Below, one piece after another: positions 1 through 64,000 of a DNA stretch of 64,000 bases; the stretch's first letter is position 1, and every line of letters begins with the position of its first letter. Position numbers and translations under genes: made by a program. Origin of the DNA: Moraxella sp. (GTDB lineage Bacteria; Pseudomonadota; Gammaproteobacteria; Pseudomonadales; Moraxellaceae); contig JAUMUJ010000006.1 in NCBI GenBank assembly GCA_030530785.1, positions 529 through 64,528 on the forward strand, read 5' to 3'. The notes below the pieces were generated by a model, which made no database searches, had not been told where the DNA came from, and saw nothing but the letters and a program-made list of their open reading frames with translations.

Positions 1-14
1 ATAAACCAATTTAA

Positions 15-377
15 TTACCATACACTTTGTAGTTCTTTTTCCACATCAAATTTTTCCTGCTCATGTAATTTCATACACTTTGATGAATTATACTCGTTAA
101 CCAAAGCCTCCACACCATAGCGATGTATCTGCAAATCATCATTGACAACTTCATCACGTAAAAACATCATCTCTCTATCGGAGAGTGGCGGAATATTATT
201 TTGCACGGCATAATCTTTCATTTTACGAGCAACAATTGCAGCTGCTTCTGGTTTGTCTAGCTGAGATGCGACATACATACAGGAAAAATGAGCCTTAATA
301 ACCCCTCTTTCACTACTGCAAGCAGACAATAGACCCATGCAAATTACAGCGGTAAGACACAAAAATACTTTCATCAT
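15..377 (-). CDS. Small hypothetical lipoprotein (~120 aa)
   Basis: Start moved to ATG 377 (GGAG RBS ~6 nt upstream). N-terminus MMKVFLCLTAVICMGLLSAC has a lipobox (LSAC). Confidence 0.75.
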   Translation of the reverse strand: MMKVFLCLTAVICMGLLSACSSERGVIKAHFSCMYVASQLDKPEAAAIVARKMKDYAVQNNIPPLSDREMMFLRDEVVNDDLQIHRYGVEALVNEYNSSKCMKLHEQEKFDVEKELQSVW

Positions 378-399
378 AACTTTCTCCATCAAAAAAATA

Positions 400-429
400 A
401 TTTTCGTTTTTTTTTTTTTGATTTGTCAA
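400..429 (-). promoter_or_regulatory. Sigma70-type promoter with poly(A)13 in the -35/-10 spacer
   Basis: Minus strand reads TTGACA (429-424), aatc, A13, c, GAAAAT (405-400). Spacer is currently 18 nt. Confidence 0.6.
407..419. repeat. Homopolymer T13 (A13 on minus strand)
   Basis: Counted directly; the longest homopolymer I noticed in the window. Confidence 0.9.
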
Positions 430-439
430 GTTATTTTTT

Positions 440-1195
440 CTACGCCACATCCACCACAATCGGCTTGCCCTTATGCATGAGTACCGTAACATCTACGCCA
501 TAGAGCGTTTTCATGTTTTCCACCGTCAAAACATCCACAGGCTGACCGACCGACACCACCTCGCCACTTTTTATCATCACCACCGTATCGGCAAACTGGG
601 ACGCTTGGTTAATGTCGTGTAGCACAATGACCACCGTTTTGCCAGCATTTGCCAGCACTTTCATCTGTCTCATCAGTCGCCCTGCATGGTACATGTCCAG
701 ATTGTTCAAAGGCTCATCAAGGAGCAAATAAGGCGTGTCTTGGCACACCACCATCGCTATTAACACGCGCTGACGTTGACCGCCTGACAAATCCGACAAA
801 AACCGTTCGGCAAGTGGTTCAAGCTCAAAAGTCGCTATCATCTCCTCGACCTTGTCCTTGTCCGCCTGCGTGGGTCTGCCCTGATGATAAGGATAGCGTC
901 CAAACATGAGTAGCTCACGCACTCTAAGTCGCCCTTGAATGTGGCTTTCTTGGGTAAGCATGGCGACCACCTTTGCCATGTCAGCATCGCTTGTGGCGTT
1001 GATGTCATTGCCATCAAAGCTGATTTGCCCTGTCTGCAAGGGGTTCATGCGAGCCATGAGGCCAAACAACGTACTTTTACCCGCCCCGTTCGCTCCGATG
1101 AGTGCGATGATTTGCCCTGTGGCAAGCTCAAAGCTCACGTTTTTTAAAATGGGCAAATGACCGATACTGTGGCTGACGTTTTTTACTTTTATCAT
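440..1195 (-). CDS. Iron-siderophore ABC transporter ATP-binding protein (CeuD/FepC-like)
   Basis: Walker A GANGAGKST, signature LSGGQRQR, Walker B LLLDEP, and H-loop. Confidence 0.92.
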   Translation of the reverse strand: MIKVKNVSHSIGHLPILKNVSFELATGQIIALIGANGAGKSTLFGLMARMNPLQTGQISFDGNDINATSDADMAKVVAMLTQESHIQGRLRVRELLMFGRYPYHQGRPTQADKDKVEEMIATFELEPLAERFLSDLSGGQRQRVLIAMVVCQDTPYLLLDEPLNNLDMYHAGRLMRQMKVLANAGKTVVIVLHDINQASQFADTVVMIKSGEVVSVGQPVDVLTVENMKTLYGVDVTVLMHKGKPIVVDVA

Positions 1196-2166
1196 ACTCT
1201 TTTTCCTTTGTTATATTGCGTAAAAATCAATGCCAAAAACGCCACCCCGCCAAACAGTTCAATCACCACTTCAAGCACGCCTGCCATTTTAAAGATGTGT
1301 TCAAACACCGCCTGCCCGATGATGAGCGTGCTACTGGCGATGAGCGTTACCAAAATCAGTCGTTCGCCATGAGCCATTTTTGTGCAAAAACGATTGGTCA
1401 AAGCACACACAAGCAGTCCAAAAAAGGTAATCGGACCGACCAAAGCGGTCGCCATAGACACCAGTAGCGAGATGGTCATCAAAATACCAAGCGACAGTCT
1501 ATGATACGGCACGCCCAGCGAAATGGCACAATTTCTGCCCAAAAGTAGCACGTCCAACGCAAATCGCTGTCGCCATACATAAATAAAAGTCGCCACCGAC
1601 AGCACCATGCTTGTGATGAGCAAATTGACATTGACGGCGGTAAAACTGGCGTAACTGTTGGCTTGCACGGTGATAAATTCATCAGGATTTATCATGCGGG
1701 CGACCATGTAGGACAGACTTCTAAACAACGTCCCAAAAATCACGCCCACCAAGATGAGCCGTGTCAAATCCTGATTGTGCTTGGTAAACAAAAAGCGAAA
1801 CAGCATGACCGACAACAACATCATCACCGCCACTTCAAAAGCGAATTTGCCCACCGTTGGCAAGCTGACATAACTGACCATGCCCAAAAAAAACAACATC
1901 AGACTTTGTATCAGCACATATAAGGCATCAAAGCCGAGCAAACTTGGCGTTAAAATGGGGTTGTGTGTCAAAGTCTGAAACAGCAAAGTAGATACCCCCA
2001 CCGCATAGCCCACCACCAAAAAGGCGATGAGCTTCTTAGCACGCAAGGGCAGAGCAAAATCCCAACTGATGACGTTTAGGGTCAAATATAGCCCACAACC
2101 AATCATAAGCACGATAAACGCACACAAAATAGGATTGCTCAATAACTTTTTTATAAAATTCATCAC
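1192..2166 (-). CDS. Iron-siderophore ABC transporter permease, FecCD family (CeuC/FatC-like)
   Basis: Multi-TM; FQTLTHNPILTPSLLG and LVGPITFFGL motifs; ATGA overlap with the ATPase gene. Confidence 0.9.
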   Translation of the reverse strand: MMNFIKKLLSNPILCAFIVLMIGCGLYLTLNVISWDFALPLRAKKLIAFLVVGYAVGVSTLLFQTLTHNPILTPSLLGFDALYVLIQSLMLFFLGMVSYVSLPTVGKFAFEVAVMMLLSVMLFRFLFTKHNQDLTRLILVGVIFGTLFRSLSYMVARMINPDEFITVQANSYASFTAVNVNLLITSMVLSVATFIYVWRQRFALDVLLLGRNCAISLGVPYHRLSLGILMTISLLVSMATALVGPITFFGLLVCALTNRFCTKMAHGERLILVTLIASSTLIIGQAVFEHIFKMAGVLEVVIELFGGVAFLALIFTQYNKGKRV

Positions 2167-2172
2167 ACGCCC

Positions 2173-3162
2173 CTATTTTGATTTTGACAAAAGCCACAAA
2201 AACAGTGCCGACCCCAGCACGCCAAAGACGACATAGACAGGGATTTCAAAGGGATAGCGTATCACACGCCCGATAATATCACACAGTAGCACACAAGACG
2301 CACCGAGCAGAGCCACCGCAGGCAAGGATACCCGCAAACGGTCGCCCACCAGACGACTGATGATGTTTGGCACCACAAGCCCCACAAAGCTAATCGCCCC
2401 CACCGTTACCACCACCACCGCACTAATCATCGCCACCATGCCTATTGCCAGCCACATGACAGCGTCTTTATTTACTCCTAGATTTTTGGCGATGCCGTCT
2501 CCTAGCCCGATGATGGTCAGCCTGTCTGCCATGACATAAGCGATGGCGGACAAAATCCCAACGAGCCACAAAGTCTCATACCGCCCTGCCAGTACACTTG
2601 AAAAATCGCCAAACCGCCACACCGACAGCATTTGCACCGTCTCGGTCTGATATGCCAAAAACAGCGTAAACGAATCAATAATCCCACCAAACACAATCCC
2701 CACAAGCGGAATGATAAGAAAGTCTGTGGGCGGTAAGCGTTTAATAATCTGCATAAAAATCATCATGCCACCAAACGCCATGACCGTTGCCACGCTCATC
2801 TTAGCCAATAGGGGCAAGGCTGGCAGATATAGGCTGGTCAGCAAAATCCCAAGCACCGCCGACTGCGTTGCCCCCACCATAGACGGCTCAACAAAGCGGT
2901 TTTTTAGCACAACCTGCATCATCATGCCCGCTATCGCCATGCTCGCCCCTGTGAGTATCAAAGCAAGCGTGCGGGGCAAACGACTCACCAAAAAAAGCTG
3001 TGAGCTGTTGTCAGTGTCATCAAAGAGTTTTGTCCATGAAAAATCCGCCACCCCCACCGAAATACTGACGACAATCAAAACAAACAAAAGCAATAATGCA
3101 CCAACATTGACAAATGCTGGCGACCACCAAGATTTCGGGGCAGAGAGTGTCGCTGTGGTCAT
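2173..3162 (-). CDS. Iron-siderophore ABC transporter permease, FecCD family (CeuB/FatD-like)
   Basis: SRLPRT, MQVVLKNRFVEPS and VGAISFVGLVVPN motifs. Start probably ATG 3162 rather than 3258. Confidence 0.9.
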   Translation of the reverse strand: MTTATLSAPKSWWSPAFVNVGALLLLFVLIVVSISVGVADFSWTKLFDDTDNSSQLFLVSRLPRTLALILTGASMAIAGMMMQVVLKNRFVEPSMVGATQSAVLGILLTSLYLPALPLLAKMSVATVMAFGGMMIFMQIIKRLPPTDFLIIPLVGIVFGGIIDSFTLFLAYQTETVQMLSVWRFGDFSSVLAGRYETLWLVGILSAIAYVMADRLTIIGLGDGIAKNLGVNKDAVMWLAIGMVAMISAVVVVTVGAISFVGLVVPNIISRLVGDRLRVSLPAVALLGASCVLLCDIIGRVIRYPFEIPVYVVFGVLGSALFLWLLSKSK

Positions 3163-3301
3163 AGAGTTCCTAAGTGATAATTCCCAAGATGTAAAGGTAG
3201 AGCAAATGGGCTGATAATTTTTTAAAATGCATTGTAGGAGTGAACCACATTCGCCCATACGGATACCAATTTAAAGTTTTTTGATTGCATTTTAAATCGG
3301 C

Positions 3302-3323
3302 AAAAGGGCGAATAAATCCGCCC
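3302..3323 (-). terminator. Short hairpin (terminator or mRNA stabiliser) after the binding-protein gene
   Basis: GGGCG-N8-CGCCC followed by TTTT on the minus strand. Confidence 0.4.
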
Positions 3324-3344
3324 CCTTGTCAGACCCAACATCAA

Positions 3345-4346
3345 TTACTGAGCTGTTTTTGCATTAAAGGCATCGGCGACAATCTTAGCATCTTTTAACC
3401 ATTGATAATAACCACCAAAGGCAAGGTATGAGTCTGGACTGACATAGACAATTTGGTTATTCTTATAGGCTTTGGTGTTGTGCATGAGCGGGTTGTTTAG
3501 CACTTCTTGGGCGGACACACCCTCTTCACCAACGGCTGATGTACGATCTAGCACAAACAGCCAATCAGGGTCAATTTTTTGGATATATTCAAAGCTGATG
3601 GGCTGACCATGACGTTCTTCGTTTTTGTTCACGTCAGCATCTGCCATCGGAATGCCAAAGGTGGTGTGCAGATAGCCATAGCGTGAGTTTTTGCCATAGG
3701 CACTCATTTTGTTGCCATTGATAAGAATGGCAAGTCCATTGCCTTTACCCTCCACCGCTTTTTTGGTGTCGGCGATGGCATTATCAATGTCGGCGATGAG
3801 TTTGTCGGCTTCAGCAGTTTTACCAAAAATCTTACCAAAATCCGTGATTTGCTGTTTGCTGGACGCATAGACATCATTGGTATCAATGGTTAAGTTATAA
3901 GTCGGGGCAACTTTGGCAAGCTCATCGGCGTGTTTTGCCATACGAGACCCCACAAAAACCGCTTGGGGTTTTAGTCCGTGCAAGGCTTCTAGGTTTGGCT
4001 CAAACAACGTCCCAACGCTTGTGCCGTCTGGCGTGCCGTCCGCTTTTAGGTTTAAGGTGGCGATACGCTCGGCGGTCATCTCAGCCGATGGCATACCCTG
4101 CACCGCCACGCCTAAGGCTTTGAGATTTTGTAGGGCGGTCATGTCATAGACAGCGATGGGGTTGGGGTTGGCAGGGATAGTCTGTTCGCCTGTGGCGGTG
4201 TTAATGGTCATGTCGCCTGTGGCGGGAGTGTCGGAGGGCTTGGTTTGTGTTGATTGGGCATTTTGCTCGGTAGGCTTGTCTTGGTTGCAGGCGGTCAAAC
4301 CCAAAACCGCCATCAAAGTAAGTGCCAAAGTGGTTACTTTCATCAT
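3345..4346 (-). CDS. Siderophore ABC transporter substrate-binding lipoprotein (CeuE/FatB-like)
   Basis: Lipobox LTAC; VGTLFEPNLE, HGQPISFEYI and DPDWLFVLDR motifs. Confidence 0.92.
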   Translation of the reverse strand: MMKVTTLALTLMAVLGLTACNQDKPTEQNAQSTQTKPSDTPATGDMTINTATGEQTIPANPNPIAVYDMTALQNLKALGVAVQGMPSAEMTAERIATLNLKADGTPDGTSVGTLFEPNLEALHGLKPQAVFVGSRMAKHADELAKVAPTYNLTIDTNDVYASSKQQITDFGKIFGKTAEADKLIADIDNAIADTKKAVEGKGNGLAILINGNKMSAYGKNSRYGYLHTTFGIPMADADVNKNEERHGQPISFEYIQKIDPDWLFVLDRTSAVGEEGVSAQEVLNNPLMHNTKAYKNNQIVYVSPDSYLAFGGYYQWLKDAKIVADAFNAKTAQ

Positions 4347-4401
4347 TCATCTCCTATTATGGGACTGCTTTGGCAACACGCCACCAAAGCAAAAACGCCC
4401 C

Positions 4402-4450
4402 ATCATAACAAATTTTTGGGGCGTTTGCAATGAAAATGAGAATTTTTAGC
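4402..4450 (-). promoter_or_regulatory. Iron-operon promoter with adjacent Fur box
   Basis: -35 TTGCAA (4430-4425), 17 nt, TGt-TATGAT (-10 at 4407-4402). GAAAATGAGAATTTTTAGC at 4432-4450 matches 14/19 of the Fur consensus GATAATGATAATCATTATC. Confidence 0.75.
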
Positions 4451-7382
4451 TTTTGTGATATGGCTTTAACAAACGTTTAATAATATCCACCACCCTATCA
4501 CTCTCAAACTGCGTAACAAATCTCACATTCATCGCCCCTTGCTCATTCATGGCATTAAACCACCGCTCGGCGTGTCTGATTTTTTGGTTTTCTTTTTGGC
4601 GTAACTCGTCTTTATCTTTTACGCCTTTGCTTTCTAGCACCAAGTTTAGCACATCGCCCTTAGCGGTTTTGACAATATAAGCAAAATCAGGCGAATAAGT
4701 CTCCCCACCTGCCACAGGGATTTTTATGGCGTTTTTGGGAATTTTGGTAAAAACAACGACTTCTTGCACGTCTTCTGCGGTTACGTTTTGACCTTCAATA
4801 TTACTGTCAAAAAACACCCGCTCAAACAAAAAACTCTCAAACGGTTTATTGTCGGTCAGCACACCCCAATCTTGATTAATGTTAATCTCAGGCAACGGCA
4901 AGCCGTTTTTGTCGGTGAGTTTGGTTGGGTGAATTTGATTGCTGATTTTTTGATAGCCAATTTCAAATTTATTTAAAGAATATTTCAATAAATAATCATT
5001 AAATCCTTTATCAATCATTCTCACTGTCTCATCATTCATAAACTTATCAATGGCAATGTCATTTTTTAATTCAAAAAATGCTTGGTGCAATGTCGTCATC
5101 TTGATATAGGATTTTTGAGAAAGTTTTTGTAAAAATTGACGATAATTTAAAGTAACAATCGGCTCAAATAGTGCATTTTCTATGCTTTCATTGATTTTAA
5201 AATCAATGAGTTTATCTGCCGTTTTTATCATCTCTTGGGTTTTTGTACTAATGCCCGTCATGGTAAATTTTGCTTTATTTTGACCCAAAAAATCCACCAA
5301 TAAAGACAAAATGTCCTGCTCGCTCATCTGATATTGCAAAATTGCCTTTTGGTTTATCGCTTCCCACAAGGATTTTAATTCATCGTATTTGCCTGTACGC
5401 ATGGCGACTTTGGTTTTTTGTTTATCATCACTACTTGCTATTTTTCCTTGTTTTAAGGTATTATAATTAAAGGCATTTGGGAATTTTTGTTTGATTGTCT
5501 CATACGCTCCTGCCAACAATTTATCATCGTCATCAATTAACCCAAGCTCGTATAATTCATTTGCCAGTACTCTTCTTTTAACATCTGGATAAGCCGATTG
5601 TATTTTTTGAAATAAATAATCATCAAACACCACAGGGATTATTTCACGCTCGGCAGTTTTATTAATGTCCGCTTTTAATTGCACAACAAAATCACGTTCA
5701 CTACTATCCACAAAATAATTTAATTTAAAATCAGTATCCTTAACACGGCTCATAAATTCATTTACAGGCAATCTTAGCCCCCGACCCACTTCTTGTAATT
5801 TACTCGTTTCTGAACCGCTAGAACGCAATTTGCAAATACCAAATACATTAGGATTATCCCACCCTTCACGAAGTGTCCATTTTGAAAAAATAAAACGGCG
5901 TGGATTATCCAATGACAACAAACTTTCTTTATCGTGCAAAATCTCGCCAATTTCTTTGGCGATTTTTTCATCATCACTACTGTTATCTTTTGAAAAATAA
6001 CCGCCATGCGTTGCCGATACGTCCGCCAACACCATTTGCAACGAACGATAAAAATCCGTGCCTATCATCGCCTGTTCTAGGGCTTTTTTAGCTTCGTCTT
6101 TGACTATTATTTCAAAATCGCTTTTTAAACTCCCAACAATATCATCGCCGTCTCGGTATCCCTTAATGTTATCAATAAAAAATAAGGTCAATGGCTTGAT
6201 TTTATCCATACGATTTAATAATGCTTTTTCGGTTTCAAAATGCACCCTGACTGCTTTTCTTATCATGGCATGAAATACCGTATTAGCATAAGAAAAAGGA
6301 TTGATATGATTTCCTGTTTTTAATTCTATGCCATTACTTAATATAACCCTGCCTGATTTTAAGTCTTGCAAGTACAACTCATCAATATGATGATGAATTT
6401 TTTGTAAATTATCGCCTTTATTTAAAATAAATCTTGCATTTGATTTTTTGCTTTCTATTAATTCAAAAATAGCCTGCTTGGTATCACTCTCCACCAGTTT
6501 TATTTTTGTGCCGTCATCGCCTTGAATGTCTGTAATGTGAGCAATCACACCTTTGACCAAATCCTGATTAAAAGCATCAATGGCACTTAACCGATAAATC
6601 AAATTTTTAAATCTATCATTAAATGTCGCCCCATAACGCAATATGTATTGGGGATTTAGACTTAATAATGATTGCCATGTTTTGTTATTATCATCAAATC
6701 GGTGTGGCTCATCAATAATCAATATCGGATTGACCGAACCAATCGCTTCAAAAGGCTTATCAAATTTATCTTTTAATAAAATACTGCCGTCATTACCACT
6801 ATCTTCGCCTTTCATGGTTTTGCTATTGACCATGCCCATATTTAATAATAATACATGAATTTTTTGGACATTATCAGCTTGTACAAATCGCACAATCTCG
6901 CTTGGCATGGGATTTGTGCGTTTGCCCTTTTTGGTCTTTTGACTTTCTACGACATATAGTTCAATTTCGGCTTGTCCATATTCCAAATTAAAATCCAATC
7001 TAAAATGATTTTTTAAAGCGTCCGATTTTAAAAACTGCTCCGTCCCTGCTTTAATGGATAAAGTCGGTACGACAATCACAAATTTATAAATACCCAATCT
7101 TTTATGCAATTCATACATGGTTTGGGTATAGGTATAAGTTTTGCCCGTGCCTGTCTCCATAGAAATGTCTAAGACATTGCTATAATCAGGCGATTTATCT
7201 ATTTGATTATCCGATTGGATTTGGTGAATGTTATTTTTATAACGCTCGCCCATAAAAGACAATGTGGGATTTTCTCCCCTGTCATTGTCTTTTTTATGGA
7301 CATTATCAAAAACACTTAATACCGCATTTACCGCCCCGATTTGGTGTGGCAAGTTTTTTTCGTAATGAAATCCTTTTTTCAT
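4446..7382 (-). CDS. res: Type III restriction-modification endonuclease subunit Res
   Basis: SF2 helicase motifs METGTGKT, IDEPH, LREGWDNPNVF and QEVGRGLRL; C-terminal PD-(D/E)xK (YSPDF...LESK); overlaps mod. Confidence 0.95.
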   Translation of the reverse strand: MKKGFHYEKNLPHQIGAVNAVLSVFDNVHKKDNDRGENPTLSFMGERYKNNIHQIQSDNQIDKSPDYSNVLDISMETGTGKTYTYTQTMYELHKRLGIYKFVIVVPTLSIKAGTEQFLKSDALKNHFRLDFNLEYGQAEIELYVVESQKTKKGKRTNPMPSEIVRFVQADNVQKIHVLLLNMGMVNSKTMKGEDSGNDGSILLKDKFDKPFEAIGSVNPILIIDEPHRFDDNNKTWQSLLSLNPQYILRYGATFNDRFKNLIYRLSAIDAFNQDLVKGVIAHITDIQGDDGTKIKLVESDTKQAIFELIESKKSNARFILNKGDNLQKIHHHIDELYLQDLKSGRVILSNGIELKTGNHINPFSYANTVFHAMIRKAVRVHFETEKALLNRMDKIKPLTLFFIDNIKGYRDGDDIVGSLKSDFEIIVKDEAKKALEQAMIGTDFYRSLQMVLADVSATHGGYFSKDNSSDDEKIAKEIGEILHDKESLLSLDNPRRFIFSKWTLREGWDNPNVFGICKLRSSGSETSKLQEVGRGLRLPVNEFMSRVKDTDFKLNYFVDSSERDFVVQLKADINKTAEREIIPVVFDDYLFQKIQSAYPDVKRRVLANELYELGLIDDDDKLLAGAYETIKQKFPNAFNYNTLKQGKIASSDDKQKTKVAMRTGKYDELKSLWEAINQKAILQYQMSEQDILSLLVDFLGQNKAKFTMTGISTKTQEMIKTADKLIDFKINESIENALFEPIVTLNYRQFLQKLSQKSYIKMTTLHQAFFELKNDIAIDKFMNDETVRMIDKGFNDYLLKYSLNKFEIGYQKISNQIHPTKLTDKNGLPLPEININQDWGVLTDNKPFESFLFERVFFDSNIEGQNVTAEDVQEVVVFTKIPKNAIKIPVAGGETYSPDFAYIVKTAKGDVLNLVLESKGVKDKDELRQKENQKIRHAERWFNAMNEQGAMNVRFVTQFESDRVVDIIKRLLKPYHKS

Positions 7383-9325
7383 AGCACTCTGACCACCAAA
7401 TGAATGTTTAGGTTCTTTTTATTATTATACGTTGTTAATGCCTGTGCCAATTCTTTTTGTTTGGCACTGTCCACACTAAGCCCAAATAATACAATCCGCT
7501 CTATCAAAAATGATTTGTCATTATCCAATTTATCAAGCAAGGCTTTAATATGAACGCTATCAAAATCAAGATAAATGATATATAAGGTTTTATCGCATAA
7601 ATAAGCGGTATAATCTGCCAAATTGATACTTTGTGCTTTATCCGTCAAAACATGACCGTCATATACTCGCCATGTTGTCAAAAGCGTGTGGTATTCATCA
7701 TCGCTAAATGTATGGCTAAATAAATCAGGCAAGGCAGTTTGTGGGTTTATCTCATTATCATCAATCGCCAAAAAGTTATCCACCGTCTCAAAAATTTTAA
7801 ATCCCAAATCGCCTGTATAATCGGGATTTTCGCTTTGTATTTTTTGGGCGGAGCGGATAATACGTTCTTTGGTAATCTCAAAAATTGTATCAAACCCCGC
7901 TTTATGGGCTTCTTTTTTTGACTTTTCATCAAGTTGAACTAAAATAAATTGACGATTACCCTTATCTTCGGCATTTAATTGCATGACTGCATGAGCAGTT
8001 GTACCCGAACCTGCAAAAAAGTCTAGGATTATGTCGTTCTTATCTTGCATCATCTGTAAAAAATACTTAATTAAAATTGATGATTTTGGGTAGTCAAAAT
8101 ATTTTCCACCATCAAAAATATCTTTTACTTCCAATGAACCCAATTCTGTTCTACCCAATTTTGAATCAATAATAGAAAATGGTTTTTTACCATCATCTTC
8201 ATTACGATATAATTTTTTATGCAATTTGTATTCACCTGCCACAATAGCAACCTTTAATTTATGTCGTTCATTCATCATTTTCAATTTTGACCACGTCCAA
8301 CGCCCCAAAACACCTTTTGTCTGATAAGGAATGATTTTGATGATATCCTGATGATTTGATATTTGTGAAATTTCTTCATCTATATATATCTCTTCTGTTT
8401 TTGTATCAAAATATACAGGAAAATGCAATGTTGGAACATCTTCCATTTTTCCACCAATCCCACGCTTCCATAAACGCTCAATATAAAAATATCCTAACTC
8501 ATCTTGTTTAGTGTATTTTTCATCTAACTCTTCATCAGATAATGGAAATCTTGAAATAATAGCACGATTGGTTTTTCTGTAAACAAAACAGTACTGATGT
8601 TGCTGTGCAAAATCATTTGAGCTTTGAGAGCCTGCTGGTGCTACATTAACAATTAATTCAGCAATAAAATTCTCTTCCCCAAAAATTTCATCACATAATA
8701 ATTTTAATTGAGCTTGTTCATTATCATCAATGCTGATAAATATCACGCCGTCATCTTTTAATAATTCACGGGCGATATAAAGACGGGGATACATAAAGGT
8801 TAGCCAAGCACTATGAGAATTGGATTTTTTGGCAGTAAAATCAAGCACTCTTTTGGCTTCATCCAATGACATATCGGCAAGCTGTGCCAGTTGCTCGGGC
8901 GTGAATTTACGGTCATCTTGATAAACAAAACCGTCCGACCCTGTATTATAGGGCGGGTCTATGTATATCATTTTTACCGCTCTTTGATAGGCGTTTTTTA
9001 GGTGTTTTAATACTTCTAAATTATCGCCTTTGATAAGTAGGTTTTGGCTATTGATATTTTGGGGAGCTTGATTGTGCGATTGATTTTCGCCAAATAAGGT
9101 AATGGGCGGACAATCACGCAAATAACGGGCATAGGATTTGCCAAGCCAATTTAATTGATAAAATTCACGACTGCTAACAATGTCTGATGATTGTAATTCA
9201 CTTGCCATTTTTTCGGGTAAAAAATGACCGTCTTTATCAAAACAGTTGGGGAAATGCTCTTTTAAAAGGGTAAGTTTTTCGTTTTGGGTAGGATTATTTT
9301 GGTCAAAAAGTTTTTGGATAATCAT
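7379..9325 (-). CDS. mod: Type III R-M adenine methyltransferase subunit Mod
   Basis: IYIDPPYNTG (motif IV), central variable TRD, ILDFFAGSGTT (motif I); lies upstream of res. Confidence 0.95.
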   Translation of the reverse strand: MIIQKLFDQNNPTQNEKLTLLKEHFPNCFDKDGHFLPEKMASELQSSDIVSSREFYQLNWLGKSYARYLRDCPPITLFGENQSHNQAPQNINSQNLLIKGDNLEVLKHLKNAYQRAVKMIYIDPPYNTGSDGFVYQDDRKFTPEQLAQLADMSLDEAKRVLDFTAKKSNSHSAWLTFMYPRLYIARELLKDDGVIFISIDDNEQAQLKLLCDEIFGEENFIAELIVNVAPAGSQSSNDFAQQHQYCFVYRKTNRAIISRFPLSDEELDEKYTKQDELGYFYIERLWKRGIGGKMEDVPTLHFPVYFDTKTEEIYIDEEISQISNHQDIIKIIPYQTKGVLGRWTWSKLKMMNERHKLKVAIVAGEYKLHKKLYRNEDDGKKPFSIIDSKLGRTELGSLEVKDIFDGGKYFDYPKSSILIKYFLQMMQDKNDIILDFFAGSGTTAHAVMQLNAEDKGNRQFILVQLDEKSKKEAHKAGFDTIFEITKERIIRSAQKIQSENPDYTGDLGFKIFETVDNFLAIDDNEINPQTALPDLFSHTFSDDEYHTLLTTWRVYDGHVLTDKAQSINLADYTAYLCDKTLYIIYLDFDSVHIKALLDKLDNDKSFLIERIVLFGLSVDSAKQKELAQALTTYNNKKNLNIHLVVRVL

Positions 9326-9373
9326 GACAAATCCCCTTTGATAGGTTGGGGATTTTGGGCATGGTTATGGCTT

Positions 9374-9438
9374 AATTGCGAATTGCGAATTGCGAGTTAC
9401 CGCGTGCAGGAGAGGAAAAGAAAATCGAATTGCGAATT
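9374..9438. repeat. Interrupted heptamer repeat (AATTGCG)n in the mod 5' leader
   Basis: AATTGCG x3 at 9374-9394, ~31 nt of unrelated sequence, then CGAATTGCGAATT at 9426-9438. Confidence 0.8.
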
Positions 9439-9466
9439 ATTGTAATGGCAGTTTTGATGATGTCAA
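9439..9466 (-). promoter_or_regulatory. Sigma70 promoter of mod-res
   Basis: TTGACA (9466-9461), 16 nt, TACAAT (9444-9439). Confidence 0.7.
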
Positions 9467-9573
9467 GGAACATGACGATTTTTCCAAAAATTTTTAACCT
9501 TTTATTCTAGCACAGTTTATCTGATTTTTGAAGAATGCTGATGGGGCATTTTAACCAAAAAACACCCATCTCA

Positions 9574-11541
9574 TCAGTGGTATCTTTGGTAGCTTAGCAT
9601 GACCTTTTGCCAGTCGTGATGACTTTGCTGTTCGTGGCGGGCGGTCAGTCTGATGGCATTTTGGGGCGACAGGTTGTACGAAATGACGGTGTCAATGTGT
9701 GTCTGCCAGACGTGTTTGTCCTGCCAAAACGGCACATTGACCGTCAGCGAACCCTGCCACTTATCCGATGTCCGCCACAGACAATGCACCTTTGGCGACA
9801 CGCCTGCTCGCACGCCATCATCTAGGGCTTTACCCACCTGCACCATGCCTTGCACATAGCCACTACAGACCATGCGTTCATCAAAAAACGCTTTGGCATA
9901 GCCTGTGTGTGCCGACATGACCCCCACCCCATGCGTGTCGGTGGTGCTAAAATCCCCCTTATCATCTACCGCCACTTGCCGATAACCAAAATCCGTCCCC
10001 CAAGAGCGTGGGCGTTTATAGGTGGTGATGGGGTTGATGGCGTGTACCGACAAAAAGTCTGCATGATGTAACTTAACCTTATCATCACGCACCATCACTG
10101 CCGTATCCAAAAACAGCAGTTGCCCTGTGGCATAACCCATATGCGGGTCATCAAAACCATGATACGCCACCCGATAGCCTAAGCTAAGTGCCGTGTCACC
10201 TTGCATTTGCCCCACACTCACACTCACTGCCTTATCGCCATGCCCAAGGCTAGGGTCATACGCTCTGGGTGGTTCATCTCGCTGTTTGGCGACATCAAGC
10301 ACACTTCTTAGTACCAGCAGTTCTCTTAGTCGCTGTTGAGCAAAGTCATTATCCGTCTTTTTGTTAGCGTGCTGTAAATACAAGTCATCGTACGCCATTT
10401 CAAGCAGTTTTGCTTTATCCACATCATCTTTGTTCGCCAACACAGCCTCAGGCTTCACATCAGGCTTGGTCAGTTGGTGAGCGGTTTTACCAAAGGCTTT
10501 ACCATGCTGTTTTTCTTGATGACGCAAATACGTCTCCAAAGCAGGACGGTAGGTTTCTTTGTTAATCAGCCCTGCACGGCGAAATTCCTTGACCGTCTCA
10601 ATCGGCACCACCGTCCATGTAAATTTATCTTGTAGATTTAGCTCAGGACGCACCAAATCCACCAAACCCATCAAAGCATAAGAGCAGTTTTTATCCATAA
10701 AATAATACGGAAAACGAACGTGTTGCATCTCCCAGATGTGTTTGACCAAAAACGCCACTTCATCAGGGGTCAAAGACAGCTCATACTCCCACATATCACG
10801 GCTTTCTAAGTCGCCGTACTCTTTGGTTTTATGAAAATAGCGCATGAGCGAATATTCACCACGATATTTACCCGTCAATCCCTTATAGGCATAGACGGCA
10901 CTGCTCTCATTGACAGGGGTGATGGCAGCATAATTTAGGGCATACGCCACCAAATCCATGTTTTTGCCCGCCTGCTTGATGGGGTCAATGCGAAGCAATG
11001 TATGCCCAAACATAGAGCCAGGGTTGCCCATATAATCGGTGGCAAAAATTAGGGTCATGCTGTGCGGATTGACCTTACTGTACCAATCGTGAAATTTGGC
11101 ACACGCCACATCAGCCAGCTCATCGGGCTTTATGCCCAATTTGTCCACCAGCCATGCCGTACGAGCAGGAAAGCGACATTGAGGCGAGTTTTCGCTGGTA
11201 TCGGTCAAAAGAGCGTCAATCGTCTGGTTCATTTCCAGTGTCAAATCCGATTTGCCCTGCGGATGCACAAAAAACCCATCATAATCCACACGGCTATGCT
11301 CATGATTCACATAAAACAGCCGTTGCCAAACTTTATCTTTGGCAAGATTGAGCGTGCGAGCTTTTTCTTGATAATGGGCGATGTTGGCGTGATGACCGCC
11401 TGATGAGCGAGGGTCGGCGTCTTGCTCAACGCTTAACGCCATCGTCTCGTCTGACCACAAAGGCGATGGCACTGCCCACGCACAAGACATCATCGCCATG
11501 CACAGCACCGCCCATAGGCTTTTTTGTAATTGAGTTTTCAT
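9574..11541 (-). CDS. DUF4105 (Lnb N-terminal, papain/NlpC-like His-Cys) protein with probable C-terminal beta-barrel
   Basis: Sec signal ending AWA; CRFPAR, SMFGHTLLRI and YYFMDKNCS motifs; C-terminal amphipathic beta-strands ending VMLSYQRYH. Confidence 0.75.
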   Translation of the reverse strand: MKTQLQKSLWAVLCMAMMSCAWAVPSPLWSDETMALSVEQDADPRSSGGHHANIAHYQEKARTLNLAKDKVWQRLFYVNHEHSRVDYDGFFVHPQGKSDLTLEMNQTIDALLTDTSENSPQCRFPARTAWLVDKLGIKPDELADVACAKFHDWYSKVNPHSMTLIFATDYMGNPGSMFGHTLLRIDPIKQAGKNMDLVAYALNYAAITPVNESSAVYAYKGLTGKYRGEYSLMRYFHKTKEYGDLESRDMWEYELSLTPDEVAFLVKHIWEMQHVRFPYYFMDKNCSYALMGLVDLVRPELNLQDKFTWTVVPIETVKEFRRAGLINKETYRPALETYLRHQEKQHGKAFGKTAHQLTKPDVKPEAVLANKDDVDKAKLLEMAYDDLYLQHANKKTDNDFAQQRLRELLVLRSVLDVAKQRDEPPRAYDPSLGHGDKAVSVSVGQMQGDTALSLGYRVAYHGFDDPHMGYATGQLLFLDTAVMVRDDKVKLHHADFLSVHAINPITTYKRPRSWGTDFGYRQVAVDDKGDFSTTDTHGVGVMSAHTGYAKAFFDERMVCSGYVQGMVQVGKALDDGVRAGVSPKVHCLWRTSDKWQGSLTVNVPFWQDKHVWQTHIDTVISYNLSPQNAIRLTARHEQQSHHDWQKVMLSYQRYH

Positions 11542-11565
11542 GCGTCATCACCTTTTTAAAAATTC

Positions 11566-11602
11566 AAAAAAACAAAACCTTATGGAAACCCACAAGGTTT
11601 TG
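11566..11602 (-). terminator. Rho-independent terminator/attenuator between the DUF3015 and DUF4105 genes
   Basis: CAAAACCTT-N12-AAGGTTTTG stem followed by T7 on the minus strand. Confidence 0.6.
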
Positions 11603-11626
11603 AATGCACCAAAAGGCTAATGCCAA

Positions 11627-12097
11627 TTAAGCGTATGTTTTAAGCACATCATCACCAGACAAAACTTGATGCAATGCAGTTACCACGTCAGCAGTCGTTG
11701 CACCAGTGGTGTAGATGTTGGCAAAGTTGGCTTTTACCACAGTGTAAAAACGAGCTTGGTCTTGGTCTTGGATATTAAGCAGTTGAGCCAATACTTCTAG
11801 GTTTTCGCCTTGACCTGTCGCCATATCACGAGCCAAAGCTTCTGAATTACCATCAACAAACTCAACCACTTGTACGGTAACTTTGTTGCCACGCTCACCA
11901 CAACCTAATGTACCAAAAGTGATGCCAAAAAGCTGGTTGGCAAAAGTGCCGTTGGTGGTTGCACCTAGGATTTTGGCGACTTTACCTTCCTTACCTGCCC
12001 AAACTTGTGTGCCAAGACCACATCCGATGTCGTTATCAGCAAAGGCAACTGTTGAGCTAAATACCAATGCACTGACAAGAGCGATTTTCTTAAACAT
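11627..12097 (-). CDS. DUF3015 family secreted protein
   Basis: Start at ATG 12097 (GAGG RBS). Signal peptide ending AFA; GCGLG...TTNGT...FGITFGTLGC and LARDMATGQGE motifs. Confidence 0.82.
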   Translation of the reverse strand: MFKKIALVSALVFSSTVAFADNDIGCGLGTQVWAGKEGKVAKILGATTNGTFANQLFGITFGTLGCGERGNKVTVQVVEFVDGNSEALARDMATGQGENLEVLAQLLNIQDQDQARFYTVVKANFANIYTTGATTADVVTALHQVLSGDDVLKTYA

Positions 12098-12244
12098 GAG
12101 AACCTCAAAGTAACAGTTAAGTGTGTCGTGGTTAATTTTCCACGAATCTATAAACATGATATAGATGATGAAAATATAACATAATAAAATTTTAAATGCA
12201 ACTGAGCATTACAAAAAAACACAGGTAAGAACCTGTATTTGTTG

Positions 12245-13495
12245 TTAGCTGACCTTTGGTGCTGTGCCTTTTTCAATCACATCCACGTCCACGATGACCT
12301 CTTTGGCATTGTCCATGCTGGGCAGTTCATACATGGTGTCAAGCAAGGCGTTTTCAATGATGGAGCGAAGCCCCCTTGCCCCTGTTTTGCGAGTCATCGC
12401 TTTTTTGGCGATGGCAATCAGAGCGTCTTTTTCAAAGCTCAAATTCGCCCCTTCCATGTCAAACAAGTATTGATACTGCTTGGTTAGGGCATTTTTAGGC
12501 TCGGTTAAAATTTGGATAAGTGCGTCTTCATCAAGCTCATCAAGCGTGGCAATGACGGGCAGTCGCCCGATAAACTCAGGAATGATGCCAAATTTGACCA
12601 AATCTTCTGGCTCAACTTCACGAAACAGCTCGCTGATTTTGGTTTCTTTTTTGGTGCGGACGCTGGCATTAAAACCCATGCCCGTCTCTTGGGTGCGTTG
12701 TTCGATGATTTTATCAAGCCCTGCAAACGCCCCACCAACAATCATCAAGATGTTGCTGGTGTCCACCTGAATCATCTCTTGATTGGGGTGTTTGCGACCG
12801 CCTTGTGGCGGGATATTGGCAACTGTACCCTCAATGATTTTTAACAAAGCCTGCTGAACGCCCTCTCCCGACACGTCCCGAGTGATGGAGACGTTTTCGC
12901 CTTTTTTGCTGATTTTGTCAATCTCATCAATATAGATGATACCACGCTGGGTGCGTTCTACGTCATAGTTGGCGGACAATAACAACTTTTGGACGATGTT
13001 TTCCACATCTTCGCCGACATAGCCCGCTTCGGTGAGCGTGGTGGCATCTGCCATCGCAAACGGCACGTCCAACATTTTGGCAAGCGTCTGAGCCAGCAGA
13101 GTTTTGCCCGAACCTGTCGGCCCGATGAGCAAAATGTTACTTTTAGCAAGCTCCACAGGGGCAACCTTATCACTTTCTTTGACTTTTAGGCGTTTGTAGT
13201 GATTATAGACCGCCACCGACAAGGCTTTTTTGGCGGTGTCTTGACCGATGACATACTCATCTAAATGCTGACGAATCTCTTTGGGGGTGGGCAATTTGGC
13301 ACTTGCCCAGTCTTTGTCGCCTTTTTCAGTGGTTTTGGCGATTTTTGCGTCCAAATCTTTGACACCCAGCATATCGCCACACAGCTCCACGCATTCATTA
13401 CAAATGTTGGTGTGATTCATGCCAGAGATGAGTTTGGCGACATCGCTTTTGGGTTTGCCACAAAAATCACAGCAAGGCTCTTTGGTTTTTGTCAT
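12245..13495 (-). CDS. clpX: ATP-dependent Clp protease ATP-binding subunit ClpX
   Basis: C4 zinc finger CDFCGK...ICNEC; GPTGSGKT; [12 protein letters not shown]. Confidence 0.98.
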
Positions 13496-13512
13496 TGTTT
13501 TTTTCTCTTTTA

Positions 13513-14160
13513 TTAAGGGCGTTTGGTAATCACCTTATCCACCAAGCCATATTCACACGCCTGCTCGGCACTCATAAAATTATCACGGTCAGTGTCTTTT
13601 TCTAGGCGTTCCACAGGCTGACCGCTATGCTTGGCCAAAAGTTGGTTTAATTTGGCTTTTAGCTGGATAATCTCACGGGCATGAATCTCAATGTCGCTTG
13701 CCTGCCCACGAAAACCACCAAGTGGCTGATGAATCATGATGCGACTGTTAGCAAGGGCATAGCGTTTGCCTTTTTCGCCTGCTGATAACAAAAATGACCC
13801 CATACTACACGCTTGCCCCAAACAGATGGTAGAAACGTCAGGCTTGATAAAATTCATGGTATCGTAAATCGCCATGCCTGCCGTTACCACGCCCCCCGGT
13901 GAGTTAATATAAAGATGAATGTCTTTTTCAGGATTGTCTGCTTCTAAAAACAACAGCTGAGCAACAATCAAATTTGCCATGTTGTCTTCTACCTGACCTG
14001 TCAAAAAGATGACACGCTCACGCAACAGACGAGAAAAAATGTCAAATGACCGCTCCCCACGCCCTGACTGCTCAATCACCATCGGCACTAAGGTGTTTTG
14101 GGTGGCATAAAAACTGTCTGCCAACTGGTCATAAAAAGGGTTTTGTTTGATGTGAGACAT
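13513..14160 (-). CDS. clpP: ATP-dependent Clp protease proteolytic subunit
   Basis: [22 protein letters not shown] and IMIHQP motifs. Confidence 0.98.
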
Positions 14161-14218
14161 CTTAGATTTCCTAATTGGTAAAAACGCCCTATTTTACCAT
14201 AAAATCATGAAAAAAATA

Positions 14219-14248
14219 AAAAACACCCCAATGCATGGGGTGTTTTTT
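14219..14248. terminator. Bidirectional rho-independent terminator after tig
   Basis: AAAAACACCCCA-atgca-TGGGGTGTTTTTT. Confidence 0.8.
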
Positions 14249-14257
14249 GGGCAATAA

Positions 14258-15592
14258 TCACACCATCGCTTGCTGAACGGTGGCAAGCAAGTCTTGGTAT
14301 TTCACTTCTTTGTCGGTAACTTTAACCTGTGATAGAATGTATTCTACCACTTGGTCTTCTAGTACGACAGACTCAATGCCAGCACGCTCTTTTTTGTCGT
14401 TGGTATAATGCTCAATCACTTCGGCAGGGTCTTCGTAATTTTCGGCAGCTTCGGCGATGAATGCCGTTACTCGCTCTTGGTCAACCTCAATGCCTTGTTT
14501 GTCAATGATTTGACCGACCAACACACCCAAACGCACCGCACGCAAGGCTTGGTCTTCAAACAGCTCATCAGGGAGCATATCCGCCCCAAAGTCTTTGGCA
14601 TTACCACCAAATTGGGCAGAAAAACGAGCAATCATCTGCTGACGCTGACGCTCAATCTCTTGGGTCAGCATGGCTTTTGGCACATCAAATTCGTTTTTTT
14701 CTACCAAAGCGTCAAATACCGCTTGTTTGATTTGGTTGCGACCGGCGTTTTTCACTTCACGTTCCATGTTTTTGCGAACATCGGCTTTGAGTTTATCCAA
14801 ACCGCCTTCTTTGACACCAAACAGCTCAAAAAACGCTTCGTCAAGCTCAGGCAGTTTTGGTACTTTAACTTCTTTGACACTGATTTTAAAGTCAGCGTCT
14901 TTGCCTTTTAGGTTTTCAGCTTGGTAGTCTTCAGGGAAAGTAACTTTGATGGTTTTTTCTTCGCCCGCTTTCATGCCTTTCATGCCGTCTTCAAAACCTG
15001 GTATCATGCGACCTGAACCAATGACCAAGCGATAATTTTCAGCAGTGCCACCTTCAAATTTTTCGCCATCAATAGACCCTTCAAAATCAAAAGTCGCTTC
15101 ATCGCCATCAGCAAGCTCACCGTCTTTGGTTTCAAAGGTTTGGCGTTGTTTTTGTAGGTTTTCAATCATGGTATCCACGTCATCATCAGAGACGCTGGCG
15201 ACTTGGCGTTCCACTTCAATCTCGTCTAAGCCTTTGACTTCCACTTCGGGGAAAGTCTCCACAGTGGCTTGATATACCAAAAAGTCGTTTTCTAGTTTTA
15301 CATCATCAATGCTGGGTACGCCCACAGCACGTACTTTTTGTTCACTGATGACATCAAATACGGTTTCACGGATAACATCGTTAATGACTTCTTGCTGAAT
15401 GCCTGCACCATATTGGGCACGAATGTGCGATACTGGCACTTTACCTTTACGAAACCCATCAATTCTGGCGGTCTTTGCCAAACTGCGAATGCGTCCTTCT
15501 ACCTTGCTTTGGATTGTACCCACAGGAACTTTAACGGTCAGTTGGGTTTCTTTGTCAGAAATGACATTAACAGCAACGTCTAAATTACTCAT
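14258..15592 (-). CDS. tig: Trigger factor
   Basis: IDGFRKGKVP ribosome-binding motif, FKBP domain, tig-clpP-clpX synteny. Confidence 0.98.
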   Translation of the reverse strand: MSNLDVAVNVISDKETQLTVKVPVGTIQSKVEGRIRSLAKTARIDGFRKGKVPVSHIRAQYGAGIQQEVINDVIRETVFDVISEQKVRAVGVPSIDDVKLENDFLVYQATVETFPEVEVKGLDEIEVERQVASVSDDDVDTMIENLQKQRQTFETKDGELADGDEATFDFEGSIDGEKFEGGTAENYRLVIGSGRMIPGFEDGMKGMKAGEEKTIKVTFPEDYQAENLKGKDADFKISVKEVKVPKLPELDEAFFELFGVKEGGLDKLKADVRKNMEREVKNAGRNQIKQAVFDALVEKNEFDVPKAMLTQEIERQRQQMIARFSAQFGGNAKDFGADMLPDELFEDQALRAVRLGVLVGQIIDKQGIEVDQERVTAFIAEAAENYEDPAEVIEHYTNDKKERAGIESVVLEDQVVEYILSQVKVTDKEVKYQDLLATVQQAMV

Positions 15593-15724
15593 AAAAATCT
15601 ACCTTTGTTAATTTGGTTGTCTTTTAATAACAACATCACAAAATCTGCTTAGCGACCTTTGGATAATTACCACAAAAAATCACAAAAGACCAATTATAGC
15701 TTTATTCTGCAAAAAATACAACCA

Positions 15725-16339
15725 TCAGCCCATCAAAGCCAGTAATTTTTGTATGGCTTGCCCCCGATGGCTTAGGGCGTTTTTGGTGGCTTTATCAAGC
15801 TCGGCAGACGATTTATTAAGGCTTGGCACATAAAAAAGTGGGTCATAGCCAAAGCCATTTTCGCCCTTTGGTGCGTCTAAAATCTCACCTGCCCACTGCC
15901 CCTGTGCGATGATGGGCAAAGGGTCATCAGCATGACGAACCAAAACAAGCACACAAACAAACTGACCGATGATGGGCATACCATCTCTAAACGGCAACAG
16001 CTCTTGTAACAGTCTGGCGTTATTGGCGTTATCATCGCCACGCTCGCCCGCCCCACCCAAACTGGCATAGCGTGCCGAATAAATCCCTGGCATATTGCCA
16101 AGCACAGGCACACACAGCCCACTGTCGTCCGCCAAAGCAGGCAGTCCACTGGCACGGCTGGCATGGCGTGCCTTGATGATGGCGTTTTCCACAAAAGAAA
16201 GCCCTGTTTCATCAACATCTGTGATACCAAGCTCGCCTTGCGGTATGATGGTCATGCCCAGATTTGCTTTGTCAAACAGGGCTTGAAATTCGGTAAGTTT
16301 GCCTTGGTTGTTACTGGCTAGGACGATTTTTTTGTTCAT
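15725..16339 (-). CDS. rdgB: dITP/XTP pyrophosphatase (Ham1 family)
   Basis: LASNNQGK, ADDSGL, GFGYDPLF and SHRGQA motifs. Confidence 0.95.
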   Translation of the reverse strand: MNKKIVLASNNQGKLTEFQALFDKANLGMTIIPQGELGITDVDETGLSFVENAIIKARHASRASGLPALADDSGLCVPVLGNMPGIYSARYASLGGAGERGDDNANNARLLQELLPFRDGMPIIGQFVCVLVLVRHADDPLPIIAQGQWAGEILDAPKGENGFGYDPLFYVPSLNKSSAELDKATKNALSHRGQAIQKLLALMG

Positions 16340-16467
16340 GGCGTTTTGATTTAAAAAAGATGGATTATTGTAGCATAAAAGCCGATAAACTGTGTCTTAT
16401 CCGTATTTATTTTTAAGATACGTTTTGGTAAAATAAAAATTTTTAATAATTATCAATAAGGTATCTT

Positions 16468-17526
16468 GTGTCTCATCTTGATTTTGACAAACCTGACCAT
16501 CGTGATTATTATCAGCCCCAAGAATATGAATTTTATTTTTATGGCACAGGGTCAGAATATTTTAAAATATGGATTGTGAATCTGATATTAACCATCATCA
16601 CGCTTGGCATCTATTCGCCTTGGGCAAAGGTTCGCCGTCTTAGGTATTTTTATGGCAACACCGAAGTCAATGACACCGCCTTTGATTTTGTTGCCAACCC
16701 AAAACGCATTTTATTTGGGCGACTGATTGCCATTGCCATCTACATCATCATCAGCGTGGTAGGTCAGATTTCACCTGATTTGGCGATGGCGGGCGGTTTG
16801 GTGATTTTTGTGGTCATGCCGTGGCTTATGCGTTCTACCATGCGTTTTATGGCAAGAAACAGCCAATACAATAACGTGCATTTTTCCTTTAATGGCTCAT
16901 TGTTAGAGGCTTATTTAGTAGCAATCATCGCCATCGTACTTAGTGTGATAAGTTTTGGTCTGCTCGCTCCTGTGGCTTGGTGGCTATTTAAACGCTATCA
17001 ATTTGACAATACTTATTTTGGGCAATTAAAATTTGAATTTAACACCAGCATTACTGATATGTATAAAGCCATGATGATGCCCATATTGATTGTCATTGGC
17101 TTGGTAATTACAGGAGTTTTTTTGTTGGCATTTAGCCTGACTTTAAATGACTACATCGGCGGTCAGGTGCTTGCGTTATTTATCGTGGGGTTTTATTTTT
17201 TACTGTTACTCATCACGCCATTAATGCAGGCATATACCCATCAGGCGATTTGGGATAAATTAACCTTAGGCGATAATGAATTTCGTCTGGATAATTTTAG
17301 CCCCATCAGATTTGCCGTCATTCAAGCCACCAACTACATCGCCATCGTGCTTAGCTTAGGACTGTTTTATCCATGGGCAAAAGTACGCCTACACCGCTAT
17401 AAAGTAGAGACACTCACCTTAGTGGCGTATGATGATTTTGATGCACTTGCCACCCCCAACATGGACAGTGTCTCTTCTGTGGCAGAAGAGATTAGTGATG
17501 TGTTTGATTTTGATGTGTCTTGGTAA
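16468..17526 (+). CDS. YjgN/DUF898 inner membrane protein
   Basis: FYGTGSEYFKIWIVNLILTIITLGIYSPWAKVR signature; multi-TM. Confidence 0.88.
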   Translation: MSHLDFDKPDHRDYYQPQEYEFYFYGTGSEYFKIWIVNLILTIITLGIYSPWAKVRRLRYFYGNTEVNDTAFDFVANPKRILFGRLIAIAIYIIISVVGQISPDLAMAGGLVIFVVMPWLMRSTMRFMARNSQYNNVHFSFNGSLLEAYLVAIIAIVLSVISFGLLAPVAWWLFKRYQFDNTYFGQLKFEFNTSITDMYKAMMMPILIVIGLVITGVFLLAFSLTLNDYIGGQVLALFIVGFYFLLLLITPLMQAYTHQAIWDKLTLGDNEFRLDNFSPIRFAVIQATNYIAIVLSLGLFYPWAKVRLHRYKVETLTLVAYDDFDALATPNMDSVSSVAEEISDVFDFDVSW

Positions 17527-17535
17527 GAAATCACA

Positions 17536-18537
17536 ATGACAACGCCCCCTTGTGCCGTTCGCTATTTTAACGGCAAAATCAGCAAAGCCCACACCGCTCA
17601 CATCTATCCGCTTGATGAGAGCGTGGGAGCATTTGTGCTGGTCTGTGATGATACACAAACGGTATATCATGCCCAAGATTATGAGTTTTTGCCCAGCGTG
17701 GGTAACGCTCCTGCCGTACTGAGCTTAACAGACGGTGGACGCATTGAGATTATGGGTACGCCACCGACATGGCTTAACCTAAAACATGAGCGACTGTTTG
17801 ACAAAATCTCACACATGGAGCGAAGTTTTGGGTGGATTTTGGTCAGTTTGGTGCTGGTGTGCGGGTTTATGTTTGGCGTGCTAAAGTTCGGCATACCCCT
17901 AGCGTCCCACCACATCGCCCACTCACTGCCTGCCGACACCCTAAACAGCGTGGGCAATCAAGCCGAACGCTACATCATGGATTTGACCACGCCCAGCACT
18001 CTGCCCCAAGCTCGCCAAGATGAAATCATCGCTTTGTACGATAAATTAGACGCTCACCCAAAAGCCAAAGTCGTGGTGCGTGGCGGGGGCGACATCGGAG
18101 CAAATGCCCTTGCCATTCCTAATAACACCATCATCATCACCGATGAGCTTATCAGACTGACTGATGATAACCATGAGATTCTTGCCGTGCTTGCCCATGA
18201 GCAGGGGCATTTGGTGCATCGCCACAGCCTAAAACAGGCGATTAGTGGTCTGGGGGTGGGAGTGCTGGTGGTGATCATCACAGGCGATGCGTCTGATTTA
18301 TTGCTTACTCTGCCCACGCTACTGACCACCGCCCAATACTCCCAACAAGCAGAGATGCAGGCGGATAAGTTTGCCATTGATGAATTACAGCGTCTGGGTG
18401 TCTCACCTGCCTACCTTGTCAGCTTTTTTGAAAAAATGAAAAAAGAACACGGGGACGGTCAGGGGCATTGGTCAATACTCTCCACCCACCCTGATACCGA
18501 CAAGCGAATTGAGCAAGCAAAACAGCATGGGCATTAA
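17536..18537 (+). CDS. M48 family zinc metallopeptidase
   Basis: NALAIP, LAHEQGH (HExxH), YSQQAEMQAD and STHP motifs; the usual YjgN partner. Confidence 0.9.
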   Translation: MTTPPCAVRYFNGKISKAHTAHIYPLDESVGAFVLVCDDTQTVYHAQDYEFLPSVGNAPAVLSLTDGGRIEIMGTPPTWLNLKHERLFDKISHMERSFGWILVSLVLVCGFMFGVLKFGIPLASHHIAHSLPADTLNSVGNQAERYIMDLTTPSTLPQARQDEIIALYDKLDAHPKAKVVVRGGGDIGANALAIPNNTIIITDELIRLTDDNHEILAVLAHEQGHLVHRHSLKQAISGLGVGVLVVIITGDASDLLLTLPTLLTTAQYSQQAEMQADKFAIDELQRLGVSPAYLVSFFEKMKKEHGDGQGHWSILSTHPDTDKRIEQAKQHGH

Positions 18538-19545
18538 GCACGGTAACCTTTGGGGTTTTGGCTTTGCCAACGCCACGTATCTACGCACATACGCTCAATA
18601 CCATGCTCTGCCGTCCAGCCAAGCAGGTTTTTGGCTTTGTCGCTACTGGCATAACACATGGCAATGTCCCCTGCTCGTCTTGGGGCGATGACATAAGGCA
18701 CATTTTGCCCTGTGGTGTGGATAAAGGCATTGACCAGTTGTAGCACGCTTGTGCCGTTGCCCGTGCCTAAGTTAATCGGCTCAAAGCCAAAGGCGGTCTC
18801 ACATTTGGCGATATAATCCAGTGCCGACACATGAATATAATCACGCACGCCCGTGCCGTCTATGGTGTCATAATCATCGCCAAAGACGGATAATTTTTCT
18901 AGTTTGCCCACTGCCACTTGTGAAATATAAGGCATAAGATTGTTGGGAATGCCCTCTGGGTCTTCGCCAATCGTCCCTGATACGTCCGCCCCAATGGGGT
19001 TAAAGTAGCGTAGGGAGATGATGTTTCACACTTGATTGTCCTTAGCAGACTTTGCCAAATCTTCTAGGACATATTCCACCGCAAGTTTAGATTGTCCATA
19101 AGGATTGGTACAAAAACGCTTGGCGGTCTCGATAATGGGTAATACTTCGGGGTCGCCATAGACGGTGGCAGACGATGAAAAGATAAAGTTGGTTACGCCC
19201 TTATCTTTCATGACTTCTAATGGATTTAGCGTGCCTGTTACGTTGTTTTGGTAGTATTTAAGCGGTTTTACCACGCTCTCACCCACCGCTTTTAGCCCTG
19301 CAAAATGAATCACGCCAAAAAAGTCATGCTCATCAAATACTTGATTTAAATGAGCTTTATCCAAAATATCACCCTTAATAAAAGCGATGTCTTGACCGAC
19401 AATCTGTTGCACCCGCTCAATCGCCACAGGGCTAGAATTAGACAGATTATCATAGACCACAGGCACATAACCTGCCCCAATCAGCTCAATCAAGTATGCG
19501 AGAACCGATATAGCCCGCTCCGCCCGTTACGAGAATTTTTTTCAT
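18534..19545 (-). pseudogene. galE: UDP-glucose 4-epimerase pseudogene
   Basis: MKKILVTGGAGYIGS start at 19545; frameshift ~19497; in-frame TGA at 19028-19026 where Trp precedes NIISLRYFNP; short in-frame deletion in DYIHV...SALDY. Confidence 0.92.
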
Positions 19546-19569
19546 GGTTTTATCTGATACAATGTTGAT

Positions 19570-19833
19570 TTACTGCCCGATACGGCGTTTACCCGTGATG
19601 AATTCATAAACAAACAACACCAAAATCGCCCCAATGACCGACAGCACCAAACCCGAAAAGCCACCTTTAACATCCAGCTTTAACGCTGACGCAATAAACG
19701 CTCCGACAAACGACCCCGACATACCCAGCACAATGGTCATAATCCAGCCCATTTTTTGTTTACCTGGTTTTAAAAGCCGTGCCAAAGCACCCACCACAAA
19801 GCCGATGATAACCGCTCCGATAAAACTGAACAT
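19570..19833 (-). CDS. GlsB/YeaQ/YmgE (transglycosylase-associated) membrane protein
   Basis: Three Gly-rich TMs; IIGFVVGALARLLKPGK and SVIGAILVLFVY. Confidence 0.85.
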   Translation of the reverse strand: MFSFIGAVIIGFVVGALARLLKPGKQKMGWIMTIVLGMSGSFVGAFIASALKLDVKGGFSGLVLSVIGAILVLFVYEFITGKRRIGQ

Positions 19834-19918
19834 AAATGCTCCTTAGTAACCCAATTTGACACTTACCATTATAACAACAAACCAAAAATAAAATGTCGCA
19901 CAACTGTAAACGCACCCA

Positions 19919-39456: not shown

Positions 39457-42400
39457 TTAAAAAAAATGAGCTAATTTGCCAAAACGCGAACGCCGAATCA
39501 GTTCAATCTCCTTCATAATCGTAGCCTCAAAACCTGCAATATTTCGGATATGCCTTGCAGCGTTTTTTGATTTTTCATGGAATAATGATGAATCATAGTA
39601 CATCGCTTCAATGCCTGAAACCATATTACAAACATCATTATAAGGTGCTAATACACCACAGTTCTGCGGAATAAACTCGGAAATAGCAGCACAATCATTG
39701 GTAACAGGCACCAATCCACTCGCCATAGCCTCTCCCAAACTCACACCTTGAGTGTCAAAGCGAGTGGGAGTTAATGCAATACCGTAATCCTTGTGCAAGG
39801 AACTAATCTCCTTTTGGCTCAAAACCCCTTCTTTTAATACCACATTTTCAAAACCTGAAATTGCTTTAGTTTTCTGCCAAAAGGTTCTACCAAAGCCTTG
39901 AATATGGAAAGATAATTTGTGAAAATAAGGCTTTGTACTTAGAGCAAGTATGCATTCTACAATCAAGTCACTGGCATAATTATGATTATCATACGGACGG
40001 ATTGAAAATATTTTTAAACGGTGACTGTCTTCTTTTTTATTGTAAGCAAATAAATTGCCATCAATGTAGTTAGGTATAATATAAGAATTTTGAATTGATA
40101 TCCCCAAGTCGTCTTCGCATAATTGCTTCAAAAACCGTGAAACAAAAACTTTTTTAATATCTGTATTGAGAAAAATTTCAATCGCCAGCTTTTTTCTTAT
40201 TAGATCTTGTTGGAAAATACGCCGAAAATTCCTATTTAATTGTTCACGATCAAAATTATACCACAAATGAGCCACATCACGAACTTCAAATCCATGATAA
40301 AAAACTGTGAGCCTATTCTGAACCCCCAGCTCTTTGATTATTTGAAATGCAGGTTGGCTAAGTGAATGTGCAAAAATGTTACAAGGTGCAGTTCTTGATA
40401 GAACTTTTTTAAGCAGGCGTCTTCCGCCTCGGTAAATTTTCAAATCATTATCCAACTCATTGACAATTTTTACAGATTCAGCATCCTTAAAAACAAAAAC
40501 CTCTATTTTATAACCCGCTCTTTGATACGCTCGCACTCTTGGGGCGATGAAAGCTCCACCGTAACGATTATCCTGATGTGGGTAATCATTACATAGAATA
40601 AGCGTCTTATTAATAGACCTGGTAAGTAGAGAAATACTTTTTTGTGATACGTGCTCTTCTTTTTGATTTTGGTATTGCATCATAGCAACTTCAGAAGTCA
40701 AGAACCGCAATCTTTGCTGATTGAAATACACTGCATTACCATACTTTAAATCCAACATAGGAACATCAGCAGACTCTCTATTGTTTAAGCTTGAATATGT
40801 ATCGTCATATACCAATTCCTTACAATCTGTTTTTTTGATTAGCTGTTGATAAGAGAATCGACCTAGAACTTTTACATCACTCAAATCTTCATCATTACTT
40901 TTTGACGCCAAGATTAAATCAATCAACTTTTTTGTACCGAATCCACGGGAAAAGCTTTCAATATTTATGCGTTTAATCGAGCAATATTTAAAATTCCTTA
41001 AGAACTTTTCAATATCTTGTTTGGTATTCTTAACCCAATAAACACCCTCTACGTCTTTTAACTCTTCTCTCAAAGTTAGCGGTCTTGGGTTTTGCTCACT
41101 TGTGATTATAAGTATTTGTAAATCACAAGCAATATAATCATAAATTTTTGTTGTAGATTCAAAATCATGTCCGCAGTACACAACGCCTAAATTATATGTT
41201 CTAAGTTGACTGTAAATATCGCCTTGCTCTATTTTTCCATGACTTACTATTCGTGGATTATTGCTCTGAAATAACTTAGAACTACTACCAAAATGATGAA
41301 ATTCATACCCCAATAATGAGCTAACTGCACCGATTAAGTTCTTAGGATTTCTATCAGAAGAGAAACTGCCAGCATACACCAGCCGCAACACCTGCTCATT
41401 ACTGGAAATGCCCTTAGGGAAAACATCCTGGTGTTGAGCAATCCAGTCCATACTTTTTACAAAATAACTAGGGATGGTATCGAGCTCATACTTATAAGCC
41501 TTTATTTTCTGAAAAATCTTATTTTCTAGACTAGTCATCACATAACCAGCTGTTTTGGCATTTGTAACATTATGCTCAATTAAACACCTATCATCATATC
41601 CATTAGCTATAACATGAATTGGCTTCGGAGAGTAACTACTCAATAAATCCACACAGGGCTGATTAACAGTAACAACCGCATCAGCCATATCACAAAATTC
41701 ATCTTCAAATCTAGCGCGATCGTCAATAAAATCAGGATTCATTCTAGGATTTCTAGCTAATGGGTCACGATAATCCTGAATAACGAAAGCTTTCCATGTC
41801 AATTTCGAATATATTGTAAAGTAAAAATGCAAAAATGGATTGCCGGTTATAAGCACTATATCATATTCTTTATTAATTTTATCAAAATAAGAAACCAATT
41901 CCTTATTCCATGACAATCCAATTGTATTTACTTTATTTTCGTAACATTTTGATAAGTCTTTCTCCACAGCATTAGTACACAAAGAAGAGTTGATACCAAA
42001 ATCTGGTATATAATGAACATTTTCCATAAAATGTGTCGGCCTGGTTGCTGTAGCCAATTCAACATGTATTTTATTCCCACTAATGGACTTAATATTCTCA
42101 AACCAATAACGAGCTCGCAAAACTCCTACTGCATTCAAATCAATACCAAAATAACTGACAATCAACAATCTCTTAATTGAACTCTCATCAGGTTCACTGC
42201 ATAAAGCTTGATAACCATCAAAATACCCTGACGAAAATACAAAATCTTCCCACCATTGAATTTGAAATATATATTTAGCTCGAAACTCATAAAGAGCTTG
42301 TTTTGTTGTTGCAATAATAAAACTACTATTAGAAAAGTATGTCCAGTACTGCCAATTTATCTGCGGAATTATCCCCTCAATCAATATTCCATAATTAATT

Positions 42401-42762
42401 TTATAGACTTCAAAGTAATTATGGGCTTTTGCTATCTGCTTAATTTCTGACGCAACGACGAAGGGTGTTGCTTTCATTTCATATAAGCAAATAACAATAT
42501 TATCCAAAATTGTAAGAATATTGCCAGCATCAACAGAGCAAATCAACACGTTATTCAGTTTCACAGAACTTTGTTCAAAATGAATAACATTTCTGAAATC
42601 AAAATTATGACGAGTTAAGTTAATTAACACATTAACAGCCTCATCATTTTCTATGACGAGGTTGTTTTTAATTGATTTCATGAAATCACTTTTGTCTAAC
42701 AATTGATCTACTCCATTCACCCTATAATATAATTCAGAGCAGTTTTTCCAGAATCGTATCAA
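39457..42762 (-). CDS. Large two-module GT-B glycosyltransferase (candidate capsule polymerase)
   Basis: Module 1: DYRDP, IANGYD, YAGS, TKIYDY. Module 2: NDYP, HGFE, IPNYID, DTQGVSLGEAMASG. Start codon uncertain. Confidence 0.8.
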   Translation of the reverse strand: MIRFWKNCSELYYRVNGVDQLLDKSDFMKSIKNNLVIENDEAVNVLINLTRHNFDFRNVIHFEQSSVKLNNVLICSVDAGNILTILDNIVICLYEMKATPFVVASEIKQIAKAHNYFEVYKINYGILIEGIIPQINWQYWTYFSNSSFIIATTKQALYEFRAKYIFQIQWWEDFVFSSGYFDGYQALCSEPDESSIKRLLIVSYFGIDLNAVGVLRARYWFENIKSISGNKIHVELATATRPTHFMENVHYIPDFGINSSLCTNAVEKDLSKCYENKVNTIGLSWNKELVSYFDKINKEYDIVLITGNPFLHFYFTIYSKLTWKAFVIQDYRDPLARNPRMNPDFIDDRARFEDEFCDMADAVVTVNQPCVDLLSSYSPKPIHVIANGYDDRCLIEHNVTNAKTAGYVMTSLENKIFQKIKAYKYELDTIPSYFVKSMDWIAQHQDVFPKGISSNEQVLRLVYAGSFSSDRNPKNLIGAVSSLLGYEFHHFGSSSKLFQSNNPRIVSHGKIEQGDIYSQLRTYNLGVVYCGHDFESTTKIYDYIACDLQILIITSEQNPRPLTLREELKDVEGVYWVKNTKQDIEKFLRNFKYCSIKRINIESFSRGFGTKKLIDLILASKSNDEDLSDVKVLGRFSYQQLIKKTDCKELVYDDTYSSLNNRESADVPMLDLKYGNAVYFNQQRLRFLTSEVAMMQYQNQKEEHVSQKSISLLTRSINKTLILCNDYPHQDNRYGGAFIAPRVRAYQRAGYKIEVFVFKDAESVKIVNELDNDLKIYRGGRRLLKKVLSRTAPCNIFAHSLSQPAFQIIKELGVQNRLTVFYHGFEVRDVAHLWYNFDREQLNRNFRRIFQQDLIRKKLAIEIFLNTDIKKVFVSRFLKQLCEDDLGISIQNSYIIPNYIDGNLFAYNKKEDSHRLKIFSIRPYDNHNYASDLIVECILALSTKPYFHKLSFHIQGFGRTFWQKTKAISGFENVVLKEGVLSQKEISSLHKDYGIALTPTRFDTQGVSLGEAMASGLVPVTNDCAAISEFIPQNCGVLAPYNDVCNMVSGIEAMYYDSSLFHEKSKNAARHIRNIAGFEATIMKEIELIRRSRFGKLAHFF

Positions 42763-43789
42763 GAATCATTTTTGATGAATGACCGCTCCCATATGGATTG
42801 GTAGTGGTATCTAAAGGTTCATTTAACCAGCCTTCGTGCCGCTTTAAATCATCATGTGGTGACACAGTAATTAAAGCCCCTAGGTTTACTAAGTCCTGCC
42901 AAAAAGTATCAAAATGACAAATAAATACAGCCTTTTTGCCAAAATAAAATGCTTCTTTCTGCAATCCACCCGAATCTGTTAGAACATACTTGCAACTATT
43001 TAAAGCACCCAACATTTCAAGATAGGAGTAAGGTTGGTGCAGAATAATATTTGCTGGCAATTTAATCCCAAAACGCTCAATAGCAGCTTTTGTTCTAGGA
43101 TGCACAGGAAAATCTACCTCACATTCCAACTTTCCGATATTATCAAATATTTTGTTTAGCACGACAGGGTCATCCGTATTAAAATTACGATGAATTGTTA
43201 ATAGTGCACGATTGCTTTGCTGTACCGTCTGATTCATTTCCTCTCTAAACATACGAACGGTATCGAGCATTATATCACCACTTTTGTACGATTTCCCACC
43301 AAGCCCTTCGCGTTGCAAGTTCAACAAGTCATCATTTGAAATACAAAAAATCATTTCCGACGCATGATCTGTCAGCACTCGATTGAAATGCTCTGGTACT
43401 TTAGTATCAATGTTTCTTACACCACCTTCAATATGAACCAAAGGAATGTAAAGCTTGCCCGCTGCGATAGCTGCCGCTAAAGTTGAATTGGTGTCGCCAT
43501 ATACCAATACAAAGTCCGGCTTTTGATTGCGAAACTCTTCGTACAACTCATTAATCATCATACCTGTTGGTTCAGAATATTGAGTAGAGTTGATATTCAG
43601 ATTTTTATAAGGCTTAGGGATACCTAATTCTTCAAAAAATGAATCACTCATATTAAAATCATAGTGCTGACCTGTATGAATAATTTTTTCACATAACACA
43701 TCACTATAATCAGATTGAATAACACGACTTAATGCAGCTGCCTTAACGAATTGTGGTCTTGCACCAATTACTGTAATAAAGTTTTTCAC
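42734..43789 (-). CDS. wbpI: Non-hydrolysing UDP-sugar 2-epimerase, WbpI/WlbD-type
   Basis: GARPQFVK, HTGQHYDFNMS..FFEEL.IPKP, GDTNSTLA and TDSGGLQKEA; GTG 43789 after GGAGGAG. Confidence 0.8.
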   Translation of the reverse strand: MKNFITVIGARPQFVKAAALSRVIQSDYSDVLCEKIIHTGQHYDFNMSDSFFEELGIPKPYKNLNINSTQYSEPTGMMINELYEEFRNQKPDFVLVYGDTNSTLAAAIAAGKLYIPLVHIEGGVRNIDTKVPEHFNRVLTDHASEMIFCISNDDLLNLQREGLGGKSYKSGDIMLDTVRMFREEMNQTVQQSNRALLTIHRNFNTDDPVVLNKIFDNIGKLECEVDFPVHPRTKAAIERFGIKLPANIILHQPYSYLEMLGALNSCKYVLTDSGGLQKEAFYFGKKAVFICHFDTFWQDLVNLGALITVSPHDDLKRHEGWLNEPLDTTTNPYGSGHSSKMILDTILEKLL

Positions 43790-43794
43790 TTCTT

Positions 43795-45024
43795 CTACTC
43801 CTCCCCTAAAACCGAGCGACAACGAATGCCATCTAGATACTCAAGATTTTCATTATTAACCATGCCTTCTAGGCCAAGATAACTAATATCATTATCAGAA
43901 GCCTCTATTATGTCAACGTAACCCCAATTAAAATATTCAATATAGGCATTGTTTTTGTAATCCTCAGGCAGTACTACAACTTGCTTTGTTGATGGATGAA
44001 GGCAATGTGATAAAATCACTGAGACAGGATCAATTGATTTAAAGGTGATACCCCCCAAATCATCTACAAGCCTAATAACCTCAGCATAATCCGTACCAAT
44101 ATCTCTCGTCATATACTCAGTAATGAATTGCTTATTACGAATCTTCTTCAACGATGCTTGTAACTTTTGATATTCATCATATGGCAACGAATATTTTTTT
44201 CCACTGCATTCAACTTCATTAAACTGTTGTTGCGCCAAAACAGCAGGTTGCTTTTTTTTACTCAAACGCTTTATTGCTGAATTAATAACAAACATAATAC
44301 GAGCGGGTTTTTCATAGTTATAATGTGCAACTTCATATTCTTTAGGTTTCAAGCCTTTGGGGATGGCAGTCTTTTTACGCGTTGAATCAGGATGATCACG
44401 ATAGTCAACAACGATATTCTGAATATATCCAATTTTGCCCAAAGAAGCTATTCGAAGCCAAAGATCGAAATCAGCTGCAGAAGCTGCAAAGTGAGGTGGC
44501 ATTCCAATTTTTTTAAAAATATCCTTGCGGAACATTACCGCACAACCATTAATAAAGCAACCATAATTGGCTAAATTTTCAACGGTTGGTTGATGTTCTG
44601 GTAAAAAAACCATTTGTCTAACATCATTAGTTGAATAGATGGCTGCTCCACAAACAGCGAGCCAATCAGGATTTTCATCTAAAGCCTTAGCCATGCATTG
44701 AATGGAGTGTTCTAAATGTAAATCATCTGAGGACAGAATTGCAACATACTCCCCCTTGGCATTCTCAAGAGCCATATTGAATGTATACGAAGATGCAGTA
44801 ATGCCACTTTGTGATTTTCCGACATAAACCGTATTTGGGTATAAATTAATCAATGGCTCAATATTGACTTTTGATCCATCATCAATCACAACATGCTCAT
44901 AAGATGAATATTTCTGACGTGCAACAGATTCTAAATTCTCACGAAACAATCTTAAACGATCATTTGAACTATCCACATAAACATAGGTTATTATACTAAC
45001 TTTTATTTTATCATTTTGCATCAT
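43795..45024 (-). CDS. GT2 family glycosyltransferase
   Basis: VIDDGS, GEYVAILSSDD and DFDLWLR. Confidence 0.85.
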   Translation of the reverse strand: MMQNDKIKVSIITYVYVDSSNDRLRLFRENLESVARQKYSSYEHVVIDDGSKVNIEPLINLYPNTVYVGKSQSGITASSYTFNMALENAKGEYVAILSSDDLHLEHSIQCMAKALDENPDWLAVCGAAIYSTNDVRQMVFLPEHQPTVENLANYGCFINGCAVMFRKDIFKKIGMPPHFAASAADFDLWLRIASLGKIGYIQNIVVDYRDHPDSTRKKTAIPKGLKPKEYEVAHYNYEKPARIMFVINSAIKRLSKKKQPAVLAQQQFNEVECSGKKYSLPYDEYQKLQASLKKIRNKQFITEYMTRDIGTDYAEVIRLVDDLGGITFKSIDPVSVILSHCLHPSTKQVVVLPEDYKNNAYIEYFNWGYVDIIEASDNDISYLGLEGMVNNENLEYLDGIRCRSVLGEE

Positions 45025-45033
45025 ATCAATCTC

Positions 45034-45873
45034 CTAGTGTGTACAAGACATCAAAATATCTTGCAACTGACCATCCAACACCTTTCGATCTACAAGGTCT
45101 TTTTTGAGTAGATAAGTTAAATCATCATTAGAAAATGTTTGGTCATTTATCAATCTATGAAATGCCTCTAAGCGATGATTACTTATGTTAGATTGAGTTA
45201 AATCAGCACTCAATAAAGGTTTGCTCTTATAATTACAAATTTGACAGATGGCAGAATCTGTTTTAAATACCACATCATTAACAACACAAAAATCTACCTC
45301 GTCTAATTTCATAACAAAATCAGAATAAGAAAACTGCTCATTTATCAAGTAGCTTCTTTTTGGGTTACCAAATTTATCAAGAACATTTTGTGATAATTCA
45401 CCACTAAATCTACCGTTGATAGCAATATACTCTAATTTTTGGGTTCGAAAAACCCCTACCTTTCTATGGAATAGATTATCCAAACATAGATCTCGATCAA
45501 TTTTTACAATATTCTTAAAATTATTACCTGAAGTAGATTGTATAGCTGATAAAATGTCAAATACCTCTTTGCATTTATTTCCATCTGCTGCATCTATCAC
45601 GTTCGAAAAATCAATACAACTCAGGTTGCTTAAATTGCCAAATTTTGCAAATTCTTTAATAAAGTCATATGGAGATACAACTTTATAAGTAATATAATTA
45701 CTTGGAAAAATAAACAAGCTCGTATAGTCAGTATTATTACTGTGATAAAAGTTCTGATTACTAAAAACTTCAGTCATGCGGACAGTACCGCCCAGATTAA
45801 TAATGATTGCAGCTAAATTATGAGCAAAATAATCCTCATACTCAGTGTAGAGAATTTCAAATTTCAAATTCAT
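45034..45873 (-). CDS. Hypothetical protein of the capsule cassette
   Basis: 279-aa ORF coupled to the upstream gene (TAATG overlap); no family recognised. Confidence 0.7.
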   Translation of the reverse strand: MNLKFEILYTEYEDYFAHNLAAIIINLGGTVRMTEVFSNQNFYHSNNTDYTSLFIFPSNYITYKVVSPYDFIKEFAKFGNLSNLSCIDFSNVIDAADGNKCKEVFDILSAIQSTSGNNFKNIVKIDRDLCLDNLFHRKVGVFRTQKLEYIAINGRFSGELSQNVLDKFGNPKRSYLINEQFSYSDFVMKLDEVDFCVVNDVVFKTDSAICQICNYKSKPLLSADLTQSNISNHRLEAFHRLINDQTFSNDDLTYLLKKDLVDRKVLDGQLQDILMSCTH

Positions 45874-47489
45874 TAGTTCATTACCTTTAAAATTAAATCT
45901 AGAGTTTGCTTTGCAGTCGTGTCCAGTCCAAATTCCGATCTAAACTGATGACTCACCTTCATTCGACTCACTTCAAAATCACTTTGGTGGTTCAATACCG
46001 CCTCCACAGCCTGATCGATGTCATTGTGAGTATAGCCAGGATAAATTAATCTTGCAGCCTGAAAATCTTGTAGCATAGACCATTCAATCACAATAGGAAT
46101 CGCACCACTTGCAGCTCCTTCACATAACGCTACAGATTGACTCTCACGCCGCGAACAGTTAACAACAAACCCGACTTGCTGATACCATGCTGGCATATCA
46201 GTCACAAATCCTGAAAATTCAATATGGCTCTCGAGACGCTTCGCGGCTTGCTCAAACATTTCTTTGTACAATCGTTCCGTCTCATTAACTGGGTTTGCAA
46301 AAGGCTTTCCTGCAAATTTAATATTGAAACGCGAATCTATTTTTACAAGCTTCTCCAATAAATGAAGTGCCTTTAAAGGGTTCTTATTATAATCACCCCA
46401 CTGAACCATCCCCAATGTAAATTGAGCGTTTGGTAATTTTTTAGTAGTAAAACTTGAAAAATCAACATAATTTCGAATAATATGATTTTTGAAATCATCA
46501 ATTGCAGCAAATGATTCAAAGCTTTTTTTGGCAATGGTTTTAATATGATCAGCTACAAATATATTTTGATCAATTCGGGAAAAATCAATCAAATGAGGCC
46601 AATAAGTAAATACCTCATAAGCATGACAGCGTGAGATTATTTTAGTATCATCCGGCAAATATCGTGAAACCCAGACAGTGGGATGAACCCACCATTCCGA
46701 CCAAACAATGTCCGCTTGCTGAACTGCCAAATATTGATCAGGAAAATATCTTGCAAATGCCGAAAAAACCTTATCGATGTCTGATGCATTAGTGCCGCGA
46801 GCGACCAATTGCCCATGAGCATGTAAATGGTCCAGCAAAGGAAATTTTGCGTGTTGCTTGGAAAAACCACGGCTAATATCAGTAAATTTTACTTCAACAA
46901 AATCCACATATTGATTAATCACTCCTGATTGATATAGTGGTTTCATGAAATGAAAGTTTTCAGACAAAACAGCAACTTTAATTTTGCCTTTTTTTGGCAT
47001 GTTTATTTTTTGCACACTACGAATTTTTGGCTGAGCTTGCTCTTGTCTAATCCCCTGACTTAAAAAAGATTCAGTAAAGGGTTTCCAAAAACTTTTTAGA
47101 TTGTGCTGATTTTGCAGAAAAATTTGTTCATCTAGCAGAGGGTAGGTCAGACCACCATATGGATTCGAGTAAACTCTTTTTAATTCCTTGATAAAAAAAT
47201 CAGCATACTTGGGAGGAGCTAAAGAGGCAATCTGCTCTTGTGTGTATTGGGTTTGGGGTGAAGATTTTGTAGACATCTTACCAATCTCAATCTGTTGTTC
47301 AGCACTCTTTGGTGTTTCCGATACTTTGATTGTTAGTCGGTGATTATTATCAAGACTATTTTTTTGATCTGATATATTCTCCAAATGAACACCAAAGATT
47401 TGTTGCCCTCTAATTCGAAAAAAATCATAGAAAAACAGTTTAGGATTCCGAAATAATTTTCGAAGTTTTCTTTTGGAAAAAAAACTCAT
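45873..47489 (-). CDS. GT4-like glycosyltransferase with N-terminal basic amphipathic capsule-enzyme motif
   Basis: KRKLRKLFRNPKLFFYDFF N-terminus; RCHAYE, KNP and SRRESQSVALCEGAASGAIP. Confidence 0.8.
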   Translation of the reverse strand: MSFFSKRKLRKLFRNPKLFFYDFFRIRGQQIFGVHLENISDQKNSLDNNHRLTIKVSETPKSAEQQIEIGKMSTKSSPQTQYTQEQIASLAPPKYADFFIKELKRVYSNPYGGLTYPLLDEQIFLQNQHNLKSFWKPFTESFLSQGIRQEQAQPKIRSVQKINMPKKGKIKVAVLSENFHFMKPLYQSGVINQYVDFVEVKFTDISRGFSKQHAKFPLLDHLHAHGQLVARGTNASDIDKVFSAFARYFPDQYLAVQQADIVWSEWWVHPTVWVSRYLPDDTKIISRCHAYEVFTYWPHLIDFSRIDQNIFVADHIKTIAKKSFESFAAIDDFKNHIIRNYVDFSSFTTKKLPNAQFTLGMVQWGDYNKNPLKALHLLEKLVKIDSRFNIKFAGKPFANPVNETERLYKEMFEQAAKRLESHIEFSGFVTDMPAWYQQVGFVVNCSRRESQSVALCEGAASGAIPIVIEWSMLQDFQAARLIYPGYTHNDIDQAVEAVLNHQSDFEVSRMKVSHQFRSEFGLDTTAKQTLDLILKVMN

Positions 47490-47529
47490 ATTACACCATT
47501 TAATTTAATACGCAATTAGAATAAAGCAA

Positions 47530-48792
47530 TTATAACTTCCACTGCACCTCTGTTAAAGTGCCCTTTATATCAATAATCATGGGTGTTCCTACACATAAGC
47601 TTCTAATAGCCTCATCCTTATTGCGGAAATCATCATGATTGACTGCTACAATAATAGCATCGTAATTATCCTTTGGCAGGGCATCGAAGTCAACCGGCTG
47701 AATACCTAAATATCCCCAATCTTCATCGCTTACCCATGGATCACAGTAGCTAACATTAACACCGTATTTCTCGAGCTCATTACCAATGTCAAGCACCTTG
47801 GTATTTCTTACATCTGGACAATTTTCCTTAAAGGTAACACCCAATATCAAAATATTGCTACCTCTAATATTTTTATCATGCTGGATTAATTGTTTAATGG
47901 TTTGCTCTGCAACAAACTTTGACATTGAGTTATTGATAGAGCGGGAAGTTAGTATAAGATTGGGATTTAACCCCAAAGATTTTGCTTTATGTGCTAAGTA
48001 GTAAGGATCCACACCGATACAATGCCCTCCCACCAGACCTGGGAATAATTTGACAAAATTCCATTTGGTGGATGCTGCTTCAATAACTTCATGAGTATCA
48101 ATACCAATCTCATTAAAAATTACTGCAAGTTCATTAATAAGAGCAATATTAACATCTCGTTGTGTATTTTCAATAACCTTAGAGGCTTCCGCTACTTTGA
48201 TTGAGGAAGCTTTAAATGTACCAGCAGTAATTACTGACTTATATATCTCGTCTACAACATTAGCATAATACTCATTAGAGCCAGAAGTAACTTTTAAGAT
48301 GGTTTCAACTGTACGAGTTTTATCACCCGGATTAATTCTCTCAGGTGAATAACCAACACCAAAATCTTGATTCATTTTTAAACCAGATTTTTCAAGCTCC
48401 GGCACACAAACCTCTTCTGTTGCCCCAGGGTAGACCGTTGATTCATAGACAACTATATCGTCTTTCTTGATAATTTGACTTAACATCTGAGAAGCTTTAA
48501 CTAATGGGGTCATATCTGGAAGGTTGTTATCATCAATTGGTGTTGGCACAGTAACAATAAAAACATTCGCACCTGAAAGATCTTGGCTATCAGATGAGAA
48601 AGTAATTCTATCCTGTATAAGTTCCAACTCATCAGATGAAACCTCTTGGGTTTTGTCAATGTTATTTTTTAATTCGCTAATGCGAGCAGCATTAATATCA
48701 AATCCAATCACTTGATATTGTTTTGCAAATAAACAAGCCAAAGGTAAACCTACATAACCCAAACCAATAATGGCTAATCTTAAATTATTCAT
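47530..48792 (-). CDS. UDP-N-acetyl-hexosamine 6-dehydrogenase (WbpA/WbpO/TviB/Gna family)
   Basis: GLGYVGLP, ESTVYPG, SPERINPG, ENTQRD and GGHCIGVDP (catalytic Cys present). Confidence 0.92.
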   Translation of the reverse strand: MNNLRLAIIGLGYVGLPLACLFAKQYQVIGFDINAARISELKNNIDKTQEVSSDELELIQDRITFSSDSQDLSGANVFIVTVPTPIDDNNLPDMTPLVKASQMLSQIIKKDDIVVYESTVYPGATEEVCVPELEKSGLKMNQDFGVGYSPERINPGDKTRTVETILKVTSGSNEYYANVVDEIYKSVITAGTFKASSIKVAEASKVIENTQRDVNIALINELAVIFNEIGIDTHEVIEAASTKWNFVKLFPGLVGGHCIGVDPYYLAHKAKSLGLNPNLILTSRSINNSMSKFVAEQTIKQLIQHDKNIRGSNILILGVTFKENCPDVRNTKVLDIGNELEKYGVNVSYCDPWVSDEDWGYLGIQPVDFDALPKDNYDAIIVAVNHDDFRNKDEAIRSLCVGTPMIIDIKGTLTEVQWKL

Positions 48793-48931
48793 AACACATC
48801 TCTTACCATGAAGTAATTAGAAACTGAACTAAAATAACACCTATATTATAGGACATATTGAACATTCACAACAATCTCACCCATTGATAAAAAAAGCCAA
48901 AGCTACTCATAACCAAACTATATATCGCACA

Positions 48932-49203
48932 CTATTCACTCAGAACTCGGTTAATGAGAGCCATAGTATTCTTACGATTCGGAGAAGAATGCCCGTTTGC
49001 CTCATCATTATAATACACTACTTGCAGACCATTTTCACCCTGTTCATATTCCCAACAATCCAAATTATATCGTTTGTTGATATTATGATGCTCCACATAT
49101 TGCCCTATATGCCTAGTAGTATGAGCAATATCATATGTATTTTGAAATATGATAATTTTTCCTTGATGTTTCAATAGATTTTTTTCCACAGCAATACGTG
49201 AAT
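48932..49203 (-). pseudogene. 3' remnant of an unidentified gene, fused to the truncated wecB
   Basis: 85-aa ORF beginning at the point where wecB similarity breaks; reads like a C-terminal fragment. Confidence 0.5.
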
Positions 49204-49832
49204 GATTAAGACAGCACGGTTCTTACCTAAAAAAGAAAATTGCTCATTGTATTTTTTAAGCAAATCGGTACGAGCTTTTAACTCATTAATTGCCAAAAAT
49301 AATGCATCAATAACGGTATTGCCTGTCACATAAATATTCTTAGGATTGATATTTTCACGCAAGAGATTTGCTTTTGTAGATTCGGTTGGAGCAAAATGAT
49401 ATTTGGCGATAGCACCTGTTAGCTTGCGATTACCTTCTTCTGGCCAAGGGGAGTAGATATTATGTGTTCTTAAACCCGCCTCAATATGAGCGATATCAAT
49501 TTGGTTGTAGTAGGCAGCCAGTGAAGTGGCAGGGGTTGTTGCAGTATCGCCGTGTACAAAAATGGTGGTTGGCTGGTATTCATCAATAACGGGTTGGATT
49601 TTTTCTAAAATGGTAGAAGTTACGGTCGAAAGCATCTGTTTGCTACTCATAATATCCAAGTCATAATCTGGAGTAATTTCAAACAACTCTAAGACTCAGT
49701 CTAGCATTTGGCGGTGCTGAGCGGTAACACAGACTTTAAAATCCAAACCGCTATTTTTAAAACCTTCTACTAAGGAGCCATTTTAATAGCTTCTGGGCGA
49801 GTGCCGAAGACGATTAAACTTCTTGTGTTCAT
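49204..49832 (-). pseudogene. wecB: UDP-GlcNAc 2-epimerase pseudogene (frameshift, nonsense codon, 3' truncation)
   Basis: MNTRSLIVFGTRPEAIKMAP start at 49832; 1-nt deletion ~49772; TGA after AQHRQMLD; VHGDT and HIEAGLRT..SPWPEE present; stops before the HRRE motif. Confidence 0.9.
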
Positions 49833-49874
49833 GAAATAATACTTCAAAAGAAATAAAAACAAACCATAATAATA

Positions 49875-50522
49875 CTATAACTTCTTATAAACCCCAAACG
49901 CCTCTTCCATATCATCAAATACCGTCAGTTCACCCGCCTTTAAAATGGCGGCTTTATCACAGTATTTTTTGACGATATTTAATTCATGGGAGACGATAAT
50001 CATGGATTTATGAGATCGTTTTTCAAATAACTCGGCTTGACACTTGCTTTTAAAGCTGGCATCACCCACCGAAATCACTTCATCAATCAAATAACAATCA
50101 AAATCAATCGCCATAGAAATGGCAAAAGCCAATCTTGCTCTCATGCCTGACGAATATACCCGCACAGGTTCATACAGATATTTACCTAGCTCGGCAAAAG
50201 ACTCTACAAATATCATCGCCTCATCATAATCCGTGCCATAGATACGACAGACAAAACGCACATTATCCGCACCTGTCAGACTGCCCTGAAACGCCCCACC
50301 AAAAGCGATGGGCCATGAGATATTTTCGTTTTTGATGATTTTACCCGATGTGGGTTTTTCTACCCCACCCAGCAGGCGAACCAGCGTGGATTTACCCGCA
50401 CCATTCCTACCGAGTATACCAACTTTTTCGCCTTTGTCAATGGTCAGATTGATGTTTTTTAATACATCTCGCTTACCTTTACCAAAGGGGTAGGCTTTGG
50501 TTACATTTTCCAACTTTATCAG
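49875..50522 (-). CDS. ctrD: Capsule export ABC ATP-binding protein (CtrD/KpsT/BexA)
   Basis: GRNGAGKST, YSSGMRARL and IDEV..VGD. No in-frame ATG near the start; CTG 50522 or TTG 50513. Confidence 0.92.
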   Translation of the reverse strand: MIKLENVTKAYPFGKGKRDVLKNINLTIDKGEKVGILGRNGAGKSTLVRLLGGVEKPTSGKIIKNENISWPIAFGGAFQGSLTGADNVRFVCRIYGTDYDEAMIFVESFAELGKYLYEPVRVYSSGMRARLAFAISMAIDFDCYLIDEVISVGDASFKSKCQAELFEKRSHKSMIIVSHELNIVKKYCDKAAILKAGELTVFDDMEEAFGVYKKL

Positions 50523-50545
50523 ATCATATCATATCATATCATATC
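50521..50545. repeat. Pentanucleotide repeat (GATAT)4 plus one degenerate GATCT unit (minus strand) at the ctrC/ctrD junction
   Basis: Plus strand reads agatc atatc atatc atatc atatc. Confidence 0.85.
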
Positions 50546-51359
50546 CAGCGTTATTATTGGATATTTGCCTAACCAATGTCAAGCCAATAAATGACAACAC
50601 CAAATTACATTGCACCAAATAATTAACACTCTCATAAGTGGGAATAACATCGCCATAATAGCCATGTCTTATCATTTCGGTCAAATGCACCATGGGTATA
50701 TACAATACCAACTCTTTGGCAATGTCTGGTAGCCAATGTACAAAAAACATCACCCCCGATAAAGGAAACATGATGATTGAAAACGCATTCCATAAGCGAT
50801 TGACCACCTCAGACATCTCACACAATGCCCCAATAACAAATGCCAGTCCAATGGCAAACCAAATCATTAGCCCCCAGCCAAACACCATATATAAAAAATC
50901 ATCAGGCATGGGCATAAAGCCAACAACATGAAAGATGACTGACAGTACTAAAAATGATACCGTTGCTCCAAATACTTCCAAAAATATCCGAGCCAAAAAC
51001 ACATCAATCACCGTAACATTGCGATGATATAAAAGCCCTGTATTGGCACTCACAGCCTTAGTGGTGCGACTGACACTATTACGCCAACAAAGCACCACCG
51101 AATAACCTATCACCGCAAAAGGAACGATGGGGATATCCTGCCCAAAACTACTGGCTCTAACCGCCTGCCAAAACAAAGCAATCAACACAATAAAAATCAT
51201 CGGCTCCACAAAAAGCCACAAAAAACCGATGTTATGTCGTCCATAACGGGTAATAATCTCACGCATAAACAGGGCATAAATGACCCTAAGCTGGATTTTT
51301 AGCGAGTGATAAAACGCCTGAATAGAGCTAATCATTATGCTCTTTGACCCCCGCCACAA
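50529..51359 (-). CDS. ctrC: Capsule export ABC permease (CtrC/KpsM/BexB)
   Basis: ALFMREIITRYGRHNIGFLWLFVEP, LLYHRNV and PMVH.TEMIRHG. True start may be ~51332. Confidence 0.92.
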   Translation of the reverse strand: MWRGSKSIMISSIQAFYHSLKIQLRVIYALFMREIITRYGRHNIGFLWLFVEPMIFIVLIALFWQAVRASSFGQDIPIVPFAVIGYSVVLCWRNSVSRTTKAVSANTGLLYHRNVTVIDVFLARIFLEVFGATVSFLVLSVIFHVVGFMPMPDDFLYMVFGWGLMIWFAIGLAFVIGALCEMSEVVNRLWNAFSIIMFPLSGVMFFVHWLPDIAKELVLYIPMVHLTEMIRHGYYGDVIPTYESVNYLVQCNLVLSFIGLTLVRQISNNNAGYDMI

Positions 51360-52446
51360 ACAATCTTAACACGCCCCATATCAAAAGCCCAAAAATAAAA
51401 CCCGAAATTATATTTTTGATGCGTTTAGGTTTGGTGGCTTCATCGGGCAATGACGGCTGTGCCAGTCTTTCAAGATACAGCTGTTTTTGATTAAAATCCG
51501 TCTTAGCCTGCTCATGGCTTGCCATAGCTGACATGAGTTGTTTGTCCGCCAGCTCCTTTTCCAGTTGCAAACGCTGAAACTCCACCGAGCGATTAGACAA
51601 TGACACATCGGCAGGACCTGTAACCAGTTTGGATTTTTCGGCAATGCTCTTTTTTAGGCTCTTAATGCGAGTTTCCATTGCTTTGATTTGGGGGTTTTCA
51701 GGAGTAATCTCCCGAGCTTGGGTCAGCTGGGTTTCGGTTTGAATGAGTGCGTCTTGAAGTTTAGAAATCTCTTGTAGGACAATCTGCGACTGACCTTCTG
51801 GATTAAAGACATCATTTTTTACCCGATATTCTGCCAAGCGGTTGGCGGTTTTTGCTGATAATTCTTGGGCTTCTTTGACTTCTTTTTCGGACGCTAATAA
51901 GATGTCGTTTTTGGCATTATCATTGATGCGATTGATGATGTCTTCGCTCATCTTTAATAGACTTTCATTGATGGCTTTGGCATCTTCGGCGGTGTAGGAC
52001 TCTATTTGTAATGTTGAAATGTTGGAGACAGGGTCATAAACGACTTTGACTTTTTTATTAAAATATTCATAAAAATTTTCAAAGGTTGGGCTTTTAAATG
52101 TGCCAAAACGACTGATGACATCCACTGACTTATCAGAATATTTGCTTTGAATGTCCAGCTCATCTTTTAGGTTTTGGGTGGCATCACGAGATGTCAAATA
52201 ATCCCGAACCAGATAACTGTCTCCCGATGATGAATTAAAGCCGATGTTTTGTAGTACCATGCCAAGCCCCGATGCGGACTGCTGGTTGGGACTTCTGATG
52301 ATAAATTTAGACTCTGAGGTATACACATCAGACGCAACAAAACCATAATAGACAGACAAACAGATGGTCGGCACAACCACAAATAACCAAAATAGCGGGT
52401 CTAAATGGCGTGTTATCTTTTTCATTTTTGGCTTTTTCAAAATCAT
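51328..52446 (-). CDS. ctrB: Capsule export polysaccharide co-polymerase (CtrB/KpsE/BexC)
   Basis: TM-coiled coil-TM; YYGFVASDVYTSES.F.IRS and KQLYL..LAQPSLPD. Confidence 0.92.
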   Translation of the reverse strand: MILKKPKMKKITRHLDPLFWLFVVVPTICLSVYYGFVASDVYTSESKFIIRSPNQQSASGLGMVLQNIGFNSSSGDSYLVRDYLTSRDATQNLKDELDIQSKYSDKSVDVISRFGTFKSPTFENFYEYFNKKVKVVYDPVSNISTLQIESYTAEDAKAINESLLKMSEDIINRINDNAKNDILLASEKEVKEAQELSAKTANRLAEYRVKNDVFNPEGQSQIVLQEISKLQDALIQTETQLTQAREITPENPQIKAMETRIKSLKKSIAEKSKLVTGPADVSLSNRSVEFQRLQLEKELADKQLMSAMASHEQAKTDFNQKQLYLERLAQPSLPDEATKPKRIKNIISGFIFGLLIWGVLRLFVAGVKEHND

Positions 52447-52453
52447 ACTCCCA

Positions 52454-53635
52454 TCAATTCGTCAAATTATCCACAGTATTTACCAAATATGCCCCCTGCC
52501 CTATCAAAGAAACAAACTTACGAAACTCCACACCCGGTGCATTAGAGACATAAATCAAATCTTTATCTTTGATGGCAAAGTTTTGGGCAACGATATAATT
52601 GATGGGGTCTTTTAGGTTAAGCCGATAAATGACAGGCACGATGGACTGATGACGAAATTCTAAGGGTAGGGCTTGGTACTGTTCTGGATTTAAGACATTG
52701 ATGGATTCTTGGCGAAAAATAAACACCCCACGAGCATCTGCTCGGTTATCATTCAAACCACCTGCCCGAGCCAACGCCTGCATGAGCGAAATGCCACCCG
52801 TCTCAAAGTTAATCTCATCATTTCTGGCGACCGCTCCTAGCACCGTAAAGCTCTTGGTTTGGTAATTGACTGATACCACATCGCCTTTTTGTAAGATGAC
52901 GTTTTGTCTGGGGTCTTTCATGATGGCTTCAAAGGGCATTTCCACCGATTGCCCCCGTCTGTTGAGCTGAATGGTAACTCGGCTAGATGGATGTTTTGTG
53001 CCACCTGCTGCTGCAATGGCATCCAGCAGTCTTTCGTTTTTGCCTGTCAATGGCATACGGGTGCTGTTATTAACCTCACCGATGATGGTGATGTCAGCGG
53101 AGTTGTTTTTGGCGATACGCACCACCGCACTGGGGTTATTGGCTTTTTTGTGAAGCCCTTTGACAATCATCTCTTGGACTTGTTGGGGGGTTTTGCCTGA
53201 CACCACCAATTTACCCACAAAAGGAATGGTAATCTGACCCCGATTATCCACCATCTGCTCAGGCAGTTTCACTTCTTTTGAGCCTGTCATGCTTGAAATG
53301 TCGCTGGCTGTGCCAAACAATAAAGCAGGAGGAGCCTCCCAAATGGACACATCCACCACATCGCCTGCACTAATAGTATTACTAAAACCTGATGACCCCC
53401 GATAATAATCCGAAAATCGTCTGGTCGGGCTAAAATCCGCCGTCATGCGAGCGATGTTACCATCAATCTCAATAATCGTCAGACCTGTGCCTGCGGTGTC
53501 CACCTGTTGTTCAATGACCTTTTTGGTAGGACCTACTGTCGGTTGCCAATTGTTAATGGCTTGACAGCCCGCCAAGGCAGTGATAAGCACCACACAGCTC
53601 ATGCTCATCAAAAAAAAGGAAATATGCTTCATCAT
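52454..53635 (-). CDS. ctrA: Capsule export outer-membrane lipoprotein (CtrA/BexD, OPX family)
   Basis: Lipobox LAGC; GDVVDVSIWEAPP..LF, GQITIPFVG and DLIYVSNAP. Probable start ATG 53635/53632. Confidence 0.92.
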   Translation of the reverse strand: MMKHISFFLMSMSCVVLITALAGCQAINNWQPTVGPTKKVIEQQVDTAGTGLTIIEIDGNIARMTADFSPTRRFSDYYRGSSGFSNTISAGDVVDVSIWEAPPALLFGTASDISSMTGSKEVKLPEQMVDNRGQITIPFVGKLVVSGKTPQQVQEMIVKGLHKKANNPSAVVRIAKNNSADITIIGEVNNSTRMPLTGKNERLLDAIAAAGGTKHPSSRVTIQLNRRGQSVEMPFEAIMKDPRQNVILQKGDVVSVNYQTKSFTVLGAVARNDEINFETGGISLMQALARAGGLNDNRADARGVFIFRQESINVLNPEQYQALPLEFRHQSIVPVIYRLNLKDPINYIVAQNFAIKDKDLIYVSNAPGVEFRKFVSLIGQGAYLVNTVDNLTN

Positions 53636-53769
53636 ACTTGCCAAATCGTCATCAATGTCGCTCATTATAACATAAAAAATTTTTCAGACAATGACCCAAA
53701 ACTAACACAATTTACGCAATCATCGTACATTGCCAACAATTATCCGCCAAAAATCACAACGGCTTGATA

Positions 53770-53805
53770 AAAAAATAAGCAGATTAATGATAATCTGCTT
53801 ATTTT
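53770..53805 (-). terminator. Rho-independent terminator after lpdA
   Basis: AAAATAAGCAGATTA-atga-TAATCTGCTTATTTT inverted repeat. Confidence 0.75.
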
Positions 53806-53819
53806 AAAGTCAGGGCAAA

Positions 53820-55283
<1,464 letters not shown>

Positions 55284-55322
55284 TCAAATAAAATGCCTAC
55301 CTTGCGATAGGCATTGTCATTA

Positions 55323-56513
55323 TTACAAATCCAAAATCAGACGTGCTGGGTCTTCAATCAGCTCTTTGATGGTTACCAAGAATTGTACCGCATCTTTACC
55401 ATCAATCAAGCGATGATCATAAGACAGGGCAAGATACATCATCGGCAAAATCACCACTTGACCATTGACTGCCATTGGACGCTCATTGATGGCATGCATA
55501 CCCAAAATGGCGGTTTGCGGTGGGTTGATAATAGGGGTAGACAGCAGTGAACCAAACACGCCACCGTTAGTGATGGTAAATGTGCCACCTGTCATCTCAT
55601 CAATGGACAGTTTGCCCTCACGAGCCTTGATGGCATAATCACGGATGCCACTTTCAATGTCAGCAAGCCCCATGTCATCGGTATCACGCAAAACAGGTAC
55701 TACCAAACCACGGTCGCTTGATACTGCCACACCCACATCATAATAACCATGATAAATGATGTCATCACCATCAATAGACGCATTGACCGCAGGGAAACGT
55801 TTTAACGCTTCGGTGGCCGCTTTCACAAACAACGACATAAAGCCCAATTTTACACCATGGCGTTTTTCAAACTGATCTTTATATTTGGCACGCAAGTCCA
55901 TGAGTGGCTTCATGTTCACTTCGTTAAACGTGGTGAGCATGGCAGTTTCTTGGGTGGCAGAGAGTAGTCGCTCGGCGATGCGTTTACGCAGACGGGTCAT
56001 CGGCTCACGTTTTTCAATACGCTGTCCGACTGCGGTGGCGATGACCTGACCGTTATCAGCCTTTAAGGTGGGGTTAATCATGTCAGACTTGGTAACACGA
56101 CCGCCACGACCTGAACCGACCACATCACTTGGATTGACACCTGTTTCTTTGGCAGCTTTACGCACGGCAGGAGCTTGGTCTTTAAACTCGTCTTCGTTGG
56201 CAGTTGCTGTCGCAGGAGCAACTTGTGGGGCAACTTCTTGGGCGGGTTCTTCGGCTTTGGCAGGGGCAGACGCAACCGCTCCTGCTTCAAACTCTGCAAT
56301 CGGCTCATCAGACAACACGGTGCTGTCCACACCTTTGGTAATACTGGTAATCACGCCATCATCAGGGGCAACGACTTCTAGGACAACCTTATCAGTTTCA
56401 ATCTCGGCAAGCAGTTGGTCTCGGGCAACTTGTTCACCCTCACTTACGTGCCATTCTACAATTGTGCCGTCTTGTACTGATTCTGGAAAGACGGGGGCTT
56501 TAATTTGAGACAT
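55323..56513 (-). CDS. sucB: 2-oxoglutarate dehydrogenase E2
   Basis: Lipoyl IETDKV and SYDHRLIDG; start ATG 56513. Confidence 0.97.
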
Positions 56514-56586
56514 AAACAGACTCCAAATGTTTTTTAAATTAAAAAAGAATGCCAAATCGCCCAACAGCAACTTGGCAAAAGCTCAT

Positions 56587-59448
56587 TCATTGCAATTCTT
56601 CAACCGCCACATTTAATGCACAAGCCACAAGTGCTTTTTGCTCGGCGTTATGCATTTTTGGCGAACCTGTGGCAGGTGCTGCCGCTGATGGGCGTGCCGA
56701 TGGCTTAATCACTTTGGCATCGGTGGCAAGCTCATCAACCATGCTGTACAGATGTGGTGCCAAATATAGCCATGCTCCTTGATTAAGTGGCTCTTCTTGT
56801 GTCCACATGATTTGTTCAAGGTTGGGATATTTAGCAATCTCTGCCAAAATGCGTTCTTGTGGTAGCGGATACAGCTGTTCAATACGCACAATCGCCACGT
56901 CCGTAATGCCAAGTTTACGGCGAGCTTCTAACAGGTCATAATATACCTTGCCACCACAAAGCACAAGACGAACGACTTGGCTGTTATCCAGCGTATCCAC
57001 TTCTGGCAGTACCGTTTCAAACTTACCATTGACCAGCTCATCAAACTGTGATGTGGCAAGTGGGTGGCGAAGCAATGATTTTGGCGACATGACCACCAAC
57101 GGTTTACGAATCGGACGCACCACTTGACGGCGTAGAGCATGGAAAATCTGTGCAGGGGTTGTCGGAGTGATGACCTGCATATTTTCTTCGGCACAAAGCT
57201 GTAAATAACGCTCCAAACGTGCTGATGAATGCTCAGGACCTTGACCTTCAAAGCCGTGTGGCAAAAGCATGGTCAGACCGCAGACACGTTGCCATTTGGT
57301 CTCACCCGATGAGATAAATTGGTCAATGACCACCTGAGCTCCGTTGGCAAAGTCGCCAAACTGTGCTTCCCAGACAATGAGTGCGTTTGGCACGGTGGTG
57401 GCATAACCATATTCAAAGGCAAGCACCGCCTCTTCGGACAACAAAGAATTATAGGTCGCAAAACGAGCTTGGTTTTCGCTGATGTGTTGTAGCGGAATGT
57501 ACATACTGCCGTCTTTCATGTTATAAAGTTCTGAATGACGGTGTGAAAATGTGCCACGCCCCACGTCTTCGCCCGTAATACGCACCAGCGACCCTTCGTC
57601 CACCAGTGATGCGTATGCCAATGTTTCGGCAGCCCCCCAGTTTAAGGGTTCTTGACCTGTTTGCATGGCAAAGCGTTGTTCTAATACCTTAGCCACTTGG
57701 CGTTGCAACTCAAAACCTTCTGGCACTTTTGCCATCACTGTCGCATAGGATTTGAGCTTATCGGCAGGCACGCCCGTTTCCCAGTCATCTTTGAGTTCAT
57801 GACCCAAATAAGGCTTCCAATCCACAAACAGCTCGGTATTTGGCTCTTTGGCAAGCCCTTGTGCCACATCATCGCCATTATCCAAGGCAACACGGTAAGC
57901 ATCTTCGATCTGAGTGCTTTGCTCTTCGCTGATGACCCCTTCGGCAACCAATTTTTGGGCATATTTGGTGCGAGTGGTGGGCAGTTTTTTGATGGTTTGG
58001 TACATGAGTGGCTGAGTTGCCATCGGCTCATCAGACTCGTTATGACCATTACGGCGATAGCAGACGATGTCCAGCACCACATCTTTACCAAATTCGGTGC
58101 GATAATCCAACACCAGCTGACTGGCGAACACCACCGCTTCGGGGTCATCACCATTAACGTGCAACACAGGAGCATGAACCATCTTCGCCACATCGGTACA
58201 GTACTCAGTGGAGCGGGCATCTTCGGGGCGAGACGTGGTAAAACCCACTTGGTTGTTAATGACCACATGAACCGTACCGCCTGTCTTGTAGGCACGGGTT
58301 TGCGACATTTGGAACGTTTCTTGGTTTACGCCTTGACCAGCAAAGGCAGCATCACCATGCACCACGATGGGCAGTACAGTACTGTTGTCAATCTCGTAGC
58401 CATATTTTTCAGAACGTCTTGCTTGTCTGGCACGCACCGAGCCTAGCATGACGGGCGACACAATTTCTAAATGTGATGGGTTATAAGCAAGTGCCAAATG
58501 TAACTCGCCACCTTTGGTAACCACGTTTGAACTAAAACCGTTGTGGTATTTTACATCACCCGAACCTGCGGTGGGCTGAATTTTACCATCAAATTCATCA
58601 AACAGCACAGACGGGTTTTTACCCATGATGTTCACCAGCAAGTTTAAGCGACCACGGTGAGCCATGCCGATGACAACCTCTTTTGCCCCATACGTACCCA
58701 CACGCTGAATCATCTCATGCACAGACGGGATAAAACTCTCCCCCCCTTCAAGACCAAAGCGTTTTACGCCTGTGTATTTACGAGCCAGATATTTTTCAAG
58801 CCCTTCGGCAGCCGTCAAACGCTCTAAAATTTCTAATTTTTTATCTTTATCAAAGTTGATATGACCTTGATTGGATTCAATGTATTTTTCAATCCATTTT
58901 TTCTCGGTGGCGGTAAAGACGTGCATATATTCATAGCCGATACTGCCACAATAAATCCGCTCACAAATCTCAATAATCTCACGCAATGTGGCTTCTGACT
59001 TGCCAATGTTCATGAGCGTGGTTGGAAATACCGTATCAAGGTCAGCTTCTGACAAACCATGATACGCCAAAGTCAAATCTTCAATGGCTTCACGCTTTTG
59101 CAGTCCAAGCGGGTCAAGATTTGCCTTGCGATGCCCTCGACGGCGATAAGCACTGATAAGCTGTTGCACTGCCATTTGTTTGGCATCGCCACTGACATTG
59201 TTCACATTAATGATGGCACGTTTGTTATTACGCCCCAAAAGCAAAAACTGCTCTTTGATGGCATTATGTGGGGCATCATCTGGACTGACATAGTCGGCAA
59301 AATAATCTTGCCATTCTTGACTGACGCTATTTTTGTCCGCCAAATAATCTTCGTACAACATCTCAATGTACGCAACACCATCTGCGGTCAATTCAGTATT
59401 TTTGTACGCAATGGTATCTTTACTGCTCTTTGTCATAATTTTCGCCAT
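56587..59448 (-). CDS. sucA: 2-oxoglutarate dehydrogenase E1
   Basis: KRFGLEG, GMAHRGRLN, HGDAAFAGQG and WEAQFGDFANGAQ. Confidence 0.98.
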   Translation of the reverse strand: MAKIMTKSSKDTIAYKNTELTADGVAYIEMLYEDYLADKNSVSQEWQDYFADYVSPDDAPHNAIKEQFLLLGRNNKRAIINVNNVSGDAKQMAVQQLISAYRRRGHRKANLDPLGLQKREAIEDLTLAYHGLSEADLDTVFPTTLMNIGKSEATLREIIEICERIYCGSIGYEYMHVFTATEKKWIEKYIESNQGHINFDKDKKLEILERLTAAEGLEKYLARKYTGVKRFGLEGGESFIPSVHEMIQRVGTYGAKEVVIGMAHRGRLNLLVNIMGKNPSVLFDEFDGKIQPTAGSGDVKYHNGFSSNVVTKGGELHLALAYNPSHLEIVSPVMLGSVRARQARRSEKYGYEIDNSTVLPIVVHGDAAFAGQGVNQETFQMSQTRAYKTGGTVHVVINNQVGFTTSRPEDARSTEYCTDVAKMVHAPVLHVNGDDPEAVVFASQLVLDYRTEFGKDVVLDIVCYRRNGHNESDEPMATQPLMYQTIKKLPTTRTKYAQKLVAEGVISEEQSTQIEDAYRVALDNGDDVAQGLAKEPNTELFVDWKPYLGHELKDDWETGVPADKLKSYATVMAKVPEGFELQRQVAKVLEQRFAMQTGQEPLNWGAAETLAYASLVDEGSLVRITGEDVGRGTFSHRHSELYNMKDGSMYIPLQHISENQARFATYNSLLSEEAVLAFEYGYATTVPNALIVWEAQFGDFANGAQVVIDQFISSGETKWQRVCGLTMLLPHGFEGQGPEHSSARLERYLQLCAEENMQVITPTTPAQIFHALRRQVVRPIRKPLVVMSPKSLLRHPLATSQFDELVNGKFETVLPEVDTLDNSQVVRLVLCGGKVYYDLLEARRKLGITDVAIVRIEQLYPLPQERILAEIAKYPNLEQIMWTQEEPLNQGAWLYLAPHLYSMVDELATDAKVIKPSARPSAAAPATGSPKMHNAEQKALVACALNVAVEELQ

Positions 59449-59695
59449 ATTCTGGGTGGGTGAGTGTTATTGTTTGGTTAAGAACCAAACAGTTACCTAC
59501 ATTGCGTATAGAATACGCATATCTTGCATAGTTTACGCTATTTGGGTCAAGATAACAAGCATTAGAACCAAAATCTATATCAAAGAAATCTTGCAATCTT
59601 TGCTTTTATCACATTCAATACCAAAATACCAACCGTTTTGCCAAGCATGATAAAGCTGTTATAATAAAACATCACTTTAATTAAACCAAAACACA

Positions 59696-60439
59696 ATGCA
59701 CCCCACCAAACTTCATCAATTTTTTAATAACAACCCCACCTTTGACCGTTCTGATTGGCACGCTCTAACTCGCCCATGTATTGACATGGCACTTACAGAC
59801 AGTTTTCATGTCAGTGGCAGTTATTGGGGTGGCAAGCCGTATTTGCCAAAGGACTTTGAGTTACCAAAAGCTCCACAAGGCAACGAATACCGCTTTATCG
59901 GACAGCTTAATTTTGCTGATTTTGCTGACATATCCATGCCAGTTGCCATGCCAAAATCAGGAGTGCTGTCGTTATTTTATCTAGAGTATGCTCCCGATTG
60001 GCAAATGGGCGATAACGAACCATTTTGGCAAGATGACGGCTTTATCAGAGCATTTTATTTTGCTGACACCGCCGATTTTGTGGTGCATGATGACAAAGAT
60101 ACAGGTACGCCCGCCAAAGGCATTATTTTTAAATTGGGTGTGGATTTGCCATGCAATCGCTACTTTGATGTGAATTATCCGCCTGATATGGGTAATTTTT
60201 ATGACGCATTTTATGATGGTTTTGATGATTTGCCCGACCATATTTTTGGCTATCCGACCAATAACAGTTTGGGCTATGACCCCACCCCACAAGATGGCGA
60301 ATGGCTACCCCTTATTAGTTTACAATCACACAATGAGCTAAATTGGTGCTGGCATGATGGCGACCATTTGATGGTGTTTATAGAAAAATCCGCCCTTGTC
60401 AAGGGTGATTTTAGCAATTTAAAAACAGATGCAGGTTAA
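59696..60439 (+). CDS. YwqG/DUF1963 family protein (second copy)
   Basis: SYWGGKPYLP, FIGQLNF, PKSGVLSLF, HIFGYP, LISLQS..WHDGD and GDFS. Confidence 0.8.
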   Translation: MHPTKLHQFFNNNPTFDRSDWHALTRPCIDMALTDSFHVSGSYWGGKPYLPKDFELPKAPQGNEYRFIGQLNFADFADISMPVAMPKSGVLSLFYLEYAPDWQMGDNEPFWQDDGFIRAFYFADTADFVVHDDKDTGTPAKGIIFKLGVDLPCNRYFDVNYPPDMGNFYDAFYDGFDDLPDHIFGYPTNNSLGYDPTPQDGEWLPLISLQSHNELNWCWHDGDHLMVFIEKSALVKGDFSNLKTDAG

Positions 60440-60440
60440 T

Positions 60441-60758
60441 ATGTACAAATTCATCGCCTATATTCCCGAATCTGACTTAGAAAAGGTCAAAACCGCCCTA
60501 TTTAATGCAGGGGCGGGGCAGTTTGATGGATACAGTCATTGTTCTTGGCAGACGCTTGGCGTGGGGCAGTTTAAACCCTTAAAAGGAGCAAATCCCGCTA
60601 TTGGGCAGATTGACAAGACAGAATACGTCAGCGAATGGCGGGTTGAGACCATTGTCCCTGATGATAAGCTCATGGACGTGGTGCGTGCCTATAAGTCCGC
60701 CCACCCCTATGAAGTGCCTGCCTATGATGTGTATCAAATGGTGGGTGTGGATTTTTAA
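60441..60758 (+). CDS. Stand-alone NIF3/YqfO PII-like domain protein
   Basis: VKTALFNAGAG, YSHCSW, GQFKP..GANPAIG and AHPYEVPAYD. Confidence 0.85.
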   Translation: MYKFIAYIPESDLEKVKTALFNAGAGQFDGYSHCSWQTLGVGQFKPLKGANPAIGQIDKTEYVSEWRVETIVPDDKLMDVVRAYKSAHPYEVPAYDVYQMVGVDF

Positions 60759-60960
60759 AACCCAAAACCATTTCTTAAAACTGACATAGGCTTGACGTTT
60801 AATTCTCACTTCATCGTTTGTTGCCTTTGTTACATAAACGCCATAGGCTAACACAGTAGAACCTACCACTTTATGTCAAGGCTTGGTTTTTACCTTGATA
60901 AATATTCATGGCTGAACATACTTTTTAGTGAGATTTTAAAACGCTGTTAAAATCCCAAAT

Positions 60961-60993
60961 AAAAAAATCCCCAAATCAGGGGAGATTTGGGGG
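60961..60993 (-). terminator. Rho-independent terminator of the tRNA transcript
   Basis: CCCCAAATC-N6-GATTTGGGG stem followed by ATTTTTTT on the minus strand. Confidence 0.7.
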
Positions 60994-61018
60994 CTAAACT
61001 GGAAATACCAGTTAAAAA

Positions 61019-61113
61019 TGGCGCAGCGGACGGGACTCGAACCCGCGACCCCCGGCGTGACCGCTGACCCTCTGCTTGTAAGGCAGATGCTCTACCAACT
61101 GAGCTAACCACCC
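61019..61113 (-). tRNA. Chimeric tRNA: 5' tRNA-Val(TAC) fused to the 3' half of tRNA-Asp(GTC); probably non-functional
   Basis: GGGTGGTTAGCTCAGTTGGTAGAGCATCTGCCTTACAAGCAGAGGGTCAGCGGT joined to CACGCCGGGGGTCGCGGGTTCGAGTCCCGTCCGCTGCGCCA; 95 nt; acceptor halves mismatch. Confidence 0.85.
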
Positions 61114-61140
61114 AATCGCCAGATTATCATCAATCTTGGC

Positions 61141-61215
61141 TGTTGTGGTGCGTATTATATAGGATTTTAAAACTAAGTCAAGTACTTTTTTAAAAAAATT
61201 TAAAAAAATTTTTAA
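61141..61215 (-). promoter_or_regulatory. Stable-RNA-type promoter of the tRNA locus
   Basis: TTGACT (61181-61176), 16 nt, TATAAT (61159-61154), GC-rich discriminator, upstream A/T-tract UP element. Confidence 0.8.
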
Positions 61216-61252
61216 AGCCATTAAAACGCATCTCTGCCCCCAGACTTTTTGA

Positions 61253-63154
<1,902 letters not shown>

Positions 63155-63237
63155 TTATTGATATTTATAAGATGTGTACCACGCACCATTTAAATGAGAT
63201 ATTTAAATAAATATCAATAAGTTATCAGACTTTAAAT

Positions 63238-63342
63238 AACTTGATTTCCTACGACAGTACGAACTGTATCAGGTTCAACGGTATCTGCCTGCAACGTAAG
63301 TAAGGCAATCTCAGCGACTGATTGGTCGCACTCCGTCAAGTT
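63238..63342 (-). ncRNA. TPP riboswitch (THI element)
   Basis: AACTTGA..GGAGTGC..GCTGAGA..ATACCGTTGAACCTGATACAGTTCGTACTGTCGTAGGAA..TCAAGTT upstream of thiC. Confidence 0.95.
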
Positions 63343-63396
63343 AGGGATATTATAACTAAATTAGATAAAGAGACAAAATATTTTGTGAATTTTTAT

Positions 63397-64000
63397 CGGA
63401 CCTGACGTAGATTAGCAATCATGTTATACTACAAAAATGAAGCTAACTCGTTGTAAACTAAATAAAAAAGTACAGCTTAAACTGCAACTGCTTGAATTTT
63501 TTTGCAGAAGTTACTGCCAGAACATCAAGATTTGCTTGGCATTCAGTACAATTCAGCCCTACTATTTTATCATAAACTACGCCTTATCATAGAGTATCAT
63601 CTTCGTCTTGAAGCTCAAACACTTTTTGACGGTGAGATAGAGCTTGATGAAAGCTACTTTGGTGGAAGACGCAAAGGCAAGCATGGTCGTGGTGCTGGTG
63701 GTAAAATAGCTGTATTTAGTCTTTTAAAGCGTCATGGTAGGGTTTATGCTGTTGTGGTAAAAGACACCAAAACAGACACACTTATGCCCATCATTACAAG
63801 TAAAGTCAAACTACACAGACACTTACCCAAGTTATAATGCACTTGATGTCAATGCTTTTAAGCATTTTAGGATTAACCATTCAAAAGAATTTGCCCAAAA
63901 TCACAATCACATCAATGGCATAAAAAACTTTTGGTCTCAATCTAAACGCATTCTTAGAAAATACAATGGTATTGACAAAAAGCATTTTCATTTATTTTTA
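63397..64000 (+). mobile_element. Decayed IS1016-like element (IS1595 family), running off the window edge
   Basis: Left-end motif CTGACGTAGATTAGC (63402-63416); transposase from ATG 63437 (MKLTRCKL..) with ELDESYFGG, GRGAGGK, YTD, RINHS and NHING; frameshifts ~63500 and ~63810. Confidence 0.88.

What the first reader, a model, noticed from the sequence alone, without database searches (positions are those of the whole stretch)
9574..12097. Candidate undescribed two-gene envelope system: secreted DUF3015 protein plus outer-membrane papain-like (Lnb_N) enzyme
Seen: a co-oriented pair. Gene 1 is a 156-aa Sec substrate with two Cys flanking a Gly/Thr-rich, fairly hydrophobic segment (GCGLG...GITFGTLGC). 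Gene 2 has a Sec signal, a His (SMFGH) and Cys (DKNCS) pair in permuted NlpC/papain order, and C-terminal amphipathic beta-strands. A terminator-like stem between them implies excess of the small protein. Known: DUF4105 corresponds to the catalytic domain of the Bacteroides lipoprotein N-acyltransferase Lnb, where it is anchored by TM helices rather than a barrel. Inference: an outer-membrane acyl-transfer, transpeptidation or processing platform that modifies, anchors or polymerises the abundant DUF3015 partner (sortase-like or pilus-assembly-like logic in a Gram-negative).
Basis: partly seen in the sequence, partly recalled or inferred. Interest (0 to 1): 0.75.

Follow-up and report, generated by a model that had tools for sequence, protein, structure and literature searches.

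The report
Outer-membrane Lnb-like enzyme with DUF3015 partner
This is one copy of a widespread but unstudied two-gene envelope module: a probably abundant small secreted protein (DUF3015) encoded just upstream of an outer-membrane barrel protein that carries a cysteine-histidine fatty-acyl enzyme domain related to the Bacteroides lipoprotein acyltransferase Lnb.

Summary
Window 11627-12097 (-) encodes a 156-aa DUF3015 protein. Window 9574-11541 (-) encodes a 655-aa exported protein with the domains DUF7843, Lnb_N (formerly DUF4105), DUF7842 and DUF7840.

- **Structure:** a confident model (pLDDT 93.5) shows a permuted papain-like domain. It is followed by a 12-stranded barrel of outer-membrane type.
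- **Catalytic residues:** His180, Cys286 and Asn285 are kept in 105-106 of 106 diverse homologues.
- **Linkage:** the pairing is not chance. 78 of 80 DUF3015 loci have the enzyme gene directly downstream; the other two are cut contigs. In a sample of 201 genera, all 25 genomes with DUF3015 have the enzyme gene adjacent.
- **Expression:** a terminator hairpin separates the genes in 74 of 80 loci. DUF3015 has ribosomal-protein-like codon usage and the enzyme does not.

The genome has a normal Lnt, so this is not its lipoprotein N-acyltransferase.

The best reading is a periplasm-facing acyl-enzyme at the outer membrane with DUF3015 as its dedicated partner. It is untested whether DUF3015 is the substrate. 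Partner-less paralogues and paralogues with another small partner show the enzyme does not always need DUF3015.

I found no paper on it. This scan has noted the same module on other genomes.

The parts
12173..12201 (-). Possible sigma-70 promoter of the pair: TTGCAT, 17 nt spacer, TATATT. It lies just after the clpX terminator (12240..12217).
   Evidence: Read by eye. It falls below the threshold of the consensus scan (-35 matches 3 of 6), so it is tentative.
11627..12097 (-). DUF3015 gene (156 aa plus stop), with a GAGG ribosome-binding site at 12106-12103.
   Evidence: (PF11220, E 9e-37). CAI is 0.722, the 99th percentile of 1693 ORFs in the genome.
12038..12097 (-). Sec signal peptide of DUF3015 (residues 1-20, predicted cleavage AFA|DN).
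   Evidence: Sequence features. No lipobox: position -1 before the first Cys is Asn in several homologues.
11900..12022 (-). Conserved Cys26-Cys66 loop of DUF3015. It is Gly/Thr/Asn-rich and holds most of the invariant residues.
   Evidence: Alignments. AlphaFold2 cannot fold it in isolation (pLDDT about 43).
11630..11881 (-). Helical C-terminal domain of DUF3015 (residues 73-156). L152 and Y155 at the extreme C-terminus are invariant.
11563..11602 (-). Intrinsic-terminator-like hairpin (13 bp stem, 4 nt loop) plus a U7 tail, between the two genes.
   Evidence: -17.7 kcal/mol, z -4.56. An equivalent hairpin is found in 74 of 80 related loci against 12 of 80 shuffled controls.
9574..11541 (-). 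Enzyme gene (655 aa plus stop), with an AGGTGA ribosome-binding site 6 nt upstream. Signal peptide is residues 1-23 (AWA|VP).
   Evidence: AlphaFold2 pLDDT 93.5, pTM 0.89.
11143..11349 (-). DUF7843 helical N-terminal domain (residues 65-133). The conserved Cys122 lies in it; its partner Cys147 lies just downstream.
   Evidence: E 9.7e-19. C122 in 104 of 106, C147 in 106 of 106.
10582..11094 (-). Lnb_N (formerly DUF4105) permuted papain-like catalytic domain (residues 150-320). His180 is at 11002-11004 and Asn285-Cys286 at 10684-10689. Asn203 is the likely third residue.
10270..10554 (-). DUF7842 helical domain (residues 330-424).
   Evidence: E 1.1e-29; five helices.
9577..10260 (-). DUF7840: a 12-stranded beta-barrel of outer-membrane type (residues 428-655). 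It has a conserved H434 and an R457..H461..D465 motif.

Best explanation
The two genes form one operon for an envelope module.

**Expression.** Transcription starts upstream of DUF3015. Most transcripts stop at the hairpin, so DUF3015 is made in large excess. A minority read through to the enzyme gene.

**Location (inferred).** The enzyme is exported by Sec, and its C-terminal 12-stranded barrel is inserted into the outer membrane. Its three N-terminal domains then hang on the periplasmic face, next to the inner leaflet.

**Chemistry (inferred).** The Lnb_N domain would use Cys286, His180 and probably Asn203 to form a thioester acyl-enzyme. The fatty acyl chain would come from an inner-leaflet glycerophospholipid or from a lipoprotein anchor. 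The enzyme would then pass the chain to water or to an acceptor, as its relatives Lnb, LRAT/PLAAT and Tox-Act1 do.

**Partner (inferred).** DUF3015 is the dedicated partner of this subtype. It would dock through its highly conserved, disulfide-closed Gly/Thr/Asn loop, which does not fold in the monomer model. It would act as acyl acceptor or substrate, as lipid hand-off protein, or as regulator.

**What is shown and what is not.** Shown here: the gene pair, the domains, the fold, the conserved catalytic residues, the synteny, the terminator and the codon bias. Inferred: periplasmic orientation, lipid chemistry and the role of DUF3015.
For: **Domains and residues.** The model has a papain-like domain nearest to TseH and YiiX, and a 12-stranded barrel nearest to solved outer-membrane barrels. 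The C-terminal residue is aromatic in 93 of 106 homologues.

**Family chemistry.** Lnb is a lipoprotein N-acyltransferase whose activity requires Cys148; a conserved Asn66-His49-Cys148 triad was proposed by overlay with TseH (PMC11573676). DUF4105 is sister to the lipid-targeting Tox-Act1 clade among permuted NlpC/P60 enzymes (PMC12994826).

**Synteny.**
- 8 of 8 DUF3015 genes among 41 relatives are adjacent to the enzyme gene.
- 78 of 80 loci from Moraxellaceae, Vibrionaceae, Pseudoalteromonas, Zoogloea, Hylemonella and a Myxococcota MAG show the same.
- 25 of 25 DUF3015-bearing genomes in a 201-genus sample show it.

**Lipid context.** A lipoprotein alpha/beta hydrolase of the Hydrolase_4 type follows the enzyme gene in 5 of the 80 loci and in 3 order-level genomes. 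In one genome it sits next to a DUF3015 gene without the enzyme.

**Stoichiometry.**
- The hairpin is present in 74 of 80 loci against 12 of 80 shuffled controls.
- DUF3015 has CAI 0.722, against a ribosomal set mean of 0.709. The enzyme has 0.558.

**Docking loop.** The most conserved part of DUF3015 is unstructured in the monomer model.
Against: - No experiment exists for any member.
- I could not inspect model coordinates. Periplasmic orientation therefore rests on barrel topology rules, not on a measured contact.
- The enzyme family works without DUF3015 in some lineages, so the DUF3015 role is subtype-specific and unknown.
- The hydrolase neighbour is present in only a minority of loci, and I did not find it in this genome.
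- CAI is confounded by GC3 in this genome (r -0.63). DUF3015 still ranks at the 97.9th percentile among GC3-matched ORFs.
Confidence: 0.5

Rival explanations
1. Peptidase or transpeptidase reading. The Cys-His domain cuts or cross-links peptide bonds. It would process DUF3015, for example between its loop and its helical domain, attach it to peptidoglycan or another envelope protein, or trim peptidoglycan stem peptides as classical NlpC/P60 enzymes do.
For: - The papain-like fold has TseH as its best solved match. [quoted passage not shown]
Against: - By sequence the domain lies squarely in Lnb_N (E 6.7e-48). The only characterised member of that family is an acyltransferase.
- The sister clade of that family targets lipids.
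- No hit to the NLPC_P60 or other peptidase models appears, even at E 10.
- No peptidoglycan-binding domain is present.
- Orphan and lipoprotein-partnered paralogues exist.
- DUF3015 has no sorting motif.
Confidence: 0.17
2. Secretion or assembly reading. The 12-stranded barrel is a dedicated exporter for DUF3015, and the fused Cys-His domain is its processing or gating protease. This would be comparable to FapF with FapD in functional-amyloid export, or to a major subunit plus usher. DUF3015 would then assemble on the cell surface.
For: - The arrangement of abundant subunit gene, terminator and then scarce outer-membrane component resembles fimbrial and amyloid operons. That comparison rests on established knowledge and was not tested here.
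- The DUF3015 loop is Gly/Asn/Thr-rich and disordered in isolation.
Against: - The barrel matches are generic for 12-stranded barrels: autotransporters, Tsx, NanC, KdgM and LpxR score as well or better.
- DUF3015 has one short loop and a well-folded helical domain, not amyloid repeats.
- A 12-stranded lumen is too narrow for a folded domain.
- Orphan paralogues keep the barrel without any DUF3015.
Confidence: 0.1
3. Autotransporter-like reading. The N-terminal enzyme domains are a passenger displayed on the cell surface through the C-terminal 12-stranded barrel, and they act on outer-leaflet or external substrates.
For: - EstA is itself a lipolytic enzyme on a 12-stranded barrel.
Against: - No lone pore-spanning helix precedes strand 1. 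Helix 398-413 is part of a five-helix domain, and a Pro-rich coil (residues 414-436) follows it.
- Conserved polar motifs (H434, R457, H461, D465) lie around the start of the barrel and in the strand 2-3 connection. By strand parity that is the periplasmic side, which suggests an interface there.
- The homologous domain in Lnb is periplasmic.
- The partner has only a Sec signal.
Confidence: 0.07
4. Alternative lipoprotein N-acyltransferase reading. The protein is simply this organism's Lnb, making triacylated lipoproteins.
For: Strong Lnb_N match with the conserved Cys and His.
Against: - The genome encodes a canonical Lnt (TIGR00546, 322 bits against a cut-off of 132.9).
- No NCBIfam model, including any for Lnb, matches at E 0.1.
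- The inner-membrane helices of Lnb are replaced by an outer-membrane barrel. That puts the enzyme in the wrong membrane for the Lgt-Lsp-Lnt pathway.
- Most species of the genus lack this gene pair.
Confidence: 0.04

Closest known systems
Lnb, lipoprotein N-acyltransferase of Bacteroides (PMC11573676; Pfam Lnb_N, formerly DUF4105)
   Same: - Same catalytic domain family (E 6.7e-48).
- Conserved His and Cys, plus an Asn candidate.
   Different: - Lnb is anchored by five predicted inner-membrane helices. This protein has a 12-stranded outer-membrane barrel and two extra helical domains, DUF7843 and DUF7842.
- No NCBIfam model matches it.
- The host already has Lnt.
- It has a dedicated DUF3015 partner.
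Permuted NlpC/P60 lipid enzymes: LRAT/PLAAT acyltransferases and the T6SS toxin Tox-Act1 (PMC12994826)
   Same: - Cys-His chemistry with the His before the Cys in the sequence.
- The catalytic Cys lies in an N-C motif at a helix start.
- DUF4105 is the sister clade of Tox-Act1.
   Different: - No sequence-level Pfam hit to those families.
- They are soluble or helix-anchored, and they are not fused to a barrel.
- They have no DUF3015-type partner.
Outer-membrane lipid enzymes on barrels: LpxR, OMPLA (PldA), PagP, PagL
   Same: - An enzyme located in the outer membrane.
   Different: - In those enzymes the active site is part of the barrel itself.
- Here the conserved catalytic residues sit in a separate N-terminal papain-like domain, and the barrel looks like an anchor.
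- The barrel similarity is generic for 12-stranded barrels.
Type Va autotransporter esterase EstA of Pseudomonas aeruginosa (3kvn)
   Different: - The EstA passenger is a GDSL hydrolase exported to the surface through a pore helix.
- No comparable lone helix is seen here.
- Only the barrel is aligned.

Membership tests
Pfam Lnb_N (DUF4105) domain family | Match to PF13387 above the gathering score | tested here: met
   163 bits against a cut-off of 22.2, E 6.7e-48, residues 150-320.
Pfam Lnb_N (DUF4105) domain family | Conserved catalytic His and Cys in permuted order (His before Cys) | tested here: met
   H180 in 105 of 106 homologues and C286 in 106 of 106. N203 is in 94 of 106 and is a candidate third residue.
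Lnb (functional lipoprotein N-acyltransferase of Bacteroidota) | Inner-membrane anchoring by C-terminal transmembrane helices | tested here: not met
   Residues 437-654 form 12 beta strands. No hydrophobic helices follow the catalytic domain.
Lnb (functional lipoprotein N-acyltransferase of Bacteroidota) | Recognition by a curated NCBIfam protein model | tested here: not met
   No NCBIfam family matches at E up to 0.1.
Lnb (functional lipoprotein N-acyltransferase of Bacteroidota) | Replaces Lnt (genome lacks canonical Lnt) | tested here: not met
   Canonical lnt is present at G000:C55, 322 bits against a cut-off of 132.9.
Lnb (functional lipoprotein N-acyltransferase of Bacteroidota) | N-acylation of diacyl lipoproteins | not testable with these tools
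   Needs biochemistry or genetics.
Permuted NlpC/P60 (papain-like) fold | Structural superposition on solved members | tested here: met
Outer-membrane beta-barrel protein | Closed even-stranded barrel that matches solved outer-membrane proteins | tested here: met
Outer-membrane beta-barrel protein | C-terminal aromatic residue (beta-signal) | tested here: inconclusive
   The family ends in F, Y or W in 93 of 106 homologues. This copy ends ...YQRYH, with His as the last residue and Tyr before it.
Type Va autotransporter | Single alpha-helix that crosses the barrel pore directly before strand 1 | tested here: inconclusive
   The secondary structure shows a five-helix domain and then a 23-residue coil before strand 1. 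The coordinates could not be inspected.
Pfam DUF3015 | Match to PF11220 above the gathering score, with the two conserved Cys | tested here: met
   126.6 bits against a cut-off of 25. C26 and C66 are invariant.
Bacterial lipoprotein (for DUF3015) | Lipobox L-[AS]-[GA]-C at the end of the signal peptide | tested here: not met
   The sequence before C26 is D-I-G here and P-N, D-N or G-N in homologues. An A-x-A cleavage site lies 5-8 residues earlier.
Sortase or pilus-type substrate (for DUF3015) | C-terminal sorting signal or polymerising repeats | tested here: not met
   The protein ends in a short conserved L..Y motif. It has no hydrophobic tail and no repeats.

The most novel reading that the evidence does not exclude
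DUF3015 is covalently fatty-acylated in the periplasm by the outer-membrane enzyme. The target would be its mature N-terminus or a residue of the conserved Cys26-Cys66 loop. This would be a Lol-independent route, acting after export, that turns an abundant soluble protein into an outer-membrane-anchored lipoprotein. Inner-leaflet phospholipid would be the acyl donor. The lipoprotein hydrolase found in some loci would remove the lysolipid by-product.
Probability: 0.12. Interest if true: 0.9.

Novelty: new variant of a known kind. Interest (0 to 1): 0.6.

Why it matters
- **A possible new outer-membrane enzyme family.** Few enzymes are known to reside in the Gram-negative outer membrane (PagP, PagL, LpxR, OMPLA, OmpT). 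This would add a large family: 4586 clusters at 50% identity, of which 2758 match at E below 1e-30. Its catalytic domain was linked to a function only in 2024.
- **An unknown envelope process.** It would point to an unrecognised acyl-transfer or acyl-removal step at the inner face of the outer membrane.
- **Organisms of medical and ecological interest.** The module occurs in Moraxella, Acinetobacter and some Vibrio, and in many environmental Gammaproteobacteria.
- **A tractable handle.** The strictly linked, probably abundant DUF3015 partner can be followed by mass spectrometry in wild type versus a catalytic mutant.
- **A natural comparison set.** Three context types exist: with DUF3015, with a small PEGA-like lipoprotein, and orphan.

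Tried and rejected
1. **Gene fusions.** The long open frames around DUF3015 in G232 and G125 looked like fusions. They are overlapping frames in high-GC DNA; the genes are separate. A search for longer DUF3015-containing proteins found none (weak evidence).
2. **DUF7842 as the DUF3015-docking domain.**
   - All 19 DUF7842 matches lie in enzyme genes of DUF3015-bearing clusters, and none in orphan enzymes.
   - However, the model is insensitive. Several DUF3015-linked and lipoprotein-linked enzymes have a roughly 105-113 residue gap at that position with no hit.
   - Only the Moraxella orphan paralogue truly lacks the space (about 37 residues). The result is inconclusive.
3. **A shared motif between DUF3015 and the PEGA-like lipoprotein partners.** hhalign probability was 0.45%. 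Rejected.
5. **Sequence search of solved structures.** No hit for the enzyme profile. Only a chance hit (E 0.47) for DUF3015.
6. **Literature.** DUF3015 appears only in a Leptospira expression table. DUF4105 appears only in the Lnb, Tox-Act1 and papain-classification papers. Locus tags guessed from memory for Acinetobacter led nowhere.
7. **Third gene in this genome.** No alpha/beta-hydrolase homologue and no PEGA-like lipoprotein were found in this genome, which is 87% complete.
8. **Pfam scan of the whole alignment.** Ten members scanned at E 10 gave no LRAT or NLPC_P60 hit.
9. **Tree.** The V. cholerae row in the tree was the wrong ORF and must be ignored.
Full report
**What is in the window.** Both genes lie on the minus strand between clpX (12245-13495) and a low-GC type III restriction-modification island (4446-9325).
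- Gene 1 (11627-12097) encodes 156 aa. It starts at the ATG that has a GAGG ribosome-binding site, not at the upstream in-frame ATG. It matches Pfam DUF3015 at E 9e-37.
- Gene 2 (9574-11541) encodes 655 aa. It matches four Pfam models in order: DUF7843 (65-133), Lnb_N, formerly DUF4105 (150-320, E 6.7e-48), DUF7842 (330-424) and DUF7840 (428-654). No NCBIfam model matches either protein.
- Both proteins have Sec-type N-termini with A-x-A cleavage sites. Neither has a convincing lipobox.
- A 13-bp hairpin followed by U7 lies between the genes at 11602..11573. It folds at -17.7 kcal/mol, and none of 200 shuffles folds as well.
- Only about 30 nt, including an AGGTGA ribosome-binding site, separate the hairpin from the gene 2 start. 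Gene 2 must therefore be transcribed by read-through.

**The enzyme.** I aligned 106 diverse homologues drawn from 4586 clusters at 50% identity, of which 2758 match at E below 1e-30.
- The alignment gave an AlphaFold2 model with mean pLDDT 93.5 and pTM 0.89.
- After a disordered linker come a helical domain, an alpha/beta domain (161-332), a five-helix domain (335-413), a 23-residue coil and 12 beta strands (437-654).
- Every Foldseek match listed is an outer-membrane barrel protein.
- H180 is kept in 105 of 106 homologues, N285-C286 in 106 of 106 and N203 in 94 of 106. Further invariant residues (Y242, R248, W251, E252, E271, Y279) point to an extended pocket.
- The barrel region carries invariant H434 and near-invariant R457, H461, D465, S513 and W514. 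The family ends in F, Y or W in 93 of 106 homologues. This copy ends in His.

**The small protein.** In 42 diverse homologues the invariant residues cluster between C26 and C66 (C26, G27, G29, T48, N49, F57, G58, T60, G62, T63, G65, C66). L152 and Y155 at the extreme C-terminus are also invariant.
- AlphaFold2 folds residues 73-156 into a confident helical domain (pLDDT about 94).
- It gives about 43 for the conserved loop. So the best conserved part is not predicted to fold alone, which fits a segment that docks on a partner.
- No structural or sequence relative outside DUF3015 was found.

**Linkage.**
- Among 41 relatives, 8 genomes from 7 genera have DUF3015. In all 8 it lies directly upstream of, and co-oriented with, a DUF7840 gene.
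- A pattern scan of species-representative genomes returned 595 confirmed DUF3015 loci. I examined the best 80. They come from Moraxella, Acinetobacter, Vibrio, Pseudoalteromonas, Colwellia, Psychromonas, Photobacterium, Zoogloea, Hylemonella and a Myxococcota MAG.
- 78 of those 80 have the enzyme gene immediately downstream on the same strand. The two exceptions end at a contig edge.
- In an even sample of 201 genera of the class, DUF3015 occurs in 25 genomes and DUF7840 in 32. All 25 DUF3015 genomes have the two genes adjacent, 24 of them in the order DUF3015 then enzyme.
- Tandem DUF3015 copies, tandem enzyme copies and duplicated pairs all occur.
- A terminator-like hairpin with a T-tail lies within 120 nt after the DUF3015 stop in 74 of 80 loci, against 12 of 80 shuffled controls.

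**Expression hint.** I set CAI weights from 25 ribosomal-operon genes of this genome.
- DUF3015 scores 0.722. That is the 99th percentile of 1693 ORFs; the ribosomal set mean is 0.709.
- The enzyme scores 0.558, the 44th percentile.
- CAI here correlates with low GC3 (r -0.63). DUF3015 is still at the 97.9th percentile among 194 GC3-matched ORFs.
- This is indirect evidence. It agrees with the terminator in suggesting much more DUF3015 than enzyme.

**Context variants.**
- A lipoprotein alpha/beta hydrolase (Hydrolase_4) directly follows the enzyme gene in 5 of the 80 loci and in three order-level genomes. In G232 it sits next to a second DUF3015 gene. I did not find it in Moraxellaceae or Vibrio loci, or in this genome.
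- The same genome has a second enzyme paralogue at G000:C40. It has no DUF3015 neighbour and only about 37 residues between Lnb_N and the barrel. This orphan type is present in 23 of the 24 other genomes of the genus, whereas the DUF3015 pair is in only 2 of 25 genomes of the genus counting this one.
- A quick maximum-likelihood tree places the orphan clade on a long stem as sister to Moraxella plus Acinetobacter DUF3015-linked enzymes, inside a Moraxellaceae clade. This suggests an old duplication, with the DUF3015-linked pair later lost from most Moraxella. The tree is a quick search with a long branch, so the reading is provisional.
- Other lineages have a third type, in which a 122-128 aa PEGA-like lipoprotein lies next to the enzyme gene. 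One genome (G153) carries lipoprotein, type C enzyme, DUF3015, type A enzyme and hydrolase in one row.

**What it is not.** The genome has a canonical Lnt, so the protein is not needed for lipoprotein N-acylation. It also sits in the wrong membrane for that pathway. DUF3015 is not a lipoprotein and has no sorting signal or repeats.

**Mechanism.** The characterised relatives of the catalytic domain move fatty acyl chains through a Cys thioester.
- Lnb needs its Cys148 for activity (PMC11573676).
- DUF4105 is the sister clade of the lipid-targeting Tox-Act1 toxins (PMC12994826).
- I therefore favour (about 0.5) a periplasm-facing acyl-enzyme tethered to the outer membrane. It would take acyl chains from inner-leaflet lipids or lipoprotein anchors. 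DUF3015 would be its subtype-specific partner: acceptor, carrier or regulator. Where present, the hydrolase would clear lysolipid.
- Rivals are a peptidase or transpeptidase acting on DUF3015 or on peptidoglycan (0.17), a Fap-like export or assembly system (0.10), surface display in the autotransporter manner (0.07) and a plain alternative Lnt (0.04).
- I could not view the model coordinates or run a complex prediction. Orientation and docking therefore remain inferred.

**Novelty.** I found no paper that treats DUF3015, DUF7840-7843 or the barrel-fused Lnb_N architecture. The catalytic domain family is known, but the outer-membrane architecture and the obligate partner are not described. I therefore class it as a new variant of a known kind.

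Earlier notes of this scan describe the same module on at least eight other genomes, and three were followed up with similar conclusions. I re-tested the core claims independently. I add the codon-usage contrast, the counts for synteny and terminator, the paralogue history within Moraxellaceae and the Lnt check.

Noticed in passing
window 4446-9325 (-): A type III restriction-modification pair (mod, 648 aa; res, 978 aa) sits in a low-GC block (0.35-0.39 against about 0.45-0.47 in the flanks) directly downstream of the enzyme gene. It is likely an inserted island.
   Followed up: no
G000:C40:11641-13509 (-); locus L003 610-2478 (-): A second, orphan paralogue of the enzyme (622 aa; DUF7843, Lnb_N and DUF7840, no DUF7842). 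It is divergently placed next to an AmpD-like Amidase_2 gene. It is present in 23 of the 24 other genomes sampled from the genus and has no DUF3015.
   Followed up: partly
L111 3694-4062 (-), L113 6609-6983 (-), L109 3960-4346 (+): In other Gammaproteobacteria a small lipoprotein of 122-128 aa lies beside a shorter enzyme subtype in place of DUF3015. One of the three matches the PEGA model. They share an N-I-L-S-G-G..G-S..D-Y..K-M-W-x-Y tail. hhalign finds no relation to DUF3015.
   Followed up: partly
L113 (G153:C1:1999500-2008500): One row of five genes on one strand: PEGA lipoprotein, type C enzyme, DUF3015, type A enzyme and a lipoprotein alpha/beta hydrolase. G091 (L114) has DUF3015 followed by two tandem enzyme genes.
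   Followed up: partly
L116 2469-6113: In the Acinetobacter calcoaceticus-baumannii complex the DUF3015-enzyme pair lies between hemE/DUF817 and the convergently oriented chromosomal class C beta-lactamase gene (PF00144). This neighbourhood is not conserved elsewhere.
   Followed up: no
window 9577-9579 (last codon of the enzyme): This copy ends in His (..YQRYH). 93 of 106 homologues end in F, Y or W, and His occurs only here. This is an unusual beta-signal for an outer-membrane protein.
   Followed up: no
window 11630-11644 (C-terminus of DUF3015): L152 and Y155, one to three residues from the C-terminus, are invariant in 42 homologues. This may be a C-terminal recognition motif.
   Followed up: no
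window 12217-12240 (-): A terminator-like hairpin directly after clpX separates the tig-clpP-clpX genes from the DUF3015 pair. The module is therefore not part of the clp transcription unit.
   Followed up: no
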